A stretch of DNA of 64,000 nt from an uncultured Acidobacteriota bacterium (lineage in GTDB: Bacteria; Acidobacteriota; Thermoanaerobaculia; UBA5066; Gp7-AA6). Shown in pieces: positions 1 to 64,000 of the stretch. The translations under genes were made by a program, and so were the position numbers. Where the stretch lies: positions 11,298 to 75,297 of the forward strand of contig CAVXTP010000007.1 in assembly GCA_963764715.1 (NCBI GenBank), in the 5' to 3' direction. The notes beneath the pieces are model-generated. The model worked only from the letters and a program-made list of their open reading frames with translations, did no database searches and was not told the origin of the DNA. The stretch's first letter is position 1, and each line of letters begins with the position of its first letter.

Positions 1-522
1 GACGAAGTCGCGCAGCGTCCCGGCCCCCACGAAGGTGCCGAGGTTGATCGCCGTGCCGCGCTTGGCGAGCGTCTCAAAGAACCCGCCGATCGTCCGGAAC
101 TCCGGCGTGTAGCCGTAGCGGGCGTAGACCTCCTTCGCCTCGGCGAGCATCGCGTCGTTGACCGGGGCGATCGAGGCGCCCTCGCCGGTGACCTCGGTCG
201 TGATGCCCTGCGTGATTTTCGAGGCCGCGCGCTTGTCGACGAGGACGTTGTACTCGGACTGGCCGAGCAGGTCGATGAAGCCGGGCGTCACCAGCATGCC
301 CGTGGCGTCGATCGTCCGTTTCGCGGGCCGGCCGGTCAGTACGCCGATCGCCGCGATCTTTCCGCCCCGCACCCCGACGTCCGCCGCGAACCACGGCGCG
401 CCGCTTCCGTCGACGACGTGGCCGCCGGTGATCAGGAGATCGAAGGGCTCGTCGGGGGGCGGAGGCGGCGCGAACGCGAGCAGGCAGAGGGGGAGCGCCA
501 GAAGCCAGAGCGTCTTTTTCAT
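1..522 (-). CDS. N-acyl-D-amino-acid deacylase family amidohydrolase, secreted; 3' part runs off the window
   Basis: Own translation (absent from ORF track): MKKTLWLLALPLCLLAFA...FDLLITGGHVVDGSGAPWFAADVGVRGGKIAAIG...TPGFIDLLGQSE...SKITQGITTEVTGEG. Confidence 0.85.
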   Translation of the reverse strand, partial: MKKTLWLLALPLCLLAFAPPPPPDEPFDLLITGGHVVDGSGAPWFAADVGVRGGKIAAIGVLTGRPAKRTIDATGMLVTPGFIDLLGQSEYNVLVDKRAASKITQGITTEVTGEGASIAPVNDAMLAEAKEVYARYGYTPEFRTIGGFFETLAKRGTAINLGTFVGAGTLRDFV

Positions 523-544
523 GGGACCGTACTCTATGCCCGCT

Positions 545-1867
545 TCAGAGCCGGGCGAGCCCCGCCAGGTACGGCGCCTGCTTCGTCAGCCAGAGGGACA
601 CCTGCACGCAGGCGCCGACGAATCCGCCGCCGGCGATCGCGAGCGCGACGATCGTCCCCGACCGGCGCCCGGCGGCCCAGGCGACGGCGAAGACCGCGGC
701 CGGGGCGAGGACGACGTAGAGCGGCAGCGAGAAGCGGTTCTCGACGGCGACCGGCAGGTACACGGCGAAGATCGCGAGCCCGACAAGCGTCGCGCCGGCG
801 GAATAGATCCTGGAAGGCGTCCGGCGCCCCTCGAAGAGCAGGACCACGAGGCCGAGCGCCGCCAGGTAGAAGAAGGCGTAGTTCGCGAGGGACAGCGGCC
901 ACCGGTAGGACGGCCGGGGATCACGGATGTACGTGAAGGGGAGGTCCTGGTCGATCATCGCGAAGCCGTGGGCCGCGAGGGTCCGGAGATATCCCAGGGG
1001 CCGCGTTCGCAGAAACTCGCGGGGCGTTTCGACGCCCTCGGGCCGCAGCGGATTCGCGTAGACGAGCGTGGCCTCCTGTCCGGGAACGACGAGCGTTCCG
1101 TACTTCAGGATTCCCGTGCCCCAGCGGACCTGCTCCCGGTAGAGATGGCTGGCGGGAAGCGGCGACCATTCGCCGTACGCTTTCACGTTGCCGTGGAGCT
1201 GCGGCACAAACGTCACGGCGGCCGCGAGCGCGCCGAGCGCGAGATGACGCCGCACAGGCTCCTGGTACTGCCGCCCGCGGATCAGCCAAAGGACCGCGAG
1301 CGCCGGCAGGAGCGCGAGGTTCGCCGTCCGCACCGCGACCGCGAGACCGGCGGCGAAAAACGCCAGCAGGGCGCGGCGGGACGGCTGGCCGGGCTCGATC
1401 GAGACGAAGAGCGAGAAACCGACGAGAGAGGCCGACAGGGAGTCCGAGAGAAGCTCCGTCGCGCGGATCAGGACGATCGGGTCGAGCGCCATCACCGCGA
1501 AGGTCGCCTCGAACACGCGGCGCGGGCGGAAGATGCGCGCGGCGACGCGGGCCGCGTAGAGCGACGTCGCAAGGTGCAGCAGGACCTGCGCCGCGGCGGC
1601 GAGCGCGCGGGTCGTCTCCGGAGAGGGCGCCGTGAATCCCGTGACGGCGGCCGCGAAGAGCGGATAGCCGTAGCCGCGCACACGCGAGAAGAGATTGCCG
1701 AGGCCCTCGGTCGAAACGATCTGAGACAGGACGTAGTAGTGGTACGAGTCGTAGATCACCCCGCGGAACCCGGCCCGGAAGAACAGCCACGCCAGGCCCG
1801 CGGCGGCCGCGCAGACGGCGGCCACGAAAGCGGCGCGGCGGCCGTCCTGTCCCGGATGCTCGTTCAC
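545..1867 (-). CDS. Polytopic membrane protein, GT-C (PMT/ArnT-like) glycosyltransferase-like
   Basis: Many hydrophobic segments; YDSYHY loop after first TM, RGYGYPLF, LLSDSL, ENRF near C-terminus. Confidence 0.6.
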   Translation of the reverse strand: MNEHPGQDGRRAAFVAAVCAAAAGLAWLFFRAGFRGVIYDSYHYYVLSQIVSTEGLGNLFSRVRGYGYPLFAAAVTGFTAPSPETTRALAAAAQVLLHLATSLYAARVAARIFRPRRVFEATFAVMALDPIVLIRATELLSDSLSASLVGFSLFVSIEPGQPSRRALLAFFAAGLAVAVRTANLALLPALAVLWLIRGRQYQEPVRRHLALGALAAAVTFVPQLHGNVKAYGEWSPLPASHLYREQVRWGTGILKYGTLVVPGQEATLVYANPLRPEGVETPREFLRTRPLGYLRTLAAHGFAMIDQDLPFTYIRDPRPSYRWPLSLANYAFFYLAALGLVVLLFEGRRTPSRIYSAGATLVGLAIFAVYLPVAVENRFSLPLYVVLAPAAVFAVAWAAGRRSGTIVALAIAGGGFVGACVQVSLWLTKQAPYLAGLARL

Positions 1868-1903
1868 GCTGCGTTCACGTCCCGGCGCCTAGGGTACGCT
1901 CGG

Positions 1904-2257
1904 ATGACGCGCTTTTCCGGACTCTCCCTGGCTTTCGCGCTGGCGGCCCTGCCCGTCTCGCCGACGCCGAAGCCGACTCCGGTCCCCCGGACGAAGAGCC
2001 ACGCGCACGCGGTCGACGGCCGCGTCGTGTCGGTCGTCCCGTCCCGGTCGTTCGTGGTCAAGACGCCGGCCGGCGAGGAGTCGACGCTCGTCCTGACCGG
2101 GGCGACCCACCTGTCCGGCGGGCCGCTGAAGCCCGGCGGGCGCGTGGCGGTCCGATACATCGTGCGGGAAGGCAAGAAGGTCGCGACGTCGATCCGCGTC
2201 GAGGCTCCGCAGGGAGCCTCCCCCACGGCGACCGCCACGAGCCTCGGCTCCCAATAG
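1904..2257 (+). CDS. Small secreted protein, OB-fold/DUF5666-like
   Basis: Signal peptide MTRFSGLSLAFALAA, Pro/Thr linker, then GRVVSV...LKPGGRVAVRY...ATSIRV; tail of ORF 158..2257. Confidence 0.6.
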   Translation: MTRFSGLSLAFALAALPVSPTPKPTPVPRTKSHAHAVDGRVVSVVPSRSFVVKTPAGEESTLVLTGATHLSGGPLKPGGRVAVRYIVREGKKVATSIRVEAPQGASPTATATSLGSQ

Positions 2258-2300
2258 ATCCGCGCTTGCCGGCCCGGGCGGCCCGGCTGACAATGCGGGG

Positions 2301-3977
2301 GTGACCGGGAGCGCGCCGCAACGACCGCACCTCTCCCGCGAGGTGCTCGCCGCGGCGGCGCTCCTCGCGCTCGGAGTTGGAATCCGGGCGGTCTTCGCGG
2401 TCCGGTACCCGGCGACGGCGTTCTCGGACTTCCGCGCGCTCATCGAGTTCGGCCGCGTCATCGCGGGCCAGGGCCTCGCGCCCGACACCTGGCACTGGAT
2501 CCAGTTCAACCCGGGGCTCCCGATGATCCTGGCGCTGCTTTCGGGATTCTCGGCCTCGTCCGAGCCGGCCGCGCGCATGGCGACCGCCGTCGCCACGGGA
2601 CTCGTGCCGCTTCTTCCGTTCTTCCTCTGGCGCACGGTGCTGGCGCCGCGCTGGAGGGTCCTCGCCGGGGCGCTGCTGGCGCTCTGGCCCGGCCAGGTCT
2701 TCTTTTCCGGCGTCGTCGCCCAGGAGAACTGGGCGCTCCTTCCGACCGTCGCGCTGGGAGCGCTCGCGGTGCGCGCGCTGCGCAAGGAGGATGGAGCGTA
2801 CCCGGTCGCGGCGGGGCTTCTTCTCGCCGCCGCCGCCGCGATCCGCCAGGAGCTTCTCGTCGTGCTCGCCCCGGCGGCGCTCGCCGCGGCGGGACTCTTC
2901 CGGCCCGACGGAGCGCGCGTGCGGCGAATGCTCCGGCTCGCGATTGCCGCGCTCCTGCCCCTTCTCGCCCTCGCGTTCCAGCGCCGCGCGGCGACCGGGC
3001 GTTTCGCGATCACGACCGAGCACGGTGGACTCGCGCTCCTCGGGAGCGTCGTGCCGGGCGCCGCCGGGCCCGGCTGGATCGACCCCAAGGCCTACATCGC
3101 AAGCGTCGATCCTTCCCTTCTGGAGGACCGGGACGCGGCGCGGAGCGCGGCATCCGGTCTCGCGTTCGCCGAGTGGAAGCGTCGGCCGGCTTTCCACGCG
3201 CTCCGGAGCGTCGCCGCGGCCGGACGGCTCGCGGTCGAGGGCGACGCCGACGATCTCTACTGGGGCGTCGGGGCCCCCGAGGCCCTTCCGCTCGCGGCCC
3301 GCGCGCGCGGAGCCGACTTCTTCGCCCGGTGGTTTCCGCGGCTTCGCTGGGAGCTCGCGCTGATCCAGGGCCTCTTTCTCGCGGCCGTCGTCCGGGGCGT
3401 CCGCCGGCGCGACGGCGCGGTCCTCGTCCTCGCCGCCTGCGTGCTGCTCAAGTTCGCGCTCCAGTCCGTCGCCTCGCCGCTCGGTCGCCTCATGGTGCCG
3501 GCGACGGCCCTGGAGCTTCTCGTCATCGCTCTCGGCGCGGCCTCGCTCGCGTCGGCGGCGCCGCGGGCCTGGCTCGCGTCTCTCTCGCTCGCGCTCGGCG
3601 CGGCGGTGGTGCTCCTGCTCGCGGAGCCGGGGCTCAACGACCTCGTCGTCCGCCGCGACGAAGCGCCGCGGCCGGTGGCGCGCTTCCCGCTCGAGATCGC
3701 GGGCATGGAGAGGGTCTTCGCCCGGTGCACCGTCGAAGCCGGCGAGGTCACCTCGCTCGAGTGGCGGCGGGCCTGGATGCGTCCCTCCCCCGGCGGGCCG
3801 CCGGCGCGGGCGCGGTGCGAGCTGCCGTCGGTGCCGACCGGTTCGAGCCTTCGTCTGCGGCTCGACAAGCCCGGTGGCACCGGAAGAGATGTCGTTCTCT
3901 CCGAGGGCCAGACCTCCCGGACGGTCGAGCTTCCGGCGCCCGGCGGGTTCTCGTTCGGGCTCGAGGCCGGCCGCTGA
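2301..3977 (+). CDS. Polytopic membrane protein, GT-C-like, with C-terminal extracytoplasmic domain
   Basis: GTG start; many TM segments; FSDF and NPGLP loop motifs; converges on next gene. Confidence 0.6.
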   Translation: MTGSAPQRPHLSREVLAAAALLALGVGIRAVFAVRYPATAFSDFRALIEFGRVIAGQGLAPDTWHWIQFNPGLPMILALLSGFSASSEPAARMATAVATGLVPLLPFFLWRTVLAPRWRVLAGALLALWPGQVFFSGVVAQENWALLPTVALGALAVRALRKEDGAYPVAAGLLLAAAAAIRQELLVVLAPAALAAAGLFRPDGARVRRMLRLAIAALLPLLALAFQRRAATGRFAITTEHGGLALLGSVVPGAAGPGWIDPKAYIASVDPSLLEDRDAARSAASGLAFAEWKRRPAFHALRSVAAAGRLAVEGDADDLYWGVGAPEALPLAARARGADFFARWFPRLRWELALIQGLFLAAVVRGVRRRDGAVLVLAACVLLKFALQSVASPLGRLMVPATALELLVIALGAASLASAAPRAWLASLSLALGAAVVLLLAEPGLNDLVVRRDEAPRPVARFPLEIAGMERVFARCTVEAGEVTSLEWRRAWMRPSPGGPPARARCELPSVPTGSSLRLRLDKPGGTGRDVVLSEGQTSRTVELPAPGGFSFGLEAGR

Positions 3978-3980
3978 GCG

Positions 3981-6035
3981 CTAGCTGCGTCGGATTCTTC
4001 GCCGGGCCGTGTCGACGAGGAGCAGCCAGACCACCCACGCCGCCGCGGTGATCAGGGCCATCAGCCGCAGGTGGGGGAGGCGGAACACCGCGTCGAGCTC
4101 GTAGCTGCCGGCCGGGAGCTTCCAGCCCCGCAGGGAGTCGTTGACCCGGACGGCCTCGAGGCCAACGTTCCCGGCCCGCGCGGTCCATCCCGGGAAATAA
4201 ATCTCGTTCTCGACCAGGAGGAGCGGGCGGTCCGTCGACACCCGATAGCTCAGGCGGTCCAGGCCGTATCGCGTCTGGCGGACGCGCGGATCCGGAGCCG
4301 CGGCGGCCGCCCGCGCCTGCAGGCCGGGAACGAAGACCTTTTCGTCCCGGGAGTCCGGAGGCGGCTCGACCAGGATCGGCAGCCATTCGCGCCGCATGTA
4401 GCCCAGCAACCGGTCGCTTCGGGTGACCACCGTCCGTGCGCGGAGGACCGTGCCGCCGAAATCCTCGAGGAGGTAGGACCCGGTCAGGTACCCGCTCGCG
4501 AGGTACGTCCCGTCTCCGTCGGTCCTCGCGGGCCGCGACGCCGGGGGCGTCGCGAAGACGGCCGGGTCGACCACGATGCCCGCGTCGTGCATCCGGGCGG
4601 GCGTCGGTGAAAAGACGCGGCAGACCGCGATGAAATCCGGCACCTTCCAGCCTTCGACGCGCGGCAGGACCAGTCCACCGCCGAGCGCGATCGAGGCGAG
4701 CAGCGCGAGGAAAGCGCGCGCCGGGTTCGCCCGGGGCTCGCGCCAGAAAAGGATGGCCGCGAGCGTCGCGAGGAAGACCGCGGCCGCCAGGGCCGGGCGC
4801 GGCCAGAAGGGCCCACCCGCGTAAACCCGGTCGATGCTCCAGCCCGCGAAGAGAGCGATCGGAATCAGCCGCCACGTCAACGTCCGTCCGCCGCCGCGGC
4901 GGCGCCGGACGTCCCGCCAGCCGGCCGCCGCGAGAATGAGGAGGACGATCGCGACGCCGCCGCGGTAGTCGCTCGGAGGAAACCGCGAATACCCGAGCGG
5001 CGGAACGAGGCTCCGAAGAAACCGGTGGACGGGAAGCGAATCGCCGGCGGCCATGGCCGCGGAAAGGAGACCGAGCGCCGCCCACGGCCAGAAGCGACGA
5101 AGGCTCGGCCACGACAGCAGACTTACGCCCGCGAGGACCGCGAGGCCCACGAAAGTCGAGATCATGCTCACGTCGCCAGGCATTCCGGCCGGCTCGAGCA
5201 CGAGACCGGGCAGGTGGGCGGACGACAGCCACGCCCGGCGCATCCACGTCGCGTCGGCGTAGCGGATGAGCTCCCCTCGAAACATCCAGGCCGGACCGAG
5301 ATGGATCGCGGCCATCAGCAGCCCGAGCCCGACCGATCCGCCGAGCGCGGCCGCCCATCGAACCGCGGTTCGATCGAACCGCCGCCGGACGAGGAGGAGC
5401 GCGGCGAAGACAGCGAGCAGAAACATGGCCGCGAGCAGATTGCCGGGATAGCCGCCGACGGTGAGGAGGAAGATGACGACGGGCGCCACGAGGAGCCGCC
5501 ACGGCAGGCGCTTTTCGTCGGAAGCGGGCGGGACGGCGGCCCAGAAGATCCACGGCAGCATCGCGAACGAGCGCACGATGTCGACGTGCTCGGCGTTCGA
5601 GTAGAAGCCGCCGAAGAGCTGGAACGCGAACGCTCCGAGGAGGGCCTCGCGGCGCGAGCGGATGGTCGCCCGCAGGAGCGCGTACATTCCGAAAGCGCCC
5701 GCCAGAACGTGCAGGCACTGGAAGACGACGGCCGCGTGGAGCGTGTAGGGAATCCGGAAGAGCGGGAAGACCCACATCGGCGGGTACCAGAGCCCCGTCT
5801 GCAGGTTGATGAGGAAGGGATAACCCATCGACTGGAAGGGCATCCACATCGACAGGCCGCCGTGCGAGACCGCCTCGGTCCAGTAGGCGGTGGCGGCGTA
5901 GTACGCCCCGACGAAGTCCCAGGGGAACCCGTAGCCCATGAAGTAGTGCCGGTGGAAGACGGCGAGGTTCTCGGCGGCGAGAAGGAGAAACGGGGCGAAG
6001 CGGAAGAGCCGGCGAAGCCCGGCGGTCCGGCGCAC
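3981..6035 (-). CDS. YfhO-like GT-C membrane glycosyltransferase
   Basis: WDF...WMPFQSMGYPF...WYPP N-terminal motif; C-terminal NEIYFPGWTA...VNDSLRG typical of YfhO family. Confidence 0.75.
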   Translation of the reverse strand: MRRTAGLRRLFRFAPFLLLAAENLAVFHRHYFMGYGFPWDFVGAYYAATAYWTEAVSHGGLSMWMPFQSMGYPFLINLQTGLWYPPMWVFPLFRIPYTLHAAVVFQCLHVLAGAFGMYALLRATIRSRREALLGAFAFQLFGGFYSNAEHVDIVRSFAMLPWIFWAAVPPASDEKRLPWRLLVAPVVIFLLTVGGYPGNLLAAMFLLAVFAALLLVRRRFDRTAVRWAAALGGSVGLGLLMAAIHLGPAWMFRGELIRYADATWMRRAWLSSAHLPGLVLEPAGMPGDVSMISTFVGLAVLAGVSLLSWPSLRRFWPWAALGLLSAAMAAGDSLPVHRFLRSLVPPLGYSRFPPSDYRGGVAIVLLILAAAGWRDVRRRRGGGRTLTWRLIPIALFAGWSIDRVYAGGPFWPRPALAAAVFLATLAAILFWREPRANPARAFLALLASIALGGGLVLPRVEGWKVPDFIAVCRVFSPTPARMHDAGIVVDPAVFATPPASRPARTDGDGTYLASGYLTGSYLLEDFGGTVLRARTVVTRSDRLLGYMRREWLPILVEPPPDSRDEKVFVPGLQARAAAAAPDPRVRQTRYGLDRLSYRVSTDRPLLLVENEIYFPGWTARAGNVGLEAVRVNDSLRGWKLPAGSYELDAVFRLPHLRLMALITAAAWVVWLLLVDTARRRIRRS

Positions 6036-6042
6036 GGGGCCG

Positions 6043-9000
6043 CTACCGGGCCCGGGCAGGCGCTGCGGCCGCCGCCTCGAGAGCCGAGAGCGCCGCCGTC
6101 ACGCGCGCGTCCCAGGAGTTCTCCCGGCCGAGCGCGCGCAGCCGGTCCCGGAACCGCGGATCGCGTCCGCGCTCGCGCGCTCGATCGAGCTCCCCGGCGA
6201 AGGCCGCCGCGTCGCGGGCGATCGCGACCTCGGGATACGCCGCGCACTCCGGCATGGGCGTCGTCACGACGGGCTTGCCGCCGGCGAAGTACTCGTAGAG
6301 CTTCAGCGGCGAGGTCGCCGTCGTGATCGGGTTGATCTGGAACGGGATCGTCGCGACGTCGAAGACCGAGAGGTACCCCGGCAGCAGGTGGTAGTCGCGC
6401 GGTCCGATCCAGCGCACGTTCTCGCGCTTCAGCATGGGCTTGCCCTGGAGGCTCTGGTCGTACATCGGGCCGATGAGGAGAAAGCTCCAGTCGGGCCGGC
6501 GGCGCGCGGCCTCGTCGACGAGCGCGTAGTCGAACCACTCGGCGAGGGCTCCGTAGTAGCCGGCGATCGGGCGGCCCGCCGCGAGAATCGGCGCGAGGTC
6601 GCGGTCGGCGGTGGGCGCCGCCGCGGGGGCGGCGAACCGCTCGTACTCGACGCCGTTCGGCAGGTACAGGGCGTCGGGCCGCTTCGCGAGAGCCTCCGCG
6701 TGGAGCCGCCGGGCGACCGCCGCAACGACCGTCGCCCCGGCGAGCGCCTCCGCGTGGTTCTTCTCGAGGAGCGCGCGGTCGTAGGGGAAGACCGAGAGGT
6801 CGTCGATCCAGTCGTAGACGACGCGGGCCCCGCTCGGAAACATCCGGGCCTGTTGAAAGTTGTACGGGAAGGACCAGAGGAGGGGCTCCGGGATCCGTTC
6901 GAGCACTCCCGCGGGGCCGCGGTAGAGCAAGAGGTTCGGCTCGATCTCCTTGAAGCCGTCGACCCTGTCCTGGGCGTTCGAGCAGTCGAAGATCGCCGTC
7001 CAGCCGGCGCGCGCGAAGGCGCGGGCGAGATGGTGCGGGCGCTGGAAGAGATGGATGCCCCAGCCGACCGAGGGCAGGAAGACGACCGTGCCGCGCGATC
7101 CGGGCCGCGCGAGAAAGCCCGGGAGCTCGACCGCGCGGCCGGCAGCGGCTCCCGGCGCGGCGGAGGCGGCCGGCCCGGCCCCCCACTTCTCCTCGTACTT
7201 GCGGCGATTCTCCTCGTACAGCGCGAAGTACGCCTTCTCGCCGAGCTTCCGGAACGAGGCCTTCTGGAAGTGGTGCACGAACGCGTCGCGCGCGCAGCGG
7301 ATCTCGTAGCCCTGCGCGCGGGCGCGGCGGCAGTAGTCGTCGTCCTCGAACATCCCCGCGCCGAAGCGCTCGTCGAGAGGGCCGACCGCGTCCCAGGTTC
7401 CCCTGCGCAGCGCCGTGCAGAAGAACGCGAGCATCGGGATCGCGAAGGTCTCGCCGTCGTGCTCGCGGGCAAAGCGCGCCGCCCAGTCCGCGAGCCCCTC
7501 GAGGCCGCGATAGCCGACGGGAACCTGCGCCTCGTTGGAGATCGCGTTGGTCGCGGGCCCGACGAGGCCGAGCGTCGGGTTGGCGCGCAGATGCCGCACG
7601 AGCGCCGTCAGCCAGCCGCGGGTGACGACGGTGTCGTTGTTGAGCATGACGAGGATCGAGCCCGAAGCCGCCGCGAATCCCTGGTTGACGGCCGCCGCGA
7701 AGCCCCGGTTCCCGGCGTTGGCGATCACGCGGAGCGCGGGCCAGGCTCGCGCCGTCTCTTGGAGGAGGACGGCCGTCCCGTCGGTCGAGCCGTTGTCGAC
7801 GGCGATCACCTCGAAGTTCGGCCACTCCGTGCGCCCCCGCAGGGCCGCGAGGCAGAGACGGTTGAGGTCGCGGTTGTCGTGCGTCACGACGACGATCGAG
7901 GCCTTGGGGAAGAACTGCGGGACCGCGTGGATCACGTCCTCGGGTGACGCGGCGGGATCGAGGACGAGGTCCGGAGGATCGGGCGAGCCGTCCCGCTCGC
8001 CCGTGGCGTCCACGAAAAGCCAGCCCCGCTCGGCGCGCAGCCGGCGCGCGAGGGCGAGCCGCGAGGGATCTTCCACGAAGAGCGCCGTGGCGCCGTGCGA
8101 CTCGCCGGCCTCGCTTCCCGGCGCGAGACAAACGACGCGGTGCCCGGCCGCCGCGTAGCGATCGAAGATCGCGCGCGAGCGCGGCGGCAAGGCCTCCCGG
8201 GCGCCCCGCCCGAGCCAGACGACGTCGTACCGGCTCTCGTCGGCGATCGGGGGCGCGCTCCTCGCCGCGGCCGCCGCGTCGTCCGTGCCTGCCCAGTCGG
8301 CCGGCGGCCGCCGCAGAAGCCTCCGCGCCGCGCCGCCCAGGGTTCGGCGGACCCTCCAGTAGAGGTTCGCGGCCCGCCAGAGGTTGGAGGTCTGGATCTT
8401 CGCGAGCTCCTGCCGCGTCTCGCCCAGGCGCTCCTCGAGAAGCGCGCGCTGCCGGGCATGCGCCTTCTCGAGGGCCTCGAGGCGGCCCTCGGACTCGGCC
8501 AGGCGGGCCCGGATGGCCCGCGCCTCTTCGATGTTGGCCAGGAGCGCGTCGTCGAGGAGGCCGATCACCCGGTCGGTCAGGGGCGGCGCCGGCGGCGGCT
8601 GTGCGACGAGGCGTCCGGCGCGGTCGAGGTCCTCCTCGGCGAGAGTCTGCAGCCGCTCGGCCGCCTGCCGGAGCCGCGCCGAAAGTGAGGGACCGTCGCG
8701 CCGCGCGTCCTCGAGCTTCGCGAGGATGGCGTCGGCGCTCGCTTCCGGAAGCGAGAGACCCATTTCCGGAACGCCGAGGCGCGCGAGGAGGGCCGTCACT
8801 TTCGGGTCGTAGGCGAGGCCCACGCACGGCACGCCGCCGCGCGCGGCGAAGACGAGGGCGTGGAGCCGCATCCCGAGGACGAGATCGCACGCGCCGAGGA
8901 GACCCGCGGTCTCCTCGGGAGCGAGAGGCCGGTTCAGGACGGCCGCGCGGTCGCGGCGCGCGAGGCCGGCGGCGAGGCGGGTCGCCTGCGCGAAGTCGTC

Positions 9001-9756
9001 CTGGTCCGTCCACGGGCTCTTCTCGAGCGGCACGAAGAGGAGCGTCGCTTCGTTGCGCCCGAGAAACCGGTCGAGCGCCTCGGCGACACGCGCCTCCCAC
9101 GCCGCCTGGTCGACGCCGATCGACCACGGCCGCAGAGCCACGCCGACGATCGGGCCGCGCGGCTCGACGCCGAGCTCCCGGCAGATCGCGGCGGGGGCGG
9201 GCGCTCCCGCGGGGATCTCCAGCGCGAAGGCGGGATCCGCCGAAACGAGGATGCGCGCGGCGGGAACGCCGACCTCCACGAGCAGGGCCCGGGACGCCTC
9301 GTCCCGGACCGAGAGATGCACGGCGGTGTCGGCGGCCGCGCGGACGTAGCGCCTCGCGTCCTCCGATGCAAGCGGCCCGAAGCCGAGGCCGTAGAGGAGG
9401 GCCGGCTTCTTCGCGAGGGCCGCGAGCACCGCCGGCGCGGTGTAGAAGGCGATCTCCCCGTGCCGGGGCGTCAGCAAGGTCGAGGTGTCGAGGCCCCAGT
9501 AGTCCTGGAAAAGGCCGCCGCCGCCGACGATGACGGCGTCGCTTCCGGCGATCCGCTGCTGGAGGGCGGCGACGTCGCGCCAGGCGATCGACTCGACGCC
9601 GTGGCGGCGCGCGGTCGCGTCCGGGTCTCCCGAGACGACGGCGAAGGCGATGCCGGGGACCCTCCGCCGCAGGCCGGCGAGGATCGAGGAGAGGATCGCC
9701 TCGTCGCCCGTGTTCCCGAAGCCGTAGTAGCCGGCGAGAACGGCCGTGCGACTCAT
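6043..9756 (-). CDS. Fusion: CsaB-type polysaccharide pyruvyltransferase + coiled coil + GT2 + GT4-like glycosyltransferase
   Basis: GYYGFGNTGDEAIL, GGGGLFQD, GMRLHA, YDPKV (CsaB); SIVVVT, VDNGSTD, LNND, FEDDD (GT2); FQRPHHLA, YDWIDD, NGV, PLKLYEY (GT4-like). Start set at MSRTAV. Confidence 0.85.
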   Translation of the reverse strand: MSRTAVLAGYYGFGNTGDEAILSSILAGLRRRVPGIAFAVVSGDPDATARRHGVESIAWRDVAALQQRIAGSDAVIVGGGGLFQDYWGLDTSTLLTPRHGEIAFYTAPAVLAALAKKPALLYGLGFGPLASEDARRYVRAAADTAVHLSVRDEASRALLVEVGVPAARILVSADPAFALEIPAGAPAPAAICRELGVEPRGPIVGVALRPWSIGVDQAAWEARVAEALDRFLGRNEATLLFVPLEKSPWTDQDDFAQATRLAAGLARRDRAAVLNRPLAPEETAGLLGACDLVLGMRLHALVFAARGGVPCVGLAYDPKVTALLARLGVPEMGLSLPEASADAILAKLEDARRDGPSLSARLRQAAERLQTLAEEDLDRAGRLVAQPPPAPPLTDRVIGLLDDALLANIEEARAIRARLAESEGRLEALEKAHARQRALLEERLGETRQELAKIQTSNLWRAANLYWRVRRTLGGAARRLLRRPPADWAGTDDAAAAARSAPPIADESRYDVVWLGRGAREALPPRSRAIFDRYAAAGHRVVCLAPGSEAGESHGATALFVEDPSRLALARRLRAERGWLFVDATGERDGSPDPPDLVLDPAASPEDVIHAVPQFFPKASIVVVTHDNRDLNRLCLAALRGRTEWPNFEVIAVDNGSTDGTAVLLQETARAWPALRVIANAGNRGFAAAVNQGFAAASGSILVMLNNDTVVTRGWLTALVRHLRANPTLGLVGPATNAISNEAQVPVGYRGLEGLADWAARFAREHDGETFAIPMLAFFCTALRRGTWDAVGPLDERFGAGMFEDDDYCRRARAQGYEIRCARDAFVHHFQKASFRKLGEKAYFALYEENRRKYEEKWGAGPAASAAPGAAAGRAVELPGFLARPGSRGTVVFLPSVGWGIHLFQRPHHLARAFARAGWTAIFDCSNAQDRVDGFKEIEPNLLLYRGPAGVLERIPEPLLWSFPYNFQQARMFPSGARVVYDWIDDLSVFPYDRALLEKNHAEALAGATVVAAVARRLHAEALAKRPDALYLPNGVEYERFAAPAAAPTADRDLAPILAAGRPIAGYYGALAEWFDYALVDEAARRRPDWSFLLIGPMYDQSLQGKPMLKRENVRWIGPRDYHLLPGYLSVFDVATIPFQINPITTATSPLKLYEYFAGGKPVVTTPMPECAAYPEVAIARDAAAFAGELDRARERGRDPRFRDRLRALGRENSWDARVTAALSALEAAAAAPARAR

Positions 9757-9824
9757 CCGCGCCAGTGTCTCCCAGGTGACAGCCGGCGGCAAGGCGCGGG
9801 CGGATCGCGGTTATGCTCGCGCCG

Positions 9825-11246
9825 ATGAAGCGGCACCGCCCGATCGGCGCGCTCCTCGCGGCGATCCTCCTCTCGGCCGCCGCCGTTTCCCCTTCCGGAT
9901 GCCGCAAGGACCCCGCGGACGCGTGGCAGGGCATGAACGTCGTCTGGATCTCGTTCGACTCGGTGCGCGCCGACCACTGCTCCTTCGAGGGGTACGGCCG
10001 CAAGACGACGCCGCAGCTCGACGCCCTCGCCGCCCGCGGCGTGCGGTTCTCGCGCACGATCGCCCAGGCCCCGTACACGCTCCCGTCCTATGCCTCGATG
10101 CTGACCTCCCGGTACGTGGCCGAGCTCGCCGTGCAGGAGCAGCGGGACGAGAAGGACGCGGCGAAGGTCCTCGGGATCGCGCCGGGGCCCTCCGAGGGCG
10201 ACGTCCTCGTCTCCGAAGCCCTCCGCGGCGCGGGCTACCGGACGGCGGCGTTCGTCCAGAGCTGGATCTCGCGGCCCATGGGGTTCGAGCAGGGCTGGGA
10301 CCTCTTCCGGTCCAAGCAGGAGTCGCTCGCGCAGAAGATGCCGGAAGTCCTGCGGTTCATCGAGGAGAACAAGGACCGGCGGTTCTTCGCCTTCGTCTAT
10401 TCGACCGACACGCACTACCCGTTCCTCCACGCCCACGCGCGCCGCAATCTCTACGGCGAGTACGAGAGCGGCTTCGACTTCGACCTCGACAACATCCACC
10501 AGGTCCGGGAGGGGAAGCTCGACCCGTCGTCCGAGGACATCGCCAACGCCATGGCCATGTACGACGAGGGCCTCCACTGGACCGACGCCGACCTCGCGCC
10601 GCTCTTCGACCTCCTCCGGAAGACCGGCCTCGCCGAGAAGACGATCGTCGTGTTCAACGCCGATCACGGCGAGGAGTTCGACGAGCACGGCGTCATCAGC
10701 CACGGCCAGACCTACTACGACGCCGTCGTGCGGGTGCCGCTCGTCATCGCGGCGCCGGGCCCGCCGGCCGCCGGGCGCGCCGTCACGGAGCTCGTGCAGA
10801 ACCTGGACGTCGCGCCGACCCTCCTCGACATGGTCGGCGTCGAGCGGCCGAAGGCCTGGAGCGGCCGCAGCCTCAAGTGGGCGCTCGCGGGGGCGCCGGA
10901 TCCGTCGCCCTCGCCGGCGCTGGCGTTCTCGGAGGGCGCCTGGACCTTCTGGATCGGGAGCGTGTTCCAGGGCGACCGCAAGTTCATCCTCGTCACGCCC
11001 CAGGAGCGGATGCTCTTCGACCTCGCGAAGGACCCGGGCGAGAAGACGAACCTCGCGCTGAAGGACACCGACTCCGTGCGCACGCTCTACCACGCCCTGA
11101 TGAAGCACCTCGGCGGGACGCCGGGGCCGGGCGCCGCCGGCCGGCCCTCCTACGAGACCTGGATGAAACAGGTCATGGGCCACTACGGCCTCGGCGAGGA
11201 GAGCGACGTCGTCAAGGAGCTCCGCTCCCTCGGCTACCTGAAATAA
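9825..11246 (+). CDS. Sulfatase-like (alkaline phosphatase superfamily) hydrolase/transferase, probable lipoprotein, Thr at nucleophile position
   Basis: NVVWISFDSVRADH, PYTLPSYAS, ADHGEEF, C-terminal LRSLGYL; TATGCT box 7 nt before ATG 9825. Confidence 0.8.
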   Translation: MKRHRPIGALLAAILLSAAAVSPSGCRKDPADAWQGMNVVWISFDSVRADHCSFEGYGRKTTPQLDALAARGVRFSRTIAQAPYTLPSYASMLTSRYVAELAVQEQRDEKDAAKVLGIAPGPSEGDVLVSEALRGAGYRTAAFVQSWISRPMGFEQGWDLFRSKQESLAQKMPEVLRFIEENKDRRFFAFVYSTDTHYPFLHAHARRNLYGEYESGFDFDLDNIHQVREGKLDPSSEDIANAMAMYDEGLHWTDADLAPLFDLLRKTGLAEKTIVVFNADHGEEFDEHGVISHGQTYYDAVVRVPLVIAAPGPPAAGRAVTELVQNLDVAPTLLDMVGVERPKAWSGRSLKWALAGAPDPSPSPALAFSEGAWTFWIGSVFQGDRKFILVTPQERMLFDLAKDPGEKTNLALKDTDSVRTLYHALMKHLGGTPGPGAAGRPSYETWMKQVMGHYGLGEESDVVKELRSLGYLK

Positions 11247-11270
11247 CTTCCGCCGTGTCTGGCTCCGGTC

Positions 11271-11343
11271 GTAGGGGCGGGGCTTGTGGCCGCCCTGCCA
11301 GAACGGATCGCCGCACGAGGGCGGGGACTAGCCCCGCCCCTAC
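11271..11343. repeat. GTAG-type REP doublet (REPIN-like inverted pair)
   Basis: GTAGGGGCGGGGCTTGTGGCCGCCC (11271-11295) and inverted GTAGGGGCGGGGCTAGTCCCCGCCC (11343-11319), between convergent genes. Confidence 0.8.
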
Positions 11344-11378
11344 TCCCGAGCGCGATCCGGCGGTCCACCGCCGCGCCC

Positions 11379-12788
11379 TCAGACCGCCGGGAAGCTCGCC
11401 ACGAAGACCGTGCCGCCGCCGTCGTTCTCGCGGACCGCGATCTCGCCGCCGTGCGCCTCGACGACCTGCTCGACGATGGCGAGGCCGAGCCCCGAGCCCT
11501 GCGGATGGCTCGCCCGCGTCCTGTCGAGCCGCACGAAGCGCTCGAAGATGCGGTCCCGGTCGGCGGGCGCGATGCCCGGGCCCCGGTCGGCGACCTCGAT
11601 GAACGCCCGGCCCTCGCGCGTTCCGACCCGGACCTCGACCATCGTGTTGGGAGCGGTGTAGAGGACGGCGTTGGAGACGAGGTTCGAGACGAGGCGGGAA
11701 AGCCCCGCGCGCTCGCCGCGCACGCGCGCGGGCCCCTGACGCGAGAGCGCGCAGACGATGCCGCGGCTCGAGCCGAGCGGGGCGGCCGCGGCGAGCGAGT
11801 CCTCCGCGACCTCGTGCAGGTCGAGCTCCTCCATGCGCCGGGGCGGCGCCGCGTCGCCGCGGGCGAGCAGCATCAGCCCGTCGACCTCCCGGGCGAGTCC
11901 GCGGGAAACCTCGGCGATCGTCTGGAGGGAGCGGCGCCGTTCCTCCTCCGTGGCTTCCGGGCGGAGGGCATCCTGCGCCTCTCCGAGAAGGACCGCGGTC
12001 GGCGTCTTGAGCTCGTGGGCCGCGTCGGCGGTCAGCCGCCGTTGGGCGCGGAACGCCCGCTCGAGCCGCTCGAAGAGCGAGTTGATGACCGCCGAGAGCC
12101 GCCGGAACTCCTCGCCGCCCGAGGTCACCGCCACCCGGCGCGAAAGGTCCGTCGCCTCGGCCTCCTCCGCCAGCCGCGTGACCTCTTCGACGGGGCGGAT
12201 CGCCCGGTGGACCGCGAAGCCCAGGATCGTCGCCGTGCCGAGCACGCCGAGGAGCACGAAGCCCGCGAGCGCCTGGTCCACGCGGGCGAGTGAGCGCAGC
12301 GTCGGGCCGATCCACCGGAAGAGGACGAGGGTCGCGCCCCGGGCCTTTCCCTGGAGCGGCGTGACGAGGACCCGGCACGTGCGGCGCTGCCCGCTGTACG
12401 GCTCGACCGCGGTGTAGGGCCTGTCGCTCCGGCCGCGGTAGGGCTCGAAGTTGACGTTCACGTGCGAGCGCAGGAGGTCGCCCGTCAGAGCCACGGGGAC
12501 CTCGCCGTTGAAGAGAATCGCCGAATGGTTGGCGAGGCGGAACTCGAACATGTTGGCTTCGAGACCGGCCTTCAGGGCCTGCCGCTCCTGCTCCTCGAGG
12601 CCCAGGAGCTCGTAGTCGGAGCCGATCGCCGAGGCGAGCGTGTCGAGCTCGCCGTCCACCTCCTCGAACGAGAGCCGGCGGATCAGCGTGCGCGCGCCGA
12701 GCGCCAGCGCGACGAGAAAGACGGCCGAAACGACGGCGCCCGAGAGGGCGATGCGCGTGCGCGCACGGCGGAAGCGCGGGAGCCTCAC
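11379..12788 (-). CDS. HAMP-domain sensor histidine kinase
   Basis: Two TM segments, HAMP, H-box AAHELKTP, NLVSNA, DRGPGI, GSGLGL. Confidence 0.95.
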   Translation of the reverse strand: MRLPRFRRARTRIALSGAVVSAVFLVALALGARTLIRRLSFEEVDGELDTLASAIGSDYELLGLEEQERQALKAGLEANMFEFRLANHSAILFNGEVPVALTGDLLRSHVNVNFEPYRGRSDRPYTAVEPYSGQRRTCRVLVTPLQGKARGATLVLFRWIGPTLRSLARVDQALAGFVLLGVLGTATILGFAVHRAIRPVEEVTRLAEEAEATDLSRRVAVTSGGEEFRRLSAVINSLFERLERAFRAQRRLTADAAHELKTPTAVLLGEAQDALRPEATEEERRRSLQTIAEVSRGLAREVDGLMLLARGDAAPPRRMEELDLHEVAEDSLAAAAPLGSSRGIVCALSRQGPARVRGERAGLSRLVSNLVSNAVLYTAPNTMVEVRVGTREGRAFIEVADRGPGIAPADRDRIFERFVRLDRTRASHPQGSGLGLAIVEQVVEAHGGEIAVRENDGGGTVFVASFPAV

Positions 12789-13450
12789 CGCAGGCGATAC
12801 CCGGCGCCGCGCACGGTCTCGATCGAGGACGGCGCCTTCGGCCGGTCGATTTTGCGGCGCAGGCGCCCGACGAGGACGTCGATGGTGTTCGACATCGGCT
12901 CCTCCCGCTCGCCCCAGGCCTGCTCGAGTATCTCCTCGCGCGAGACGACCGCGCCGGGGGTGCGCATGAGGAGCTCGAGGATGGTGAACTCGCGTGCCGT
13001 CAGAGCGAGCGTCTCGCGGCCCCGCCAGGCGGCGCGGCGGGCCGGATCCAGGCGCAGCTCGCCCGCGACGAGCTCCCGGGGCGCGCGGAACTCGTTCCGG
13101 CGCAGGAGCGCCTGCGCGCGCGCGGCGAGCACCTCGAGGTCGAACGGCTTGCCGAGGTAGTCGTCGGCGCCATCGGAGAGGCCCTCGATCTCGGCCTCGG
13201 CGTGGTCCATCGCCGTCAGCATGAGGATCGAGTGGCGGAAGCCCTTCGCCCGCGCCCGCCGGCAGACGTCGAGGCCGTCCCCGTCCGGAAGGCGGCGGTC
13301 GAGCACGAGGAGGTCGTAGGCGTGGACCCCGAGGAGCTCCTCGGCCTCGTCGATCGACCGCGCCTCGTCGCAGGCGAGGCCCGCGCGCGAGAGCGTGCGC
13401 ACGACGAGAGAGCGCAACCGCTCGTCGTCCTCGAGGATCAGGGCCCGCAT
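12785..13450 (-). CDS. OmpR-family response regulator
   Basis: LILEDD, LVLDRRLP, KPF, ETVRGAGY; 4-nt overlap with kinase start. Confidence 0.95.
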   Translation of the reverse strand: MRALILEDDERLRSLVVRTLSRAGLACDEARSIDEAEELLGVHAYDLLVLDRRLPDGDGLDVCRRARAKGFRHSILMLTAMDHAEAEIEGLSDGADDYLGKPFDLEVLAARAQALLRRNEFRAPRELVAGELRLDPARRAAWRGRETLALTAREFTILELLMRTPGAVVSREEILEQAWGEREEPMSNTIDVLVGRLRRKIDRPKAPSSIETVRGAGYRLR

Positions 13451-13461
13451 CGGATTCGAAC

Positions 13462-13549
13462 GGGGTCAGGTCTTCATTTTTCGAATTTCCGAACTCGCCC
13501 GATCAGGGTACCAGCGTGGCTGAAATCCGAAAAATGAAGACCTGACCCC
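13462..13549. mobile_element. Non-autonomous mini element A (28-bp inverted arms matching the ends of the Y1 transposase element)
   Basis: GGGGTCAGGTCTTCATTTTTCGAATTTC...GAAATCCGAAAAATGAAGACCTGACCCC; 1 mismatch, 32-bp spacer. Confidence 0.9.
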
Positions 13550-13560
13550 CCACCAGACGC

Positions 13561-15411
13561 CTACCAGACGAGGTTGAACGTCTTGACCAGGAAGACCGCC
13601 ATCTGGGCGCGCGTGTTCGGGTTGTCCGGGCAGTAGCGCAGAGGCCCCGTCAAACACCCTCCGGTGACGCCGAGGGTGTAGAGCTCCTCGATGAAGTCGT
13701 CGAAGCCCGTCCCGGGCGTGCAGGCGACGTCCGCGAAGACTCCCGTGCACGGCGCCGGGACGTGGGAGGAGCCGTAGAGCGTCTTGATGAGAAACGGCGC
13801 CATCTGCTTGCGCGTGACCGTGTTGTTGGGACAGTAGAGTCCGCTGCCGCAGCCCGTCGTGATCCCGAGACTCGCGAGCTCTTCGATCCAGTCGCCGAAG
13901 CCCGAGCCGGGAGTACAGGTCACGTCGGGAAAGACGCCCGTGCACGGGGGCGGTACATGGGCGGCGCCGTACTTCGCCTTGAGCAGGAAGACGGCCATCT
14001 GCGCGCGCGTGACCGGGTTGCCCGGGCAGTAGTTGCCGCCCGCGCAGCCTCCGGTGATGCCGAGCTGGAAGATCGTCTCGACGTAGTGGAAGAACGGGTT
14101 CGACGTCGGCACGTCGGGGAAGGTCGCCTTGGCGGAGGTGCAGGTGGCGGCCTGGATGTACGGCAGGAGCTGCTCGGTGATGCAGCGCGTGTGGAACAGG
14201 AGGTTCACGTTCGAGTCGCCGGGCGGGAGCAGGTGGCAGTAGCTCATGATCGTTCCGCCGCCGGGTGGAACGGAGGTCGGGCCGCTGTAGCAGCCGGCCT
14301 CCCCCGAGTAGCACATGTCGATCGGCGGCACGTAGCAGTGCGTGTGCGCGCTCCCGGCGTTGTGGCCGAGCTCGTGGGCCGAGGCCAGCAGGTCCCAGAC
14401 CTGCGCGGGCCAGTCCCCGAAGAGCTGGCCCATGCCGTAGGCGCCGCCCCAGTGTCCGGGGGGGTTGGTGGCGAAGTCCGGGATGCAGAGGGCGGGCCGC
14501 CACGCGATTCCGCCGGTCACGGGCTGCCCGGACGCGAGATACACGGTCGAGCGCGGAAAGGAGCCCTGGCTCCGGTTGGCGTGGTACCAGTCGCCGAGCT
14601 GGTAGAGCTGGTCGAGGGTCGAAGGGCCGTTCCAGGGATCCGCAATCGTCCAGACGTGGACCTCGGTCACGGTGAAATGGAACGCGAGGTCTCGCTCGTA
14701 GATGAGGTCGATCTGCGCCGCGAGGGTCAGCAGGTAGGCGGTCATCGCGGCCGCGTCGCCGCCGAACTTGGCCAGGAATTCTTGGTCGGTCTCCAGGATG
14801 AGCTTGGCGCTCTGGAACCCGACGATCTCGGGCGTCGAGGCGGGGCCGCCGGGCACGATGGCCGGGGGCGCCTCGGGAAGCGAATCCGACCCGCACATCC
14901 AGGGCGGCGCGGCCGGGCGCGCGGCGGCCGGGGACGTGGAGTCGCGGACGACGGCGCGGCGGCGCGATTCGTCGGGTCCGACGTAGGTCGTGCCCGCGCT
15001 CGAGCGCACCCACGAGACGAGCGTGTCGGGCAGCGCGGCCAAGTACACGAGGGTGTCGTCCTCGCCCGGCACGTGGCCCTCGAAGTGGGCGACTTCCGGC
15101 AGGGGACGGAACGAGTCGCCGCTCTCGCCCGTGATCCGGACGCGGGCATCGGGGTCCGCGATCTCGAAGCGTCGGAAGACGACGTCCTTCCGCACGCCCG
15201 GCGACGTCGGAAAGTCGGCGACCCGGAAGGGCTCGCGCCCCGTCCGCCGCAGCGCCGCGAGGACCGTGCGGTCGAGCGACACTTCTTCCTGGCCGTCGAC
15301 CACCGCGCGACGGGAACGATAGGGACTCGGCAGAGAGGGGATGGCGGCGAGAGCGATCGCCGACGCCAGGAGGAACGCGGCCGCCCCGACCGCGACGGCT
15401 CGGGATTTCAT
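13561..15411 (-). CDS. Secreted reprolysin-like (M12) zinc metallopeptidase with three C-terminal SLH repeats
   Basis: Signal peptide; HELGHNAGSAH; Met-turn TIMSY; FPDVP...GITGGC...CP...VTRAQMAVF x3. Confidence 0.9.
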   Translation of the reverse strand: MKSRAVAVGAAAFLLASAIALAAIPSLPSPYRSRRAVVDGQEEVSLDRTVLAALRRTGREPFRVADFPTSPGVRKDVVFRRFEIADPDARVRITGESGDSFRPLPEVAHFEGHVPGEDDTLVYLAALPDTLVSWVRSSAGTTYVGPDESRRRAVVRDSTSPAAARPAAPPWMCGSDSLPEAPPAIVPGGPASTPEIVGFQSAKLILETDQEFLAKFGGDAAAMTAYLLTLAAQIDLIYERDLAFHFTVTEVHVWTIADPWNGPSTLDQLYQLGDWYHANRSQGSFPRSTVYLASGQPVTGGIAWRPALCIPDFATNPPGHWGGAYGMGQLFGDWPAQVWDLLASAHELGHNAGSAHTHCYVPPIDMCYSGEAGCYSGPTSVPPGGGTIMSYCHLLPPGDSNVNLLFHTRCITEQLLPYIQAATCTSAKATFPDVPTSNPFFHYVETIFQLGITGGCAGGNYCPGNPVTRAQMAVFLLKAKYGAAHVPPPCTGVFPDVTCTPGSGFGDWIEELASLGITTGCGSGLYCPNNTVTRKQMAPFLIKTLYGSSHVPAPCTGVFADVACTPGTGFDDFIEELYTLGVTGGCLTGPLRYCPDNPNTRAQMAVFLVKTFNLVW

Positions 15412-15450
15412 GGGGGCCTCCGTTTGGCCCGAATTCTAGCGGGGTATAGC

Positions 15451-15532
15451 GGGGTCAGGTCTTCATTTTTCGGATTTTGGAATCGGACCCGCCTTCGCCA
15501 CGGTCCGAACCGAAATCTGAAGACCTGACCCC
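15451..15532. mobile_element. Non-autonomous mini element B
   Basis: Left arm identical to the 27-bp transposase-element arm; right arm conserves outer 15 bp (TGAAGACCTGACCCC); internal TCGGACC/GGTCCGA stem. Confidence 0.88.
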
Positions 15533-15549
15533 ATCTTAACTCGTCTTAA

Positions 15550-17445
15550 CTACTGCAGGCCGAAGGTCTTGACCAGGAACACCGCCATCTGTCCGCGCGT
15601 GTTGGGATCGGCCGGGCAGTAGCGGAGCGGACTCGTCAGGCAACCGCCCGTGATCGCGTCGGCGTAGAGCTCCTCGATCCAGGGCGCCGAGGCGTCGGCC
15701 ATCGGCACGTCGGCGAAGACGCCCGAGGCCGCGGGCGGCACGTGGCCGGAACCGAGCTTGGTCTTGAGCAGGAAGGTCGCCATCTGCCTGCGCGTGACCG
15801 CGGAGTTGGGACAGTAGAGCCCGCTCCCGCACCCGCTCGTCACGCCGAGGCTCGCGAGCTCCTCGATCCAGGCGGCGCCGAACGATCCGGCCGGCACGTC
15901 GGCGAACACCGTGCCGGTCGCCGCGGGCGGAACGTGGGCCGAGCCGTACTTCGACTTGAGGAGGAAAACCGCCATCTGCGCCCGCGTCACCGGAGAGCCC
16001 GGGCAGTAGTAGCTCGGCGCGCACCCGCCGGTGACGCCGTTTGCGGCGAGCGTCTCGACGTAGTCGAAGAACTGGTGCGAGGGCGGAACGTCGAGGAACG
16101 TCGAGGCCTGCGTCAGGCAGGAGGCGGAGTTGATCTCCGGGAGCATCTGCTCGTCGATGCAGCGCTGGTGGAACTCGAGCGAGACGTAGCTCCACCCGAG
16201 AAGGTGGCAATAGCTCATGATCGTGCCGTTGCCGGCCCCCGGGTTCTCGACCGGACCGGAGTAGCAGCCGCTCTCGCCGTTGTAGCAGTGGTCGATCGGC
16301 GGCGAGTAGCAGTGCGTGTGGTGCGAGCCCGCGTTGTGCCCGGTCTCGTGCGCCGTGGCGAACTGGTCCCAGAGGCTCAGCGGATAGGTTCCGTTGACCT
16401 GGGTCACGGCATAGGCGCCGCCGTAGTGCCCGCTTCCCGACGAGAAGTCGCCCGAGCACAGAACCGAGAGCCACGCGATGCCGCCCGACACCGCCTTGCC
16501 CGAGAGGAACTGGACCATCGCCCGCGGGTAGCTCGCCGGCGGGCGGTTCGCGTGCCACCAGTCGCCGACCTCGTCGAGCTGCGTGCGGGTCGCCGTCGAG
16601 ACGTAGGGATCGCTCGCGGCGCCGCCCGTCCAGACGTGGACCTCGGCGAGCGCGAGATGGAGGGAGAGGTCGCGCTCGTAGGCGACGTTGATGGCCCCGT
16701 AGAGCGTCGCGACCCAGGTGGCGAGCGCGTTGGGGTCGTAGACGACGGGATTTGAGTTCGGGACCGGGAACTTGGCCAGGAGCTCCCAGTCCGTTTCGAC
16801 GCGCACCGCGGCCTGCTTGAGGCCGGCCAGGGGCGCCGCCGCCGCCGATGGATAGGAGGGCTCGGCCTGCGCGGTCAGGGCCGCCGGCAGCTCGTCGGCG
16901 CCGCAGGACCAGGGCTGATCGAGGGACATCGCGTTGGCGGGGGAGTCGGCGGTGCGCACGACGAAGTCCCTGGCCGCGGAGGCCGGTCCGACGAACACGA
17001 ACGTGCCGTCCTGGAGCCGCAGGTACGCGACGACCGCGTCCTCCCGCGCGGCGAGATACACGCTCGAGTCCGGCGACCCCTCGATCGTTCCCTTGAAGTG
17101 CGCGAGCGACGGAAACGGCCGGGACTCCTCCCCGGCGGGGCCGGAGATCGTCACGCGCGCGTCCGGCGTCGTGACCTCGAAGCGCTCGACCACGAGCGTT
17201 CCGAAGGCGCCGGGGGCGACGGGGAACCCTTCGATGCGCACGTCGGCGCGCGCCGCCCGAAGAGCCGCGAGCGCGCCGGAGTCGAGATCGACGGCCTCCT
17301 GGCCCGGCGCGGAGAGCCGCACGGCGGTCTCGACCGAGACGGTCGGCCGATAGGGGCTCGGGATCGTCGCCGCAGACGCCAGGAAGCTCCCGGCGGCTCC
17401 CGCGAGGATCCCGAGAAGGGCAGCGCGCAGGCTCCGTCCGCTCAT
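15550..17445 (-). CDS. Secreted reprolysin-like (M12) metallopeptidase with three SLH repeats; tandem paralog of 13561..15411
   Basis: HETGHNAGSHH, TIMSY, SLH repeats; GGAGGAG RBS. Confidence 0.9.
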   Translation of the reverse strand: MSGRSLRAALLGILAGAAGSFLASAATIPSPYRPTVSVETAVRLSAPGQEAVDLDSGALAALRAARADVRIEGFPVAPGAFGTLVVERFEVTTPDARVTISGPAGEESRPFPSLAHFKGTIEGSPDSSVYLAAREDAVVAYLRLQDGTFVFVGPASAARDFVVRTADSPANAMSLDQPWSCGADELPAALTAQAEPSYPSAAAAPLAGLKQAAVRVETDWELLAKFPVPNSNPVVYDPNALATWVATLYGAINVAYERDLSLHLALAEVHVWTGGAASDPYVSTATRTQLDEVGDWWHANRPPASYPRAMVQFLSGKAVSGGIAWLSVLCSGDFSSGSGHYGGAYAVTQVNGTYPLSLWDQFATAHETGHNAGSHHTHCYSPPIDHCYNGESGCYSGPVENPGAGNGTIMSYCHLLGWSYVSLEFHQRCIDEQMLPEINSASCLTQASTFLDVPPSHQFFDYVETLAANGVTGGCAPSYYCPGSPVTRAQMAVFLLKSKYGSAHVPPAATGTVFADVPAGSFGAAWIEELASLGVTSGCGSGLYCPNSAVTRRQMATFLLKTKLGSGHVPPAASGVFADVPMADASAPWIEELYADAITGGCLTSPLRYCPADPNTRGQMAVFLVKTFGLQ

Positions 17446-17638
17446 CCGCTCCTCCTCCCGATTCCGACAGCTCGACTGATCCCTCCGGGAATCGCAAGGA
17501 CCGGGCCAGCAGGCGGGGCCGGCAAGCGTAGGCGAGGAAAGGCGTTAGGCGCCGTGACGTCGGTCACCTGACGGCGGTTGTCAGCGCCGCGAGGCCCGCG
17601 GTGACATCGGGGCGAGGGTCGGGTATGTTCACGCCCTC

Positions 17639-18274
17639 ATGTCGAACTTGCTCGCGCTCGCTCTCGCCGCGTCTCTCCAGGCGGCTTCCCCGGCCTCCCC
17701 GCCGGCGTCGATCCTCGGGCAGTGGGAATCCGCGGTGCGCAACAAGGGCGGGATCGGGAACATCCTCGAGTTCCTGCCCGACGGCCGCGTCACGCAGATC
17801 TCCGCGGCCATGGGCGACACGACGTACGAGGTGCAGGGGGAGTGGCTCCGGACGTTTTACACCGACGAAGCCACCGGCCAGGTCCGCGAGTCGGAGGTGA
17901 TCCTCGAGTTCGAAGGCGGCGACCGGTTCGCGGAGAAGGGCGCCGACGGCGAAGCGCAGGGCTACTCGGACCGGATCGGCCGGGCCGTGCCGGGGGCGTC
18001 GCCGATCGTCGGCGAGTGGTGCTCGCTCTTTCTCGACATGCTGACGAACTACCGCCAGTTCACACCCGACGGAAAGCTCTTCGTGCGCATGCCGATCGTC
18101 ACGCTGCGGGGGACCTGGAAGGTCGAGGGCGGGGAGCTGACCGTGGAGATCTTCGGACAGCCGCCGGGCAAATACCCGTACCGGATCGAGAACGGCCAGC
18201 TCTTCATCAAGAGCCGCGACGGCTCCGATCGCGTCTACAAGCGAACCGAATCCACGCTGCTCAAGGGCTACTGA
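17639..18274 (+). CDS. Secreted hypothetical protein with two lipocalin-like beta repeats
   Basis: Signal peptide; ILGQW...FLPDG...YEVQG and IVGEW...FTPDG...WKVEG. Confidence 0.7.
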   Translation: MSNLLALALAASLQAASPASPPASILGQWESAVRNKGGIGNILEFLPDGRVTQISAAMGDTTYEVQGEWLRTFYTDEATGQVRESEVILEFEGGDRFAEKGADGEAQGYSDRIGRAVPGASPIVGEWCSLFLDMLTNYRQFTPDGKLFVRMPIVTLRGTWKVEGGELTVEIFGQPPGKYPYRIENGQLFIKSRDGSDRVYKRTESTLLKGY

Positions 18275-18310
18275 GCCGGGCCCTCGCGACGCCCCTCGGC
18301 GGAGCCCGCC

Positions 18311-21062
18311 TCAGGGGAGCTCGAACGTCCGGACGAGGAACGCCGCCATCTGTCCGCGCGTCGCCGCCGCGCCGGGACAGTAGACGCCCGCGCCGCAGCC
18401 TCCGGTGATGCCGCGCGCCGCGAGGTCCTCGATCCAGGGGTCGAAGATCGCGCCCGTGCAGGGAACGTCGGCGAAGACCGTTCCCGTGCAGGCGGGCGGA
18501 AGATAGCCCGAGCCGAGGTCGGTCTTCAGGAGGAAGGCGGACATCTGGGCGCGCGTCACGGCCGACGCCGGACAGTAGTTGCCGCCGCCGCAGCCTCCGG
18601 TGATGCCGCGCGCCGCGAGGTCTTCGATCCAGGGGTCGAAGGGGCCTCCCGTGCAGGGAACGTCGAGAAAGACCGCTCCGGAGCAGGGCGGCGGCGCATA
18701 GCCGGATCCGAGCTTCGACTTGAGCAGGAAGACCGCCATCTGCGCGCGGGTCAGGGAGGCGTTGCGGCAATAGAGCCCGCTACCGCAGCCGGCCGTCACG
18801 CCGTTGCGGACCAGCTTCTCGACGTCGCCGTGGAAGATGTCGCCCTGCGGCGACGTCGAGGAAGTCGGCGAAAAAGCCGCCGGGCAGGGTCCCGGCGAGC
18901 GGGCCGGAGATTTCGAGCGTGACGTCGTAGAGCGTCCCCGGGGGAAGCGCCGGCGTGGTCGCGTCCGCGCTCCCGCCCGACGTGACCGAGGCCAGCGGCG
19001 CCGCGACACCGCCGAACGTGATCGCGGCCCCCAACGCGAAGCCGCTTCCGGCGAGCACGACAGGGGTGCCGCCCGCGGACGGGCCGGACGACGGCGTCAC
19101 GGACGTGACGGTCGGCGGGTCGCCGGTTCCGACGATCGTGAAGATGGAAAAGACGCTCGTGTTCGACTGGCCGTCGGGATTGGTGACGGCGATCGGGTAC
19201 GGCCCGGACGCCGCGCCGGTGGTGTCGAGGTCGAGCGTCAACGACTTGGGACCGTTGTAGGCCACGCCGTTGACCACGACGCCGCCGCCGAGCGACGCCG
19301 CGATCCGCTTCGGAAAGCCGGGACCCGGGTCGAAGTAGTCGCCGTCGAGGGTTCCCGAAACGTCGACGAGGACCGAGGCGAGCCCGACGGACACGCTCGA
19401 CGGCACGGGCGAGACCGGGCGCGGCGGGGGCGGCGCCAGCACCTGCGCCACCTGCACGCCCCACGAGTCGTCGGCGTCGCAGTACTGCTGGATCGTCCAG
19501 AGCGTCATGTCGTCCTCCGGATCGACGCTCGTGAAGGAGTAGTCGCCCCATCGGCGGGGCGAGCCCGGATCCCCCGCCGGGTTGTACGCCGCAGCGGTCG
19601 ACGTGTACTCCACCGGGGGCTGCAGAACGCCGGCCGGGGTCGAGGCCAGGCGTTCCGTGACGGCCGCCTGGATCGGCTGGGCGGCTCCCGCGACGCTCGC
19701 GCCGAGAACGGCGCGGCCCTGGCCGGACACGGCGATCGCCGGCATCCAGTAGAAGCGCGGAGCGGCCGCGGCGGCGTCGAAAAGCGTCCCGGACTGGACG
19801 AGCGAGGGCGTGCCGGTCGAGACGTCGATCTCGTACCAGCGCGACCCGTCGCGGTCGCCGGGGGAATCGCCCGCGCCGTCGACCGCGATGTTGTGCGCGG
19901 TCCAGACGTGCCCGCCGCGCAGGCTCGCCGAGGAGAGCCGGTCGTCGAGCGCGTCGAGCTCCCCGCTCGGGCCGAAGAGGTTGCCGGCGTGAGGGACCGT
20001 CAGCGGCAGCGCCGTCGCCGGGACCGTCAGCGGAAGGTTGGCCGAGATCGAGGCGGGCGGCCAGGCGCCGGGAGCCGCGTACGCGAGCTTTCGAAAAACG
20101 AGCGTTCCGAAGCCGGCATTGTCGACGCCGACGATCCACGACTCGAGCGACGCGGCGTCGAAAAGGTCGTCGACGCCCTGCGGCGTGTAGGGGCCGGAGC
20201 CCGTCGGCGTACCGGTCAGGTTGCGGTAGGCGCGGGCGGCCCCGTTCGCGAGCAGGTTGCCGCCTCCCGACGTCAGGACCTCGCTCTTGCGGAGCGCGTG
20301 GACGGTGACTCCCTGGAAAGCGCCGGCGGCGTCGAAGATGTTGCCGCCGACGAGGAGCGCGTTGGCGTCGACGCCGAGAGACGCCGAGTCGAAGAAGGTG
20401 TTGGTGTCGCCGGCCGGATCGTCGAGGTCGTGCTGGAGGTAGAAGTACGTCCAGACGGTCGCGCCGGAGATGATCCCGTTCGACGCCGCGTCGGTCACGG
20501 CCACGAGCACCCGGTTGCTCCCGGTCTCGAAGGTCAGGGCGGTCACGAACCACCGCGCGGAGAGCCGGTCGTAACGGACGCGCGGCGTCCCCGTCCCGTC
20601 CCCGTTGCGCACGCTCGTGAAGAAGGTGTCGAGGTCGACGTCGAGGACGCCGTCGGCGGCTCCGGAGGCCTTCGCAAACGTGCGGATGCGGCCGTTGACG
20701 CCGACGAGAAACTGGTCCGGCCCGGCCGCCCCCATCGTGTCCGGCGGAAAGGCGCCGGAGTCGGCGAGGGTCGCGCCGAGAAAGCTCATCCCGACGGCGA
20801 GCGGGCTTTCCGGCCCGGCCGCCGCCTCCGGCGCGCGAGAGGCCGTGCCCCGCGGGGACGGCGCACCCGCCCGGAGGTTCCGCCGGTGGGCCGCCCGGCG
20901 CGGCGGAGTCGCGCGTGGCGCCGCTTTCGGCGCTTCGGCCGCGAGGGCCATGAGCTGGCGGACCGAGAGGCGGTACCCGCCCGCGTCGGCGGCGCCGGCC
21001 GTCGCCCGGCCGAGCGCAGCGAGCGCGAGGACGGACGCGGCCGCTCGAATTCTGGAGTGCAT
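18311..21062 (-). pseudogene. Secreted IPT/TIG + triple-SLH protein, frameshifted near 18851
   Basis: ORF 18780..21062 reads ...FFADFLDV then degenerates; SLH continues PQGDIFHGDVEKL in ORF 18311..19009; one extra base at the junction. Confidence 0.8.
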
Positions 21063-21114
21063 CTGGGCTCCCGTGCCGGGATGGGCGGTAGATTAGCAGC
21101 ACGGAGGTGCGTCG

Positions 21115-22119
21115 ATGCGATGGACGGCCGGTACGTTGGGGTTCCTCTGCGCGGCGGCGATGGCGGCGGCCGATCCGCCGACGCTGCGGTACGTCCCGAA
21201 GCACGACGAGCTGAAGTACACGTTCGGCGGCGTCGCTCCGACGCATCACATCGCCCCGGGAACGAGGATCATCAGCTGGACGGAGGATTGCTACGACGGC
21301 GCGGTGACCCAGCCCGGGCAGCTCCCGAGCAAGGTCCAGCCGGCCGGGCACGACAACCCGCAGACGGGACCGTTCTACGTGGACGGGGCGCAGCCGGGCG
21401 ACACGCTCGCGATCCACATCGAGAAGCTCGAGCCGGCGCGGGCCTACGGCATCTCCTCTCAGTTCCCCGGGTTCGGCGCCCTGTCCGGCACCGACCGCAC
21501 CGCGGTGCTCCAGCCGGATCTGCCCGAGCGCGTCTGGTTCTACGAGGTCGATCGCGCCCGGAACGTGGCGCGCACGCGCTCCTCCGACGGCAAGCGCTCC
21601 TGGGAGGTGCCGCTCGCGCCCTTCCTCGGATGTCTCGGCGTTTCGCCGCCGCACGGCGAGGCGCGGTCCACGATCGTGCCCGACAATTTCGGCGGCAACA
21701 TGGACTGCCCGGAAGTGCGCGCCGGCAACACCGTCTACCTCGGCGTGCGCGTCCCGGGAGGGCTCCTGTCCTTCGGCGACGGGCACTACGCCATGGGCGA
21801 CGGCGAGATCATCGGGACGGCCATCGAGGGAGCGATGAACGTCGAGCTGACGGTCGAGCTCATCAAGGGCCGGGAGACCCCGTGGCCGCGGATCGAGAAC
21901 GGCGAGTGGATGATGTCGCTCGGCGCGGCGCGGCCGCTCGAGGACGCCGCCCGCATCGCTTTCAAGGACATGGTCCAGTGGGTCATGGAGAAGAGCGGGC
22001 TCGACGCCCTGGACGCCTACCAGTTCGTCTCCCAGAACGCCGTCTCTCCCGTCGTCGAGATGGTCGATCCGCTCTACACCGTCATCGTCAAGATCCCCAA
22101 GGCCCGCCTGCCGAAATAG
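21115..22119 (+). CDS. Acetamidase/formamidase family protein, secreted
   Basis: NPQTGPFYVDGAQPGD, GGNMD, GDGHYAMGDGE. Confidence 0.92.
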   Translation: MRWTAGTLGFLCAAAMAAADPPTLRYVPKHDELKYTFGGVAPTHHIAPGTRIISWTEDCYDGAVTQPGQLPSKVQPAGHDNPQTGPFYVDGAQPGDTLAIHIEKLEPARAYGISSQFPGFGALSGTDRTAVLQPDLPERVWFYEVDRARNVARTRSSDGKRSWEVPLAPFLGCLGVSPPHGEARSTIVPDNFGGNMDCPEVRAGNTVYLGVRVPGGLLSFGDGHYAMGDGEIIGTAIEGAMNVELTVELIKGRETPWPRIENGEWMMSLGAARPLEDAARIAFKDMVQWVMEKSGLDALDAYQFVSQNAVSPVVEMVDPLYTVIVKIPKARLPK

Positions 22120-22120
22120 C

Positions 22121-23152
22121 GGGGTCAGGTCTTCATTTTTCGGATTTTCCGGGGCCCCGGCGGCTTCGCGACAATTCTCTTATGAATGGCTCGACCCTTG
22201 CGCCTCGAGCACGCCGGGGCCCTGTGGCATGTGACGAGCCGGGGGAATGAGCGACGAGCCATCTTCCGGAATGATGCCGACCGGAAGCGGTTTCTGTCGA
22301 TCCTCGCCGACACTGTCGAACGGTTCGCCTGGACGCTCCACGCCTACGTGCTCATGGGGAACCACTACCACCTGCTCCTGGAGACACCCGAGCCCAACCT
22401 TTCTCGCGGCATGCATCGGATCAACGCCATTTACTCGCAAGGGTTCAACAAGCTCCATGAGCGTGCGGGTCACCTGCTGCAGGGGCGCTTCAAGGCAATC
22501 CTGATCGAACGAGAGCCCCATCTGCTGGAGCTCGTCCGATACGTCGTCTTGAATCCGGTGCGCGCCGGGATTGCCGAGAGCGCCGGCGAGTGGCCGTGGA
22601 GCAACTACCGCGCGACCGCGGGACTGCAGCGTCCGCCGCAGTGGCTGGAAACCGCGTGGACCATCGGGCAGTTCGGGGGCGGCGAGGGGGCCCGGACCGC
22701 CTATCGGGAGTTCGTCGCCGCCGGAGCCGCGGGGCTCGCCGAGCCGTGGAAGCGCATTGCGGGTCAGCTCTTCCTCGGTGGCGAAGAATTTCGGCACCGG
22801 ATGCGGGAGCTGGTCAAGAACGTTTCCGTCAGCACGGAAGTGCCACGTGCGCAACGCCTTCCGAGCCGACCGTCGCTGGAGGAGGTCGTCGGCGCGTCGG
22901 CGCGAGTTCTGCAGGTCGACGCTCGCGAGGTCCGTCGACCGAAGCGAACGCCGCTGAGGCTGGCGATCTCCTACATCGCTCGACAAGACACTCTGACGAC
23001 TCTGGCGGATCTCGGAGGCGTCCTGTGCGTTTCGGCGTCGTCCGCCTGCGAGATCGCGGCGTCGGCGAGGCGTCTGCGGCAGCGGTCTCCCGAGTTTCGG
23101 ATGCTCCTGAAGAAGATCCGTTCCGAAATCCGAAAAATGAAGACCTGACCCC
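22121..23152 (+). mobile_element. 1032-bp element: HUH/Y1 transposase between perfect 27-bp terminal inverted repeats
   Basis: 22121-22147 GGGGTCAGGTCTTCATTTTTCGGATTT equals reverse complement of 23126-23152; no target-site duplication seen. Confidence 0.9.
22186..23148 (+). CDS. Y1 (HUH) tyrosine transposase, RAYT-like, with C-terminal HTH extension
   Basis: HVTSRGN, HUH motif NHYHLL, QGRFKA, RYVVLNPVRAG (catalytic Tyr), WPWSNY; stop codon inside the right inverted repeat. Confidence 0.92.
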   Translation: MARPLRLEHAGALWHVTSRGNERRAIFRNDADRKRFLSILADTVERFAWTLHAYVLMGNHYHLLLETPEPNLSRGMHRINAIYSQGFNKLHERAGHLLQGRFKAILIEREPHLLELVRYVVLNPVRAGIAESAGEWPWSNYRATAGLQRPPQWLETAWTIGQFGGGEGARTAYREFVAAGAAGLAEPWKRIAGQLFLGGEEFRHRMRELVKNVSVSTEVPRAQRLPSRPSLEEVVGASARVLQVDAREVRRPKRTPLRLAISYIARQDTLTTLADLGGVLCVSASSACEIAASARRLRQRSPEFRMLLKKIRSEIRKMKT

Positions 23153-23163
23153 ATAATACGTGC

Positions 23164-23841
23164 ATGCGGGTGTGGAAGAAGGTGGTGATCGGGCTCGGCG
23201 TGCTCGTCGTCCTCGCCGTCGGCGGCTTCACCTACATGATCGGCGGCCCGCGCAACCTGATCGGCATGCTGCGCTACGACCAGCGCGAAGAAGGGACGCT
23301 GAAGGTCGGCGACCGGGCGCCAGACGTCGGCCTCATCGCGCTCGACGGCTCGACGCCCGTCCGGCTCTCGAGCGAGCTCGGCGGAAAGCCGACGGTCCTG
23401 ATCTTCGGCAGCTTCACCTGACCCCCCTTCCGCCGCTCGGTCGAGCGGGTCCAGGCGATGCGCCGGAAGTACGCCGACCACGCGCGATTCGTCACGCTCT
23501 ACATCAAGGAAGCACACCCGCTCGACGAGTGGCAGATGGACTCGAACGTCGACGAGGGCGTCTGCTATCCGCAGCCCACGAATCTCGGCGACCGCCTGAA
23601 GATCGCCAACGACTTCGTCCGGCGCTTCCACTACGACGGCCCGATGTACGTCGACCCGATCGAGAACCCGGCCAACGCGGCCTACGCGGGCTGGCCCGAG
23701 CGCCTCTACGTCGTCGACGAGTCCGGCACGATCGTCTACAAGGGCAAGCCGGGGCCCTTCGGGTACCACCCCGAGGAGGTCGAGACCTGGCTCGCGAAAC
23801 GGTTCCCGGAGGTCAGCGCGCCGCCGGCGCCGGCCTCCTGA
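23164..23841 (+). CDS. Iodothyronine deiodinase-like selenoprotein (225 aa; UGA 23419-23421 = Sec86), N-terminal membrane anchor
   Basis: ORFs 23164..23421 and 23458..23841 share a frame; joined sequence VLIFGSFT-U-PPF...YIKEAHP...WPERLYVV...YKGKPGPFGYHPEEV follows the deiodinase consensus. Confidence 0.92.
23433..23448 (+). promoter_or_regulatory. Bacterial SECIS-like hairpin
   Basis: CCGCTC-GGTC-GAGCGG stem-loop beginning after an 11-nt spacer from the UGA; G/GU-containing apical loop. Confidence 0.75.
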
Positions 23842-24313
23842 ACTCGTTGCGCCGTTTCCAGAGGTACACGAGAATCGCCAGGTTGATCGCGAGCAGGACG
23901 TAGCGCCGCGCGCTGCCCGGCCGGCGCGCGATCTCGTAGATCTCGGCCGGCACCGCGGCCGCCGTCAGCAGGATCGTGAGATAGGGCGACCACCAGAGGC
24001 GCAGCAGGAGGCACGTGCCCTCGGCCGCGAAGACGAGCCCGATCACGACGGCGGCGAGGCCGAGCGCCTGGACCTGGCCCGGCGTGAAGGCTGAGAGAAT
24101 CGCGGCGACGTGCCGGACGGTGACCCGCCCTTCGTCGACGCCGAACGCGCGCGCGATCTCCAGGGGCTGGGAGTGGCCGGGCAGCCGGGCGATCCTCAGC
24201 GCGGCCACCCCGACGAGCAGGAAAGCGGCGCATTTGAGGAACTTGAACACGATGATCCCGACGAATCCGGCGGTCAGCGGCGGGCGAGCCGGGGGCGCTC
24301 CGGACGTGGGCAT
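23813..24313 (-). CDS. DUF2127-like membrane protein
   Basis: IIVFKFLK, AEGTCLLL, PAEIYE, INLAILVYL; tail of ORF 23813..25888. Confidence 0.8.
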   Translation of the reverse strand: MPTSGAPPARPPLTAGFVGIIVFKFLKCAAFLLVGVAALRIARLPGHSQPLEIARAFGVDEGRVTVRHVAAILSAFTPGQVQALGLAAVVIGLVFAAEGTCLLLRLWWSPYLTILLTAAAVPAEIYEIARRPGSARRYVLLAINLAILVYLWKRRNEFRRPAPAAR

Positions 24314-24400
24314 GGAAACCCGGAGTGTCCCACACCACCCCCGCGGGGCCCGTTTCCGGTTATGCTCGTCGGGCCCCGTTCGGGGCTTCGGAGGTCCTCG

Positions 24401-26344
24401 ATGTCCCCTGGCTCCACCCCCCGTCGCCGCATCGTCTTCGCGGTCGTCGGGTTTCTGTTCGCCCTCTCTCTCCGGGCCGCCACCTACCAGGCCGGCTCGG
24501 ACGCCGACCTCGCGCGCCGCGCGCCGGTGATCGTCCGGGCCTCGGTCGTCTCGAAGGAAGCGCGTCTCGAAAGCCTCGGCGGCCGGCTGCAGCCCTTCAC
24601 CTTCGTCACGCTGGCGACCCTGGAGAAGATCCGGGGAGAGGTTCCGGCGGCCTTCTCCGTCCGGCTCCCGGGAGGACGCGTCGGGGACACCGTGGCGTGG
24701 ATCCCCGGCACGCCCGTCTTTCGCGTCGGCGCCGAGGTCGTATTGCTCCTCGAGCGCGTCGAGGGGTCCGTGCGGACCTACCGGCTGACCGAGTTCGGCA
24801 TGTCGAAGTTCGACCTCGAGGCGGACGACGACGGACGCGTCTTCGCCGTGCGCCGTGCGTTCGACTCCCGGGAGGACATCGTCGCCGCCGACCGCGGCGA
24901 CGTCCTCGCCGCGCTCGACGAGAAGTCCACGATCCCGGCCCGCGACGCCGAGTCGTTCCTCGCGGCGCTGCGGGCGATCGGCGCCGGGCGGGAGCCGGGC
25001 GAGATCGCGTGGCGCGAGCGGTCGTCGAAGGACGGCGCCGGCCGCCGTCCGAAGTGGAGCAACATCGGCGGACGCGAACCGGGCGACTGCGACACCGACG
25101 GTCCGTGTCTCTTCCGGTGGTTCTGGGACACGGGGGCCTCGGTCGACGGGGTCGTGACCGTGACCGGGACCCAGACGAACCTGACGGCCGACGACGCGGC
25201 GGGCTGCGGCACCGACTCGATCTGCGACGTGCAGAACGGGATCGACGGCTGGACCGGGATCGCGGGGACCCACGTCGTGTACGGCGGCGTGTCGCCGGCG
25301 GGAAACGTGCGGATCGAGCTCGATTCGATCCGGGACTTCAACGGCGGCAGCGCCTGGACGACCGCCCTCGGCTGCGGCGGCGGGGTCATCGGCCTCGGCG
25401 GTCCCATGGAGGCGACCGGGCCCCGCACGTACCGCGGCGACGCCACCTACTACGCGACGCAGAGCGGCAACGTGTCGATGCGCAAGATCACGTGCGCCGC
25501 GGGCTACTCCGCCCGCACCTTCAAGACCGCCGTGATGCACGAGATCGGTCACACCCTCGGCCTCGGGCACCCCGACGACGACGTCAGCACGCACAGCACC
25601 ACCCCGTCGAGTGCGTGGACCGGCGCCGTGATGCACTCCGTCGTCCCCGCTTCGGCGCCCGAGGCCCCCCAGGCCGACGACATCCAGGGCATCGAGTATC
25701 TCTACACGACGGGCCCCCTCGGCACGCTGCCGTCGGCGAGCTTCACGTTCGCGCCGGCCGCGCCGGTCGCGGGCGCCCCGGTCCAGTTCACCGACGGCTC
25801 GGCCGGCGGCACGACGGTCTGGACGTGGAGCTTCGGCGACCCGAGCTCGGGCTCGAGCAACGCCTCGACGGCGCGCAACCCGAGCCACACCTTCGCGTCC
25901 CCCGGCGTCTACACGATCACTCTCGCCGCGGCGAGCCCGAGCGGAACGGGGACGACGTCGAAGACCGTGACGGTCGCGCCGGGATCGACCGCCTCGTGCA
26001 CGCCGAGCACGACGACGCTCTGCCTGAGCAGCAACCGCTTCGCGGTCACGGCCGCCTACCGCTCCAATCAGAGCAGCGGCAACGGAACGGGCACCGAGCT
26101 GACGGCCGACTCGGGCTACTTCACCTTCTTCAGCGCCGCCAACATCGAGGTCGTCGTCAAGGTCCTGAACGCCTGCGGGCTCCAGCCGCCCAGGTTCTGG
26201 GTCTTCGCGGCCGGCCTGACGAACGTCGAGGTCACGCTGACGGTGAGGGACACCGTGTCCGGCGCGGTCAAGACCTACGTCAACCCGCTCGGAACGCCGT
26301 ACGGCCCGGTCCAGGACACGAGCGCCTTCTCGACCTGCCCCTGA
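24401..26344 (+). CDS. Secreted matrixin (M10-like) metallopeptidase with PKD domain and Cys-bounded C-terminal domain
   Basis: GGAGG RBS; HEIGHTLGLGH, AVM Met-turn; WSFGD PKD; C-terminal CL..NRF...FWVFAAGLTNV...AFSTCP. Confidence 0.88.
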   Translation: MSPGSTPRRRIVFAVVGFLFALSLRAATYQAGSDADLARRAPVIVRASVVSKEARLESLGGRLQPFTFVTLATLEKIRGEVPAAFSVRLPGGRVGDTVAWIPGTPVFRVGAEVVLLLERVEGSVRTYRLTEFGMSKFDLEADDDGRVFAVRRAFDSREDIVAADRGDVLAALDEKSTIPARDAESFLAALRAIGAGREPGEIAWRERSSKDGAGRRPKWSNIGGREPGDCDTDGPCLFRWFWDTGASVDGVVTVTGTQTNLTADDAAGCGTDSICDVQNGIDGWTGIAGTHVVYGGVSPAGNVRIELDSIRDFNGGSAWTTALGCGGGVIGLGGPMEATGPRTYRGDATYYATQSGNVSMRKITCAAGYSARTFKTAVMHEIGHTLGLGHPDDDVSTHSTTPSSAWTGAVMHSVVPASAPEAPQADDIQGIEYLYTTGPLGTLPSASFTFAPAAPVAGAPVQFTDGSAGGTTVWTWSFGDPSSGSSNASTARNPSHTFASPGVYTITLAAASPSGTGTTSKTVTVAPGSTASCTPSTTTLCLSSNRFAVTAAYRSNQSSGNGTGTELTADSGYFTFFSAANIEVVVKVLNACGLQPPRFWVFAAGLTNVEVTLTVRDTVSGAVKTYVNPLGTPYGPVQDTSAFSTCP

Positions 26345-26350
26345 GCCGGG

Positions 26351-27532
26351 CTACGCGCGCCGCTTTCGCAGGTCGGCTCCCGCGAGCCGCCGCGACGCGT
26401 CCCGGAGGGTCGACTCCCGCTTCGCGAAGTTGAACCGCGCCTTCGTCTTCCCGCCCCCGCGGGCGTAAAAGCTCGAGCCCGGCACGGCGGTGACGCCGAC
26501 CTTCCGGGCGAGAAAGTCGACGAAGGCCTCGTCGTCCTTCCAGCCGAGCGCGGCGGCGTCGGCCATCACGTAGTAGGCGCCTTCGGGCGGCGAAAACGTG
26601 AGGCCGGCCGCCGACAGGGCCGAGAGCAGGATCTCGCGACGCGCCGCGTACTGGCGGCGCAGGTCGGCGTAGTAGGCGTCCGGCAGCGCCAGCGCCGCGA
26701 GGCCGGCGGCCTGGAAGAGCGTCGGCGCGCAGATCGTCAGGTAGTCGTGGACTTTGCGCACGAGGCCGGTCAGCCGCGGCGCGGCGACGGCCCAGCCCAC
26801 CCGCCAGCCGGTCACGGCGTAGGTCTTGCCGAGCCCCGAGAGCGTCACCGTCCGGTCCTCCATGCCGGGCAGGGACCCGAGGCTGACGTGGCGGTGCGGC
26901 TCGAACCAGATGTGCTCGTAGATCTCGTCGGTGACGGCGACGAGGCCGTGGCGCTGGCAGACCTTCGCGATCTCCGCCAGCTCCTCGCGGGAGAAGACGC
27001 GGCCCGACGGATTGCCGGGCGTGTTGACGAGGACGAGCCGGGTGCGGGGTGTGATCGCCCTCGCGAGGCGGCCCGGGTCGAGGCGGAAATCGCGGCCCGT
27101 GAGCGGGACGAAGCGCGGCCGGACGCCGGCGAGAACGCAGGCGGGCACGTAATTCTCGTACCAGGGCTCGAAGATCACGGCCTCGTCTCCGGGCTCGGTC
27201 AGCGCGAGGACCGCCGCGGCGACCGCCTCCGAGACGCCGCAGGTGATCGTGACCTCGGTGTCGGGGTCGGCGCGGATCCCGTTGAGGCGCCCGGTCTTGG
27301 CGGCGACGGCGGCGCGGAACTCCGGCATGCCCCACGTAAATCCGTACTGGTGGCTCGCCGGGTCTTCGGCGGCTCTCGCCAGCGCGGCGACGAGCGATGC
27401 GGGAGGCTCGAAGTCGGGCAGCCCCTGCGCGAGGTTCACGCCGCCGACCTCGGCATGGAGCCGCGTCATCTCCCGGATCACGGACTCGCAGAACGGACGC
27501 GTGCGCCGGGAGAGGGCGCGGACCGAAGTCAT
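26351..27532 (-). CDS. PLP-dependent aminotransferase class I/II
   Basis: NLAQGLPD, NTPGNPSG, DEIYE, SGLGKTYAVTGWRVG. Confidence 0.95.
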   Translation of the reverse strand: MTSVRALSRRTRPFCESVIREMTRLHAEVGGVNLAQGLPDFEPPASLVAALARAAEDPASHQYGFTWGMPEFRAAVAAKTGRLNGIRADPDTEVTITCGVSEAVAAAVLALTEPGDEAVIFEPWYENYVPACVLAGVRPRFVPLTGRDFRLDPGRLARAITPRTRLVLVNTPGNPSGRVFSREELAEIAKVCQRHGLVAVTDEIYEHIWFEPHRHVSLGSLPGMEDRTVTLSGLGKTYAVTGWRVGWAVAAPRLTGLVRKVHDYLTICAPTLFQAAGLAALALPDAYYADLRRQYAARREILLSALSAAGLTFSPPEGAYYVMADAAALGWKDDEAFVDFLARKVGVTAVPGSSFYARGGGKTKARFNFAKRESTLRDASRRLAGADLRKRRA

Positions 27533-27655
27533 CGGACCCGGATTATGACGCGGTGCGGCGCAGGTTCGGCTTCGGCGCGAACGGCTTCGGTGCTAACATT
27601 CGTCGAACCTGGCGCTCTCGGGTGCGACGCTTCGGTTCGAGGAGGGGAGAACCGC

Positions 27656-28060
27656 ATGGCAGGATGGGGCCGGGATCAACACCAGCCGGAGCCCTGGACG
27701 TACGAGGGCCGCGCGATCCTGAACGCCGCCGGGTGGACGCTGGCCAAGACGATCTTCGAGGCCGACGCCCGCCGCATCGTGGCCGCCGTCAACGACGTCC
27801 TGGGGATCCCGACGGCCGCCCTGGAGTCGGGCTTCATCCGCGAGATCCTGGTTCCGCGGCCCGAATCCACGAGCGCGGTGACGATCCGGATCCACCCGCT
27901 GCCGGCCGAAACGGCCGCGCTCGACCCGGCGGAGTTCTTCATCCACGACCGCCGCGTCGGCGACCGGCGGCAGGGCGACCGCCGCAAGGGCGATCGTCGC
28001 CGCGGAATGGCCGAAAACCCGCGGATCTTCTCGGTCGCCGACGGGTCCTCGGGCCGCTAA
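27656..28060 (+). CDS. Hypothetical protein with C-terminal DRR-x-G repeats
   Basis: GAGGAGGGG RBS region; HDRRVGDRRQGDRRKGDRRRG; tail of ORF 26747..28060. Confidence 0.7.
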   Translation: MAGWGRDQHQPEPWTYEGRAILNAAGWTLAKTIFEADARRIVAAVNDVLGIPTAALESGFIREILVPRPESTSAVTIRIHPLPAETAALDPAEFFIHDRRVGDRRQGDRRKGDRRRGMAENPRIFSVADGSSGR

Positions 28061-29190
28061 CGCGCGGCCGGGCCGCCGCCCGGCGCCTTCGACGCTCCCG
28101 CGGCGTTGACGACGACGTGCCCCTTCATCGACGCGCCGTGGACCGTGCAGTAGTAATTGAACGAGCCCGCCTGCGTGAACGTGAAGGAATACTGGAAGGG
28201 TCCCGTGTGCGCACCGGAGGCGAAGATCCCGTCGCCTTCGCAGGACCCCGGATCGTAGTAGCCGCCGTTCGTGCACCTTCCGGACGTCACGCCGTGCTGC
28301 ATCGTGCCGTCCCAGACCCAGGTCACCGTGTCGCCGACCTGGACCGTGGTCGTGCTGCTGTGGCTCTGGTCGTCCGTGAAGGCCATGCCCGCCTGTCCCA
28401 CCTGGACGGTGTGGTTGACGGACCCCGCGACGGGCGTGGTGTCCTCGGCGCCGCGCACGAAGATCGGGTCGGTCGTGTTGTTGTCGAGAACGGACGCGTA
28501 GGAGAAGACCTCGCCCGAGGCCGCGACCACGACGAGGGCGTTTTCGGTCGCGTGCGCGGCCTGGCCCGCGACCTCGAAGATCTTGTTGACCTGCACGCCC
28601 GAGTGCCCGGCCACGCTGCGGGTCACGGGGGAGCCGACCGCGACGCCGCCGTCGAAGATCGTGAAGGTCACGTTGACGGAAGCGTCCTCCCGGTTGAACA
28701 CGCCGACGTTGGTCCGGAAGCCCTGGTTCGGGCCGCCGTTGCGGATCGAGGTCAGGACGGACCGGGCATGCGCCTCGGAGTTGTCGAGGCCGGGGATGAA
28801 CATCCCGACGGTCGGCGTCGGGGCGGTCGAGAAGAGCCGGCTCGTCACGACGAGCTGCCCGGCCGCGCCGGTGAACTCGAACTCGACGCCGCCCGCGGTG
28901 TTGGGCGCGAGGAACGTCGCCGCGACCATGTCGTCGAAGGCCCGCGACTCCCGGGGCGCCAGCGTGAACTGGACCTGCGGCGCGCCGACGGCCGAGCACG
29001 GCGACGGGATGAAGCAACGGTAGCGGGCCGTCACGCCGAGGGGCGTCGCGTAAGAGGTGTTGAAGGCGCGAACGTCCGAGAAGAACGGCGCGCCACCGAC
29101 GATCGAGGCGGCCGCCGGAAGCGTGACCTCTTCACCGCGGGCGAGAAGCGTGACGAGCAGGACGCCGAAGCCGAGAAGGATCTTGCGCAT
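28057..29190 (-). CDS. Secreted protein with C-terminal cupredoxin (type-1 copper) domain
   Basis: Signal peptide; VGDTVTWVW...HGVT...YYCTVHGASMKG (His, Cys, His, Met ligands). Confidence 0.85.
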   Translation of the reverse strand: MRKILLGFGVLLVTLLARGEEVTLPAAASIVGGAPFFSDVRAFNTSYATPLGVTARYRCFIPSPCSAVGAPQVQFTLAPRESRAFDDMVAATFLAPNTAGGVEFEFTGAAGQLVVTSRLFSTAPTPTVGMFIPGLDNSEAHARSVLTSIRNGGPNQGFRTNVGVFNREDASVNVTFTIFDGGVAVGSPVTRSVAGHSGVQVNKIFEVAGQAAHATENALVVVAASGEVFSYASVLDNNTTDPIFVRGAEDTTPVAGSVNHTVQVGQAGMAFTDDQSHSSTTTVQVGDTVTWVWDGTMQHGVTSGRCTNGGYYDPGSCEGDGIFASGAHTGPFQYSFTFTQAGSFNYYCTVHGASMKGHVVVNAAGASKAPGGGPAAR

Positions 29191-29289
29191 GGTCTTTTCC
29201 GGCCAGCCGGCCGGACCCCCACGACCGAGGCTATGACCGCTCCGCCGGCCCCCGCCGCGATTTAGGGAACGTTTAGGGCCCGGGCGGGG

Positions 29290-30246
29290 TCAGGGCAGCG
29301 TCGCCAGACCCGTCCGGGGCTGGTACGTCGATCCCGCCGGCAGGACGGCCAGACGCACCCCCGTCGCGCCGAGAACCGAGGTGGCGTTCGGGGTGATCGC
29401 CGCCCCCCGGGCGTCGTAGACGACCGCGACGCTCTCGCCGAGGACCTTCCAGACTCCGGCCGGCCCGACCTCGAGGGCGGTCGATTCGTCGATGCCGATG
29501 CCGACGAGGGAAGGGTTCTCGAGGATGACCGAGATCAGGCGGTTGTTGCGCCGGCGCCGGACGTGGTGCTGGTCGATGACGACGCCCGGAAGGAGTCCGA
29601 ACCCTTCGGCCGTGACGACGTTCTCGCGCGCGATCGTCATGAAGGCGTCGCTCGAGTCCTTCTCGGGAGGCCGGCTTCCGCCGGGGCGGCGTTCGTCCCC
29701 CGTGATCATCGGCGTCGTCATGACGGCGGCGCCCGCGGACGTGCCGCCCACGACTGCGCCGGCCCGGTACCGCCCGGCGATCGCGGCCTGGACCGGGGTG
29801 TGGAGCAGGGCCGCCGTCAGACGCGACTGGTCGCCGCCGCCGAACCAGATTCCGGTGACGCCGTCGAGCCGCCGCGCCGCGCTCTCGGAATCGGCCTCGG
29901 CATGAGTCAAAAGGACCCGTTCGGCCGAGGCCCCGAGCCTGCGGAGGTGCTCGACCATCTCGACACCCGCGTCGGCGGACTCCGACGCCATGGGGAAGAC
30001 GACGATGCGGGCCCTCCCGGCGCCGCCGGCGAGCGCCACGAAGCGCTCGACGATCGAATCCGGGATGGGCCCTCCGCCGACGATCAACAGCGTTCCCTTC
30101 GGCGCCGCGGCCGCGCTCGAGGCGGGCGGCGGCGTGCCGGCGGAACAGGCGAGCACGCCAGCGAGCGCGAGGACGGCCGCGAGGCATCTCGCGTGGCGAC
30201 CCACGTTCGGCGGAACTCTCAACGCGACCTCCTGACCGGAAGTCAT
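29290..30246 (-). CDS. Cyanophycinase-like serine peptidase (S51), probable lipoprotein
   Basis: LIVGGG, GGDQ, GGTSAGA, DQH, GIDE; lipobox-like LAGVLAC. Confidence 0.9.
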   Translation of the reverse strand: MTSGQEVALRVPPNVGRHARCLAAVLALAGVLACSAGTPPPASSAAAAPKGTLLIVGGGPIPDSIVERFVALAGGAGRARIVVFPMASESADAGVEMVEHLRRLGASAERVLLTHAEADSESAARRLDGVTGIWFGGGDQSRLTAALLHTPVQAAIAGRYRAGAVVGGTSAGAAVMTTPMITGDERRPGGSRPPEKDSSDAFMTIARENVVTAEGFGLLPGVVIDQHHVRRRRNNRLISVILENPSLVGIGIDESTALEVGPAGVWKVLGESVAVVYDARGAAITPNATSVLGATGVRLAVLPAGSTYQPRTGLATLP

Positions 30247-30465
30247 CGGCCTCCGGAAAGCCCATCATCGCGTACGCGATTTTGAATTCTCGCCGCGCGA
30301 GCGCTTTCGCACGTTTCGCTCTTTACGCGGCGTGAAACCGCGATAGCATAAATGCAACTTTCAACGGGAGCCGTCCACTCGATCTCGGAGGCGTGCGCGC
30401 ACGATGAGTCGAAGCCACTGGAACGCGGCGGAGTTTCTCGCTTTTCTTTGAGGAGGAGGTCGCCT

Positions 30466-33450
30466 ATGGGAAGGTCCTATCTCGCTCGAGTGCTGATCTG
30501 GTTCGTGGCGCTCGCGGGCCTCGGACTCCACGCCCTCGCGCAGACGAACACCGGCAACATCTACGGCACCGTCGTCGATGATCAGAACAACGGTCTGCCG
30601 GGCGGCACCGTTCTCCTCGAAGGCCCTCAGGCGCCGCGCACGACCACGGTCGACGCGGGCGGGCGGTTCCGGTTCCTCAGGATCCCGGGCGGGACCTACA
30701 CGATCACGGTGACGATGCCGAGCTTCACGACCGCCAAGCGCGAGAACGTGATCGTCACGCTCGGCAAGGACACCGACGTCGGCATCCAGCTGCGGCTGTC
30801 TTCCATCCAGGAGACGGTGACGGTCACCGATACGACCCCGCTCCTCGACACGCGCAAGGTCCAGACGGGCGCGACGTTTGGAAAGACCGAGCTCGAAGAG
30901 ATCCCGACCGCCCGCGACATCTACGCCCTGATCCAGCAGGTGCCCGGCGTGCAGCTCGACACCGTCAACATCGCGGGCAACGCGAGCGCGGTGGCGGGAG
31001 GGCCCGACTTCATCAGCAAGGGCTCGGGCAACGTCACCTACCAGGTCGACGGATCGACGATCACCGACAACACCTACGGGAACCCGCTCGGCCGGCAGAA
31101 CGGGGGCACGAACACGTTCTTCGACTACTCGACCTTCGACGACGTCGAGGTGACGACGGGCGGCTCGCTGCTCGAGCTCCAGAACCCCGGTGTGCAGATC
31201 AACGTCGTGACCAAGCGGGGTACGAACGAGCTCAAGGGCTCGGCCCGCTTCCTTTACGCCTCGGCCAACTGGCAGTCGAACAACGAATCCCAGGAGGCCC
31301 TCGACCAGGGGTTCCAGACCAACAAGACGCGCTTCATCCGCGAGTACGGCGGCGAGCTCGGCGGACCGATCATCCACGACAAGCTGTGGCTGTGGGCCGC
31401 CGGCTCCCGGCAGGACATCTCCGTCCAGACGACTCAACCGACGGCGGCCGAGGGCTCTTATTCCCAGACGGTGACCCTCGCTCCGTGGTCGGCGAAACTG
31501 AACTGGCAGGTGAGCTCTCCGAACTCCCTGAACGCCTACTTCTCGCGCAGCAACCGGATCGAGGACGGCCGGATCTCCAGCGCGAACGTCACGACGCGTT
31601 CGCCCGAGACCTGGACGAACCTCAACATCCCCACGAACTTCTACAAGCTCGAAGACAACCACGTGTTCTCGGCGTCCCTCTTCGCCTCGGTCTTCGCGAA
31701 CTACCAGGGGGTGGTCTACAACGACGTGCCGCGCGGCGGCCTCGACGCCCAGATCGACTACTACGACGGCGTCTGGCACAACACCTGGAACTACTTCTTC
31801 GCCAAGGACCCCCAGAAGGCGGCGAACCTGCAGGTGTCGAAGTTCTTCAACACCGGCAACGTGAACCACGAGGTCAAGTTCAGCTTCAACTACCGAAACC
31901 AGATCGCCGACTCGGCGACGGGCCTTCCCGGCGACCAGCTCCAGGGCCAGGAGTACACCTCCTCGGCCTACGCGCTCGTCTCCCGCGGCGTCCGCACGAC
32001 CTACACCACCAACTACTGGACGGGCACGCTCGGCGACACGGTCACCTGGGGCAACCTGACGGTCAATGCCGGCATCCGGTACGATCTCCAGCAATCGCGC
32101 AACCTGCCGGGGCAGTCCTTCGGCAATGAGGTGTTCCCGGAGATCCTGCCGACCGTCAACTTCCACGGCGTCCAGGACTGGCAGTTCGAGTACACCAACT
32201 GGCAGCCGCGCATCTCGGCGACGTACGCGCTCGGCGAGAAGAAGAACACCCTGTTGCGGGCCTCGTATGCGAGCTATGCCGACCAGCTCGGCTACATCTC
32301 GTATTACGGAAGCGGCGTCCCGATAGCCAACGGCTATTACTACTACTGGGACGACATCAACGGAGACCACCACGTCGACCGGAACGAGGTCCTGATCGAC
32401 GATGGGATCTACTCGTTCTACAACGGGGTCGATCCCGCGACGCTTCCGAACATACCCAACCAGGTCCAGGACGGCTTCAAGACGCCGTACACGTCCGAAG
32501 TGACGGCGGGCATCGACCAGCAGATCTTCAACGACTTCGCCGTCTCGGGGACGTTCACGTATCGCAACACGACCCACCTGCAGGACTCGATTCCGCTGGG
32601 CTCGAGCGCCGGGACGTACGACTACCTCGGCAACGTCACCGGAACGGCGGTTTACGACAACGCGTCGAATCCGTTCGTCCTCGACTTCTCGGTGCCCTGC
32701 GTCCCGCTCCAGGCGGCGAGCGCTCCGTGCGGCCCGGGGGCGTACGGGCTCAATCTTCCGGAGGCTCCCGCCGGAAATCTTTTCTACAACCGCCCGGAGG
32801 CGAGCCAGCGTTTCTTCGGGGCCGAGTTCTCGGCCGTCAAGCGACTATCGAACCGCTGGATGCTGCGCGGGTCGTTCGGCTGGCAAAGCTTCAAGCAGTA
32901 CATCACGCCGCAGTCGGTGACCAATCCGAACAACCTCTGGGCCTCGGGCGGCCAGAACCAGAACGGCGTGCCCGCGGTCGGTTACTCGTCCAAGGCCTAC
33001 GTCTTCATCGGCGCCGACTGGCAGTTCAACGTCACCGGCCTCTACCAGGGCCCGTGGGGCATCAATCTCGGCGCCAATTTCTACGGGCGCCAGGGATACC
33101 CGATGCCCTACTACGTCCGGGCGCGAACCCGGGACGTCCTGAATCAGCGGGTCAACCTCCTGATCGGCTCGGTCGACACGGTCCGGCTCGACAACGTGTA
33201 CAACTTCGACCTGCGCCTCGAGAAGGCGTTCAAGATCGGGCCGGTGACGGCGACGGCCGCGGCGGAGGTCTTCAACGTGGCCAACTCCAACACCGTTCTG
33301 CAGCGGTACGCGCGCGCCGGCAACTGGGACGTGCGGGACTACGACCCGGCCAATCCCAATGCCGCATTCGAGCAGGACCCGAACTTCAACTACATTCAGG
33401 AGACCCTGAGCCCGCGCATCCTGCGGCTGGGCATCCGGGTTTCGTTCTAG
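30466..33450 (+). CDS. TonB-dependent outer-membrane receptor (Oar-like, carboxypeptidase-regulatory N-domain)
   Basis: AGGAGGAGG RBS; GNIYGTVVD, INVVTKRGTN, PRISATY, C-terminal PRILRLGIRVSF. Confidence 0.93.
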   Translation: MGRSYLARVLIWFVALAGLGLHALAQTNTGNIYGTVVDDQNNGLPGGTVLLEGPQAPRTTTVDAGGRFRFLRIPGGTYTITVTMPSFTTAKRENVIVTLGKDTDVGIQLRLSSIQETVTVTDTTPLLDTRKVQTGATFGKTELEEIPTARDIYALIQQVPGVQLDTVNIAGNASAVAGGPDFISKGSGNVTYQVDGSTITDNTYGNPLGRQNGGTNTFFDYSTFDDVEVTTGGSLLELQNPGVQINVVTKRGTNELKGSARFLYASANWQSNNESQEALDQGFQTNKTRFIREYGGELGGPIIHDKLWLWAAGSRQDISVQTTQPTAAEGSYSQTVTLAPWSAKLNWQVSSPNSLNAYFSRSNRIEDGRISSANVTTRSPETWTNLNIPTNFYKLEDNHVFSASLFASVFANYQGVVYNDVPRGGLDAQIDYYDGVWHNTWNYFFAKDPQKAANLQVSKFFNTGNVNHEVKFSFNYRNQIADSATGLPGDQLQGQEYTSSAYALVSRGVRTTYTTNYWTGTLGDTVTWGNLTVNAGIRYDLQQSRNLPGQSFGNEVFPEILPTVNFHGVQDWQFEYTNWQPRISATYALGEKKNTLLRASYASYADQLGYISYYGSGVPIANGYYYYWDDINGDHHVDRNEVLIDDGIYSFYNGVDPATLPNIPNQVQDGFKTPYTSEVTAGIDQQIFNDFAVSGTFTYRNTTHLQDSIPLGSSAGTYDYLGNVTGTAVYDNASNPFVLDFSVPCVPLQAASAPCGPGAYGLNLPEAPAGNLFYNRPEASQRFFGAEFSAVKRLSNRWMLRGSFGWQSFKQYITPQSVTNPNNLWASGGQNQNGVPAVGYSSKAYVFIGADWQFNVTGLYQGPWGINLGANFYGRQGYPMPYYVRARTRDVLNQRVNLLIGSVDTVRLDNVYNFDLRLEKAFKIGPVTATAAAEVFNVANSNTVLQRYARAGNWDVRDYDPANPNAAFEQDPNFNYIQETLSPRILRLGIRVSF

Positions 33451-33469
33451 AGTCCGCGCTCTCTCTTCG

Positions 33470-33509
33470 GAGGCCCGCCCGGGAATTCCGGGCGGGCCTC
33501 TCGGTTTTT
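33470..33509 (+). terminator. Rho-independent terminator
   Basis: 13-bp stem GAGGCCCGCCCGG/CCGGGCGGGCCTC, then TCGGTTTTT. Confidence 0.75.
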
Positions 33510-33517
33510 CTGCCGGG

Positions 33518-35617
33518 ATGAAACGCCGCCTCGCCGTCGTCCTCCTCGCTTGCGCGGCGGCCGCCTGCCGGCGCGAGAGCCCCTCCGCCGCGGGACCGCC
33601 GGTGGTCCGGGCCCCCGGCCCGCGGGTCCCGCGCGACGTCGTTCTCATCACGATCGATACGCTCCGCTACGACGCCACGGGATTCGACGGCAACCCGAAC
33701 GGCACGACGCCGAACCTCGACCGCTTCGCCGGAGAGGGCCGCGTGTTCACGCAGGCCCACTCGCACAATGTCGTGACGCTGCCCTCGCACACGAACATCC
33801 TGACGGGGATGCTCCCATACCAGCACGGCGTGCGGGAGAACGCGGGCTTCAAGCTCTCCCCGAAGATCGACACCGTGGCGACGCGCCTCAAGGCGAAGGG
33901 CTACGCGACCGGCGCCTTCGTCGGCGCCTTCGTTCTCGACTCGCGCTACGGCCTCGCGCGCGGCTTCGACGTCTACGACGAACTCTACAGGCACCTCGAC
34001 GAACAGCTCGACTTCAACATCCAGCAGGCCCGCGGCGAGGACGTGGTCAAGGCCGCCCTCGAGTGGTACCAGGAACAGGCCGGCAAGCCGCGCTTTCTGT
34101 GGGTCCACGTCTACGACCCCCACGCGCCGTACGAGCCGCCGGCTCCCTACGCCGACCGCTTCGAGGACAAGTACCTCGGCGAGGTGGCCTACGCCGACGG
34201 CGCCCTGGCGCCCCTGCTCTCGGCGGTGCGTGCGGTCGATCCGCCGCCGCTTCTCGTCGTGACCGGCGACCACGGCGAAGCCCGCGGCGATCACGGCGAG
34301 CTCACCCACGGCCTGTTCTGCTACGAGGCGACACTCCACATTCCACTCATGATGTGGTGCCCCCCATTGCTTCCTCCCGGCAAGGACGCCGTCCCGGCCC
34401 GCCACGTCGACATCGTGCCCACGATGCTCGACGCGATCGGCGAGGCGCCCGTCGCGGAGCTGCCCGGCCAGTCGCTGCTGCCGCCGGGCCGACGGGAGGG
34501 CGAGGCCGGAAACTACTTCGAGGCCCTGTCGGCCTCCTTCAACCGGGGCTGGGCGCCGCTGCGGGGGCTGCTCTCCGGGGGCAGCAAGTACATCGAGCTG
34601 CCTCTGCCCGAGCTCTACGACGTCCCGAAGGACCCGGCCGAGGCGAACAATCTCCTGTCCTCGGCGCCCGACGCGCTGCGGCGCCTGCGCAAGCGGCTCA
34701 TGGAGCTTCCCACGGCCGTCATGGACCGGGGAACGGTCGGCGCGGAAGAGGCCGCGAAGCTGCGGAGCCTCGGATACCTCGCCGGCTCGGACGAAAAGAA
34801 GGCGAGCTACGGCCCCGCCGACGATCCCAAGAACCTCGTCGGCGTCGACCGAAAGATCCACCTGTACGTCGGCGCCTACGAATCGAAGGACTACGACGAG
34901 GCCCTGCGCCTGGCAAAGGAACTCGTCGCCGAGAACCCGAAGATGAAGCTCGGATACCAGCACCTCGCCACGGCCCAGCAGGCGCGGGGCGACCTCGAGG
35001 CGGCCGTCCGGACCTTCGACAAGGCCACCGCCAACGGAGTCGGCGGGGAGAGCACCGACCGGCGCAAGGCCCTCATCCTGTCCGAGCTCGGCCGTCCGGC
35101 GGAAGCCGTCAAGGTGCTCGCGCCCTACGAGGAGACCGAAGATCCGGAAACGCTCAACTCGCTCGGCATCGCGCTCTCAGACGCCGGCCGAGCGAAGGAG
35201 GCGCTAACGGTCTTCGGACGGTCGCTCGAGATCGATCCGTCCAACATCGACGCCTACCAGAACATCGGCATCGCCTACCTGCGGCTGAACCAGAACGAGG
35301 AGGCGAAGAAGTACCTCGAGCAGGCGATCGCGCGCGGCAAGCGGCACGTCCGCGCCTGGAACGCGCTCGGGGTGGCCTGCCTGCGCCTGGGCGACCCGCG
35401 TCGGGCGGTCGAGAGCTGGCAGAAGGCCGTGGAGCTCAACCCCGAGCAGTACGATGCGCTCTACAACATCGGCCGCGTCGCCGGCCAGGTGGGCGACTGG
35501 AAGACCGCCCGGGCCGCACTCGAACGGTTCGTGAGCACGGCCCCGCCGAAGCAGTACGCCCGCGACCTGCGGGAAGTCCGTGCCGCGCTCGCCGACATGT
35601 CCCGCCGCGGCCTCTGA
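33518..35617 (+). CDS. Sulfatase-like hydrolase/transferase with C-terminal TPR repeats, probable lipoprotein
   Basis: LITIDTLRYD, VTLPSHTN, DPHAPY, GDHGE, LRSLGYL, TPR helices. Confidence 0.9.
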   Translation: MKRRLAVVLLACAAAACRRESPSAAGPPVVRAPGPRVPRDVVLITIDTLRYDATGFDGNPNGTTPNLDRFAGEGRVFTQAHSHNVVTLPSHTNILTGMLPYQHGVRENAGFKLSPKIDTVATRLKAKGYATGAFVGAFVLDSRYGLARGFDVYDELYRHLDEQLDFNIQQARGEDVVKAALEWYQEQAGKPRFLWVHVYDPHAPYEPPAPYADRFEDKYLGEVAYADGALAPLLSAVRAVDPPPLLVVTGDHGEARGDHGELTHGLFCYEATLHIPLMMWCPPLLPPGKDAVPARHVDIVPTMLDAIGEAPVAELPGQSLLPPGRREGEAGNYFEALSASFNRGWAPLRGLLSGGSKYIELPLPELYDVPKDPAEANNLLSSAPDALRRLRKRLMELPTAVMDRGTVGAEEAAKLRSLGYLAGSDEKKASYGPADDPKNLVGVDRKIHLYVGAYESKDYDEALRLAKELVAENPKMKLGYQHLATAQQARGDLEAAVRTFDKATANGVGGESTDRRKALILSELGRPAEAVKVLAPYEETEDPETLNSLGIALSDAGRAKEALTVFGRSLEIDPSNIDAYQNIGIAYLRLNQNEEAKKYLEQAIARGKRHVRAWNALGVACLRLGDPRRAVESWQKAVELNPEQYDALYNIGRVAGQVGDWKTARAALERFVSTAPPKQYARDLREVRAALADMSRRGL

Positions 35618-35639
35618 TTCCCCATAGAATCCCCGACCT

Positions 35640-37148
35640 ATGAAGTATCTGCTGAGACTCCTCGGCGCGGCGGCCGTCTCCGCCGGCCTCGCTCGGGCGG
35701 CGGAGCCGCCGACGACCTGGGTCATCGCGGGCGCCAAGGTCGCGGACGGGACGGGGGCGCCGCTCGTCGCGCAGGACGTGCGTGTCGACGGCGACCGCAT
35801 CGTGGCCGTGGGGAAGATCTCGCGCCTTCCCGGAGAGCGCATCGTCGACGGAACGGGCCTCGTCCTGTCCCCCGGATTCATCGACGTCCACAATCACTCG
35901 GAAACCGGCCTCGTGAAGGACCCGATGGCGGAATCGCAGGTCTCGCAGGGCATCACGACGCTCGTCATCGGGCCCGACGGCGAATCGCCCTGGCCGATCG
36001 GCGAGTACCTCGATGCGCGGCGCAAGTCGCCGCCTTCGGTCAACGTCATGACGATGGTCGGCCACGCGACCGTTCGCGAGCTCGTCATGGGCAAGGACTA
36101 CCGGCGCGTCGCGACGCCCGAAGAAGTCGCGAAGATGGCGGCGCTCGTCGAGCAGGGGATGCGCGAGGGCGGTGCGGGCCTCTCCTCCGGCCTCGAATAC
36201 GACATGGGCAGTTACGCCGCGACCGAGGAGCTCATCGCGCTCGGAAAGGCGTCGGCCCGCTACGGCGGCTTCTACATGACGCACGTGCGGGACGAAGCCG
36301 AGAAGACCTTCGCCGCATTCGAAGAGGCCATCGCGATCGGCGAGAAGGGGGGGCTCCCCCTCGAGATCTCCCACATCAAGCTCGGAACGGTCGGGGTCTG
36401 GGGAAAGACGAAGGAGGCGATCGCATTGATCGACGCGGCGCGCGCCCGCGGCTTCGATGCCACCGCCGACTGCTATCCGTACGAGGCCTGGCATTCGAAC
36501 CTCGAGGTCATCGTTCCCGACAAGCAGTACGACAACACCGAGAGCGTCGGCGAGGCGATTCGCGTGCTCGGCGGTCCCACGCGGATCACCGTGACCGCCT
36601 GCAAGGCCCATCCGAACTACGCCGGCAAGAACCTCGAGGAGATCGCGAAACTGGAGGGAATGACGCCGGTCGCCCTGTACTCGAAGATGGTCAAGGAAGG
36701 CGGCGCGGACATCATCGGCCACTCGATGAAGGAAGAGGACGTCCTCGCCCTCTACAGGCAGCCGTGGGTCATGGTCGCCTCCGACGGCGGCATCGACAAC
36801 GACCACCCGCGGGGCGCTGGCACCTTCCCGCGCGTGCTCGGCCGCTTCGTGCGCGAGAAGCACCTCTTCACGCTCGAGGAGGCGGTCCGCAAGATGACGT
36901 CGCTGCCGGCCTCGCGGATGAAGCTCGCCGACCGCGGCCGGATCGCCCCCGGGATGAAGGCCGACCTCGTCCTCTTCGATCCCGCGACCGTCATCGACCG
37001 CTCGACGTTCGCGGAGCCGCGCCGGCTCGCGGACGGCATCGTCCTGACGGTCGTCAACGGCGAGGCGGTCTGGAAGGACCGGAAGACGACGGGGGCGAAG
37101 CCCGGACGAGTCCTGACCCTGGCGGGAAACGCGATCGAGGCGAAGTAG
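35640..37148 (+). CDS. N-acyl-D-amino-acid deacylase family amidohydrolase, secreted
   Basis: PGFIDVHNHS, THVRDE, ISHIK, ASDG, HPRGAGTFPRVLG. Confidence 0.92.
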   Translation: MKYLLRLLGAAAVSAGLARAAEPPTTWVIAGAKVADGTGAPLVAQDVRVDGDRIVAVGKISRLPGERIVDGTGLVLSPGFIDVHNHSETGLVKDPMAESQVSQGITTLVIGPDGESPWPIGEYLDARRKSPPSVNVMTMVGHATVRELVMGKDYRRVATPEEVAKMAALVEQGMREGGAGLSSGLEYDMGSYAATEELIALGKASARYGGFYMTHVRDEAEKTFAAFEEAIAIGEKGGLPLEISHIKLGTVGVWGKTKEAIALIDAARARGFDATADCYPYEAWHSNLEVIVPDKQYDNTESVGEAIRVLGGPTRITVTACKAHPNYAGKNLEEIAKLEGMTPVALYSKMVKEGGADIIGHSMKEEDVLALYRQPWVMVASDGGIDNDHPRGAGTFPRVLGRFVREKHLFTLEEAVRKMTSLPASRMKLADRGRIAPGMKADLVLFDPATVIDRSTFAEPRRLADGIVLTVVNGEAVWKDRKTTGAKPGRVLTLAGNAIEAK

Positions 37149-37195
37149 AATCGGCGTCCCGCCGGGGCCGATCGGCACTTCGGGCCCGGAGGAAC

Positions 37196-39547
37196 ATGAG
37201 AAAGCTCTCGCTCGCCACAGTCCTCACCCTCGCCCTGGTTCTCGCCGGCGGCGCGACCGTGCTTCTCTCGTCGGTCGCCTCGGTGTCGGTCCCCGTCATC
37301 ACGGAGCCCGCGTCGGACGGCCAGGTCATCAACCCCTACGACGTCCACATGGTCGCGGGCCCCTTCGTGGGCTCGCCCGGCGAGAGCCACGTCTGCAGCG
37401 ACTGGGAGATCCGGACGGCGGGCTCGGACGAGCTCGTCTGGAGCGCTGCCTGCGCCACGGGATCGGGCAAGGTGCACGTTCACCTGGGCGACGGCACGTT
37501 CACGGGGCCCCTCGACGGCCGGCACCAGCTGAACTTCGGAAGCGCATACCGGCTGCGCGTGCGCTTCCTCGGCGACGCGGAGCCGGCCGGCAGCGACTGG
37601 AGCGACTGGGCCGTCCGCGAGTTCGCGACGACGGCCGCGACGGTGATCCAGCCGATCCTGCTCTCCGACGTGTCCGTCGTCCCGACGCCGCGGTGGCGCG
37701 ACGACGCCGGGCACGACGTCGTCCTGCCGGCCGCCGGCGCCCGCGCGGGAAGCCTGCGGCTCGACGTGCTCGGAGGCGGAACGGTCCTCACGTTCACGGG
37801 GCTCGACGGCGCGGTCAACCGCCTGTCGAATCCGGGCCCCGTCGCGGCGCACGGCGCCCTGCGGGTCATCGCCGTCGCCGGCTCGGCCCCGCTCGATCTG
37901 CCGGCGTCCACCGTGTTCTTCACGGACGGGAGCGGCGAGGACCGGCAGGTCTTTCTTCCGCCGATCGCTCTCTCCGCGGACGCGATCGCCTCCTGGTGGA
38001 TCGCGGAGGGCGGCGGGGCCTTCACCGACGCGACGGGCGGCGACCCGGCGGCCACGCCCGCGTTCGACGCTCCCGTGACCGAGCCGCCCGTGCCCTGGGC
38101 CGTGAAGCAGCCGGGGCTGCGGGTCGATCGCGTGGCGACCGGCTTCCAGCTCCCCGTCAACATCGCGTTCGTTCCGGCGCCGGGCTCCGCGCCGGATGCC
38201 CCTCTCTTCTACGTCACGGAGCTCTACGGCTCGGTCAAGGTCGTCCTGCGCGACGGGACGGTCTCCGACTACGCGACGGGCCTCCTGAACTTCGACCCCG
38301 CCGGATCCTTCCCGGGCTCGGGTGAGAAAGGCCTCGCCGGGATCGTCGTCGATCCGGGCTCGGGCGACGTGTATGTCAGCTCGGTCTTCGCGGTTGCCGG
38401 CGTGACCGACTTTCACTTCCCCGAGGTCCGCCGCCTCCACAGCGACGACGGCGGCCGGACGGCCTCGGCGCAGGACCCGATCCTGCAGTTTCCGGACGAG
38501 CCCATGGGCGCGTCGCACCAGACCTCGAACCTGACGATCGGTCCCGACGGCAAGCTCTACGTCCACATCGGCGACGGCCTGCTGACGACGCCGGCGCAGG
38601 ACTTGAACTCGGTGCGCGGGAAGATCCTCCGGGTCAACCTCGACGGCTCGGCCCCCGAGGACAATCCCTTCTACGACGCGACGGACGGCCTGACGAACCG
38701 GGACCTCATCTTCGCCTCGGGGCTGCGCAATCCGTTCGGCGGCGCCTGGCGGGACGTCGACGGTTCGCACTGGGAAGTCGAGAACGGGCCGGGCACCGAC
38801 CGCCTGGCGAAGATCGTCGCCGGTCGCAACTACCTCTGGGACGGCACCGACGGCAGCATGACGAACTACGCCGCGTTCACCTGGTTTCCTTCGCACGCTC
38901 CGGTCAACATCGCCTTCGTGCAGCTCTCGACCTTCGCGGGAAGCGGCTTTCCCGCCGACCGCCTCAACCACGCGTTCGTCACGGAGTCGGGCGCGACCTA
39001 CGCGGCCGGCCCTCAGGCGCTCGGCAAGCGCGTCGTCGAATTCGTGCTCGACGCGGACGGCAATCTCGTGCGCGGCCCCCTGCCCGTCGTCGAGTACCTC
39101 GGCTCCGGACGCGGCACGGCGGTCGGCCTCGCGGCCGGCCCCGACGGTCTCTACTTCACCGACCTCTACAAGGACTTCGGCGCCGCGACGCCGATCGATC
39201 CGGGCGCGAACGTCTTCCGGATCGTCTGGACGGGAGTGGCGGACTTCACGGCCGAGTCGGGAACGTCCGGCCGGGCGCCGTTCGCCGTCCAGTTCCGCGA
39301 CGCCTCCAGCGTCCCCTCGGCCTCGGCGTGGCACTGGGAGTTCGGCGACGGCGAAACGAGCGAAGAGCACGAGCCGCTCCACGTCTATCGCCTGCCGGGC
39401 GCCTACGACGTTCGGCTGACGGTCACCGGCGCGCCGGGAACGGTCGCGAAGCAGAAGCCGGCCTTCGTTGCCGTTCAATCCCCGGCCCGGAGCCCCCTGG
39501 CCGTTCCCCGGGTGCAGCCCACCCCCCGGGTCCTGTCGCCGAGGTAG
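37196..39547 (+). CDS. PQQ-dependent sugar dehydrogenase (GSDH-like beta-propeller) with C-terminal PKD domain
   Basis: GEKGLAG, GPDGKLYV..GD, GKILR, GLRNPFG, WEFGDG; GGAGG RBS. Confidence 0.85.
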   Translation: MRKLSLATVLTLALVLAGGATVLLSSVASVSVPVITEPASDGQVINPYDVHMVAGPFVGSPGESHVCSDWEIRTAGSDELVWSAACATGSGKVHVHLGDGTFTGPLDGRHQLNFGSAYRLRVRFLGDAEPAGSDWSDWAVREFATTAATVIQPILLSDVSVVPTPRWRDDAGHDVVLPAAGARAGSLRLDVLGGGTVLTFTGLDGAVNRLSNPGPVAAHGALRVIAVAGSAPLDLPASTVFFTDGSGEDRQVFLPPIALSADAIASWWIAEGGGAFTDATGGDPAATPAFDAPVTEPPVPWAVKQPGLRVDRVATGFQLPVNIAFVPAPGSAPDAPLFYVTELYGSVKVVLRDGTVSDYATGLLNFDPAGSFPGSGEKGLAGIVVDPGSGDVYVSSVFAVAGVTDFHFPEVRRLHSDDGGRTASAQDPILQFPDEPMGASHQTSNLTIGPDGKLYVHIGDGLLTTPAQDLNSVRGKILRVNLDGSAPEDNPFYDATDGLTNRDLIFASGLRNPFGGAWRDVDGSHWEVENGPGTDRLAKIVAGRNYLWDGTDGSMTNYAAFTWFPSHAPVNIAFVQLSTFAGSGFPADRLNHAFVTESGATYAAGPQALGKRVVEFVLDADGNLVRGPLPVVEYLGSGRGTAVGLAAGPDGLYFTDLYKDFGAATPIDPGANVFRIVWTGVADFTAESGTSGRAPFAVQFRDASSVPSASAWHWEFGDGETSEEHEPLHVYRLPGAYDVRLTVTGAPGTVAKQKPAFVAVQSPARSPLAVPRVQPTPRVLSPR

Positions 39548-39566
39548 CCACCTTACAATTGGCCGG

Positions 39567-40760
39567 ATGGAGACTTCCGAGGAAGAGCGGGCGGTCCGCC
39601 GCCGTCCCCTGCGGTGGGCCGTGGGCGCCGCGGCGCTCCTGCTCCTCGCCATCCTGCTGACGGCCCTTTCGCGGCCCCGGGGGGTCCCGGTCCAGGTCGT
39701 CGGGGTCAAGCGCGGGGACCTGATCGTTCCGGTCCAGTGCGACGGGACGCTGGAGCCCCCGCCCGGCGGCGAGCTGCGCTCTCCCGAGAGCGCGGCGGTG
39801 GCCGAGCTTGCCGCCCGGGACGGCGACCGCGTCTCGGCGGGGACGCGGCTCGTGCGGCTCGAGAACGCCGAGCTCTCGCAGAAGGCGCTCGACGCCCGAT
39901 CCGAGGCCCTGCGCCTGGCGGCGGACCGGGCGAGCGCCGAGGCCGAGCTCGCCGAGCTTGCCCGCGAGGAGAAGCACCGGCGAGAAGTCTTCGAGGCGGA
40001 CGGGCGGCTGCTTTCGTCCGGCGCGATCTCGCGCGCCGCCGCCGAGGCCGACGAGCGGTCGCTTCGCCAGGCGGAAGACAACCTGCGCGCGGCGCGCACG
40101 CGGCTGTCGGGGCTCGACGGCCCCCTGTCGCGCCTCGCGCTGGCGGAACGAGCGGCCGACGAGTTCGAGCGGCGCGTCGCGGCGCTCGACGTCCGCGCGC
40201 CGTCGGCCGGCGTCGTCTACGGCCTTCCGCGGCGCGTCGGCGAAACCGTCTCCGCCGGCCAGGTCGTGGCGAGCGTCGTCGAGGCGGCGCACCGGCGCCT
40301 GCGGGCCCGCGTCGACCAGCCGGACCTGCCGCGGGTGGCGACGGGCCAGCGCGTCATCGTGGCCTTCGACGGCCTGCCGCGGCAGCGCTGGGAGGGCCGC
40401 GTGACGTTCGTCTCGCCGGGGCTCTCGACGGTGGGCGGCCGCGAGGTTGGCGAAGTCCTCGGCGAGGTCGACGATCCGAAGGGAGAGCTTCCGACCAACG
40501 CCGCCGTCGAAGTCCAGATCGTGACGGGAGAAAAGAGCGGCGCGCTCGTCATCCCCCGGGCCGCGGTCCTCCGCGACGGCGACCGGCGCTACGTGTACCT
40601 GCTCGAAAAGGGCCGGGCGCGCCGGCGCGAGGTCCAGGTCGGGCTGTCCGGCCTGAACGACGTCGAGATCGCCTCCGGCGTCTCCGAGAAGGACTCGGTC
40701 ATCCTTCCCGGCTCGACCACCCTGTCGGAGGGCCTGCGGGTCCGCTCCGGCGGCGCGTAA
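39567..40760 (+). CDS. Periplasmic adaptor (MacA/HlyD-like membrane fusion protein)
   Basis: N-terminal TM, coiled hairpin, VRAPSAGVV, IPRAAV. Confidence 0.9.
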   Translation: METSEEERAVRRRPLRWAVGAAALLLLAILLTALSRPRGVPVQVVGVKRGDLIVPVQCDGTLEPPPGGELRSPESAAVAELAARDGDRVSAGTRLVRLENAELSQKALDARSEALRLAADRASAEAELAELAREEKHRREVFEADGRLLSSGAISRAAAEADERSLRQAEDNLRAARTRLSGLDGPLSRLALAERAADEFERRVAALDVRAPSAGVVYGLPRRVGETVSAGQVVASVVEAAHRRLRARVDQPDLPRVATGQRVIVAFDGLPRQRWEGRVTFVSPGLSTVGGREVGEVLGEVDDPKGELPTNAAVEVQIVTGEKSGALVIPRAAVLRDGDRRYVYLLEKGRARRREVQVGLSGLNDVEIASGVSEKDSVILPGSTTLSEGLRVRSGGA

Positions 40761-40778
40761 GGCCCGGCCCCTCGACCC

Positions 40779-41984
40779 ATGTTCAACCGCGAAGTCTTCG
40801 GCATGGCGCTCGACCGGTTCCGAAAGCACCCGGTCCAGACCTCGCTCACGCTCGCCGGCCTCGTCGTGGGAACCGCCGCGATCATCCTCGTCGTCAGCCT
40901 GGGGCTGACGGGGCGGCAGTACGTGCTGCGCCAGATCGAGGGCGTCGGCTCGCGGCTGGTCTGGGCGAACTACCGCGGCACGGTCAGCTCCGGCGTCTCG
41001 CGCACCGCGGACGACTTCATGACGGACACGGACGTCAAGGCGATCGCCGCCCGCAACGACCTCTTTTCGGGCGTCACGGGGATCGTGACGCTCCGCGGCA
41101 ACGTGACCGTCCAGTCGCAGTCGAAGACGCTGACGGTCCTCGGCGTCATGCCCAACTACGGGGAGGTCCGCAAGAACATGCGGATCCTGCGGGGCCGCTT
41201 CTTCGACGACGACGACGCGCTCGAGCGCGCCCGGGTCTGCGTCGTGAACCGGGCCCTCTACGACCAGCTCTTCGCCAACGACGAGTCGCCCGACAAGACG
41301 ATCCGCACGCTCGGCACGACCTTCCAGGTCATCGGCGAGTTCGAGGAGCCGGTCGACACCCTCGGCCGCGGCGAGGTCGTGCCGGAGACGATCCTCATCC
41401 CGATCACCGTGGCCTGGTACTACACGCCGACCCGCCAGCTGAAGACGCTCTTCGCCGAGACCCGGGACTTCGAGTCGCTGCCGGCCGGCGTCGAGGCGGT
41501 CCAGGAGATCCTGCGGGAGCGCCACCGCCCCGGGTCGGTCTACGAGGTCGAGAGCATGACGACGGTCGTGCGGCTGGCGCGCGCCATCTCGGTCGCGCTC
41601 ATCGTCGTCTTCATCCTCGCGGCCGCGGTCTCGGTCGTCGTCGGCGGCGTCGGGATCATGAACATCCTGCTCGCCTCGGTCGAGCAGCGGACGCGGGAGA
41701 TCGGCGTGCGGATGTCGGTCGGCGCGCGCCGGCGGGACATCCTGGGCCAGTTTCTCTTCGAGGCCCTCGCCCTCGGCGTGGCCGGGGCCTCGATCGGCGT
41801 GGCGATCGGCGTCGGGCTTCCGTACCTCTCGAGCCTGCTGATCAAGAACGTCGACATCCAGGTCTCGGTCCTCTCGGCCGTGCTCGCGTTTCTTTTTTCC
41901 TGTGCCGTGGCAGTCATTTTCGGCGCGGTACCGGCGTACCGCGCATCGAGCTTGAACCCGTCGGAGGCGCTTCACCATGAATAG
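40779..41984 (+). CDS. MacB/FtsX-type ABC permease (no ATPase domain)
   Basis: VGGVGIMNILLASVEQRTREIGVRMSVGA, QFLFEA, PAYRASSLNPSEALHHE. Confidence 0.93.
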   Translation: MFNREVFGMALDRFRKHPVQTSLTLAGLVVGTAAIILVVSLGLTGRQYVLRQIEGVGSRLVWANYRGTVSSGVSRTADDFMTDTDVKAIAARNDLFSGVTGIVTLRGNVTVQSQSKTLTVLGVMPNYGEVRKNMRILRGRFFDDDDALERARVCVVNRALYDQLFANDESPDKTIRTLGTTFQVIGEFEEPVDTLGRGEVVPETILIPITVAWYYTPTRQLKTLFAETRDFESLPAGVEAVQEILRERHRPGSVYEVESMTTVVRLARAISVALIVVFILAAAVSVVVGGVGIMNILLASVEQRTREIGVRMSVGARRRDILGQFLFEALALGVAGASIGVAIGVGLPYLSSLLIKNVDIQVSVLSAVLAFLFSCAVAVIFGAVPAYRASSLNPSEALHHE

Positions 41985-43305
41985 TCGCTGGACCATTCGT
42001 TTCGCCCTGTTCGTTCTGTCGGCCCCGGCCGCGCTCCTCGCGCAGGCCGCCGGGCCGGAGCCGCTGACGCTGCGGCAAGCCGTCGAGCTGGCGCTGGAGC
42101 GGGCCCCGCAGCTCGCCTCGGTGCGGGCCGCGCACGAGGAAGGCGCGGCCTCGGCCGCCCTCGCCCGCGACGCCTTCCACCCCTCGGCGTACTTCGGGAC
42201 GACGCCCGGCTACACCTACGGCCTGCCGACGACGGTGGCGGGACAGGTGCCGGCGATCGCGTCCGTCGAGATCCGCCAGACGATCTACGACGCGAACCGG
42301 CGCTCCGTGGCTCTCCAGGCGCAGGCGACCGAGTCGGCCCTGGACGCCTCGCTCGCGCAGACCTGCCGGTCGACGATCGAGGCCGTCGTCGGCGCCTACG
42401 CCCGGTCGTTCCTCGACGGCGTGCAGGTCGAGGCCGCGCGCCGGCGCCTGGACGCCTCGGAGGCGATGGCCGGGCGCGTCACGGCGCTCGGCGAGGAGGG
42501 CCGGCGCACCCGGCTCGACGTCGAGCGCGCGACACTCGGCGCGGCGCGGGCCCGGCAGAAGCTCCTCAACGCGGAATCGGACCGGGACCTCTCCGAGCTC
42601 GAGCTCAAGCGCCTCATCGGCTGGCCCGGAAGCGCCCCGCTCCGCCTGGCGGGGGACCCCGACTCCGTCATTCCCGAGCTCCAGCAGACCGAGAACCTCA
42701 ACGCCGCGCTGGCGGCGGACCCCGCGCTCAAGGCGCTCGGCCGCGAGGTCGAGCTCCTCGGCCAGTCGGCAAAGCTCGAGTCGAAGCGCTGGCTGCCGGT
42801 CATCGAGGCGTCGGCGCACTATCAGCGGCTGGCGAAGTTCAACAACTACGACGACTACTACCTGTCGTTCACGCCCAACTCCGTGGCGGTCGGCGTGTCG
42901 GTCCTGCTCCCGCTCTGGACGGGCGGCCGCTTCGACGACGGACAGCGCAAGGCGCGCGCGCGGCTCGACCGCGCGGAGGCGGACCTGCGCGTTCGGCACG
43001 GCGACGTCGCGATGGAGGTGAGCCGGGCCGAGGCCGCGGTGGCCCGCGCGACGGCGGAGAAGAGCCTCTCGCGGCGGGCCCGGGGCATCGCCGACCAGAC
43101 CCGCTCGGCCGAAGAGATGCTGGTGCGCGAGGGCCGCAGCGAGCCGACCGACCTCGACGAGAGCGAGATCGCGCTGGCGGACTCGGACGAGGAGGCCGCA
43201 CGCGCCAGCCTCGACTCGGTGCTCGAGCGGGTGCGGCTGCTTTCGCTGCGGGGAGAGCTCGGGACGGCGCTGCTCGGCGTCGAGCCCCCCTGCGCTGTTC
43301 CGTAG
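41977..43305 (+). CDS. TolC-family outer-membrane efflux protein
   Basis: Signal peptide, LTLRQAVELALERAP, PLWTGG; overlaps permease stop. Confidence 0.88.
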   Translation: MNSRWTIRFALFVLSAPAALLAQAAGPEPLTLRQAVELALERAPQLASVRAAHEEGAASAALARDAFHPSAYFGTTPGYTYGLPTTVAGQVPAIASVEIRQTIYDANRRSVALQAQATESALDASLAQTCRSTIEAVVGAYARSFLDGVQVEAARRRLDASEAMAGRVTALGEEGRRTRLDVERATLGAARARQKLLNAESDRDLSELELKRLIGWPGSAPLRLAGDPDSVIPELQQTENLNAALAADPALKALGREVELLGQSAKLESKRWLPVIEASAHYQRLAKFNNYDDYYLSFTPNSVAVGVSVLLPLWTGGRFDDGQRKARARLDRAEADLRVRHGDVAMEVSRAEAAVARATAEKSLSRRARGIADQTRSAEEMLVREGRSEPTDLDESEIALADSDEEAARASLDSVLERVRLLSLRGELGTALLGVEPPCAVP

Positions 43306-43321
43306 GGGCGGCCGGGAGCCC

Positions 43322-44266
43322 CTAGCGCGTCTTCGCCGGCGTGGGCGCCGGCGTCACGGCCGCCGTCCGGTTGGCGGCGAGGAGCTTCGCGAGCACTTCG
43401 TCGTAGTACGGCTTCTCGCGCAGGCCCGCGTACTTGCCCGGGAAGTAGGCGACCGTCACGTCCGCGAGGCCCGCGGCGCCGTCGAAGGCATTCAACACGA
43501 CGGCCAGGCGTTGATCGTGGGGCAGGCGGATGTTGTCGATCATCGGGAAGTCGAAGTACGCCAGCCAGAATTCGGTCGCCGTGGTGTCGGCCCGTCCGTT
43601 CTCCTCGGTCCGGACGGTGATCCGGAGCTGGAGCTGCTCGAGCTCGTTGTTGACGCCGAGCACCTCGAGCCGGAAGTTGCGGCGGATCCCGTCGACCTCG
43701 AGGTCCCGGGCGATGAAGGGGACCTCGCCCGTGCCGTCGGGGGACGGGAACGCGAGCGTCTTCGTGTTCACGGTCGCGTCGAAGGTCGCGCCGCCCTCCT
43801 CGATGACGAGCATCTGCTTCTTGGCGACCTCCTCGGCGACGCGCGCGAGGCGCGCGAGGTATTCGCGGCGCTCCGGGCTCTGCCTCGCCTGCCGCTCGAT
43901 GTGGAGAAAGAGCGGCTTGAGGTTCAGCGACTCGTGGAAGTTGTAGACGAGAAGCTCAAGGTTCAGGAGCTTCTGGTCGAGCGTCTGCGGCCCGGCTCCC
44001 AGAAAGGACGAGATGATCGAGGTGAACATGTCCTTGCGCAGCGCGCTCTCGGACTCCTCCCGCCGGCTGATCAGCTCCGAGTAGAGGCGGGCGTTGGTGT
44101 CGGCCGTCTGCATGCGCTCGCGCAGCTCCGCGTCCCGGTGCTCGCGCTCGCGCAGGTACGAGGACGTCCAGAAGCCGAGCACCGCCACGGCGAGGGCCGT
44201 GAGGAGCCCGCCGACCGGATGCAGCAGGATCCCGGCCTTGTCCCAGGCGTCGCGCTTCTCGGCCAT
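43322..44266 (-). CDS. Hypothetical membrane-anchored protein
   Basis: MAEKRDAWDK, one TM, coiled segment, FDFPMIDN motif; TAATG coupling to upstream gene. Confidence 0.75.
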   Translation of the reverse strand: MAEKRDAWDKAGILLHPVGGLLTALAVAVLGFWTSSYLREREHRDAELRERMQTADTNARLYSELISRREESESALRKDMFTSIISSFLGAGPQTLDQKLLNLELLVYNFHESLNLKPLFLHIERQARQSPERREYLARLARVAEEVAKKQMLVIEEGGATFDATVNTKTLAFPSPDGTGEVPFIARDLEVDGIRRNFRLEVLGVNNELEQLQLRITVRTEENGRADTTATEFWLAYFDFPMIDNIRLPHDQRLAVVLNAFDGAAGLADVTVAYFPGKYAGLREKPYYDEVLAKLLAANRTAAVTPAPTPAKTR

Positions 44267-44595
44267 TACTTCCGCGTGAGCGAGACCTTGCCCGCATGCT
44301 CCGTGACCGCGAGGTCGTAGCGGCTGGGCTTCTCGAAGACGGCGACGCCGAGCGAAGCCGTCCCGCCCTTGTAGTCGATCGAGAGCTTGCACTGCCCGCT
44401 CGCCGCGATCTTGAGGCTGTATCCGCCGAACTCGTCGGTCGAGGCCGTCGCCGTCGTGCCGGCGCAGTCGAGCTTCAGCGCGACCCCCCTGGCGATCGGC
44501 TTGCCGTTCTCGCTGACCGTGCCGTGGATCTCGGCCGCGGAAGCCCCGGCGGCCAGGGCCAACCCGAGGATCGCCATTCCCGCTCGTCTCATCAT
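44266..44595 (-). CDS. Small secreted beta-sandwich (carboxypeptidase-regulatory-like) protein
   Basis: GGAGG RBS; signal peptide; IHGTV...TDEFGGY; two Cys. Confidence 0.75.
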   Translation of the reverse strand: MMRRAGMAILGLALAAGASAAEIHGTVSENGKPIARGVALKLDCAGTTATASTDEFGGYSLKIAASGQCKLSIDYKGGTASLGVAVFEKPSRYDLAVTEHAGKVSLTRK

Positions 44596-44738
44596 CTTCC
44601 TGACCTCCATTGCCGATTGGCTAACCCGAACCCGGCCGCAAGGCATTCCATTCGCATGGATCCGGTCGCCGGGGTGACCAGCCGCACACGCGGCCGACAC
44701 CCGGGCGCGGGAGGCGGTGTGGGACAATCCGGCCAAAA

Positions 44739-47309
44739 ATGACCCGGCGTCTTCTGTCGCGCTTCCTCGCCGTCGCGGCCCTCGCCGCAGTCTATGTCGC
44801 GGCAGCGCGTCTCGGGCTCTCGCTGGCGTTTTTGCACCCCAGCGCGACACCGGTCTGGGCCCCGACCGGCATCGCCCTGGCGGCCCTGCTGATCCTCGGG
44901 TACGACCTCTGGCCGGGGGTCTTCATCGGCGCCCTGGCGGCGAACTTGTGGACGTCCGGCGCGCTCGCGCCTTCCCTCGGGATCGCCGTGGGCAACACCC
45001 TCGAGGCCGTCGTCGGCGTCTGGCTCGTCCATCGCTTCGCCGGCGGGCGCCACGCCTTCGAACGGCCGCGGGACATCTTCCGCTTCGCCTGGCTCGCCGC
45101 GGGAGCGGCCACCGCGTTGAGCGCCACGCTCGGGACGGCGAGCCTGTGCCTCGGGGGCCTCGCGCCGTGGTCGAACTTCGGGCCGATCTGGCTGACCTGG
45201 TGGCTGGGCGACGGCTCGGGCGCCCTGCTCGTGACGCCGGTCCTGCTGACGTGGACGCTGCGCAACCACCCCCGCGAGTCGGGCGAGCGGCTCGAGGCGG
45301 GCGTACTCCTTCTCGGCGTGGTCCTGGTCGGGCTAATCGTCTTCGGCGGGTTCATCCCGACGCCCTCCTCGACCCGGGACCTTCCGCTCGAGTTCCTGTG
45401 CCTTCCGCTCCTCGTCACGATCGCGTTCCGCATGGGAGTCCGCGAGTCCGCCCTCGCCAACCTTCTTCTCGCCGTCGTGGCGATCACCTGCACGCTGCGC
45501 GGGACGGGCCCGTTCCACCGGCCCGACTACAACGAGTCGCTCCTGCTGCTCCAGGCGTTTTCGGGGGTCGTGGCGCTGACGACGGCGGCGCTCGCCGCGG
45601 TCGTGTCCGAGCGGCGGCGCGTGACGCAGTTCGCGGCCGTGCTCGAGTCGGCCGTCGACAGCGCGGTCGAAGGCGTCGTCATCCTCTCGGGCGGCGCCTC
45701 GCCCTCGCGGCCGCGCATCACGTTCGCCAACGGCGGGTTCCTGCGGATGACGGGCCTCGCGCGGACCGACGTCCTCGGGAAGACCCTCGACGTCGTGAGC
45801 GTGGCGCCGGGCGAGGCCCTGGGGGACGCGAGGCGGGCCTTCGCGGTCGGCGAGGCGTTCCAGCGCGAGCTCGTCGTCAAGCGCGCCGACGGCACCGAGC
45901 TCGCCGTGGAGCTCCAGCTCATGCCGGTCCGGGGCCGGAAGGCCGGCTCGATCTCCTGGATCGCCATCCTGCGCGACGTCAGCGAGCGCCGCCAGCACGT
46001 CGCGGCGCTCGAGCACCAGGCCCTCCACGACTCCCTGACGGGCCTGCCGAACCGGCTCCTTCTCCAGGACCGGCTCGAGCAGATGCTGCGCGGGTCGCGG
46101 CGCGAAGGCGGCTCGCTCGCCGTCCTGTTGATCGACCTCGACGGCTTCAAGGAGATCAACGATTCCTACGGGCACTCCGTGGGCGACGTCGTGCTCGCGC
46201 AGGTCGGGCCGAGGCTGCGCGGCGTCCTGCGCTCGGTCGACACGATCGCTCGATTCGGCGGGGACGAGTTCGTCGTGCTGCTCCCGGCCTCCGGCGGGCG
46301 GGCCGACGCCGGACGCATGGCCGCGAAGATCCTCGAGACCCTCGAAGCGCCCTTCGTCGTCGACGAGCACACGCTCGAGATCTCGGCGTCGATCGGCATC
46401 GCGCTGTCCCCCGAGAACGGGACCGACGGGGCGATGCTGCTGCGGGCGGCCGACGTCGCGATGTACGGCGCCAAGCGCTCGAGCAACGGATATGCGGTCT
46501 ACTCGGCGAAGGAGGACGTCTTCTCCCGGAGCCGCCTCGCCCTCCTCGAGGAGCTGCGCCACGGCCTCCAGGCCGGCGAGTTCTTCCTCGTCTACCAGCC
46601 CGAGGTCGACCTGCGGACGGGACGCCTCGAGCGCGCCGAGGCCCTCGTGCGGTGGCGGCACCCCGAGCGGGGCCTCATCCTGCCGGACGAGTTCATCTCC
46701 GGGGCGGAGCGGATCGGCCTGATCCGCGAGCTGACGGACTGGGTCCTCGAGACGAGCCTGAGGCAGTGCGCCGAGTGGAAGGCGGCGGGCGCGGTCGTTC
46801 CGATCGCCGTCAACGCGTCCGTGCGGATCCTCCGCGACAGCGGGCTCGCCGAGCGCGTCCGCCGGATCCTCGAGCGGCTGCGCCTGGACCCGAAGCTCCT
46901 GACGTTCGAGATCACCGAGAGCGTCACGGCCGAGCCGCTGCACGCCCTGTCGACGCTGGCGGAGCTGCGCGAGGCCGGCGTGCGGCTGGCGATCGACGAC
47001 TTCGGCGTCGGTTCGCTCTCCCTCCGCACGCTCAAGCAGCTCCCGGTCGACGAGATCAAGATCGACCGCTCGTTCGTCACGGGAATGGACACGCAGGAGG
47101 CCAACGCGGCCGTCGTCCGCTCCGTGATCGACCTCGCGCACCACCTCGGGTGCCGGGCCGTCGCCGAAGGCGTCGAGAGCCCGCGGGAGTGGGACCGCCT
47201 GGCCACGATGGGTTGCGATCTCGTCCAGGGCCACTTCGTCAGCCCGCCGCTCGAGGCCGGCGAGGTGGTGCGCTGGATGGCCGAGCCCCACCCGCTCGCC
47301 CGCCGCTGA
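44739..47309 (+). CDS. MASE1-PAS-GGDEF-EAL c-di-GMP enzyme
   Basis: PVWAPTGI/WWLGD (MASE1); HDSLTGLPNR, RFGGDEF; EALVRW, IDDFG, KIDRSF, VAEGVE. Confidence 0.95.
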   Translation: MTRRLLSRFLAVAALAAVYVAAARLGLSLAFLHPSATPVWAPTGIALAALLILGYDLWPGVFIGALAANLWTSGALAPSLGIAVGNTLEAVVGVWLVHRFAGGRHAFERPRDIFRFAWLAAGAATALSATLGTASLCLGGLAPWSNFGPIWLTWWLGDGSGALLVTPVLLTWTLRNHPRESGERLEAGVLLLGVVLVGLIVFGGFIPTPSSTRDLPLEFLCLPLLVTIAFRMGVRESALANLLLAVVAITCTLRGTGPFHRPDYNESLLLLQAFSGVVALTTAALAAVVSERRRVTQFAAVLESAVDSAVEGVVILSGGASPSRPRITFANGGFLRMTGLARTDVLGKTLDVVSVAPGEALGDARRAFAVGEAFQRELVVKRADGTELAVELQLMPVRGRKAGSISWIAILRDVSERRQHVAALEHQALHDSLTGLPNRLLLQDRLEQMLRGSRREGGSLAVLLIDLDGFKEINDSYGHSVGDVVLAQVGPRLRGVLRSVDTIARFGGDEFVVLLPASGGRADAGRMAAKILETLEAPFVVDEHTLEISASIGIALSPENGTDGAMLLRAADVAMYGAKRSSNGYAVYSAKEDVFSRSRLALLEELRHGLQAGEFFLVYQPEVDLRTGRLERAEALVRWRHPERGLILPDEFISGAERIGLIRELTDWVLETSLRQCAEWKAAGAVVPIAVNASVRILRDSGLAERVRRILERLRLDPKLLTFEITESVTAEPLHALSTLAELREAGVRLAIDDFGVGSLSLRTLKQLPVDEIKIDRSFVTGMDTQEANAAVVRSVIDLAHHLGCRAVAEGVESPREWDRLATMGCDLVQGHFVSPPLEAGEVVRWMAEPHPLARR

Positions 47310-47403
47310 GACTTTACGAGGCCTTCACGCCCTCCTCGGCCGCGCCGGGCAAGCTCGCGCTCCACCCGAAACGAGGAGCGCGAGGATGCGAAACACCCGA
47401 TCC

Positions 47404-47583
47404 ATGGAATGGACCTGCCCGAAGTGCCGCACGCGCAACGCCCGCCCGATCCCGGGCAACACGCCCGAGGGAAAGCTCATCGCCGTGCGGTGCGACTCCT
47501 GCGGGGCTGCGTACTACGCCACCGCCGTCGTGCGCGCGCAGCCCGGCGCGCCGCCGGCGGTCTACGGGGTGACCTGGGTGTGA
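47404..47583 (+). CDS. Small zinc-ribbon protein
   Basis: CPKC...CDSC; start 47404 or 47386. Confidence 0.6.
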   Translation: MEWTCPKCRTRNARPIPGNTPEGKLIAVRCDSCGAAYYATAVVRAQPGAPPAVYGVTWV

Positions 47584-47616
47584 CCTCGAACGATGGCGGC
47601 CAGCGCGCGGCGATTC

Positions 47617-49815
47617 CTACTGCAGGTTGAAGGTCTTCGTGAGGAATACGGCCATCTGCCCGCGGGTGGCGGCGTTGGTCGGGCAATAGGCTCCGCCGCC
47701 GCAACCTCCGGTGATGAACCGGGCGACGAGCTCGTTGATCCACGCTGCAAAGGGGTTGGAGCACGGCACGTCGAAGAAGAGCGGGTTGTTGCAGACTGGG
47801 GGCGTGTAGCCGGGAGCCTCGAAGGCCTTGATCAGAAACACGGCCATCTGCTGTCGCAGGACGGGGTCGGTGGGGCAGAACGTCGTACCGCCGCCGCAGC
47901 CGCCGGTGACGCCCTCGGTCACGAGCTCGTAGATCCAGGGGGCGAAGCCGGAGGAGCAGGGCACGTCGGTGAAGGTCGCGGAGGTGCAGGGCGGAGGGGT
48001 GTAGCAGAGGCCGTGCTTGGCCTTCATCAGGAAAACGGCCATCTGCTGGCGAAGTGTCGGATTGTCGACGCCGTAGAGGCCGCTGCCCACGCCCGCGGTG
48101 ATGTTGTTGGAGACGAGGGCCGTGACGAAGGAATAGAACTGGTGCCCGCCCGGCACGTCCAGGAAGTCGGCCACCCAGCCCCTGGTGATCGTCCCCGTGG
48201 TGCCGCTCGGGGTCGTGACCACGACGTCGTGAGACGTTCCGGGATCGAAGGCGGGCATCGTGGCGTTCAGCGTATGGTCGTCCGTGAAGGTGACGGTGAC
48301 CGGTGTGCCGCCCACAGTGACGGTCGTCGGATCGGCGAAGTCGGTGCCCGAGATCGTGGCTGCCGTGCCACCGGCGGCCGGTCCCGAGGGCGGGTCGATC
48401 GAGAAGGCGATTCGCTGCGAGAACTCCGAGGTGTTGCCGGCGGGGTCGGTGGCCGTAGCCGAAATCCGAGCACCGGGTTCCGTTTCGACGGAAAGCGTGA
48501 CGTCGATGGACGCATTGCCGCTTCCGTCCGTGGTGACCTGCGACGAGCCGAGGTAGGTCTCGCCCTCGAGAAACTCGCGTGGGAAGTCCGGGCACGCCGG
48601 GTTGGCGTAGAAGTCCAGGTCGAAGGTCGTCGATGGCGCGCTGTTGAGCTTTCCGAGGATCCGCGTACTCGCGGCGCCGACCAGCCCGTTGTGCTCGACG
48701 GACAGGATGAGCGGAAAGTTCTGACCGTGGTTGGGGCCTTCGTCCGCGTCGAGCGGGTCGTTGAAATAGAGCCCAGGGTCGAAAATGATCCCGAACGTAC
48801 CGTTGTCGTGAATGGAGTTGCCCCGGATTTGATTATCGACGGCCGACCCGGCGCTCAAGTAGACGCCGGAGCCTCCGTTGTAGGCGATGACGTTGGCCTC
48901 GCCGGGTGACGTGCCGCCGACGATGACGCCGGAACCTAAGGTGTCGATGCCCGTCCCGTTGCCGAGGGGCCCGGTGCCGGCGGCGTTGGTGCCGATGAGG
49001 TTGCCTTGAATGATCCAGGTGGAGAGGTTGAAGTGGAGCGCGATCCCGCTGCCGCCGTTTCCGGAGATGACGTTGCCCTCCCCGGCCGCGCTTCCGCCGA
49101 CAGTGGCCCCGGCGCCGGGGATGAAGGGTGCAGAGATGATGCCCTGCCCGTTCCCGAGAGACTTCGTTCCAGTGAGATCCGTGCCGACGAGGTTGCCCTG
49201 AATGGTCACGCCGGAGCTCGCCACTGCGATTCCGGCGATGTTGCCGGAGATCAGGTTGCGATCCGCGGGCGCGGTCCCGCCGATCACGGTGGTCAGGTCC
49301 GTTCCGGCGTAATAGATGCCCGTGACGTTCTCATACGCGTAGGTTTCGCCCGGGACCGGTCCGATGAAGTTCCCCCTCACGAACGCGCCGGGACCGTTCA
49401 GCTCGATGCCTCTCCCCCAACGGATGAACGCGAGACCGCGGATCGTCGTCCCGCCGGCAGAGGCTCCGACAGAGAGCCCGTTGTCATTGATGCCGGGGAT
49501 GCCGTCGAGCAGGATCGTGAGCACGGCGTTCGTAGCAATCGGGTCCGTATTGACGCTCGAGCCGGGTTGCGTGTAGCCGTCGATCGTCACCCCATCGGTG
49601 ATCTGCGGAAGGTCCGTCGCCGGCGTGATCGTCTGAACGCCGCCGCCCGGGATGTTGAAGGCGATCGTGTCCGCGCCCGCGTTCGCGTTGGCGTCCAGGA
49701 TCGCCTGGCGAAGCGATCCGGCGCCCGAGTCGTTGGTATTGGTGACCGTGAATGTGGCTGCCGCCAGGGACGAAGCCGCGAGGAGAGACAGGAACGCGAG
49801 TCGGAATGGCCGCAT
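47617..49815 (-). CDS. Secreted parallel beta-helix protein with IPT/TIG and three SLH repeats
   Basis: TFTVTNTNDSGAGSLRQAI, GNxIGT repeats, GNTSEFS, SLH x3; AGGAGG RBS. Confidence 0.88.
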   Translation of the reverse strand: MRPFRLAFLSLLAASSLAAATFTVTNTNDSGAGSLRQAILDANANAGADTIAFNIPGGGVQTITPATDLPQITDGVTIDGYTQPGSSVNTDPIATNAVLTILLDGIPGINDNGLSVGASAGGTTIRGLAFIRWGRGIELNGPGAFVRGNFIGPVPGETYAYENVTGIYYAGTDLTTVIGGTAPADRNLISGNIAGIAVASSGVTIQGNLVGTDLTGTKSLGNGQGIISAPFIPGAGATVGGSAAGEGNVISGNGGSGIALHFNLSTWIIQGNLIGTNAAGTGPLGNGTGIDTLGSGVIVGGTSPGEANVIAYNGGSGVYLSAGSAVDNQIRGNSIHDNGTFGIIFDPGLYFNDPLDADEGPNHGQNFPLILSVEHNGLVGAASTRILGKLNSAPSTTFDLDFYANPACPDFPREFLEGETYLGSSQVTTDGSGNASIDVTLSVETEPGARISATATDPAGNTSEFSQRIAFSIDPPSGPAAGGTAATISGTDFADPTTVTVGGTPVTVTFTDDHTLNATMPAFDPGTSHDVVVTTPSGTTGTITRGWVADFLDVPGGHQFYSFVTALVSNNITAGVGSGLYGVDNPTLRQQMAVFLMKAKHGLCYTPPPCTSATFTDVPCSSGFAPWIYELVTEGVTGGCGGGTTFCPTDPVLRQQMAVFLIKAFEAPGYTPPVCNNPLFFDVPCSNPFAAWINELVARFITGGCGGGAYCPTNAATRGQMAVFLTKTFNLQ

Positions 49816-49848
49816 AGAACCTCCTGTCGCCATGGAAGTGACCTCTAC

Positions 49849-49881
49849 ACAACACGCGCGGAGGCCCCGGCGCAGGGATCA
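49849..49881 (-). promoter_or_regulatory. Bipartite motif TGATCCC-N15-GCGCGTGTTGT (ECF-sigma-like promoter), copy 1
   Basis: Identical boxes and spacing to 56276-56308. Confidence 0.6.
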
Positions 49882-50053
49882 TTCCCTCGGCCGGTCTCCG
49901 CAAGGCCCGGCCGGGGCGAGATGGAAAAGCAGTCGGGACAGGAGGTTACGGTGCTCCTCCAGGGCGGGCCGCCGGCGACCGTGGGGCGCCTGAATTCCGC
50001 GAGACACGCGGGAGCACGGCGGACGGTGGAGGACGGGCGGCTAAGGGAGAGTT

Positions 50054-52027
50054 CTAGGGCCCGTAGAGCAGGAGCCCGAAGGCCTTGACCAGGAAGACGG
50101 CCATCTGCCCGCGCGTGTTGGGGTTGAGCGGGCAGTAGTTGCCGCCGCCGCACCCTCCGGTGATCTGCTCGGCCGCGAGCTGTTCGATCCAGTCGGCGAA
50201 CGGGGACGGGCAATCCACGTCGCCGAAGACGTGCGCGCAGGCCGGCGGCACGAAGGAGGAGCCGTGCTTGGCCTTCAGCAGGAACACGGCCATCTGGTCG
50301 CGGCGCACGGGATTGGTCGGGCAGTAGTTGCCGCCGCCGCACCCTCCGGTGATGGTTTCGGCCGCGAGCTGATTGACCCAGTCGACGAAGACCCCGCCGG
50401 GGCAGGGCTCGTCCGTGAAGACCGTTGCCGAGCAGGCGGGAGGCGCGTAGCCGCTCCCGTGCTTGCCCTTCAGGAGGAAGACGGCCATCTGGGCGCGGGT
50501 GACGGAGTTGCCCGGGCAGTAGTTGCCGCCGCCGCAGCCGCCCGTGACTCCGTTGTGGAAGAGGTTCTCGACGAACCTGTAGAACGGATGCGATGTCGGG
50601 ACGTCCGGGAACGACTCGCCGAGGTGCAGCGTCCAGGTCTTCGCGGGGAGCCCGCCGGAGTCGGGCCGGCCGGCGATCGTGGCCGGGCTCAGGTCCTCGG
50701 TGAACGTGGCGTCCCAGTGCGGCGCGGGGCGCGTGCCGGAGACCGTCATGAGGTAACAGCCGCCCGGATCGGTCGCGCAGTCGGACACGGAGCCGCCGGT
50801 GACGGTGCCGTAGCCCGCCACGTCGTCGTCGGTCGTGTAGGTCGGGCCGGGCGGACCGGTGAGGCCGGACGCCGCGCCGCCGAAGCTCTGGGGAATCGTC
50901 GAGGTGTTTTGCCAGGCGGGCGCCACCGCCGCGGTCTCGCCCGCCTCAAAGACGCCGTTGGCGTTGGAGTTCGAGCCCGCGACCCCGACGCCGTCGACCG
51001 CCAGCGACTGCGGGACCGTGCCGGCCGGCAGAATGGCCATTCCCGGAACCGCCAGGCCCGTCGAGCCGCCCGCGAGCGTGCGGACGGGAGCGGCGTTGCC
51101 GGTGGCGGTCCGGTTGTAGGCCGTGACGGAGTTCCCGTTCTGGTTCGACACCAGAAGCTGCTGGTTGGGGAGGTCGACGTAGACCCCGACGGGATAGTTC
51201 AACCCCGTCGAGGCGCCCGCGATCGTGCGCAGGGGAGCCGTGTTGCCAGTGGCCGTCCGGCCGTAGACGGTGACCTTCACCGGGCTGGCGTTCGTGACCA
51301 CGATCTCGTCGTTCGTGCGGTCGAGCGCGAAGCCGATGGGGGTCGAGAGAGCGGTCGCGGCGCCGGTCAGCGTGCGAAGGGGTAAGACGTTTCCGTTCGC
51401 CGTGCGGCTGTAGACCGTCACCGAGTCGGGAGCCGGGGGAGTCGCGGAGCCGGCCGCGTTCACGACGAAGATCTCGTTGCTCAGCGGGTCGACCATGAGC
51501 ATGTGCGAGAAGTTCAGGCCGGTCGCAGCTCCCGCGATGGTCCTCAGGGGCACGGCGTCGCCGTCCGCGGTGCGGCTGAACACCACGATGGACGAGGCCG
51601 TCGAGGTGTCGGCCGCCGACCGGTTCCCGACGATCAGCTCGTCGTGGAGCGGGTCGAAATCGATGCCCACGGGGGAGTCGAGCTTGGTCGAGCCACCGAC
51701 GATCGTGCGGACGGGGGCGGTGTCGCCGCTCGCGGTTCGCGCGTAGACGGTGACCGAGTTGCCGAAGTAGTTGGTGACGAACATCTCGTCGTGGACCAGA
51801 TCGAGCGCGATGCCCCTCGGGCCGTTCAGGCCCGTCGCGGCTCCGCCGAGCGTTCGCAGAGGCGCGATGTCGCCGCTGTCGGTCCGGTTGTAGACGGTGA
51901 TCGTGTCGCTGGAGCCGTTGGCGACGAAGAGCTCCTGGGCCCTCGCCGCACGGAGTCCGACGATCGTGCCGAGGAGCGCGAGGAACGGAGGGAGAGCGTG
52001 GCGACGACTCAGGACGAACCGGAGCAT
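50054..52027 (-). CDS. Secreted beta-propeller repeat protein with three SLH repeats
   Basis: Six repeats like VTVYxRTAxGNxAPLRTIxGxxTGL; SLH x3; AAGGAGG RBS. Confidence 0.85.
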   Translation of the reverse strand: MLRFVLSRRHALPPFLALLGTIVGLRAARAQELFVANGSSDTITVYNRTDSGDIAPLRTLGGAATGLNGPRGIALDLVHDEMFVTNYFGNSVTVYARTASGDTAPVRTIVGGSTKLDSPVGIDFDPLHDELIVGNRSAADTSTASSIVVFSRTADGDAVPLRTIAGAATGLNFSHMLMVDPLSNEIFVVNAAGSATPPAPDSVTVYSRTANGNVLPLRTLTGAATALSTPIGFALDRTNDEIVVTNASPVKVTVYGRTATGNTAPLRTIAGASTGLNYPVGVYVDLPNQQLLVSNQNGNSVTAYNRTATGNAAPVRTLAGGSTGLAVPGMAILPAGTVPQSLAVDGVGVAGSNSNANGVFEAGETAAVAPAWQNTSTIPQSFGGAASGLTGPPGPTYTTDDDVAGYGTVTGGSVSDCATDPGGCYLMTVSGTRPAPHWDATFTEDLSPATIAGRPDSGGLPAKTWTLHLGESFPDVPTSHPFYRFVENLFHNGVTGGCGGGNYCPGNSVTRAQMAVFLLKGKHGSGYAPPACSATVFTDEPCPGGVFVDWVNQLAAETITGGCGGGNYCPTNPVRRDQMAVFLLKAKHGSSFVPPACAHVFGDVDCPSPFADWIEQLAAEQITGGCGGGNYCPLNPNTRGQMAVFLVKAFGLLLYGP

Positions 52028-52217
52028 GTCTGCCTCCTTGTCGAGGGAGGACGAGGGTGCCGGCCGGAGCACATCCAACCCGGAGTCGAAGGCGGGACTC
52101 TAGCATGGGGGCGTAGGCGACCCGGCCGCCAGCCGATGAGTGGTGCCCTTGCCGTCCCGGTGCGCCAGCCCGGCTCCGACGGGACTACGACGCGATGTTG
52201 CCGAACTCCCCGCCAGG

Positions 52218-53669
52218 CTAAGGGTCTGACCGCGTGGGCTCGGACCCGGGCGGTTGCGGAGGCGCCGGGATGCCGACGTTGGCCACGGCAAAGAACTCGC
52301 CGCGCGGCAGTTGTTGGTAAGTCTCGTTGCCGCGATTCCAGTCGTAGCGCAACGTGCCGAGGTCCCCGGCAATGGTCCACCAATCGCCGATCGTGTAAAC
52401 GTGGCCTCGCCCGTCGGCCATCATTCCCGGCAGCCGCCACGGCGTGCGCCCGTCCTGATCCACGATCAGTCCGTGGTCGGTGATCGCGTGGCCCGTCGCA
52501 GCCTCGAGCGAGACGCTCAGCAGATGGAAATCCCGGAACTCCTGGTTCCCGAAGGCCCGGTTCGCGCGCTGGTAATAGAACACGCGATTTCCGCCGATGG
52601 CGAGGCCGCCGAGGTAGTTGAAGCCGATGTGCTGGATCGGGGTGAACGCGGACGCCATGGGCCGGGTCGAGTCGAACGCGTAGAGCATGCCGCCGTTGGG
52701 GAACATGGTGAGCAGGGCGCGGTCGCCGTCGAGGGGCTGCATCCATGCGATGGCGCGGCTCGCCTGGAGAGCGGGATCGGTCTCGACCTTGTTGGAGTCC
52801 CAGCGAACGAGAGCGGGCAGAGCGCCCGGGTGGACCTCGATGACCCCGGTGTCGCCGTGAATCTGCTGCAGGTCTCCGCCCTGATTCTTGACGGAGAACC
52901 AGACGTCGCCGCGCCGGTCGACGAAGGTCCAGGCGGACGAGAAGTTCCAGTCGCCGCGGCTCGGGGCGCTGACCTGCCCGAGGTTGGTCTTCTCTCCGGT
53001 CACGGTATCGATGCGGTACATGTAGGCGGCCTGGCCGGCTGTCTTCCCGGTGACGAAGACGTAGAGGGCGTGGCGCACGGGATCGACGCCGATGGCCGAG
53101 TAGACCGTGTAGCCCGGGCGGATGACGCCGTAGTCACGCCAGCGGCCGGTCGCGATCTCGTAGCCGAGCGCGTGCGAGCCGGTCCAGGTCTTGTAGACGC
53201 CGGGCTTGTCGGCCGAGAAATGCGTCGCCATGTAGAGCCAGCCGTTCGCCTCGACGATGTCGCTGTGGATTTTGCCCTGGGGATTGGTCCGGGCGTCCTC
53301 GCCGCAGATGTTCGTGATGTCGTGGACCAGCTCGGTGATCTGCCCGGTTGTGGTGTCGTACTTGAAGAACGAAGCGCCGTGATGCGCCGAGTGCGTCGAG
53401 CTCGCGAAATAAACGTTTCCGTCGGACGCGAGACGAATTCCCTGCCACTGACCGTCCAGTTCGCGCTTGTAGTTGTTGAGCGCGAAGGATTGCATCAGCT
53501 GGCGGTCGGTGGATGCGGGGCTCCGATCGGATCCGGCGGCAGGCCCGGTGGCTGCGGCCGGCGTCGGATTGTCCGCGCAGCCGGCCGCCAGAACGGTTGC
53601 GACGCCGATCGAGAGCGCCATCGCAAGCGCCGAACGGGAGACCGCACCTCCAGGCAGAAAGCGGTTCAT
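52218..53669 (-). CDS. Beta-propeller lipoprotein of unknown function
   Basis: Lipobox LAAGC; QGKIHS motif; beta-rich repeats. Confidence 0.75.
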   Translation of the reverse strand: MNRFLPGGAVSRSALAMALSIGVATVLAAGCADNPTPAAATGPAAGSDRSPASTDRQLMQSFALNNYKRELDGQWQGIRLASDGNVYFASSTHSAHHGASFFKYDTTTGQITELVHDITNICGEDARTNPQGKIHSDIVEANGWLYMATHFSADKPGVYKTWTGSHALGYEIATGRWRDYGVIRPGYTVYSAIGVDPVRHALYVFVTGKTAGQAAYMYRIDTVTGEKTNLGQVSAPSRGDWNFSSAWTFVDRRGDVWFSVKNQGGDLQQIHGDTGVIEVHPGALPALVRWDSNKVETDPALQASRAIAWMQPLDGDRALLTMFPNGGMLYAFDSTRPMASAFTPIQHIGFNYLGGLAIGGNRVFYYQRANRAFGNQEFRDFHLLSVSLEAATGHAITDHGLIVDQDGRTPWRLPGMMADGRGHVYTIGDWWTIAGDLGTLRYDWNRGNETYQQLPRGEFFAVANVGIPAPPQPPGSEPTRSDP

Positions 53670-53990
53670 GACAGGAAAACCCCCGGGGTCGCGTGGGACG
53701 ACGACGCTCCCGCGCGAAATCAGCGTGAACAGGCGACTCTCGATACGGATTCATCCTACCGCGCTCGGCGCTCACGCGCGGAGCGATCCCGTGAGGGACA
53801 AGAAGGCAACTGCAAACAAGAGCGAACGCCGATGAAACACAACGCCCCTTCTCGAGCGGCTCGCTCGGCGTGCCGCGGAATGCGGACGGAGAGCGGGTCG
53901 CCGCTGCTCGGAACAAACCGACGCCGTGGTGGGAAGCCAGGCCGTCAGGAAATGCGGCTTGAGATCTCCTTCTGACGGAGAGAGACGGCT

Positions 53991-56258
53991 CTAGTACAGG
54001 TCGAACGTGAACGACAGGAACACGGCCATCTGGCCACGCGTGTTCGGGTTGAGCGGGCAGTAGTTGCCACCGCCGCAGCCGGCGGTGATGCTGCGATGCA
54101 CGAGCTCGTAGATCCAGGGGGCAAAGTTCGATGAGCAGGGAACGTCCCCGAAGTCCTGCGAAGTGCAGGCGGGAGGCGTGTAGCTTCCACCCTCCCTGGT
54201 TTTCAGCAGGAAGACGGCCATCTGCTGCCGATTGACCGGGTCGGCCGGGCAGAACTTGCCTCCGCCGCAGCCCGCGGTGATCCCCTCGGCGACGAGCGCG
54301 TAGATCCAGGGGGCAAAGTTCGATGAGCAGGGAACGTCGGAGAAGGAGGCCGTGGTGCAGGGGGGCGGGGTGTAGCAGACGCCGTGCTTGGCCTTCATCA
54401 GAAACACCGCCATCTGCTGGCGTTTCGTGGGGTCGTTCACACCGTACAGTCCGCCGCCGATGCCGGCCGTGATCTGGTTGCGAACCAGGCCGTAGACGAA
54501 GATGAAGAACGGGTTGCCGCCGTTGGGAACATCCACGAAATCGGCGAGAAAGCCGTTGGGGAGCGTCCCGGTCGTGCCGTCGGTGTTGGTCAGCGTGATG
54601 TCGTAGAGCGTCCCCGGCGTGAGGACCGGCGTCGTGAAGGTCACGGTGTCGTAGTCGTCCACGACGACGCTGGGGGCTGGGATACCGCCCACCGTCACCG
54701 ACGCGCCGGGCAGGAAGTTGAACCCGTACAGCTGCGCCCCGGGCACCCCGCCGGGATCGCCGCCGCCCGGCTCCGAGTGGACGACTATTCGCTGCGAGAA
54801 CTCCGAGGTGTTGCCGTCGGGGTCTGTCGCCGTCGAGCTGACGCGCTCGCCGGCGCCGAGCGTGACGGAGAGGACCGCGTTGATCGGCGCGTCGCCGTTG
54901 CCGTCGGTCGTGACCTGGGTCGAGCCGAGGTAGGTTTTGCCCTGGAGAAAGGACCGCGGCCACTTCAGGCATGCCGGGTTGGAAAAGAAGTCGAGATCGA
55001 AGGTCGTGTTCGGAGTGCTGTTGAGCGCCCCGGTGATGGTCGTGGTGCCTCCCCCGACGAGGGACGACACGGCGGACGCGATGACGGGAAAGTTCTGACG
55101 CTCGTTCGCGCCGGTGTCGGCATCCCCGTAATCGTTGGGCAAAGGGGTCAACCAGTTGGGAGGCGGAGACGGGTTGTAGAAGAGAACGATGCCCGAGCTT
55201 CGGTACAAGTCCCCGTTCGAATAGATCGAGTTGCCCCGGATCTTGCAGCGCTTTCCGTTCTGGCTGACGTAGACACCCGTTGAATTGAACGCGATCACGT
55301 TGCCTTCGCCCGGACCCGTGCCACCCACGGTGACGTCGGTGGTGTCCACCTGGATGCCCGAGTACCGGAACTCCGCCAGTCCCGTGACGTCGGTGCCGAT
55401 GAAGTTGCCCTGCACAACCGTCTCGAAGCTGGAAGGCGAGCCGTTTCCGATGAGAAACGGGCCGACCGCGACGTTGCCACGAATGAAGGTCGTCGCCCCG
55501 ATCGTCGTTGTGATGACCGCGGCGCCGGCGGCGGGGTAGAGCGGATTCGTCGGCGGGAGCGGGGCGGCGCCGGTCGCGTCGGTTCCGAGCAGGTTGCCTT
55601 CGACCGTCGCTCCCGCGACGCCATCCAGGTTGACGTGCGACCCCCAGTTTCCCGCGATGAGGTTTCGGTCGGCAGGTTGAGGCCCTCCGACGGTGAGGGC
55701 CGCTGCTCCCGCCCCGCCGAAAGCGTAGATCCCGGTGACATCGTCGCCAACGGCCGTCATGCCCGCCGCGTCGGTTCCGATGAAACAGCCCTGCACGCCG
55801 ACATTCGCGGCGTTCACATAGATCCCGGTGTTCCAGGTGTTGAGAACCAGGCCCTTGACCGTCGAGCCGGCGGATCCGGTCCCGAGGAAAAAGCCGCTGT
55901 CGTTGTCTTCGGCGTTCGGATCGTCGACACCCGAGACGACGATCTTCAGGACCGCGTTGATCGCGCCCGCCACGTTCGTGTTGGGCGTGGCGCCCGTCTG
56001 GGTGTAGCCGTCGATCGTGACCGGGCTCGTGAGAAACGGCAGCGCGGTCAGCGGTTTGATCGTGCAGACGCCGCCGGTGCAGCCCGCGCCGGAGACGTTG
56101 AAACCGATCGTATCGGCGCCCGCGTTCGCGTTGGCGTCGAGCATCGCCTGGCGCAGCGACCCCGCGCCGGAGTCGCTGGTATTGGTGACCGTGAACGTGC
56201 TCCCGGCCAGGGTCGAAGCACCGATCGAGAACAGGAGGGCGAGGGGGATTCGTTGCAT
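53991..56258 (-). CDS. Secreted beta-helix + IPT + triple-SLH protein; paralog of 47617..49815
   Basis: TFTVTNTSDSGAGSLRQAM, QNFP, GNTSEFSQRI, SLH x3. Confidence 0.88.
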   Translation of the reverse strand: MQRIPLALLFSIGASTLAGSTFTVTNTSDSGAGSLRQAMLDANANAGADTIGFNVSGAGCTGGVCTIKPLTALPFLTSPVTIDGYTQTGATPNTNVAGAINAVLKIVVSGVDDPNAEDNDSGFFLGTGSAGSTVKGLVLNTWNTGIYVNAANVGVQGCFIGTDAAGMTAVGDDVTGIYAFGGAGAAALTVGGPQPADRNLIAGNWGSHVNLDGVAGATVEGNLLGTDATGAAPLPPTNPLYPAAGAAVITTTIGATTFIRGNVAVGPFLIGNGSPSSFETVVQGNFIGTDVTGLAEFRYSGIQVDTTDVTVGGTGPGEGNVIAFNSTGVYVSQNGKRCKIRGNSIYSNGDLYRSSGIVLFYNPSPPPNWLTPLPNDYGDADTGANERQNFPVIASAVSSLVGGGTTTITGALNSTPNTTFDLDFFSNPACLKWPRSFLQGKTYLGSTQVTTDGNGDAPINAVLSVTLGAGERVSSTATDPDGNTSEFSQRIVVHSEPGGGDPGGVPGAQLYGFNFLPGASVTVGGIPAPSVVVDDYDTVTFTTPVLTPGTLYDITLTNTDGTTGTLPNGFLADFVDVPNGGNPFFIFVYGLVRNQITAGIGGGLYGVNDPTKRQQMAVFLMKAKHGVCYTPPPCTTASFSDVPCSSNFAPWIYALVAEGITAGCGGGKFCPADPVNRQQMAVFLLKTREGGSYTPPACTSQDFGDVPCSSNFAPWIYELVHRSITAGCGGGNYCPLNPNTRGQMAVFLSFTFDLY

Positions 56259-56275
56259 GACGTCTCCGCTTCTGG

Positions 56276-56308
56276 ACAACACGCGCAGAAGCTTCCCCGG
56301 GGGGATCA
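56276..56308 (-). promoter_or_regulatory. Bipartite motif TGATCCC-N15-GCGCGTGTTGT, copy 2
   Basis: Identical boxes and spacing to 49849-49881. Confidence 0.6.
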
Positions 56309-56477
56309 CGTCCCCGGACGCGGGGTCGGATCCCCCGGCCGCCCGGGGGAGGGCGGGGAGGAGCCCACGGGAGCTCCGGACGGCTCAGAGTAGATCACTC
56401 AGGAACCTGGCTTCCGACGGTCTGCCGTCCCGAGCCTCTCGTTCCATCCGCCGCGGGACGAACGCGTGGCTCCGTCC

Positions 56478-59102
56478 TCACTCCGATCGCAGCGCCTGGA
56501 TGACGTCCACGCGCGACGCACGGACGGCGGGCAAGAGCGACGCGAGGATCGCCGCGGCCGCGAGAAGCGCAGCCGCTCCGGCGATCGGCAGCACGCCCGG
56601 CATCTGAGCGACGCCGAACAGCCGGCTCGCCAGCCAGGCCAGCGCGATCCCACCGAGACCGCCGACCAGGATTCCGGCGGAGGCGATCGCGGCGCCCTCG
56701 CGGAGAACACGGGCCCTGAGCTGGCGCGGCTCGCATCCGACCGCGAGCCGGATGCCGAACTCACGGGTCCGAGCGCCCACCGAGAACGCCAGCACGCCCG
56801 CGACGCCGACGACCGCGATGAGCAGCGCGATGCCGCCGAAGGCCGAGAACACGAACGCGTTCAACCGCTGCGGCGTCAGCACCTGGGTGCGAACGTCCTC
56901 GAGCGTCGCCGGCCGCTCGACCGCCTGGTCGGCGGAGATGTCGTGGAGGGTACGCGTCACGGCCGGGACGAGCGCGTAGGGATCGGCCGCGGCGCGGACG
57001 AACAGGCGGCTCGGCTCGCCGAACTGCCGCCACGGGACGTACACCGTCATCGTCGGCACCTGCACGACGTTCTCGTCGTCCACGTCAGCGACGACGCCGA
57101 CGATGCGGCGCGGCCCGGAACCCATGCCGGTGCGGCGGTCGAGCCACAGGTGTCGGTTGACCGCTTCGCCCCTGGGGAAGAGGCGCTGCGCCACGCTCTG
57201 GCTGACGATGGCGACGGATTCGGTGTCGGGACGGTCCTCGTCCGTGAACTCGCGGCCGGCGACGATCGGGACACCGAGCACGGCGAAGAATCGAGGCGAG
57301 ACGGGCCGGAAGATGCAGGCCGGGTTGTCCTCGCCGTTGGCGGGCTGGTATCCCTCGAACCCGAACTGGAGCTTCAGGCTCCACTGGTCGCGCCAGGGCA
57401 CGACCATCCCGGACGCGACGCCCTCCACACCCGGCAGCGCGCCGATCCGCCGCGTGGCTTCCTGGAAGAAGTTCTCGGTTGCTTCACCGCCGGCGCCGGG
57501 CGCGGGCGGCGGGACGTCGACCGCCAGGACCTGCCGCATGTCATAGCCGGTATTCGCCGTCGACATCGCATTCAACGTCGCGACCAGCATGCCGGCGCCC
57601 ACGAGCAGCACGAAGGAGCACGCGATCTGCGTCGTCGCGAAGATCTTGAGACGGCGGCTCGTGCCCGGCGTGATCCGAATCCCGCCGACAGCGGGACCCA
57701 GAGCGCTCGACCGATCGAAGGAGGGGAGCCGTGGCACGTACGCCAGCAGCACCGCCGCCACCAGCGCCAGTCCCGCCCCGAGCCAGAGCACGCTGCCGTC
57801 CACCCTGGCCTCCAGCGCGCGGACGGAGAAGCGCGCCGCATAGCGGGCCGCCACGGCCACGAGCGGCCTCGCGAGCAGCAGGCCGAGCGCGGCACCCGCG
57901 ACGCAGAGGACGAGGCTCTCCGCGAGGAGGGTGCGCCGGAGCGCGCCCCGGCTGGCGCCGAGCGCGGCGCGAACCGCGAGCTCGGATTCGCGGCGGACCG
58001 ACCGGCTCAGAATCAGGTTGGCGACGTTCGAGCATGCGATCACGAAAACGACCGCCGCCGCCGCCAGGAGCAGCAGGAGGATCGTTCGTGCGGGCGACGC
58101 CAGCTGGTCGCGGAGCGTCCTGACCTCGAGCCCGACCCGGGCGTTCGCGGAGTAGGACTCCGGGTGGGCGTGCACCATCGACGCGTGGACGGCCTCGAGC
58201 TCGGCTCGGGCCTCTTTCAGCGTCGCGCCCGGCGCGAGCCGCCCGAAGAGCTCGGTCATGCGGTGCCAGCGCTCGTTCTGCATCGTCGCCCCGAGGTGGT
58301 GCGGGCTCGTCACGACGTTCGCGATGATCTGCGTCTCGGCCGGGTAGGGCACCGACGGCTCGAGGACGCCGACGACCGTCGCGTTGCCGGGACCCAGACG
58401 GATGACCTTGCCGACGACGGCCGGATCGGAGTGGAGCACCGTCGTCCAGAACCGGTGAGTCAAAACCGCGACGGGTGCCGCCTTCGGCCCGTCGTCGCCG
58501 GAATGGATCAGCCGCCCGAGGGCCGGCCGGAGCCCCATGACCTCGAAGAACGATCCGTTGACCACGCCTGCCGTCACGACGCGAGGCTCCCCGCCGAACC
58601 CGACCAGCGTGAAGTCGACGGTGGAGAAATCGCCGAAGGCCGAGATCGACTTCACGCGCGACTCGAGATCGCCGATCTCCGGCATGGAGAAGGTGAGGTT
58701 CTCCGTCCCGACGCCCCGGGCGGTCTGGCGGATGTAGAGCAGCCGATCCGCATCCCGATTGACGAGCGGACGCAGGAGAACGCTCCGAACGACGCTGAAG
58801 ATCGCCGCATTGGCGCCGATGCCCAGCGCGAGCGTCACGACCACGGTGATGGCCAGTCCCCGGGTGCGCAGAAGAGAACGCAGGCCGATTCGCATTTCCT
58901 GGAAGAGCAACAGCATGGCGTCGGACCAGCGGCTGTACCAGACCCGATGCATCGAGTCGCGGACGGCCGCCATGGACCCGAATTCCTCGAGGGCGGCTTG
59001 CCGGGCGGATTGTGGATCCTCGCCACGCTCGATCCGTTCCCGAATGCTCAGCTCCAGGGCGCTGCGGATTTCGTCCTCGAGGTCGCGGTCGTCGGGTCGC
59101 AT
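56478..59102 (-). CDS. ADOP-type duplicated ABC permease (acidobacterial orphan permease)
   Basis: DLEDEIRS...A...FG prefix, TLALGIGANAAIFS, IACSNVANL, RTREFGIRLAVG, ALRSE. Confidence 0.93.
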   Translation of the reverse strand: MRPDDRDLEDEIRSALELSIRERIERGEDPQSARQAALEEFGSMAAVRDSMHRVWYSRWSDAMLLLFQEMRIGLRSLLRTRGLAITVVVTLALGIGANAAIFSVVRSVLLRPLVNRDADRLLYIRQTARGVGTENLTFSMPEIGDLESRVKSISAFGDFSTVDFTLVGFGGEPRVVTAGVVNGSFFEVMGLRPALGRLIHSGDDGPKAAPVAVLTHRFWTTVLHSDPAVVGKVIRLGPGNATVVGVLEPSVPYPAETQIIANVVTSPHHLGATMQNERWHRMTELFGRLAPGATLKEARAELEAVHASMVHAHPESYSANARVGLEVRTLRDQLASPARTILLLLLAAAAVVFVIACSNVANLILSRSVRRESELAVRAALGASRGALRRTLLAESLVLCVAGAALGLLLARPLVAVAARYAARFSVRALEARVDGSVLWLGAGLALVAAVLLAYVPRLPSFDRSSALGPAVGGIRITPGTSRRLKIFATTQIACSFVLLVGAGMLVATLNAMSTANTGYDMRQVLAVDVPPPAPGAGGEATENFFQEATRRIGALPGVEGVASGMVVPWRDQWSLKLQFGFEGYQPANGEDNPACIFRPVSPRFFAVLGVPIVAGREFTDEDRPDTESVAIVSQSVAQRLFPRGEAVNRHLWLDRRTGMGSGPRRIVGVVADVDDENVVQVPTMTVYVPWRQFGEPSRLFVRAAADPYALVPAVTRTLHDISADQAVERPATLEDVRTQVLTPQRLNAFVFSAFGGIALLIAVVGVAGVLAFSVGARTREFGIRLAVGCEPRQLRARVLREGAAIASAGILVGGLGGIALAWLASRLFGVAQMPGVLPIAGAAALLAAAAILASLLPAVRASRVDVIQALRSE

Positions 59103-59112
59103 GGCTACTCGG

Positions 59113-59472
59113 CTATTCCTTGGCCGCCGGTGCGGGGTTCATGATCCGGCCGATCGCGCGGACGAGCTGGGACCAGCGGTCCTGCTCGCGGATCAGTTGG
59201 GCCCTGCCGGAGGGTGTGAGACGGTAGAACTTCGCCCGCTGATTCGCCTCGCTCACTCCCCACTCGGACTTCAGCCATCCCCGCTTCACGAGCCGGTGCA
59301 GGGCAGGGTAGAGCGAGCCGGTCTCGACCCTGAGCAACTCCTCCGACTGCCGGCGGATGGCCTGGCCGATCCCGTGGCCGTGCTGAGGTCCCCACCGGAG
59401 GGTCCGCAGAATGAGCATGTCGAGGGTGCCCTGGAGGAGCTCGAGGCGCGGATCGTCGGGGGTCCTGGTCAT
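59113..59472 (-). CDS. PadR-family regulator, acidobacterial type
   Basis: LLQGTLDMLIL, HGHGI, GSLYPALHRL, AKFYRLT..G; directly upstream of ADOP. Confidence 0.95.
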   Translation of the reverse strand: MTRTPDDPRLELLQGTLDMLILRTLRWGPQHGHGIGQAIRRQSEELLRVETGSLYPALHRLVKRGWLKSEWGVSEANQRAKFYRLTPSGRAQLIREQDRWSQLVRAIGRIMNPAPAAKE

Positions 59473-59476
59473 TGTC

Positions 59477-59512
59477 GTAGACCGTCTACTACCTTGTACG
59501 TAGAACGTCTAC
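59477..59512. promoter_or_regulatory. Two tandem palindromes GTAGA-N3-TCTAC, candidate PadR operators
   Basis: GTAGACCGTCTAC 59477-59489 and GTAGAACGTCTAC 59500-59512, starting 4 nt upstream of the padR ATG. Confidence 0.7.
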
Positions 59513-59647
59513 GGCTTGTTTCAAGCGGGCGCCAGGTCGCTGCCGAAGGCAGCGCGGGCATACAGCCCTCCATCGAAGTCCCGATCCGCAAACACGGAGA
59601 ATCAGGGGTCAAGGCGGAGGAGGGATCAGCTAACCCGTTGGAAAATA

Positions 59648-59725
59648 TGGTGCGCCCGGCGCGATTCGAACGCGCGACCTTTAGCTCCGGAGGCTAACGC
59701 TCTATCCGGACTGAGCTACGGGCGC
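59648..59725 (-). tRNA. tRNA-Arg(CCG)
   Basis: GCGCCCG acceptor stem, anticodon arm TTAGC-CTCCGGA-GCTAA, GTTCGAATC, encoded CCA. Confidence 0.97.
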
Positions 59726-59747
59726 AAAGAACTGACGCGAGAAACTC

Positions 59748-59825
59748 TGGGGTGAGTGGAGGGATTCGAACCCTCGACATCCAGATCCACAATCTGGCGC
59801 TCTAACCAACTGAGCTACACCCACC
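59748..59825 (-). tRNA. tRNA-His(GTG)
   Basis: Encoded G-1, anticodon arm CCAGA-TTGTGGA-TCTGG, GTTCGAATC, CCA end. Confidence 0.97.
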
Positions 59826-59837
59826 GTCGGGTCGCGC

Positions 59838-59866
59838 AGTTTAACCTCCTGGGGAGGGGGGGTCAA
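59838..59866 (-). promoter_or_regulatory. Sigma70 promoter of the tRNA pair
   Basis: TTGACC-N17-TAAACT followed by GC-rich discriminator GCGCGACC. Confidence 0.8.
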
Positions 59867-59888
59867 ACCGGGGGCCCGCCCGCCCCTT

Positions 59889-60395
59889 TCAGGGTTTGCG
59901 CGGACCGAGGTTCTTCAGCTCGATCGTCGCCAGGCCGTAGGAGGAGCGCACGGGGTCCCCGTAGACGATGAGCCGGACGGGCCCCTCGTTCTCCGGCAGA
60001 GGGTCCATCGCAACCTCGGAGACGAGGAACACCTTCGGGTTGGCCCGATTGGCACGAAGCTCCCCGACGGAGAAGACGACGGTGTAGCCGTCGCGCGCGG
60101 TCACGACGACCACGGAGGCCGCCGACTTGCGCTCGCCCGACATCGTCTTCAGGTCGAGCCCGTTCCTCTCGAGCACCTCGAGAAGCGCCATGCCGTGATA
60201 GATCGCGACGTTGCCGTCGGTGTCCTCGAGGCGCACGTCGCGCTCGTCGCGGCCGAGGAGAGACTCGCGCGAGATCGTTCGATCGTCCGCCACCCCGGGC
60301 ATCTTCAACGTCGGCGGCGCAGGCGGGGCCGCGGCCCAGAGTTGAGCGGCGGCGAAGAACCCTGCGAGAACGCCGCGGTGGCGGGAGCTCTTCAT
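59889..60395 (-). CDS. Secreted protein, molybdopterin-oxidoreductase-like small domain
   Basis: YHGMALLEVL, VTARDGYTVVFS..E, EGPVRLIV.GD. Confidence 0.7.
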   Translation of the reverse strand: MKSSRHRGVLAGFFAAAQLWAAAPPAPPTLKMPGVADDRTISRESLLGRDERDVRLEDTDGNVAIYHGMALLEVLERNGLDLKTMSGERKSAASVVVVTARDGYTVVFSVGELRANRANPKVFLVSEVAMDPLPENEGPVRLIVYGDPVRSSYGLATIELKNLGPRKP

Positions 60396-60405
60396 GCCTT
60401 CCATT

Positions 60406-61641
60406 CTACGTGCGCTCGAGGCGGGTCATGTCCTCGTAGGTCTCGCGGCGGCGGATCGAGCGGCCGACACCGTTCTCGACGAGGACCTCGGCGGCCCGGC
60501 CCCGGAAATTGTAGTTGGATGACATCGCCGCACCGTAGGCGCCGGTGTCCCGGATCGCGAGCAGGTCTCCCTCCCTCGGCTCCGGCATCCGGGCGTCGTG
60601 CTGAAAGCAGTCCGCGCTCTCGCAGACCGGCCCGACGACGTCGGCCTGGATCTCGGGGCCCGCGCGAGAACCCACCGGCTCGATCGGATGAAGCGCTTCG
60701 TAGAGGGCCGGGCGCAGGAGGTCGTTCATCCCGGCGTCGACGATGACGAAGGTCTTCTGCCGCTCCCGCTTGACGCCGAGAACACGCGTGACGAGCACGC
60801 CCGCCGGTCCAGCGATCGAACGACCGGGCTCGATGAGGATCCGGGCGGGGAGGCCCTCGAGAGCCGGCAGAACCGCTGCCGCGTAGGCCTCCGGCGTCGG
60901 CGCGTCCGGCCCGATACCGATCCCGCCGCCGATGTCGATGGCCTCGATCGGAACCCCGGTGGCGGAAAGCTCGCGCGCGAGCGTCGCGAGCTCCCGCGCC
61001 GTCTCCGCCAGCGGCGCGGCCTGGAGAATCTGGCTCCCGATATGCGCCTGGATACCCGAGAGGCGGACGTGGGGTAACCCCCGCGCCCGCTCGAAGATCG
61101 CGCGGGCCCGGCCGATGTCGACGCCAAACTTGTTCTGCTTCAGGCCGGTCGAGATGTAGGGGTGCGACCGGGCGTCGATGTCCGGGTTGACCCGCAGGGC
61201 GACACGGGCGGTGCGGTTATGCGACCCGGCCACGGCGTCGATGCGCTCGATCTCGCGCTCGGATTCGGCGTTGAACGCGAGGATCCCGCTCTCGACGCCG
61301 AACCGCAGCTCCTCGTCCGTCTTGCCGACGCCGGAGAAGACGATCTTCGAGGCCGGAAAGCCGCTCTCGAGGCAGGCCCGGAGCTCTCCTCCCGAAACGA
61401 CGTCGGCCCCAGCGCCGAGGGAGGCGAGCCGCCGGAGGATCGCGAGGCTCGAGTTGGCCTTGGCCGCGTAGCAGACGAGGTGCGGGACGGCCGCGAAGGC
61501 CGCGTCGTATCGGCTGTACGCCTCGTCGATGCGCGCGGCGCTGTAGACGTAGAGGGGAGTGCCGTGCTCGCGCGCGAGGCCTTCGAGCGGCACCCCGTCG
61601 CACGTGAGGTCGCCGTTGCTGTCCCGCGCGAAACCGTTCAC
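60406..61641 (-). CDS. lysA: Diaminopimelate decarboxylase
   Basis: GTPLYVYS, YAAKAN, HIGSQI, EPGRSI, GPVCESAD, GAYG..MSSNYN; GTG start inferred. Confidence 0.96.
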   Translation of the reverse strand: MNGFARDSNGDLTCDGVPLEGLAREHGTPLYVYSAARIDEAYSRYDAAFAAVPHLVCYAAKANSSLAILRRLASLGAGADVVSGGELRACLESGFPASKIVFSGVGKTDEELRFGVESGILAFNAESEREIERIDAVAGSHNRTARVALRVNPDIDARSHPYISTGLKQNKFGVDIGRARAIFERARGLPHVRLSGIQAHIGSQILQAAPLAETARELATLARELSATGVPIEAIDIGGGIGIGPDAPTPEAYAAAVLPALEGLPARILIEPGRSIAGPAGVLVTRVLGVKRERQKTFVIVDAGMNDLLRPALYEALHPIEPVGSRAGPEIQADVVGPVCESADCFQHDARMPEPREGDLLAIRDTGAYGAAMSSNYNFRGRAAEVLVENGVGRSIRRRETYEDMTRLERT

Positions 61642-61684
61642 GGACGCGGACGATATCCGATTCGATGGCGTGCCCGGGGGGGCC

Positions 61685-62368
61685 TTAGGACGCGCGGTCT
61701 CCCGGGACGGCGGGCGGCTCGCCGGCGACGGCATGGAAGATCTCGGTCAGGGTCATGGGAAGGGCCTCGGCGTCCTCGACTCCGTCGATCCCCCGGAAGC
61801 GCTCGAACTGCCCGGCGTCGAAGTTCGACACGACGGCGTCGATCCCCCAGCCGCGGACCTTGACGCGCACGGCGTCGAACGCATCGAGCTCCGTGCCGAA
61901 CTCCGTCCGGGTCTCGGTGATCCGGTTGGCATAGCGAATCCGCTGGAACCGGCGCGTCAGCTCGCTCACCGGACCGTCGAGAACGAGCCGGCCGGCCCGG
62001 AGAATGCCGGCGTGGCTCGCGATTCCGTCGAGGCGGGAGGGCTCGTCCGTCGCGAGCAGGGAGGTCCGGTCCGGGCCGATCGGAGGTCGGAGCCCGGCGG
62101 GCGCATCGTCGAGGACGAGGAGCTCCGCGGCCACCCGGCCGGCGAGCCGGCGGCGCTTCTTCCAGGCGTCTTCGCCGAAGAGGAGAACGCGTCCGCCCGT
62201 CGGCTTGCGCCTGCCGAGCACGACGTCGATGAGGGACGTCTTTCCCGCGCCCGGATGCCCCAGCAGCGCGTAGGTCGACCCGAGGGCGACCGTCAGGCTC
62301 ACGCCGCGAAGGGCCGCGCGCCCGTGATGCTCGACCGTCAGGTGCTGCACCTGGATGGGTTCGTTCAT
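61685..62368 (-). CDS. Internally deleted ABC ATPase-like protein
   Basis: Walker A GHPGAGKT, Walker-B-like LLVLDD; no Q-loop or LSGGQ; ATGA overlap with MFS gene. Confidence 0.7.
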   Translation of the reverse strand: MNEPIQVQHLTVEHHGRAALRGVSLTVALGSTYALLGHPGAGKTSLIDVVLGRRKPTGGRVLLFGEDAWKKRRRLAGRVAAELLVLDDAPAGLRPPIGPDRTSLLATDEPSRLDGIASHAGILRAGRLVLDGPVSELTRRFQRIRYANRITETRTEFGTELDAFDAVRVKVRGWGIDAVVSNFDAGQFERFRGIDGVEDAEALPMTLTEIFHAVAGEPPAVPGDRAS

Positions 62369-63651
62369 CGGGCCGCGCCCGTGCTCTCCCGGAAGTCGTA
62401 GCGCCGGATCATGGGGGCCGCGGCGGCGATGGCGCCGGTGATGAGGACGGTCGCGACGCCGCCCGAGACGACCGAGACGGTGACGCCGATGACGGTCGAG
62501 GCGAAGAGCGAGGCGACGAACCCGGCCTCGAGCTCCCCGAGCTGCGGACCGCCCATGAAGAAGATCATGTTGATCGAGGTCATCCGGCCGCGCAGCCGGT
62601 CGGGCGTGATGAACTGGCGCAACGTCTGCCGGATGACCGTCGAGATCGCGTCGGCGAGGCCGACCCCGGCGAGGGCCGCGAGCGTGAGCCAGAAGCTCCG
62701 CGAAAGGCCGAACACGATCGTGGCCGCGCCGTAGGCCGCCACGGCCCACAGGAAGATGCGGCCCTGCCGCGCCGGCAGCGGCCGGACCGAGAGATAGAGC
62801 GCTCCGGCGAGAGCGCCGACCGCCGGCGAAGCGGCGAGGATGCCGTAGCCCTTCGCGCCGACGTGGAGGACCTGGTCGGCGAAGATCGGCAGGAGCGAGG
62901 TCGCGCCGGAGAAGAACGTGGCCAGGAAGTCGAGCCCCATCGTCCAGACCATGAGGGGCGTCCGGAACACGAACCGCAGCCCCTCGGCGAGGGCCGCGCG
63001 CATGTCGACTTTCCCCTCGGTGTGCTCGGGCGCGCCGGAGGTCCGCATCGTGACCAGGGCGAAGATGACGGCGATGAACGAGAGGGCGTTCAACAGGTAG
63101 ATCGTGGCGAGGCCCGCCGTCGGCGAAGACTCCGGATGGTGGGCGATGAGGATCCCGGCGAGCGCGGGGCCACCGATGAGAGCCGCCTGGAAGACCGAAA
63201 GGTTGAGCGAGAGCGCGCCGGGCAGGTCCTCGGACGGGACGAGCCGCGGGATCAGGGCCTGCCGCGACGGGCCGTCGAACGCGACGGCCGAGGCGCCGAG
63301 GGCGTTGAGCAGGTAGAGCAGCCAGAGCGTTTCACGGCCCGCGAACGTGAACGCCGCGAGACCCAGCGCCACCAGGGTCATCCCGACCTGCGTCATGACC
63401 ATGACACGGCGGCGGTCGTGCCGGTCGGCGACGACGCCTCCCCAGAGGGAGAAGACGACGATCGGCACCACGCGCGTGAGCCCCACGAACCCGAGGGCGA
63501 GCGGCGACTTCGTCAGCAGGTAGACGTGCCAGTTGATGGCGACGACCTGCATCTGCGAGCCGGTCAGCGACAGGAGCTGCGAAAAGATCAGCCGCCGGTA
63601 GTCGCGATGGGCGAGCGCCATGTACGGCGCCCTGGCGGCGGAGGAGGACAC
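62365..63651 (-). CDS. MFS transporter (EntS/DHA3-like)
   Basis: GGVVADRHDRRR motif A, about 12 TM segments, LRGR. Confidence 0.93.
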   Translation of the reverse strand: MSSSAARAPYMALAHRDYRRLIFSQLLSLTGSQMQVVAINWHVYLLTKSPLALGFVGLTRVVPIVVFSLWGGVVADRHDRRRVMVMTQVGMTLVALGLAAFTFAGRETLWLLYLLNALGASAVAFDGPSRQALIPRLVPSEDLPGALSLNLSVFQAALIGGPALAGILIAHHPESSPTAGLATIYLLNALSFIAVIFALVTMRTSGAPEHTEGKVDMRAALAEGLRFVFRTPLMVWTMGLDFLATFFSGATSLLPIFADQVLHVGAKGYGILAASPAVGALAGALYLSVRPLPARQGRIFLWAVAAYGAATIVFGLSRSFWLTLAALAGVGLADAISTVIRQTLRQFITPDRLRGRMTSINMIFFMGGPQLGELEAGFVASLFASTVIGVTVSVVSGGVATVLITGAIAAAAPMIRRYDFRESTGAAR

Positions 63652-63692
63652 GGGAGCCGGATTCTATGGCCGGGGGGCCGCGGGTCCCCGGC

Positions 63693-64000
63693 TCACGGAC
63701 CCGTGAAATTCCCCGGAAACGGCGTGCGGGCGAACTGCACCCCCTCGAAGGGGAACCGGATCTCGACCGAGCCGCGGACCGCGACGCCGTTCTTGCGCGC
63801 GGGCTCGAACCTCCACTGCTTCGCGGCGGCGATGGCGGCGTCGGTCAGATCTTTTCGGGCGGCCGTCTTCACCGTGACCTCGATCGGCTGCCCGGCCTCG
63901 GAAACGAGGACGCGCAGCACGACGACGCCACGCACGCGCTCCTTGAGCGCCTGCTCCGGATAGACGGGCATCACGCGTTCGACCGGGCGGGGCGTCGGGA
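63693..64000 (-). CDS. Protein with TonB C-terminal domain; 5' part outside the window
   Basis: PVYPEQA...GVVVLRVLVSEAG...AAKQWRFEPARKNG. Confidence 0.88.
   Translation of the reverse strand, partial: PTPRPVERVMPVYPEQALKERVRGVVVLRVLVSEAGQPIEVTVKTAARKDLTDAAIAAAKQWRFEPARKNGVAVRGSVEIRFPFEGVQFARTPFPGNFTGP

What the first reader, a model, noticed from the sequence alone, without database searches (positions are those of the whole stretch)
23164..23841. Hidden bacterial deiodinase-like selenoprotein: in-frame UGA at the catalytic site plus SECIS hairpin
Seen: the two ORFs are in one frame, separated only by TGA 23419-23421. Readthrough gives a TM anchor, then LKVGDRAPD...VLIFGSFT-U-PPF...YIKEAHPLDEW...YAGWPERLYVV...YKGKPGPFGYHPEEV. 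After an 11-nt spacer there is a hairpin CCGCTC-GGTC-GAGCGG. Known: vertebrate iodothyronine deiodinases have FGS(C/A)TUP, YIEEAH, ERLY and YKG..GP..Y and an N-terminal membrane anchor; the E. coli fdhF SECIS has an 11-nt spacer and a GGUC-containing loop. Inference: a membrane-anchored Sec-dependent reductive dehalogenase for an unknown halogenated aromatic. It has Phe where DIO1/DIO3 have the proximal Cys. Deiodinase-like bacterial selenoproteins have been predicted before, but I know of no established substrate. Standard annotation would split it into two hypothetical genes.
Basis: partly seen in the sequence, partly recalled or inferred. Interest (0 to 1): 0.88.

Follow-up and report, generated by a model that had tools for sequence, protein, structure and literature searches.

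The report
Bacterial deiodinase-like selenoprotein gene
This is a real gene for a selenium-containing, membrane-anchored enzyme related to the animal thyroid-hormone deiodinases; the bacterial family was predicted in 2005, is usually mis-annotated as a fragment, and still has no known substrate.

Summary
Window 23164-23841 (+) is one reading frame with a single in-frame TGA at 23419-23421. A 6-bp hairpin with a GGUC loop starts 11 nt after it.

- **Family:** the read-through protein (225 aa) matches Pfam T4_deiodinase at 121.9 bits. Its AlphaFold model is closest to mouse Dio3 and Dio2.
- **Sec machinery:** the genome has tRNA-Sec (UCA), selA, selB and selD. It also has two formate-dehydrogenase genes whose TGA is followed by GGUCU-loop hairpins.
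- **Conservation of the TGA:** it sits at the same codon in 30 of 30 loci fetched from this genus (own genome included) and in 80 of 80 best loci from other species (Acidobacteriota, Planctomycetota, Polyangia).
- **Selection:** dN/dS is about 0.22 on both sides of the TGA.
- **Hairpin:** it covaries across lineages. Cys-form relatives exist.
- **Limit:** taken alone, the window's hairpin is not statistically unusual.

So this is a genuine UGA-Sec selenoprotein with a SECIS, not two genes or a pseudogene. It is not new in kind: bacterial "deiodinase-like" selenoproteins were predicted in 2005 and are listed in reviews. The dehalogenase function remains an untested inference. Part of the Dio catalytic network is kept (Ser, Thr, Tyr, Glu, His, Trp, Glu). 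The second His, both Dio3 cysteines and the Arg clamp are not. Cultured Polyangium strains carry orthologs, so the function can be tested.

The parts
23164..23841 (+). Complete coding sequence of the deiodinase-like selenoprotein (225 aa plus terminal TGA), read through one internal UGA
   Evidence: Pfam PF00837 at 121.9 bits over aa 42-213. Full-length orthologs at 75-89% identity cover residues 1-225.
23167..23241 (+). N-terminal hydrophobic helix (residues 2-26), predicted membrane anchor; orientation not resolved
   Evidence: Helix 2-26 in the AlphaFold model. The hydrophobic N-terminus is conserved in full-length homologs. Flanking charges point one way in this protein and the other way in some homologs (my reading of alignment A1).
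23404..23430 (+). Active-site motif F-G-S-F-T-U-P-P-F (residues 81-89)
   Evidence: Aligns with FGSCT(U>C)PPF of mouse Dio3 4tr3 and FGSAT(U>C)PPF of Dio2 9h48. S83, T85, U86, P87, P88 and F89 are invariant in 81 of 81 Sec-form sequences; residue 84 is F in 47 and Y in 34.
23419..23421 (+). UGA codon 86, read as selenocysteine
   Evidence: TGA at this codon in 30 of 30 loci fetched from this genus, own genome included, and in 80 of 80 best loci of other species. TGT or TGC stands here in Cys-form relatives. tRNA-Sec, selA, selB and selD are in the genome.
23433..23448 (+). SECIS hairpin: stem 23433-23438 with 23443-23448, apical loop GGUC at 23439-23442; 11-nt spacer, 17 nt between UGA and loop
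   Evidence: Local fold. In 58 distinct sequences 90.9% of cells pair, against 31-63% when the partner is slid; 3 pairs show compensatory changes; 0 of 500 shuffles reach the covariation score. The same genome's two FdhA-type selenoprotein genes have GGUCU loops 18 nt after their UGA.
23500..23577 (+). Deiodinase-specific insertion (residues 113-138) with Y113, E116, H118, W123, C134 and P138
   Evidence: Aligns with Dio3 Tyr197, Glu200, His202 and Trp207; P138 stands in place of His219. All six residues are invariant in 81 of 81 sequences. pLDDT is low at 121-123.
23563..23565 (+). Cys134 codon (TGC): the only other Cys, and a candidate resolving cysteine for this clade
   Evidence: Invariant in 81 of 81 Sec-form sequences of this clade. 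In a wider set it is present in 18 of 36 TGA-form loci and 0 of 6 TGT/TGC-form loci. Its role is inference only; no distance to Sec86 could be measured.

Best explanation
Window 23164-23841 encodes one 225-residue selenoprotein of the iodothyronine-deiodinase family.

Translation (supported by comparative evidence): SelB carrying Sec-tRNA(Sec) is expected to bind the mRNA hairpin at 23433-23448 (6-bp stem, GGUC loop, 11 nt after the UGA). This inserts selenocysteine at codon 86 instead of terminating.

Protein (shown in silico): an N-terminal hydrophobic helix is followed by a thioredoxin-fold domain with the deiodinase-specific insertion. Sec86 sits in the T-U-P-P-F motif at the start of helix 1. 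Around it are Ser83, Thr85, Tyr113, Glu116, His118, Trp123 and Glu179, the counterparts of the Dio3 proton-relay and substrate-site residues.

Chemistry (inferred, about 0.4): the selenolate attacks a halogen on a phenolic or aromatic compound. That compound is not a thyronine, because the carboxylate-clamp Arg is missing. The attack releases the dehalogenated ring after protonation and leaves a selenenyl halide. The enzyme is then reduced again, either through the clade-invariant Cys134 or by an external thiol, because the two Dio3 cysteines (168 and 239) are absent.

The gene stands alone, with no conserved partner gene.
For: - **Frame and motifs:**
- **Family:** PF00837 E 3.4e-35, 121.9 bits against a cut-off of 27. 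PDB sequence matches are Dio3 4tr3 (E 1e-25) and Dio2 9h48 (E 1.1e-20). The AlphaFold model has pLDDT 85.9. Its best fold matches are 4tr3 (E 2e-15, TMt 0.80) and 9h48 (6.5e-15, TMt 0.81); the next class, ResA/DsbE-type, starts at 2.4e-9.
- **Sec machinery in the same 96.8%-complete genome:** tRNA-Sec at 66.4 bits with anticodon TCA, selA 460 bits, selB 311 bits, selD 378 bits. Two FdhA-type genes carry an in-frame TGA followed by GGUCU-loop hairpins.
- **TGA conserved:** 34 of 36 other genomes of the genus have the ortholog, each with an in-frame TGA. It is at the same codon in the 30 of 30 loci fetched and in 80 of 80 best loci across three or more phyla. Of the 42 strong matches (E <= 1e-20) in a 401-genome phylum sample, 40 carry a TGA.
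- **Selection:** median dN/dS is 0.219 upstream (27 pairs) and 0.230 downstream (28 pairs) of the TGA.
- **Cys/Sec exchange:** 11 of 14 full-length database relatives have Cys at this position. TGT/TGC loci L166-L170 are the DNA examples.
- **SECIS covariation:**. A hairpin of 5 bp or more is present in 105 of 106 distinct Sec-form sequences. In metagenome contigs, 23433 C>G and 23448 G>C were both listed in run X2, which fits the G-C form of the outer pair seen; whether both lie on one contig was not shown.
- **Catalytic residues:** invariant in 81 of 81 sequences. Their roles in Dio come from passages of PMC11592359.
Against: - No experiment: Sec insertion, membrane location and activity are all unverified.
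- The window's hairpin is not significant on its own (z -0.35; 27% of synonymous recodings give 6 bp or more). It is not the MFE structure of the 62-nt stretch.
- My loose hairpin criterion also passes 5 of 8 Cys/Trp-form loci at 5 bp or more, though only 1 of 8 at 6 bp or more, against 89 of 106 Sec-form sequences.
- No Rfam family matches.
- Against the dehalogenase step: His219 of the Dio relay is Pro in 81 of 81 sequences, Cys168 is Phe or Tyr, Cys239 is aliphatic, and Arg275 is absent.
- Cys134 is missing from more distant Sec-form subfamilies, present in only 18 of 36 TGA loci.
- No conserved neighbour hints at a substrate.
- The 2005 authors proposed only a general redox role (PMC1088965).
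- JGI names the full-length Cys forms 'peroxiredoxin'.
Confidence: 0.9

Rival explanations
1. The protein is a genuine selenoprotein, but it works as a peroxidase or thiol-disulfide oxidoreductase (peroxiredoxin/TlpA/ResA-like) and not as a dehalogenase. Sec86 would reduce a peroxide or a disulfide or selenenylsulfide partner. The deiodinase-like residues would be an ancestral redox scaffold that animals later recruited for thyroid hormones.
For: - Thioredoxin fold. After Dio3 and Dio2, the next fold matches are ResA, DsbE and 1-Cys Prx.
- Weak Redoxin hit: 25.0 bits against a cut-off of 26.6.
- JGI labels the Cys forms 'peroxiredoxin'.
- The original authors suggested a redox function, since thyroid hormones are not expected in bacteria (PMC1088965).
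- The Dio mechanism itself is described as peroxiredoxin-like (titles and passages).
- His219 and Arg275 are absent.
- An N-terminal anchor followed by a Trx fold is the ResA/TlpA layout (weak NCBIfam ResA hit).
Against: - The features that set deiodinases apart from Prx and TlpA are invariant in 81 of 81 sequences across phyla: T-U-P-P-F, the insertion with E-A-H-P-x-D-x-W, Tyr113 and Glu179.
- The Dio matches are about six orders of magnitude better than any Prx or ResA match.
- The Pfam Redoxin score is below its cut-off.
Confidence: 0.35
2. The TGA is a true stop. The locus would then be a pseudogene, two separate small genes, or an assembly or sequencing error.
For: - Under table 11 the frame is split into 85-aa and 127-aa ORFs.
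- Public gene calls give mostly the C-terminal fragment.
Against: - TGA is at the same codon in 30 of 30 loci fetched from this genus and in 80 of 80 loci of other species.
- dN/dS is about 0.22 on both sides.
- The stop falls exactly at the catalytic Sec/Cys position of the family.
- The first ORF would end inside the thioredoxin fold.
- Contigs from two unrelated metagenome studies bridge the site, and no change is listed there. 71 further difference rows were not shown, so this is weak support.
Confidence: 0.01
3. UGA is read through as an ordinary amino acid (Trp, Gly or Cys), either by a reassigned code or by near-cognate suppression, without selenocysteine.
For: - Three full-length database relatives show W at this position.
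- One metagenome locus has a real TGG there (L175).
Against: - The gene's own stop (23839-23841) and the upstream gene's stop (23146-23148) are TGA.
- The genome carries a complete Sec system and FdhA genes with UGA at the canonical Sec site.
- A covarying hairpin follows the UGA only in TGA forms.
- The three W forms carry the clade markers of Sec forms: Cys134 and hairpin-compatible peptides. They may therefore be TGA translated under another table; I did not check their DNA.
Confidence: 0.02

Closest known systems
Bacterial 'deiodinase-like protein' selenoprotein family (Zhang, Fomenko and Gladyshev 2005, Sargasso Sea; listed in the 2022 and 2026 prokaryotic-selenoproteome reviews)
   Same: - A bacterial PF00837 protein with an in-frame UGA.
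- A bacterial SECIS with a G in a small apical loop directly downstream.
- Cys-containing homologs exist.
- Function unknown.

Sources: passages of PMC1088965, PMC9312934 and PMC13188914; my tests.
   Different: - The reviews give the motif as UxxC. This clade is U-P-P-F, with no Cys at +3 (81 of 81), as in vertebrate Dio2 and Dio3.
- The 2005 set was 4 marine sequences. This one is from a soil-type Acidobacteriota (Thermoanaerobaculia-like) lineage.
- The clade spans Acidobacteriota, Planctomycetota and Polyangia.
- A full-text search for 'deiodinase-like' with 'Acidobacteria' found 0 papers.
Vertebrate iodothyronine deiodinases Dio3 and Dio2 (PDB 4tr3, 9h48)
   Same: - Best sequence and fold matches.
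- Sec in T-U-P-P-F.
- N-terminal membrane helix.
- Deiodinase insertion.
- Counterparts of Ser167, Thr169, Tyr197, Glu200, His202, Trp207 and Glu259 are conserved.
   Different: - Only 30-34% identity.
- The SECIS lies in the coding region right after the UGA (bacterial type), not in a 3' UTR.
- His219 is replaced by Pro, Cys168 by Phe/Tyr, Cys239 by Ile/Leu/Val and Arg275 by Pro/Met/Leu/Thr.
- Thyroid hormones are not expected substrates.
NCBIfam NF038285 'deiodinase_rel' (deiodinase family protein, 347-position model)
   Same: Strong local similarity: 193.9 bits over model positions 177-340.
   Different: The score is below the curated cut-off of 250, and only the C-terminal half of the model is matched. 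The window protein has a 40-residue anchor and linker in place of that family's roughly 175-residue N-terminal part.
Membrane-anchored thiol-disulfide oxidoreductases ResA / TlpA / DsbE and 1-Cys peroxiredoxins
   Same: N-terminal anchor followed by a thioredoxin fold. They are the second tier of fold matches.
   Different: - No CxxC motif.
- Pfam Redoxin is below its cut-off.
- The deiodinase insertion is present.
- The E-values are about 10^6 worse than for Dio3 and Dio2.
Bacterial SECIS of formate dehydrogenase mRNAs (E. coli fdhF type)
   Same: - A hairpin immediately 3' of the UGA.
- The UGA-to-loop distance of 17 nt is within the 16-37 nt stated in PMC10778597.
- The small loop contains G-G-U-C, like the GGUCU loops of this genome's own two FdhA genes.
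- The 11-nt spacing and GGUC loop of E. coli fdhF are recalled, not checked in a call.
   Different: - The stem is short (6 bp, or 7 in many relatives) and has no bulged U.
- Within the family there are two registers: stem columns 14-20/25-31 with a 4-nt loop, and 17-24/28-35 with a 3-nt loop.

Membership tests
Iodothyronine deiodinase family (Pfam PF00837) | Profile score above the curated gathering cut-off over the catalytic domain | tested here: met
   121.9 bits against 27; aa 42-213 on model positions 69-236 of 237. It is the only PF00837 match in the genome.
Iodothyronine deiodinase family (Pfam PF00837) | Thioredoxin fold with the deiodinase insertion; closest solved structures are deiodinases | tested here: met
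   Model pLDDT 85.9. Foldseek ranks 1-2 are Dio3 4tr3 and Dio2 9h48 (TMt 0.80 and 0.81, E about 1e-15); the next class starts at 2e-9.
Iodothyronine deiodinase family (Pfam PF00837) | Sec (or Cys) in the motif G-S-x-T-U-P-x-F | tested here: met
   FGSFT-U-PPF aligns with FGSCT(C)PPF of 4tr3. Invariant in 81 of 81 sequences.
Iodothyronine deiodinase family (Pfam PF00837) | Proton-relay and substrate residues (Dio3 Ser167, Thr169, Tyr197, Glu200, His202, His219; Glu259; Arg275 clamp) | tested here: inconclusive
   Ser, Thr, Tyr, Glu, His202 and Glu259 are conserved. His219 is Pro and Arg275 is not conserved. Roles come from passages of PMC11592359. The Glu259 role and the Dio3 numbering offset are partly recalled or derived from the 4tr3 alignment.
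Iodothyronine deiodinase family (Pfam PF00837) | Reductive deiodination of iodothyronines | not testable with these tools
   Needs an enzyme assay.
Iodothyronine deiodinase family (Pfam PF00837) | Single N-terminal membrane anchor | tested here: met
   Hydrophobic helix at residues 2-26 in the model, conserved in homologs. Membrane insertion and orientation were not tested.
Bacterial deiodinase-like selenoprotein (Zhang et al. 2005) | In-frame UGA aligned with Cys in homologs | tested here: met
   Cys in 11 of 14 full-length relatives. TGT/TGC in L166-L170. TGA in 80 of 80 loci.
Bacterial deiodinase-like selenoprotein (Zhang et al. 2005) | Bacterial SECIS downstream of the UGA with G in a small apical loop | tested here: met
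   Criteria are from PMC1088965 and PMC10778597.
Bacterial deiodinase-like selenoprotein (Zhang et al. 2005) | Redox motif UxxC, as tabulated in the reviews | tested here: not met
   The motif here is U-P-P-F, with Phe at +3 in 81 of 81 sequences. The reviews' tables list UxxC.
Bacterial deiodinase-like selenoprotein (Zhang et al. 2005) | Host genome has the Sec-decoding trait | tested here: met
   tRNA-Sec, selA, selB and selD all score above their cut-offs. FdhA genes carry UGA.
NCBIfam NF038285 deiodinase_rel | Score above the curated cut-off over the full model | tested here: not met
   193.9 bits against 250; only model positions 177-340 of 347 are matched.
Peroxiredoxin / Redoxin (PF08534, PF00578) | Score above the gathering cut-off | tested here: not met
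   PF08534 scores 25.0 bits against 26.6. PF00578 is not reported for the window protein.
Bacterial SECIS element | Binding by SelB and Sec insertion | not testable with these tools
   Needs a reporter or 75Se experiment. Rfam has no matching family.

The most novel reading that the evidence does not exclude
This clade is a true selenium-dependent, cofactor-free reductive dehalogenase of natural iodinated or brominated phenolics, unrelated to the corrinoid dehalogenases. The clade is defined by T-U-P-P-F plus the invariant Cys134 and is widespread in soil Acidobacteriota, Planctomycetota and Polyangia. On this reading it represents the bacterial stock from which animal thyroid-hormone deiodinases arose, and Cys134 acts as a resolving cysteine that animals replaced with Cys168 and Cys239.
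Probability: 0.3. Interest if true: 0.75.

Novelty: new member of a known kind. Interest (0 to 1): 0.4.

Why it matters
The gene is a clean, well-supported example of a selenoprotein that standard annotation truncates: 106 of the 120 listed database relatives are C-terminal fragments.

No bacterial member of the family has a tested activity in the papers I could search, even though the family was predicted about twenty years ago. Knowing what these enzymes do would bear on two questions:
- where the vertebrate thyroid-hormone deiodinases came from;
- whether soil bacteria have a selenium-based route for removing halogens from aromatic compounds.

This analysis adds four practical points:
- The clade is common in soil phyla.
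- It has a covarying SECIS in two registers.
- It keeps most, but not all, of the Dio catalytic network, and it carries its own invariant cysteine.
- Cultured Polyangium strains hold orthologs at 61-69% identity, so labelling and enzyme assays are feasible.

Tried and rejected
- **Thermodynamic significance of the window's hairpin:** not significant. The synonymous-recoding null was also not significant (27% of recodings give 6 bp or more). I rely on comparative evidence instead.
- **Rfam:** no family at gathering threshold other than two tRNAs. Only chance-level hits around the UGA at E <= 10.
- **Gene neighbourhood:** I clustered all stop-to-stop ORFs of 90 aa or more in the flanks (up to 3 kb each side) of 80 loci. 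The only clusters found in more than 16 loci overlap the gene itself (other frames or the other strand). The best real neighbour cluster is in 12 loci, so there is no conserved partner. The window's neighbours (FmdA_AmdA, Y1_Tnp, DUF2127, M10/PKD peptidase) suggest no pathway.
- **Promoter and terminator scan:** nothing found.
- **Membrane orientation:** flanking charges favour N-in for the window protein but not for several homologs (my reading). Left unresolved.
- **Expression:** no RNA holder listed. Two runs labelled cDNA but flagged 'probably DNA' gave only short pieces of relatives, which is no evidence either way.
- **Sequencing runs:** they hold at most 0.27 of the sampled words, so they are relatives and not this strain. 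Two contigs bridge the TGA with no difference listed there, but 71 difference rows were not shown.
- **Pseudogene, two-gene and reassigned-code readings:** rejected; see the rival explanations.
- **W at the Sec position:** the DNA behind the three database proteins (P0012, P0017, P0045) was not examined.
- **Supplements:** They may hold the 2005 sequences and SECIS alignments, which would settle the UxxC against UPPF question.

Unpublished genomes: G042 and G084, G109 and G211 (their loci L139, L154 and L158 are among the rows) are included in the tallies of those calls.
Full report
**1. The observation**

- On the + strand an ATG at 23164 opens a frame that runs to a TGA at 23839-23841. It is interrupted once, by TGA at 23419-23421.
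- Table-11 ORF listing gives two ORFs in that frame: 23164-23421 (85 aa) and 23458-23841 (127 aa).
- Reading TGA as U gives a 225-residue protein. It has a hydrophobic N-terminus...VLIFGSFT-U-PPFRRSVER..., YIKEAHPLDEW, YAGWPERLYVV and YKGKPGPFGYHPEEV.
- Eleven nucleotides after the TGA lies CCGCTC-GGTC-GAGCGG (23433-23448).
- This hairpin is the local minimum-energy structure of the 37-nt stretch, at -13.2 kcal/mol.
- By itself it is unremarkable. The z-score is -0.35 against shuffles, a different fold wins for the 62-nt stretch, and 1332 of 5000 synonymous recodings of the same peptide give a stem of 6 bp or more.
- The case therefore has to rest on comparison.

**2. What the protein is**

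- Pfam T4_deiodinase (PF00837) matches at E 3.4e-35, 121.9 bits (cut-off 27), over residues 42-213. Redoxin scores just below its cut-off.
- NCBIfam NF038285 'deiodinase_rel' matches locally (193.9 bits) but below its cut-off of 250, and only over the C-terminal half of a 347-position model.
- Among solved structures, the only strong sequence matches are mouse Dio3 (4tr3, E 1e-25) and Dio2 (9h48, E 1.1e-20).
- An AlphaFold model built on a 15-sequence alignment has mean pLDDT 85.9 and pTM 0.81. It shows a long N-terminal helix (residues 2-26).
- Foldseek ranks Dio3 and Dio2 first (E about 1e-15, TMt 0.80 and 0.81). ResA, DsbE and Prx-type proteins start six orders of magnitude behind.
- It is the only PF00837 match in the genome.

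**3. Is the UGA read as selenocysteine?**

*Machinery.* The window lies in a 4.36-Mb, 96.8%-complete assembly.
- It holds a tRNA-Sec (66.4 bits; anticodon TCA by ARAGORN), selA (460 bits), selB (311 bits, with a separate match to the C-terminal end of the model in the same 635-aa frame) and selD (378 bits). All are above their curated cut-offs.
- The same genome has two formate-dehydrogenase-alpha-type genes with one in-frame TGA each, in the contexts ...CNRT-U-HAPS... and ...HQARL-U-HSPT.... Each is followed by a strong hairpin whose loop is GGUCU, 18 nt after the UGA.
- A Redoxin-family gene also carries an in-frame TGA.
- So the Sec system is in use here, and the loop motif of the hairpin in question matches that of the genome's canonical selenoprotein mRNAs.

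*Conservation of the TGA.*
- In a draw of 60 relatives, 34 of 36 other genomes of the same genus have the ortholog (75-89% identity), each with an in-frame TGA. Four genomes of a sister family have it at 56-58% identity with one TGA, and a fifth has it in split pieces.
- A motif scan placed the TGA at the identical codon in 29 of the 30 loci fetched. The 30th (L030) has U-P-L-F and also carries TGA at codon 86.
- A scan of one genome per species found 363 related loci. The best 80 come from Acidobacteriota (Thermoanaerobaculia, Holophagales, Acidiferrales), Planctomycetota, Polyangia including cultured Polyangium isolates, and one labelled Pseudomonadota. All 80 have TGA at this codon.
- In an even sample of 401 genomes of the phylum, queried with a Cys-form protein, 40 of the 42 matches at E <= 1e-20 carry one in-frame TGA.

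*Selection.* Against the congeneric orthologs, median dN/dS is 0.219 for codons 44-85 (27 pairs; one skipped for an indel) and 0.230 for codons 87-215 (28 pairs). Both sides of the TGA are therefore under the same purifying selection. This excludes a pseudogene or two unrelated ORFs.

*Cys/Sec exchange.*
- Of 14 full-length database relatives, 11 have Cys and 3 have W at this position.
- A metagenome scan with a Cys-only alignment returned loci with TGT or TGC (L166-L170, plus two distant ones), 8 loci with TGA, and one with a real TGG.

*Contigs from public runs.*
- Contigs of related organisms from two separate metagenome studies bridge the TGA, and no difference is listed there. This is weak support, because 71 rows were not shown.
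- In run X2, 23433 C>G and 23448 G>C were both listed. That fits the G-C form of the hairpin's outer pair seen, although whether both changes lie on one contig was not shown.

**4. The SECIS**

*Main type.* I aligned 45 nt from the TGA for 61 sequences of the 'RRSVER' type (58 distinct).
- Taking the stem as columns 14-20 with 25-31, 90.9% of cells pair, against 31-63% when the 3' partner is slid by 1-3 columns.
- Three pairs show changes on both sides (for example C-G, G-C and A-U at the outer pair, and U-A to G-C).
- 0 of 500 shuffles reach the observed covariation score.
- Third-codon positions inside the core and the loop are invariant or nearly so. Third positions of the two Pro codons just upstream vary freely.

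*Second type.* In 20 sequences of a second type (mostly Acidiferrales) the peptide differs (RRQIGD, RREVGY and others).
- A hairpin is again present, shifted by about 4 nt (columns 17-24 with 28-35, loop GGN).
- 93.1% of cells pair, against 27-54% when slid, and four pairs show compensatory changes.
- Five of these 20 (RRQVGD type) fold better in the register of the first type, which accounts for most of the unpaired cells.

*Overall.*
- Of 106 distinct Sec-form 48-mers, 105 have a hairpin of 5 bp or more with a G-containing loop, and 89 have one of 6 bp or more. The stem starts 7-14 nt after the UGA, most often 10-11 nt.
- My criterion is loose. 5 of 8 Cys/Trp-form loci also pass at 5 bp or more, but only 1 of 8 at 6 bp or more.
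- The geometry fits published criteria. The UGA-to-loop distance here is 17 nt, within the 16-37 nt range, and the loop is small and contains G (passages of PMC10778597 and PMC1088965).
- Rfam has no matching family.

**5. Catalytic residues**

The 4tr3 alignment fixes the numbering: chain index plus 113 equals Dio3 numbering, checked on Cys168 and Sec170. With an 81-sequence alignment of Sec forms it gives the following.

| Window residue | Dio3 counterpart | State in 81 Sec-form sequences |
|---|---|---|
| Ser83 | Ser167 | invariant |
| Thr85 | Thr169 | invariant |
| Sec86 | Sec170 | invariant |
| Tyr113 | Tyr197 | invariant |
| Glu116 | Glu200 | invariant |
| His118 | His202 | invariant |
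| Trp123 | Trp207 | invariant |
| Glu179 | Glu259 | invariant |
| Pro138 | His219 | Pro in 81 of 81 |
| Phe84 | Cys168 | Phe 47, Tyr 34 |
| Gly159 | Cys239 | Ile, Leu or Val in 78 of 81 |
| Pro196 | Arg275 (proposed carboxylate clamp) | Pro, Met, Leu or Thr in 75 of 81 |

- The roles of the relay residues and of Arg275 come from passages of PMC11592359.
- The only other cysteine, Cys134 in the deiodinase insertion, is invariant in this clade (81 of 81).
- In a wider set Cys134 is present in 18 of 36 TGA-form loci and in 0 of 6 TGT/TGC-form loci. It is therefore a clade-specific candidate for a resolving cysteine, not a family-wide feature.

**6. How it most likely works**

*Supported by comparison:*
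- UGA86 is recoded to Sec by SelB through the hairpin at 23433-23448.
- The product is a single-pass (or signal-anchored) deiodinase-fold protein with Sec at the catalytic position.

*Inferred:*
- The retained deiodinase-specific network, which Prx and TlpA proteins lack, suggests the same type of chemistry as Dio. A selenolate would attack a halogen on a phenolic ring, with protonation of the leaving carbon.
- The missing Arg clamp points to a substrate without the amino-acid tail.
- Regeneration would go through Cys134 or an external thiol.
- I put this at about 0.4, a peroxidase or thiol-redox role at about 0.35, and something else at the rest.

*Unresolved or negative:*
- Orientation in the membrane is unresolved.
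- No partner gene is conserved next to it. The window's own neighbours are an acetamidase/formamidase-family gene, an IS200-like Y1 transposase-family gene 15 nt upstream, a convergent DUF2127 membrane protein that overlaps the 3' end, and a PKD-domain metallopeptidase.

**7. Comparison with what is known, and novelty**

- Bacterial deiodinase-like selenoproteins, with Cys homologs and bacterial SECIS elements, were predicted from the Sargasso Sea data in 2005. There were 4 Sec sequences, and the function was suggested to be 'redox' (passages of PMC1088965).
- They are tabulated in the 2022 and 2026 reviews with Pfam PF00837 and the motif UxxC. Those reviews say the functions of such proteins remain largely unknown (passages).
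- This locus is therefore a new member of a known kind. It differs in four ways:
  - the U-P-P-F motif (vertebrate-like, not UxxC);
  - the clade-invariant Cys134;
  - the soil-phyla distribution;
  - two SECIS registers within one family.
- Full-text searches for 'deiodinase-like' with 'Acidobacteria' found 0 papers. A search for a characterised bacterial homolog or dehalogenase found nothing relevant. Papers outside the searchable library, and the supplements, were not seen.
- Annotation does hide the gene: 106 of the 120 best database relatives are 123-149-aa C-terminal fragments.

**8. Verdict**

- The interpretation as a hidden selenoprotein with a SECIS is supported (confidence about 0.9-0.95).
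- The interpretation as a dehalogenase is plausible but untested.
- Interest is moderate (0.4). A specialist would not be surprised by the gene. But the family's function is a twenty-year-old open question, and the cultured Polyangium carriers make it directly testable.

Unpublished genomes G042, G084, G109 and G211 are included in the tallies. No claim depends on them alone.

Noticed in passing
window 22186-23148 (+): A 320-aa ORF with an IS200-like Y1 transposase domain (PF01797, 41.2 bits, aa 14-120) ends 15 nt before the selenoprotein start. Its roughly 200-aa C-terminal extension has no Pfam match. It is not found next to the orthologs in other phyla.
   Followed up: partly
window 23813-24400 (-): A DUF2127 membrane protein (78.2 bits) converges on the selenoprotein gene and overlaps its last 29 nt.
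   Followed up: no
window 24407-26344 (+) and 18780-21062 (-): A secreted-looking metallopeptidase (HExxH; weak M10/M12 hits) with a PKD domain, and a 760-aa protein with an IPT/TIG domain. Many long overlapping ORFs on both strands are typical of high G+C content.
   Followed up: no
window 59648-59824 (-): tRNA-Arg(CCG) and tRNA-His(GTG) lie side by side. They are the only Rfam gathering-level hits in the window.
   Followed up: no
own genome, L191 (G000:C11:66204-68066) and L192 (G000:C18:39522-40286): Two formate-dehydrogenase-alpha-type genes with an in-frame TGA at the canonical Sec site, each followed by a strong SECIS hairpin with a GGUCU loop. The second lies on the same contig as selB, about 22 kb away.
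   Followed up: partly
own genome, L202 (G000:C6:239245-239643): A Redoxin-family (peroxiredoxin-like) gene with an in-frame TGA in ...PKADTPG-U-TIEGC..., followed by a 7-bp hairpin with a GUU loop. It is probably another selenoprotein.
   Followed up: partly
L175 (metagenome locus), codon aligned with Sec86: A relative has a real TGG (Trp) where the others have TGA or TGY, in an otherwise Cys-form-like sequence (FGSFT-W-PPFRRNTPD). It may be an inactive or repurposed copy. Three database proteins also show W there, but their DNA was not seen.
   Followed up: no
L148 (G335:C94): One Sec-form relative has S-C-T-U-P-P-F, that is, a Cys two residues before Sec as in Dio1 and Dio3. The others have Phe or Tyr there.
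   Followed up: no
table (for example G171 and G383, four matches each): Many weak thioredoxin-fold matches (E 1e-8 to 1e-11) in Acidobacteriota genomes also carry one in-frame TGA. This hints at several further Trx-like selenoprotein families in this phylum.
   Followed up: no
alignments A2 and A3 (45 nt from the TGA): Within one protein family the SECIS occupies two registers about 4 nt apart, with different loops (GGUC against GGN). The RRQVGD subgroup uses the first register with an unrelated stem sequence.
   Followed up: partly
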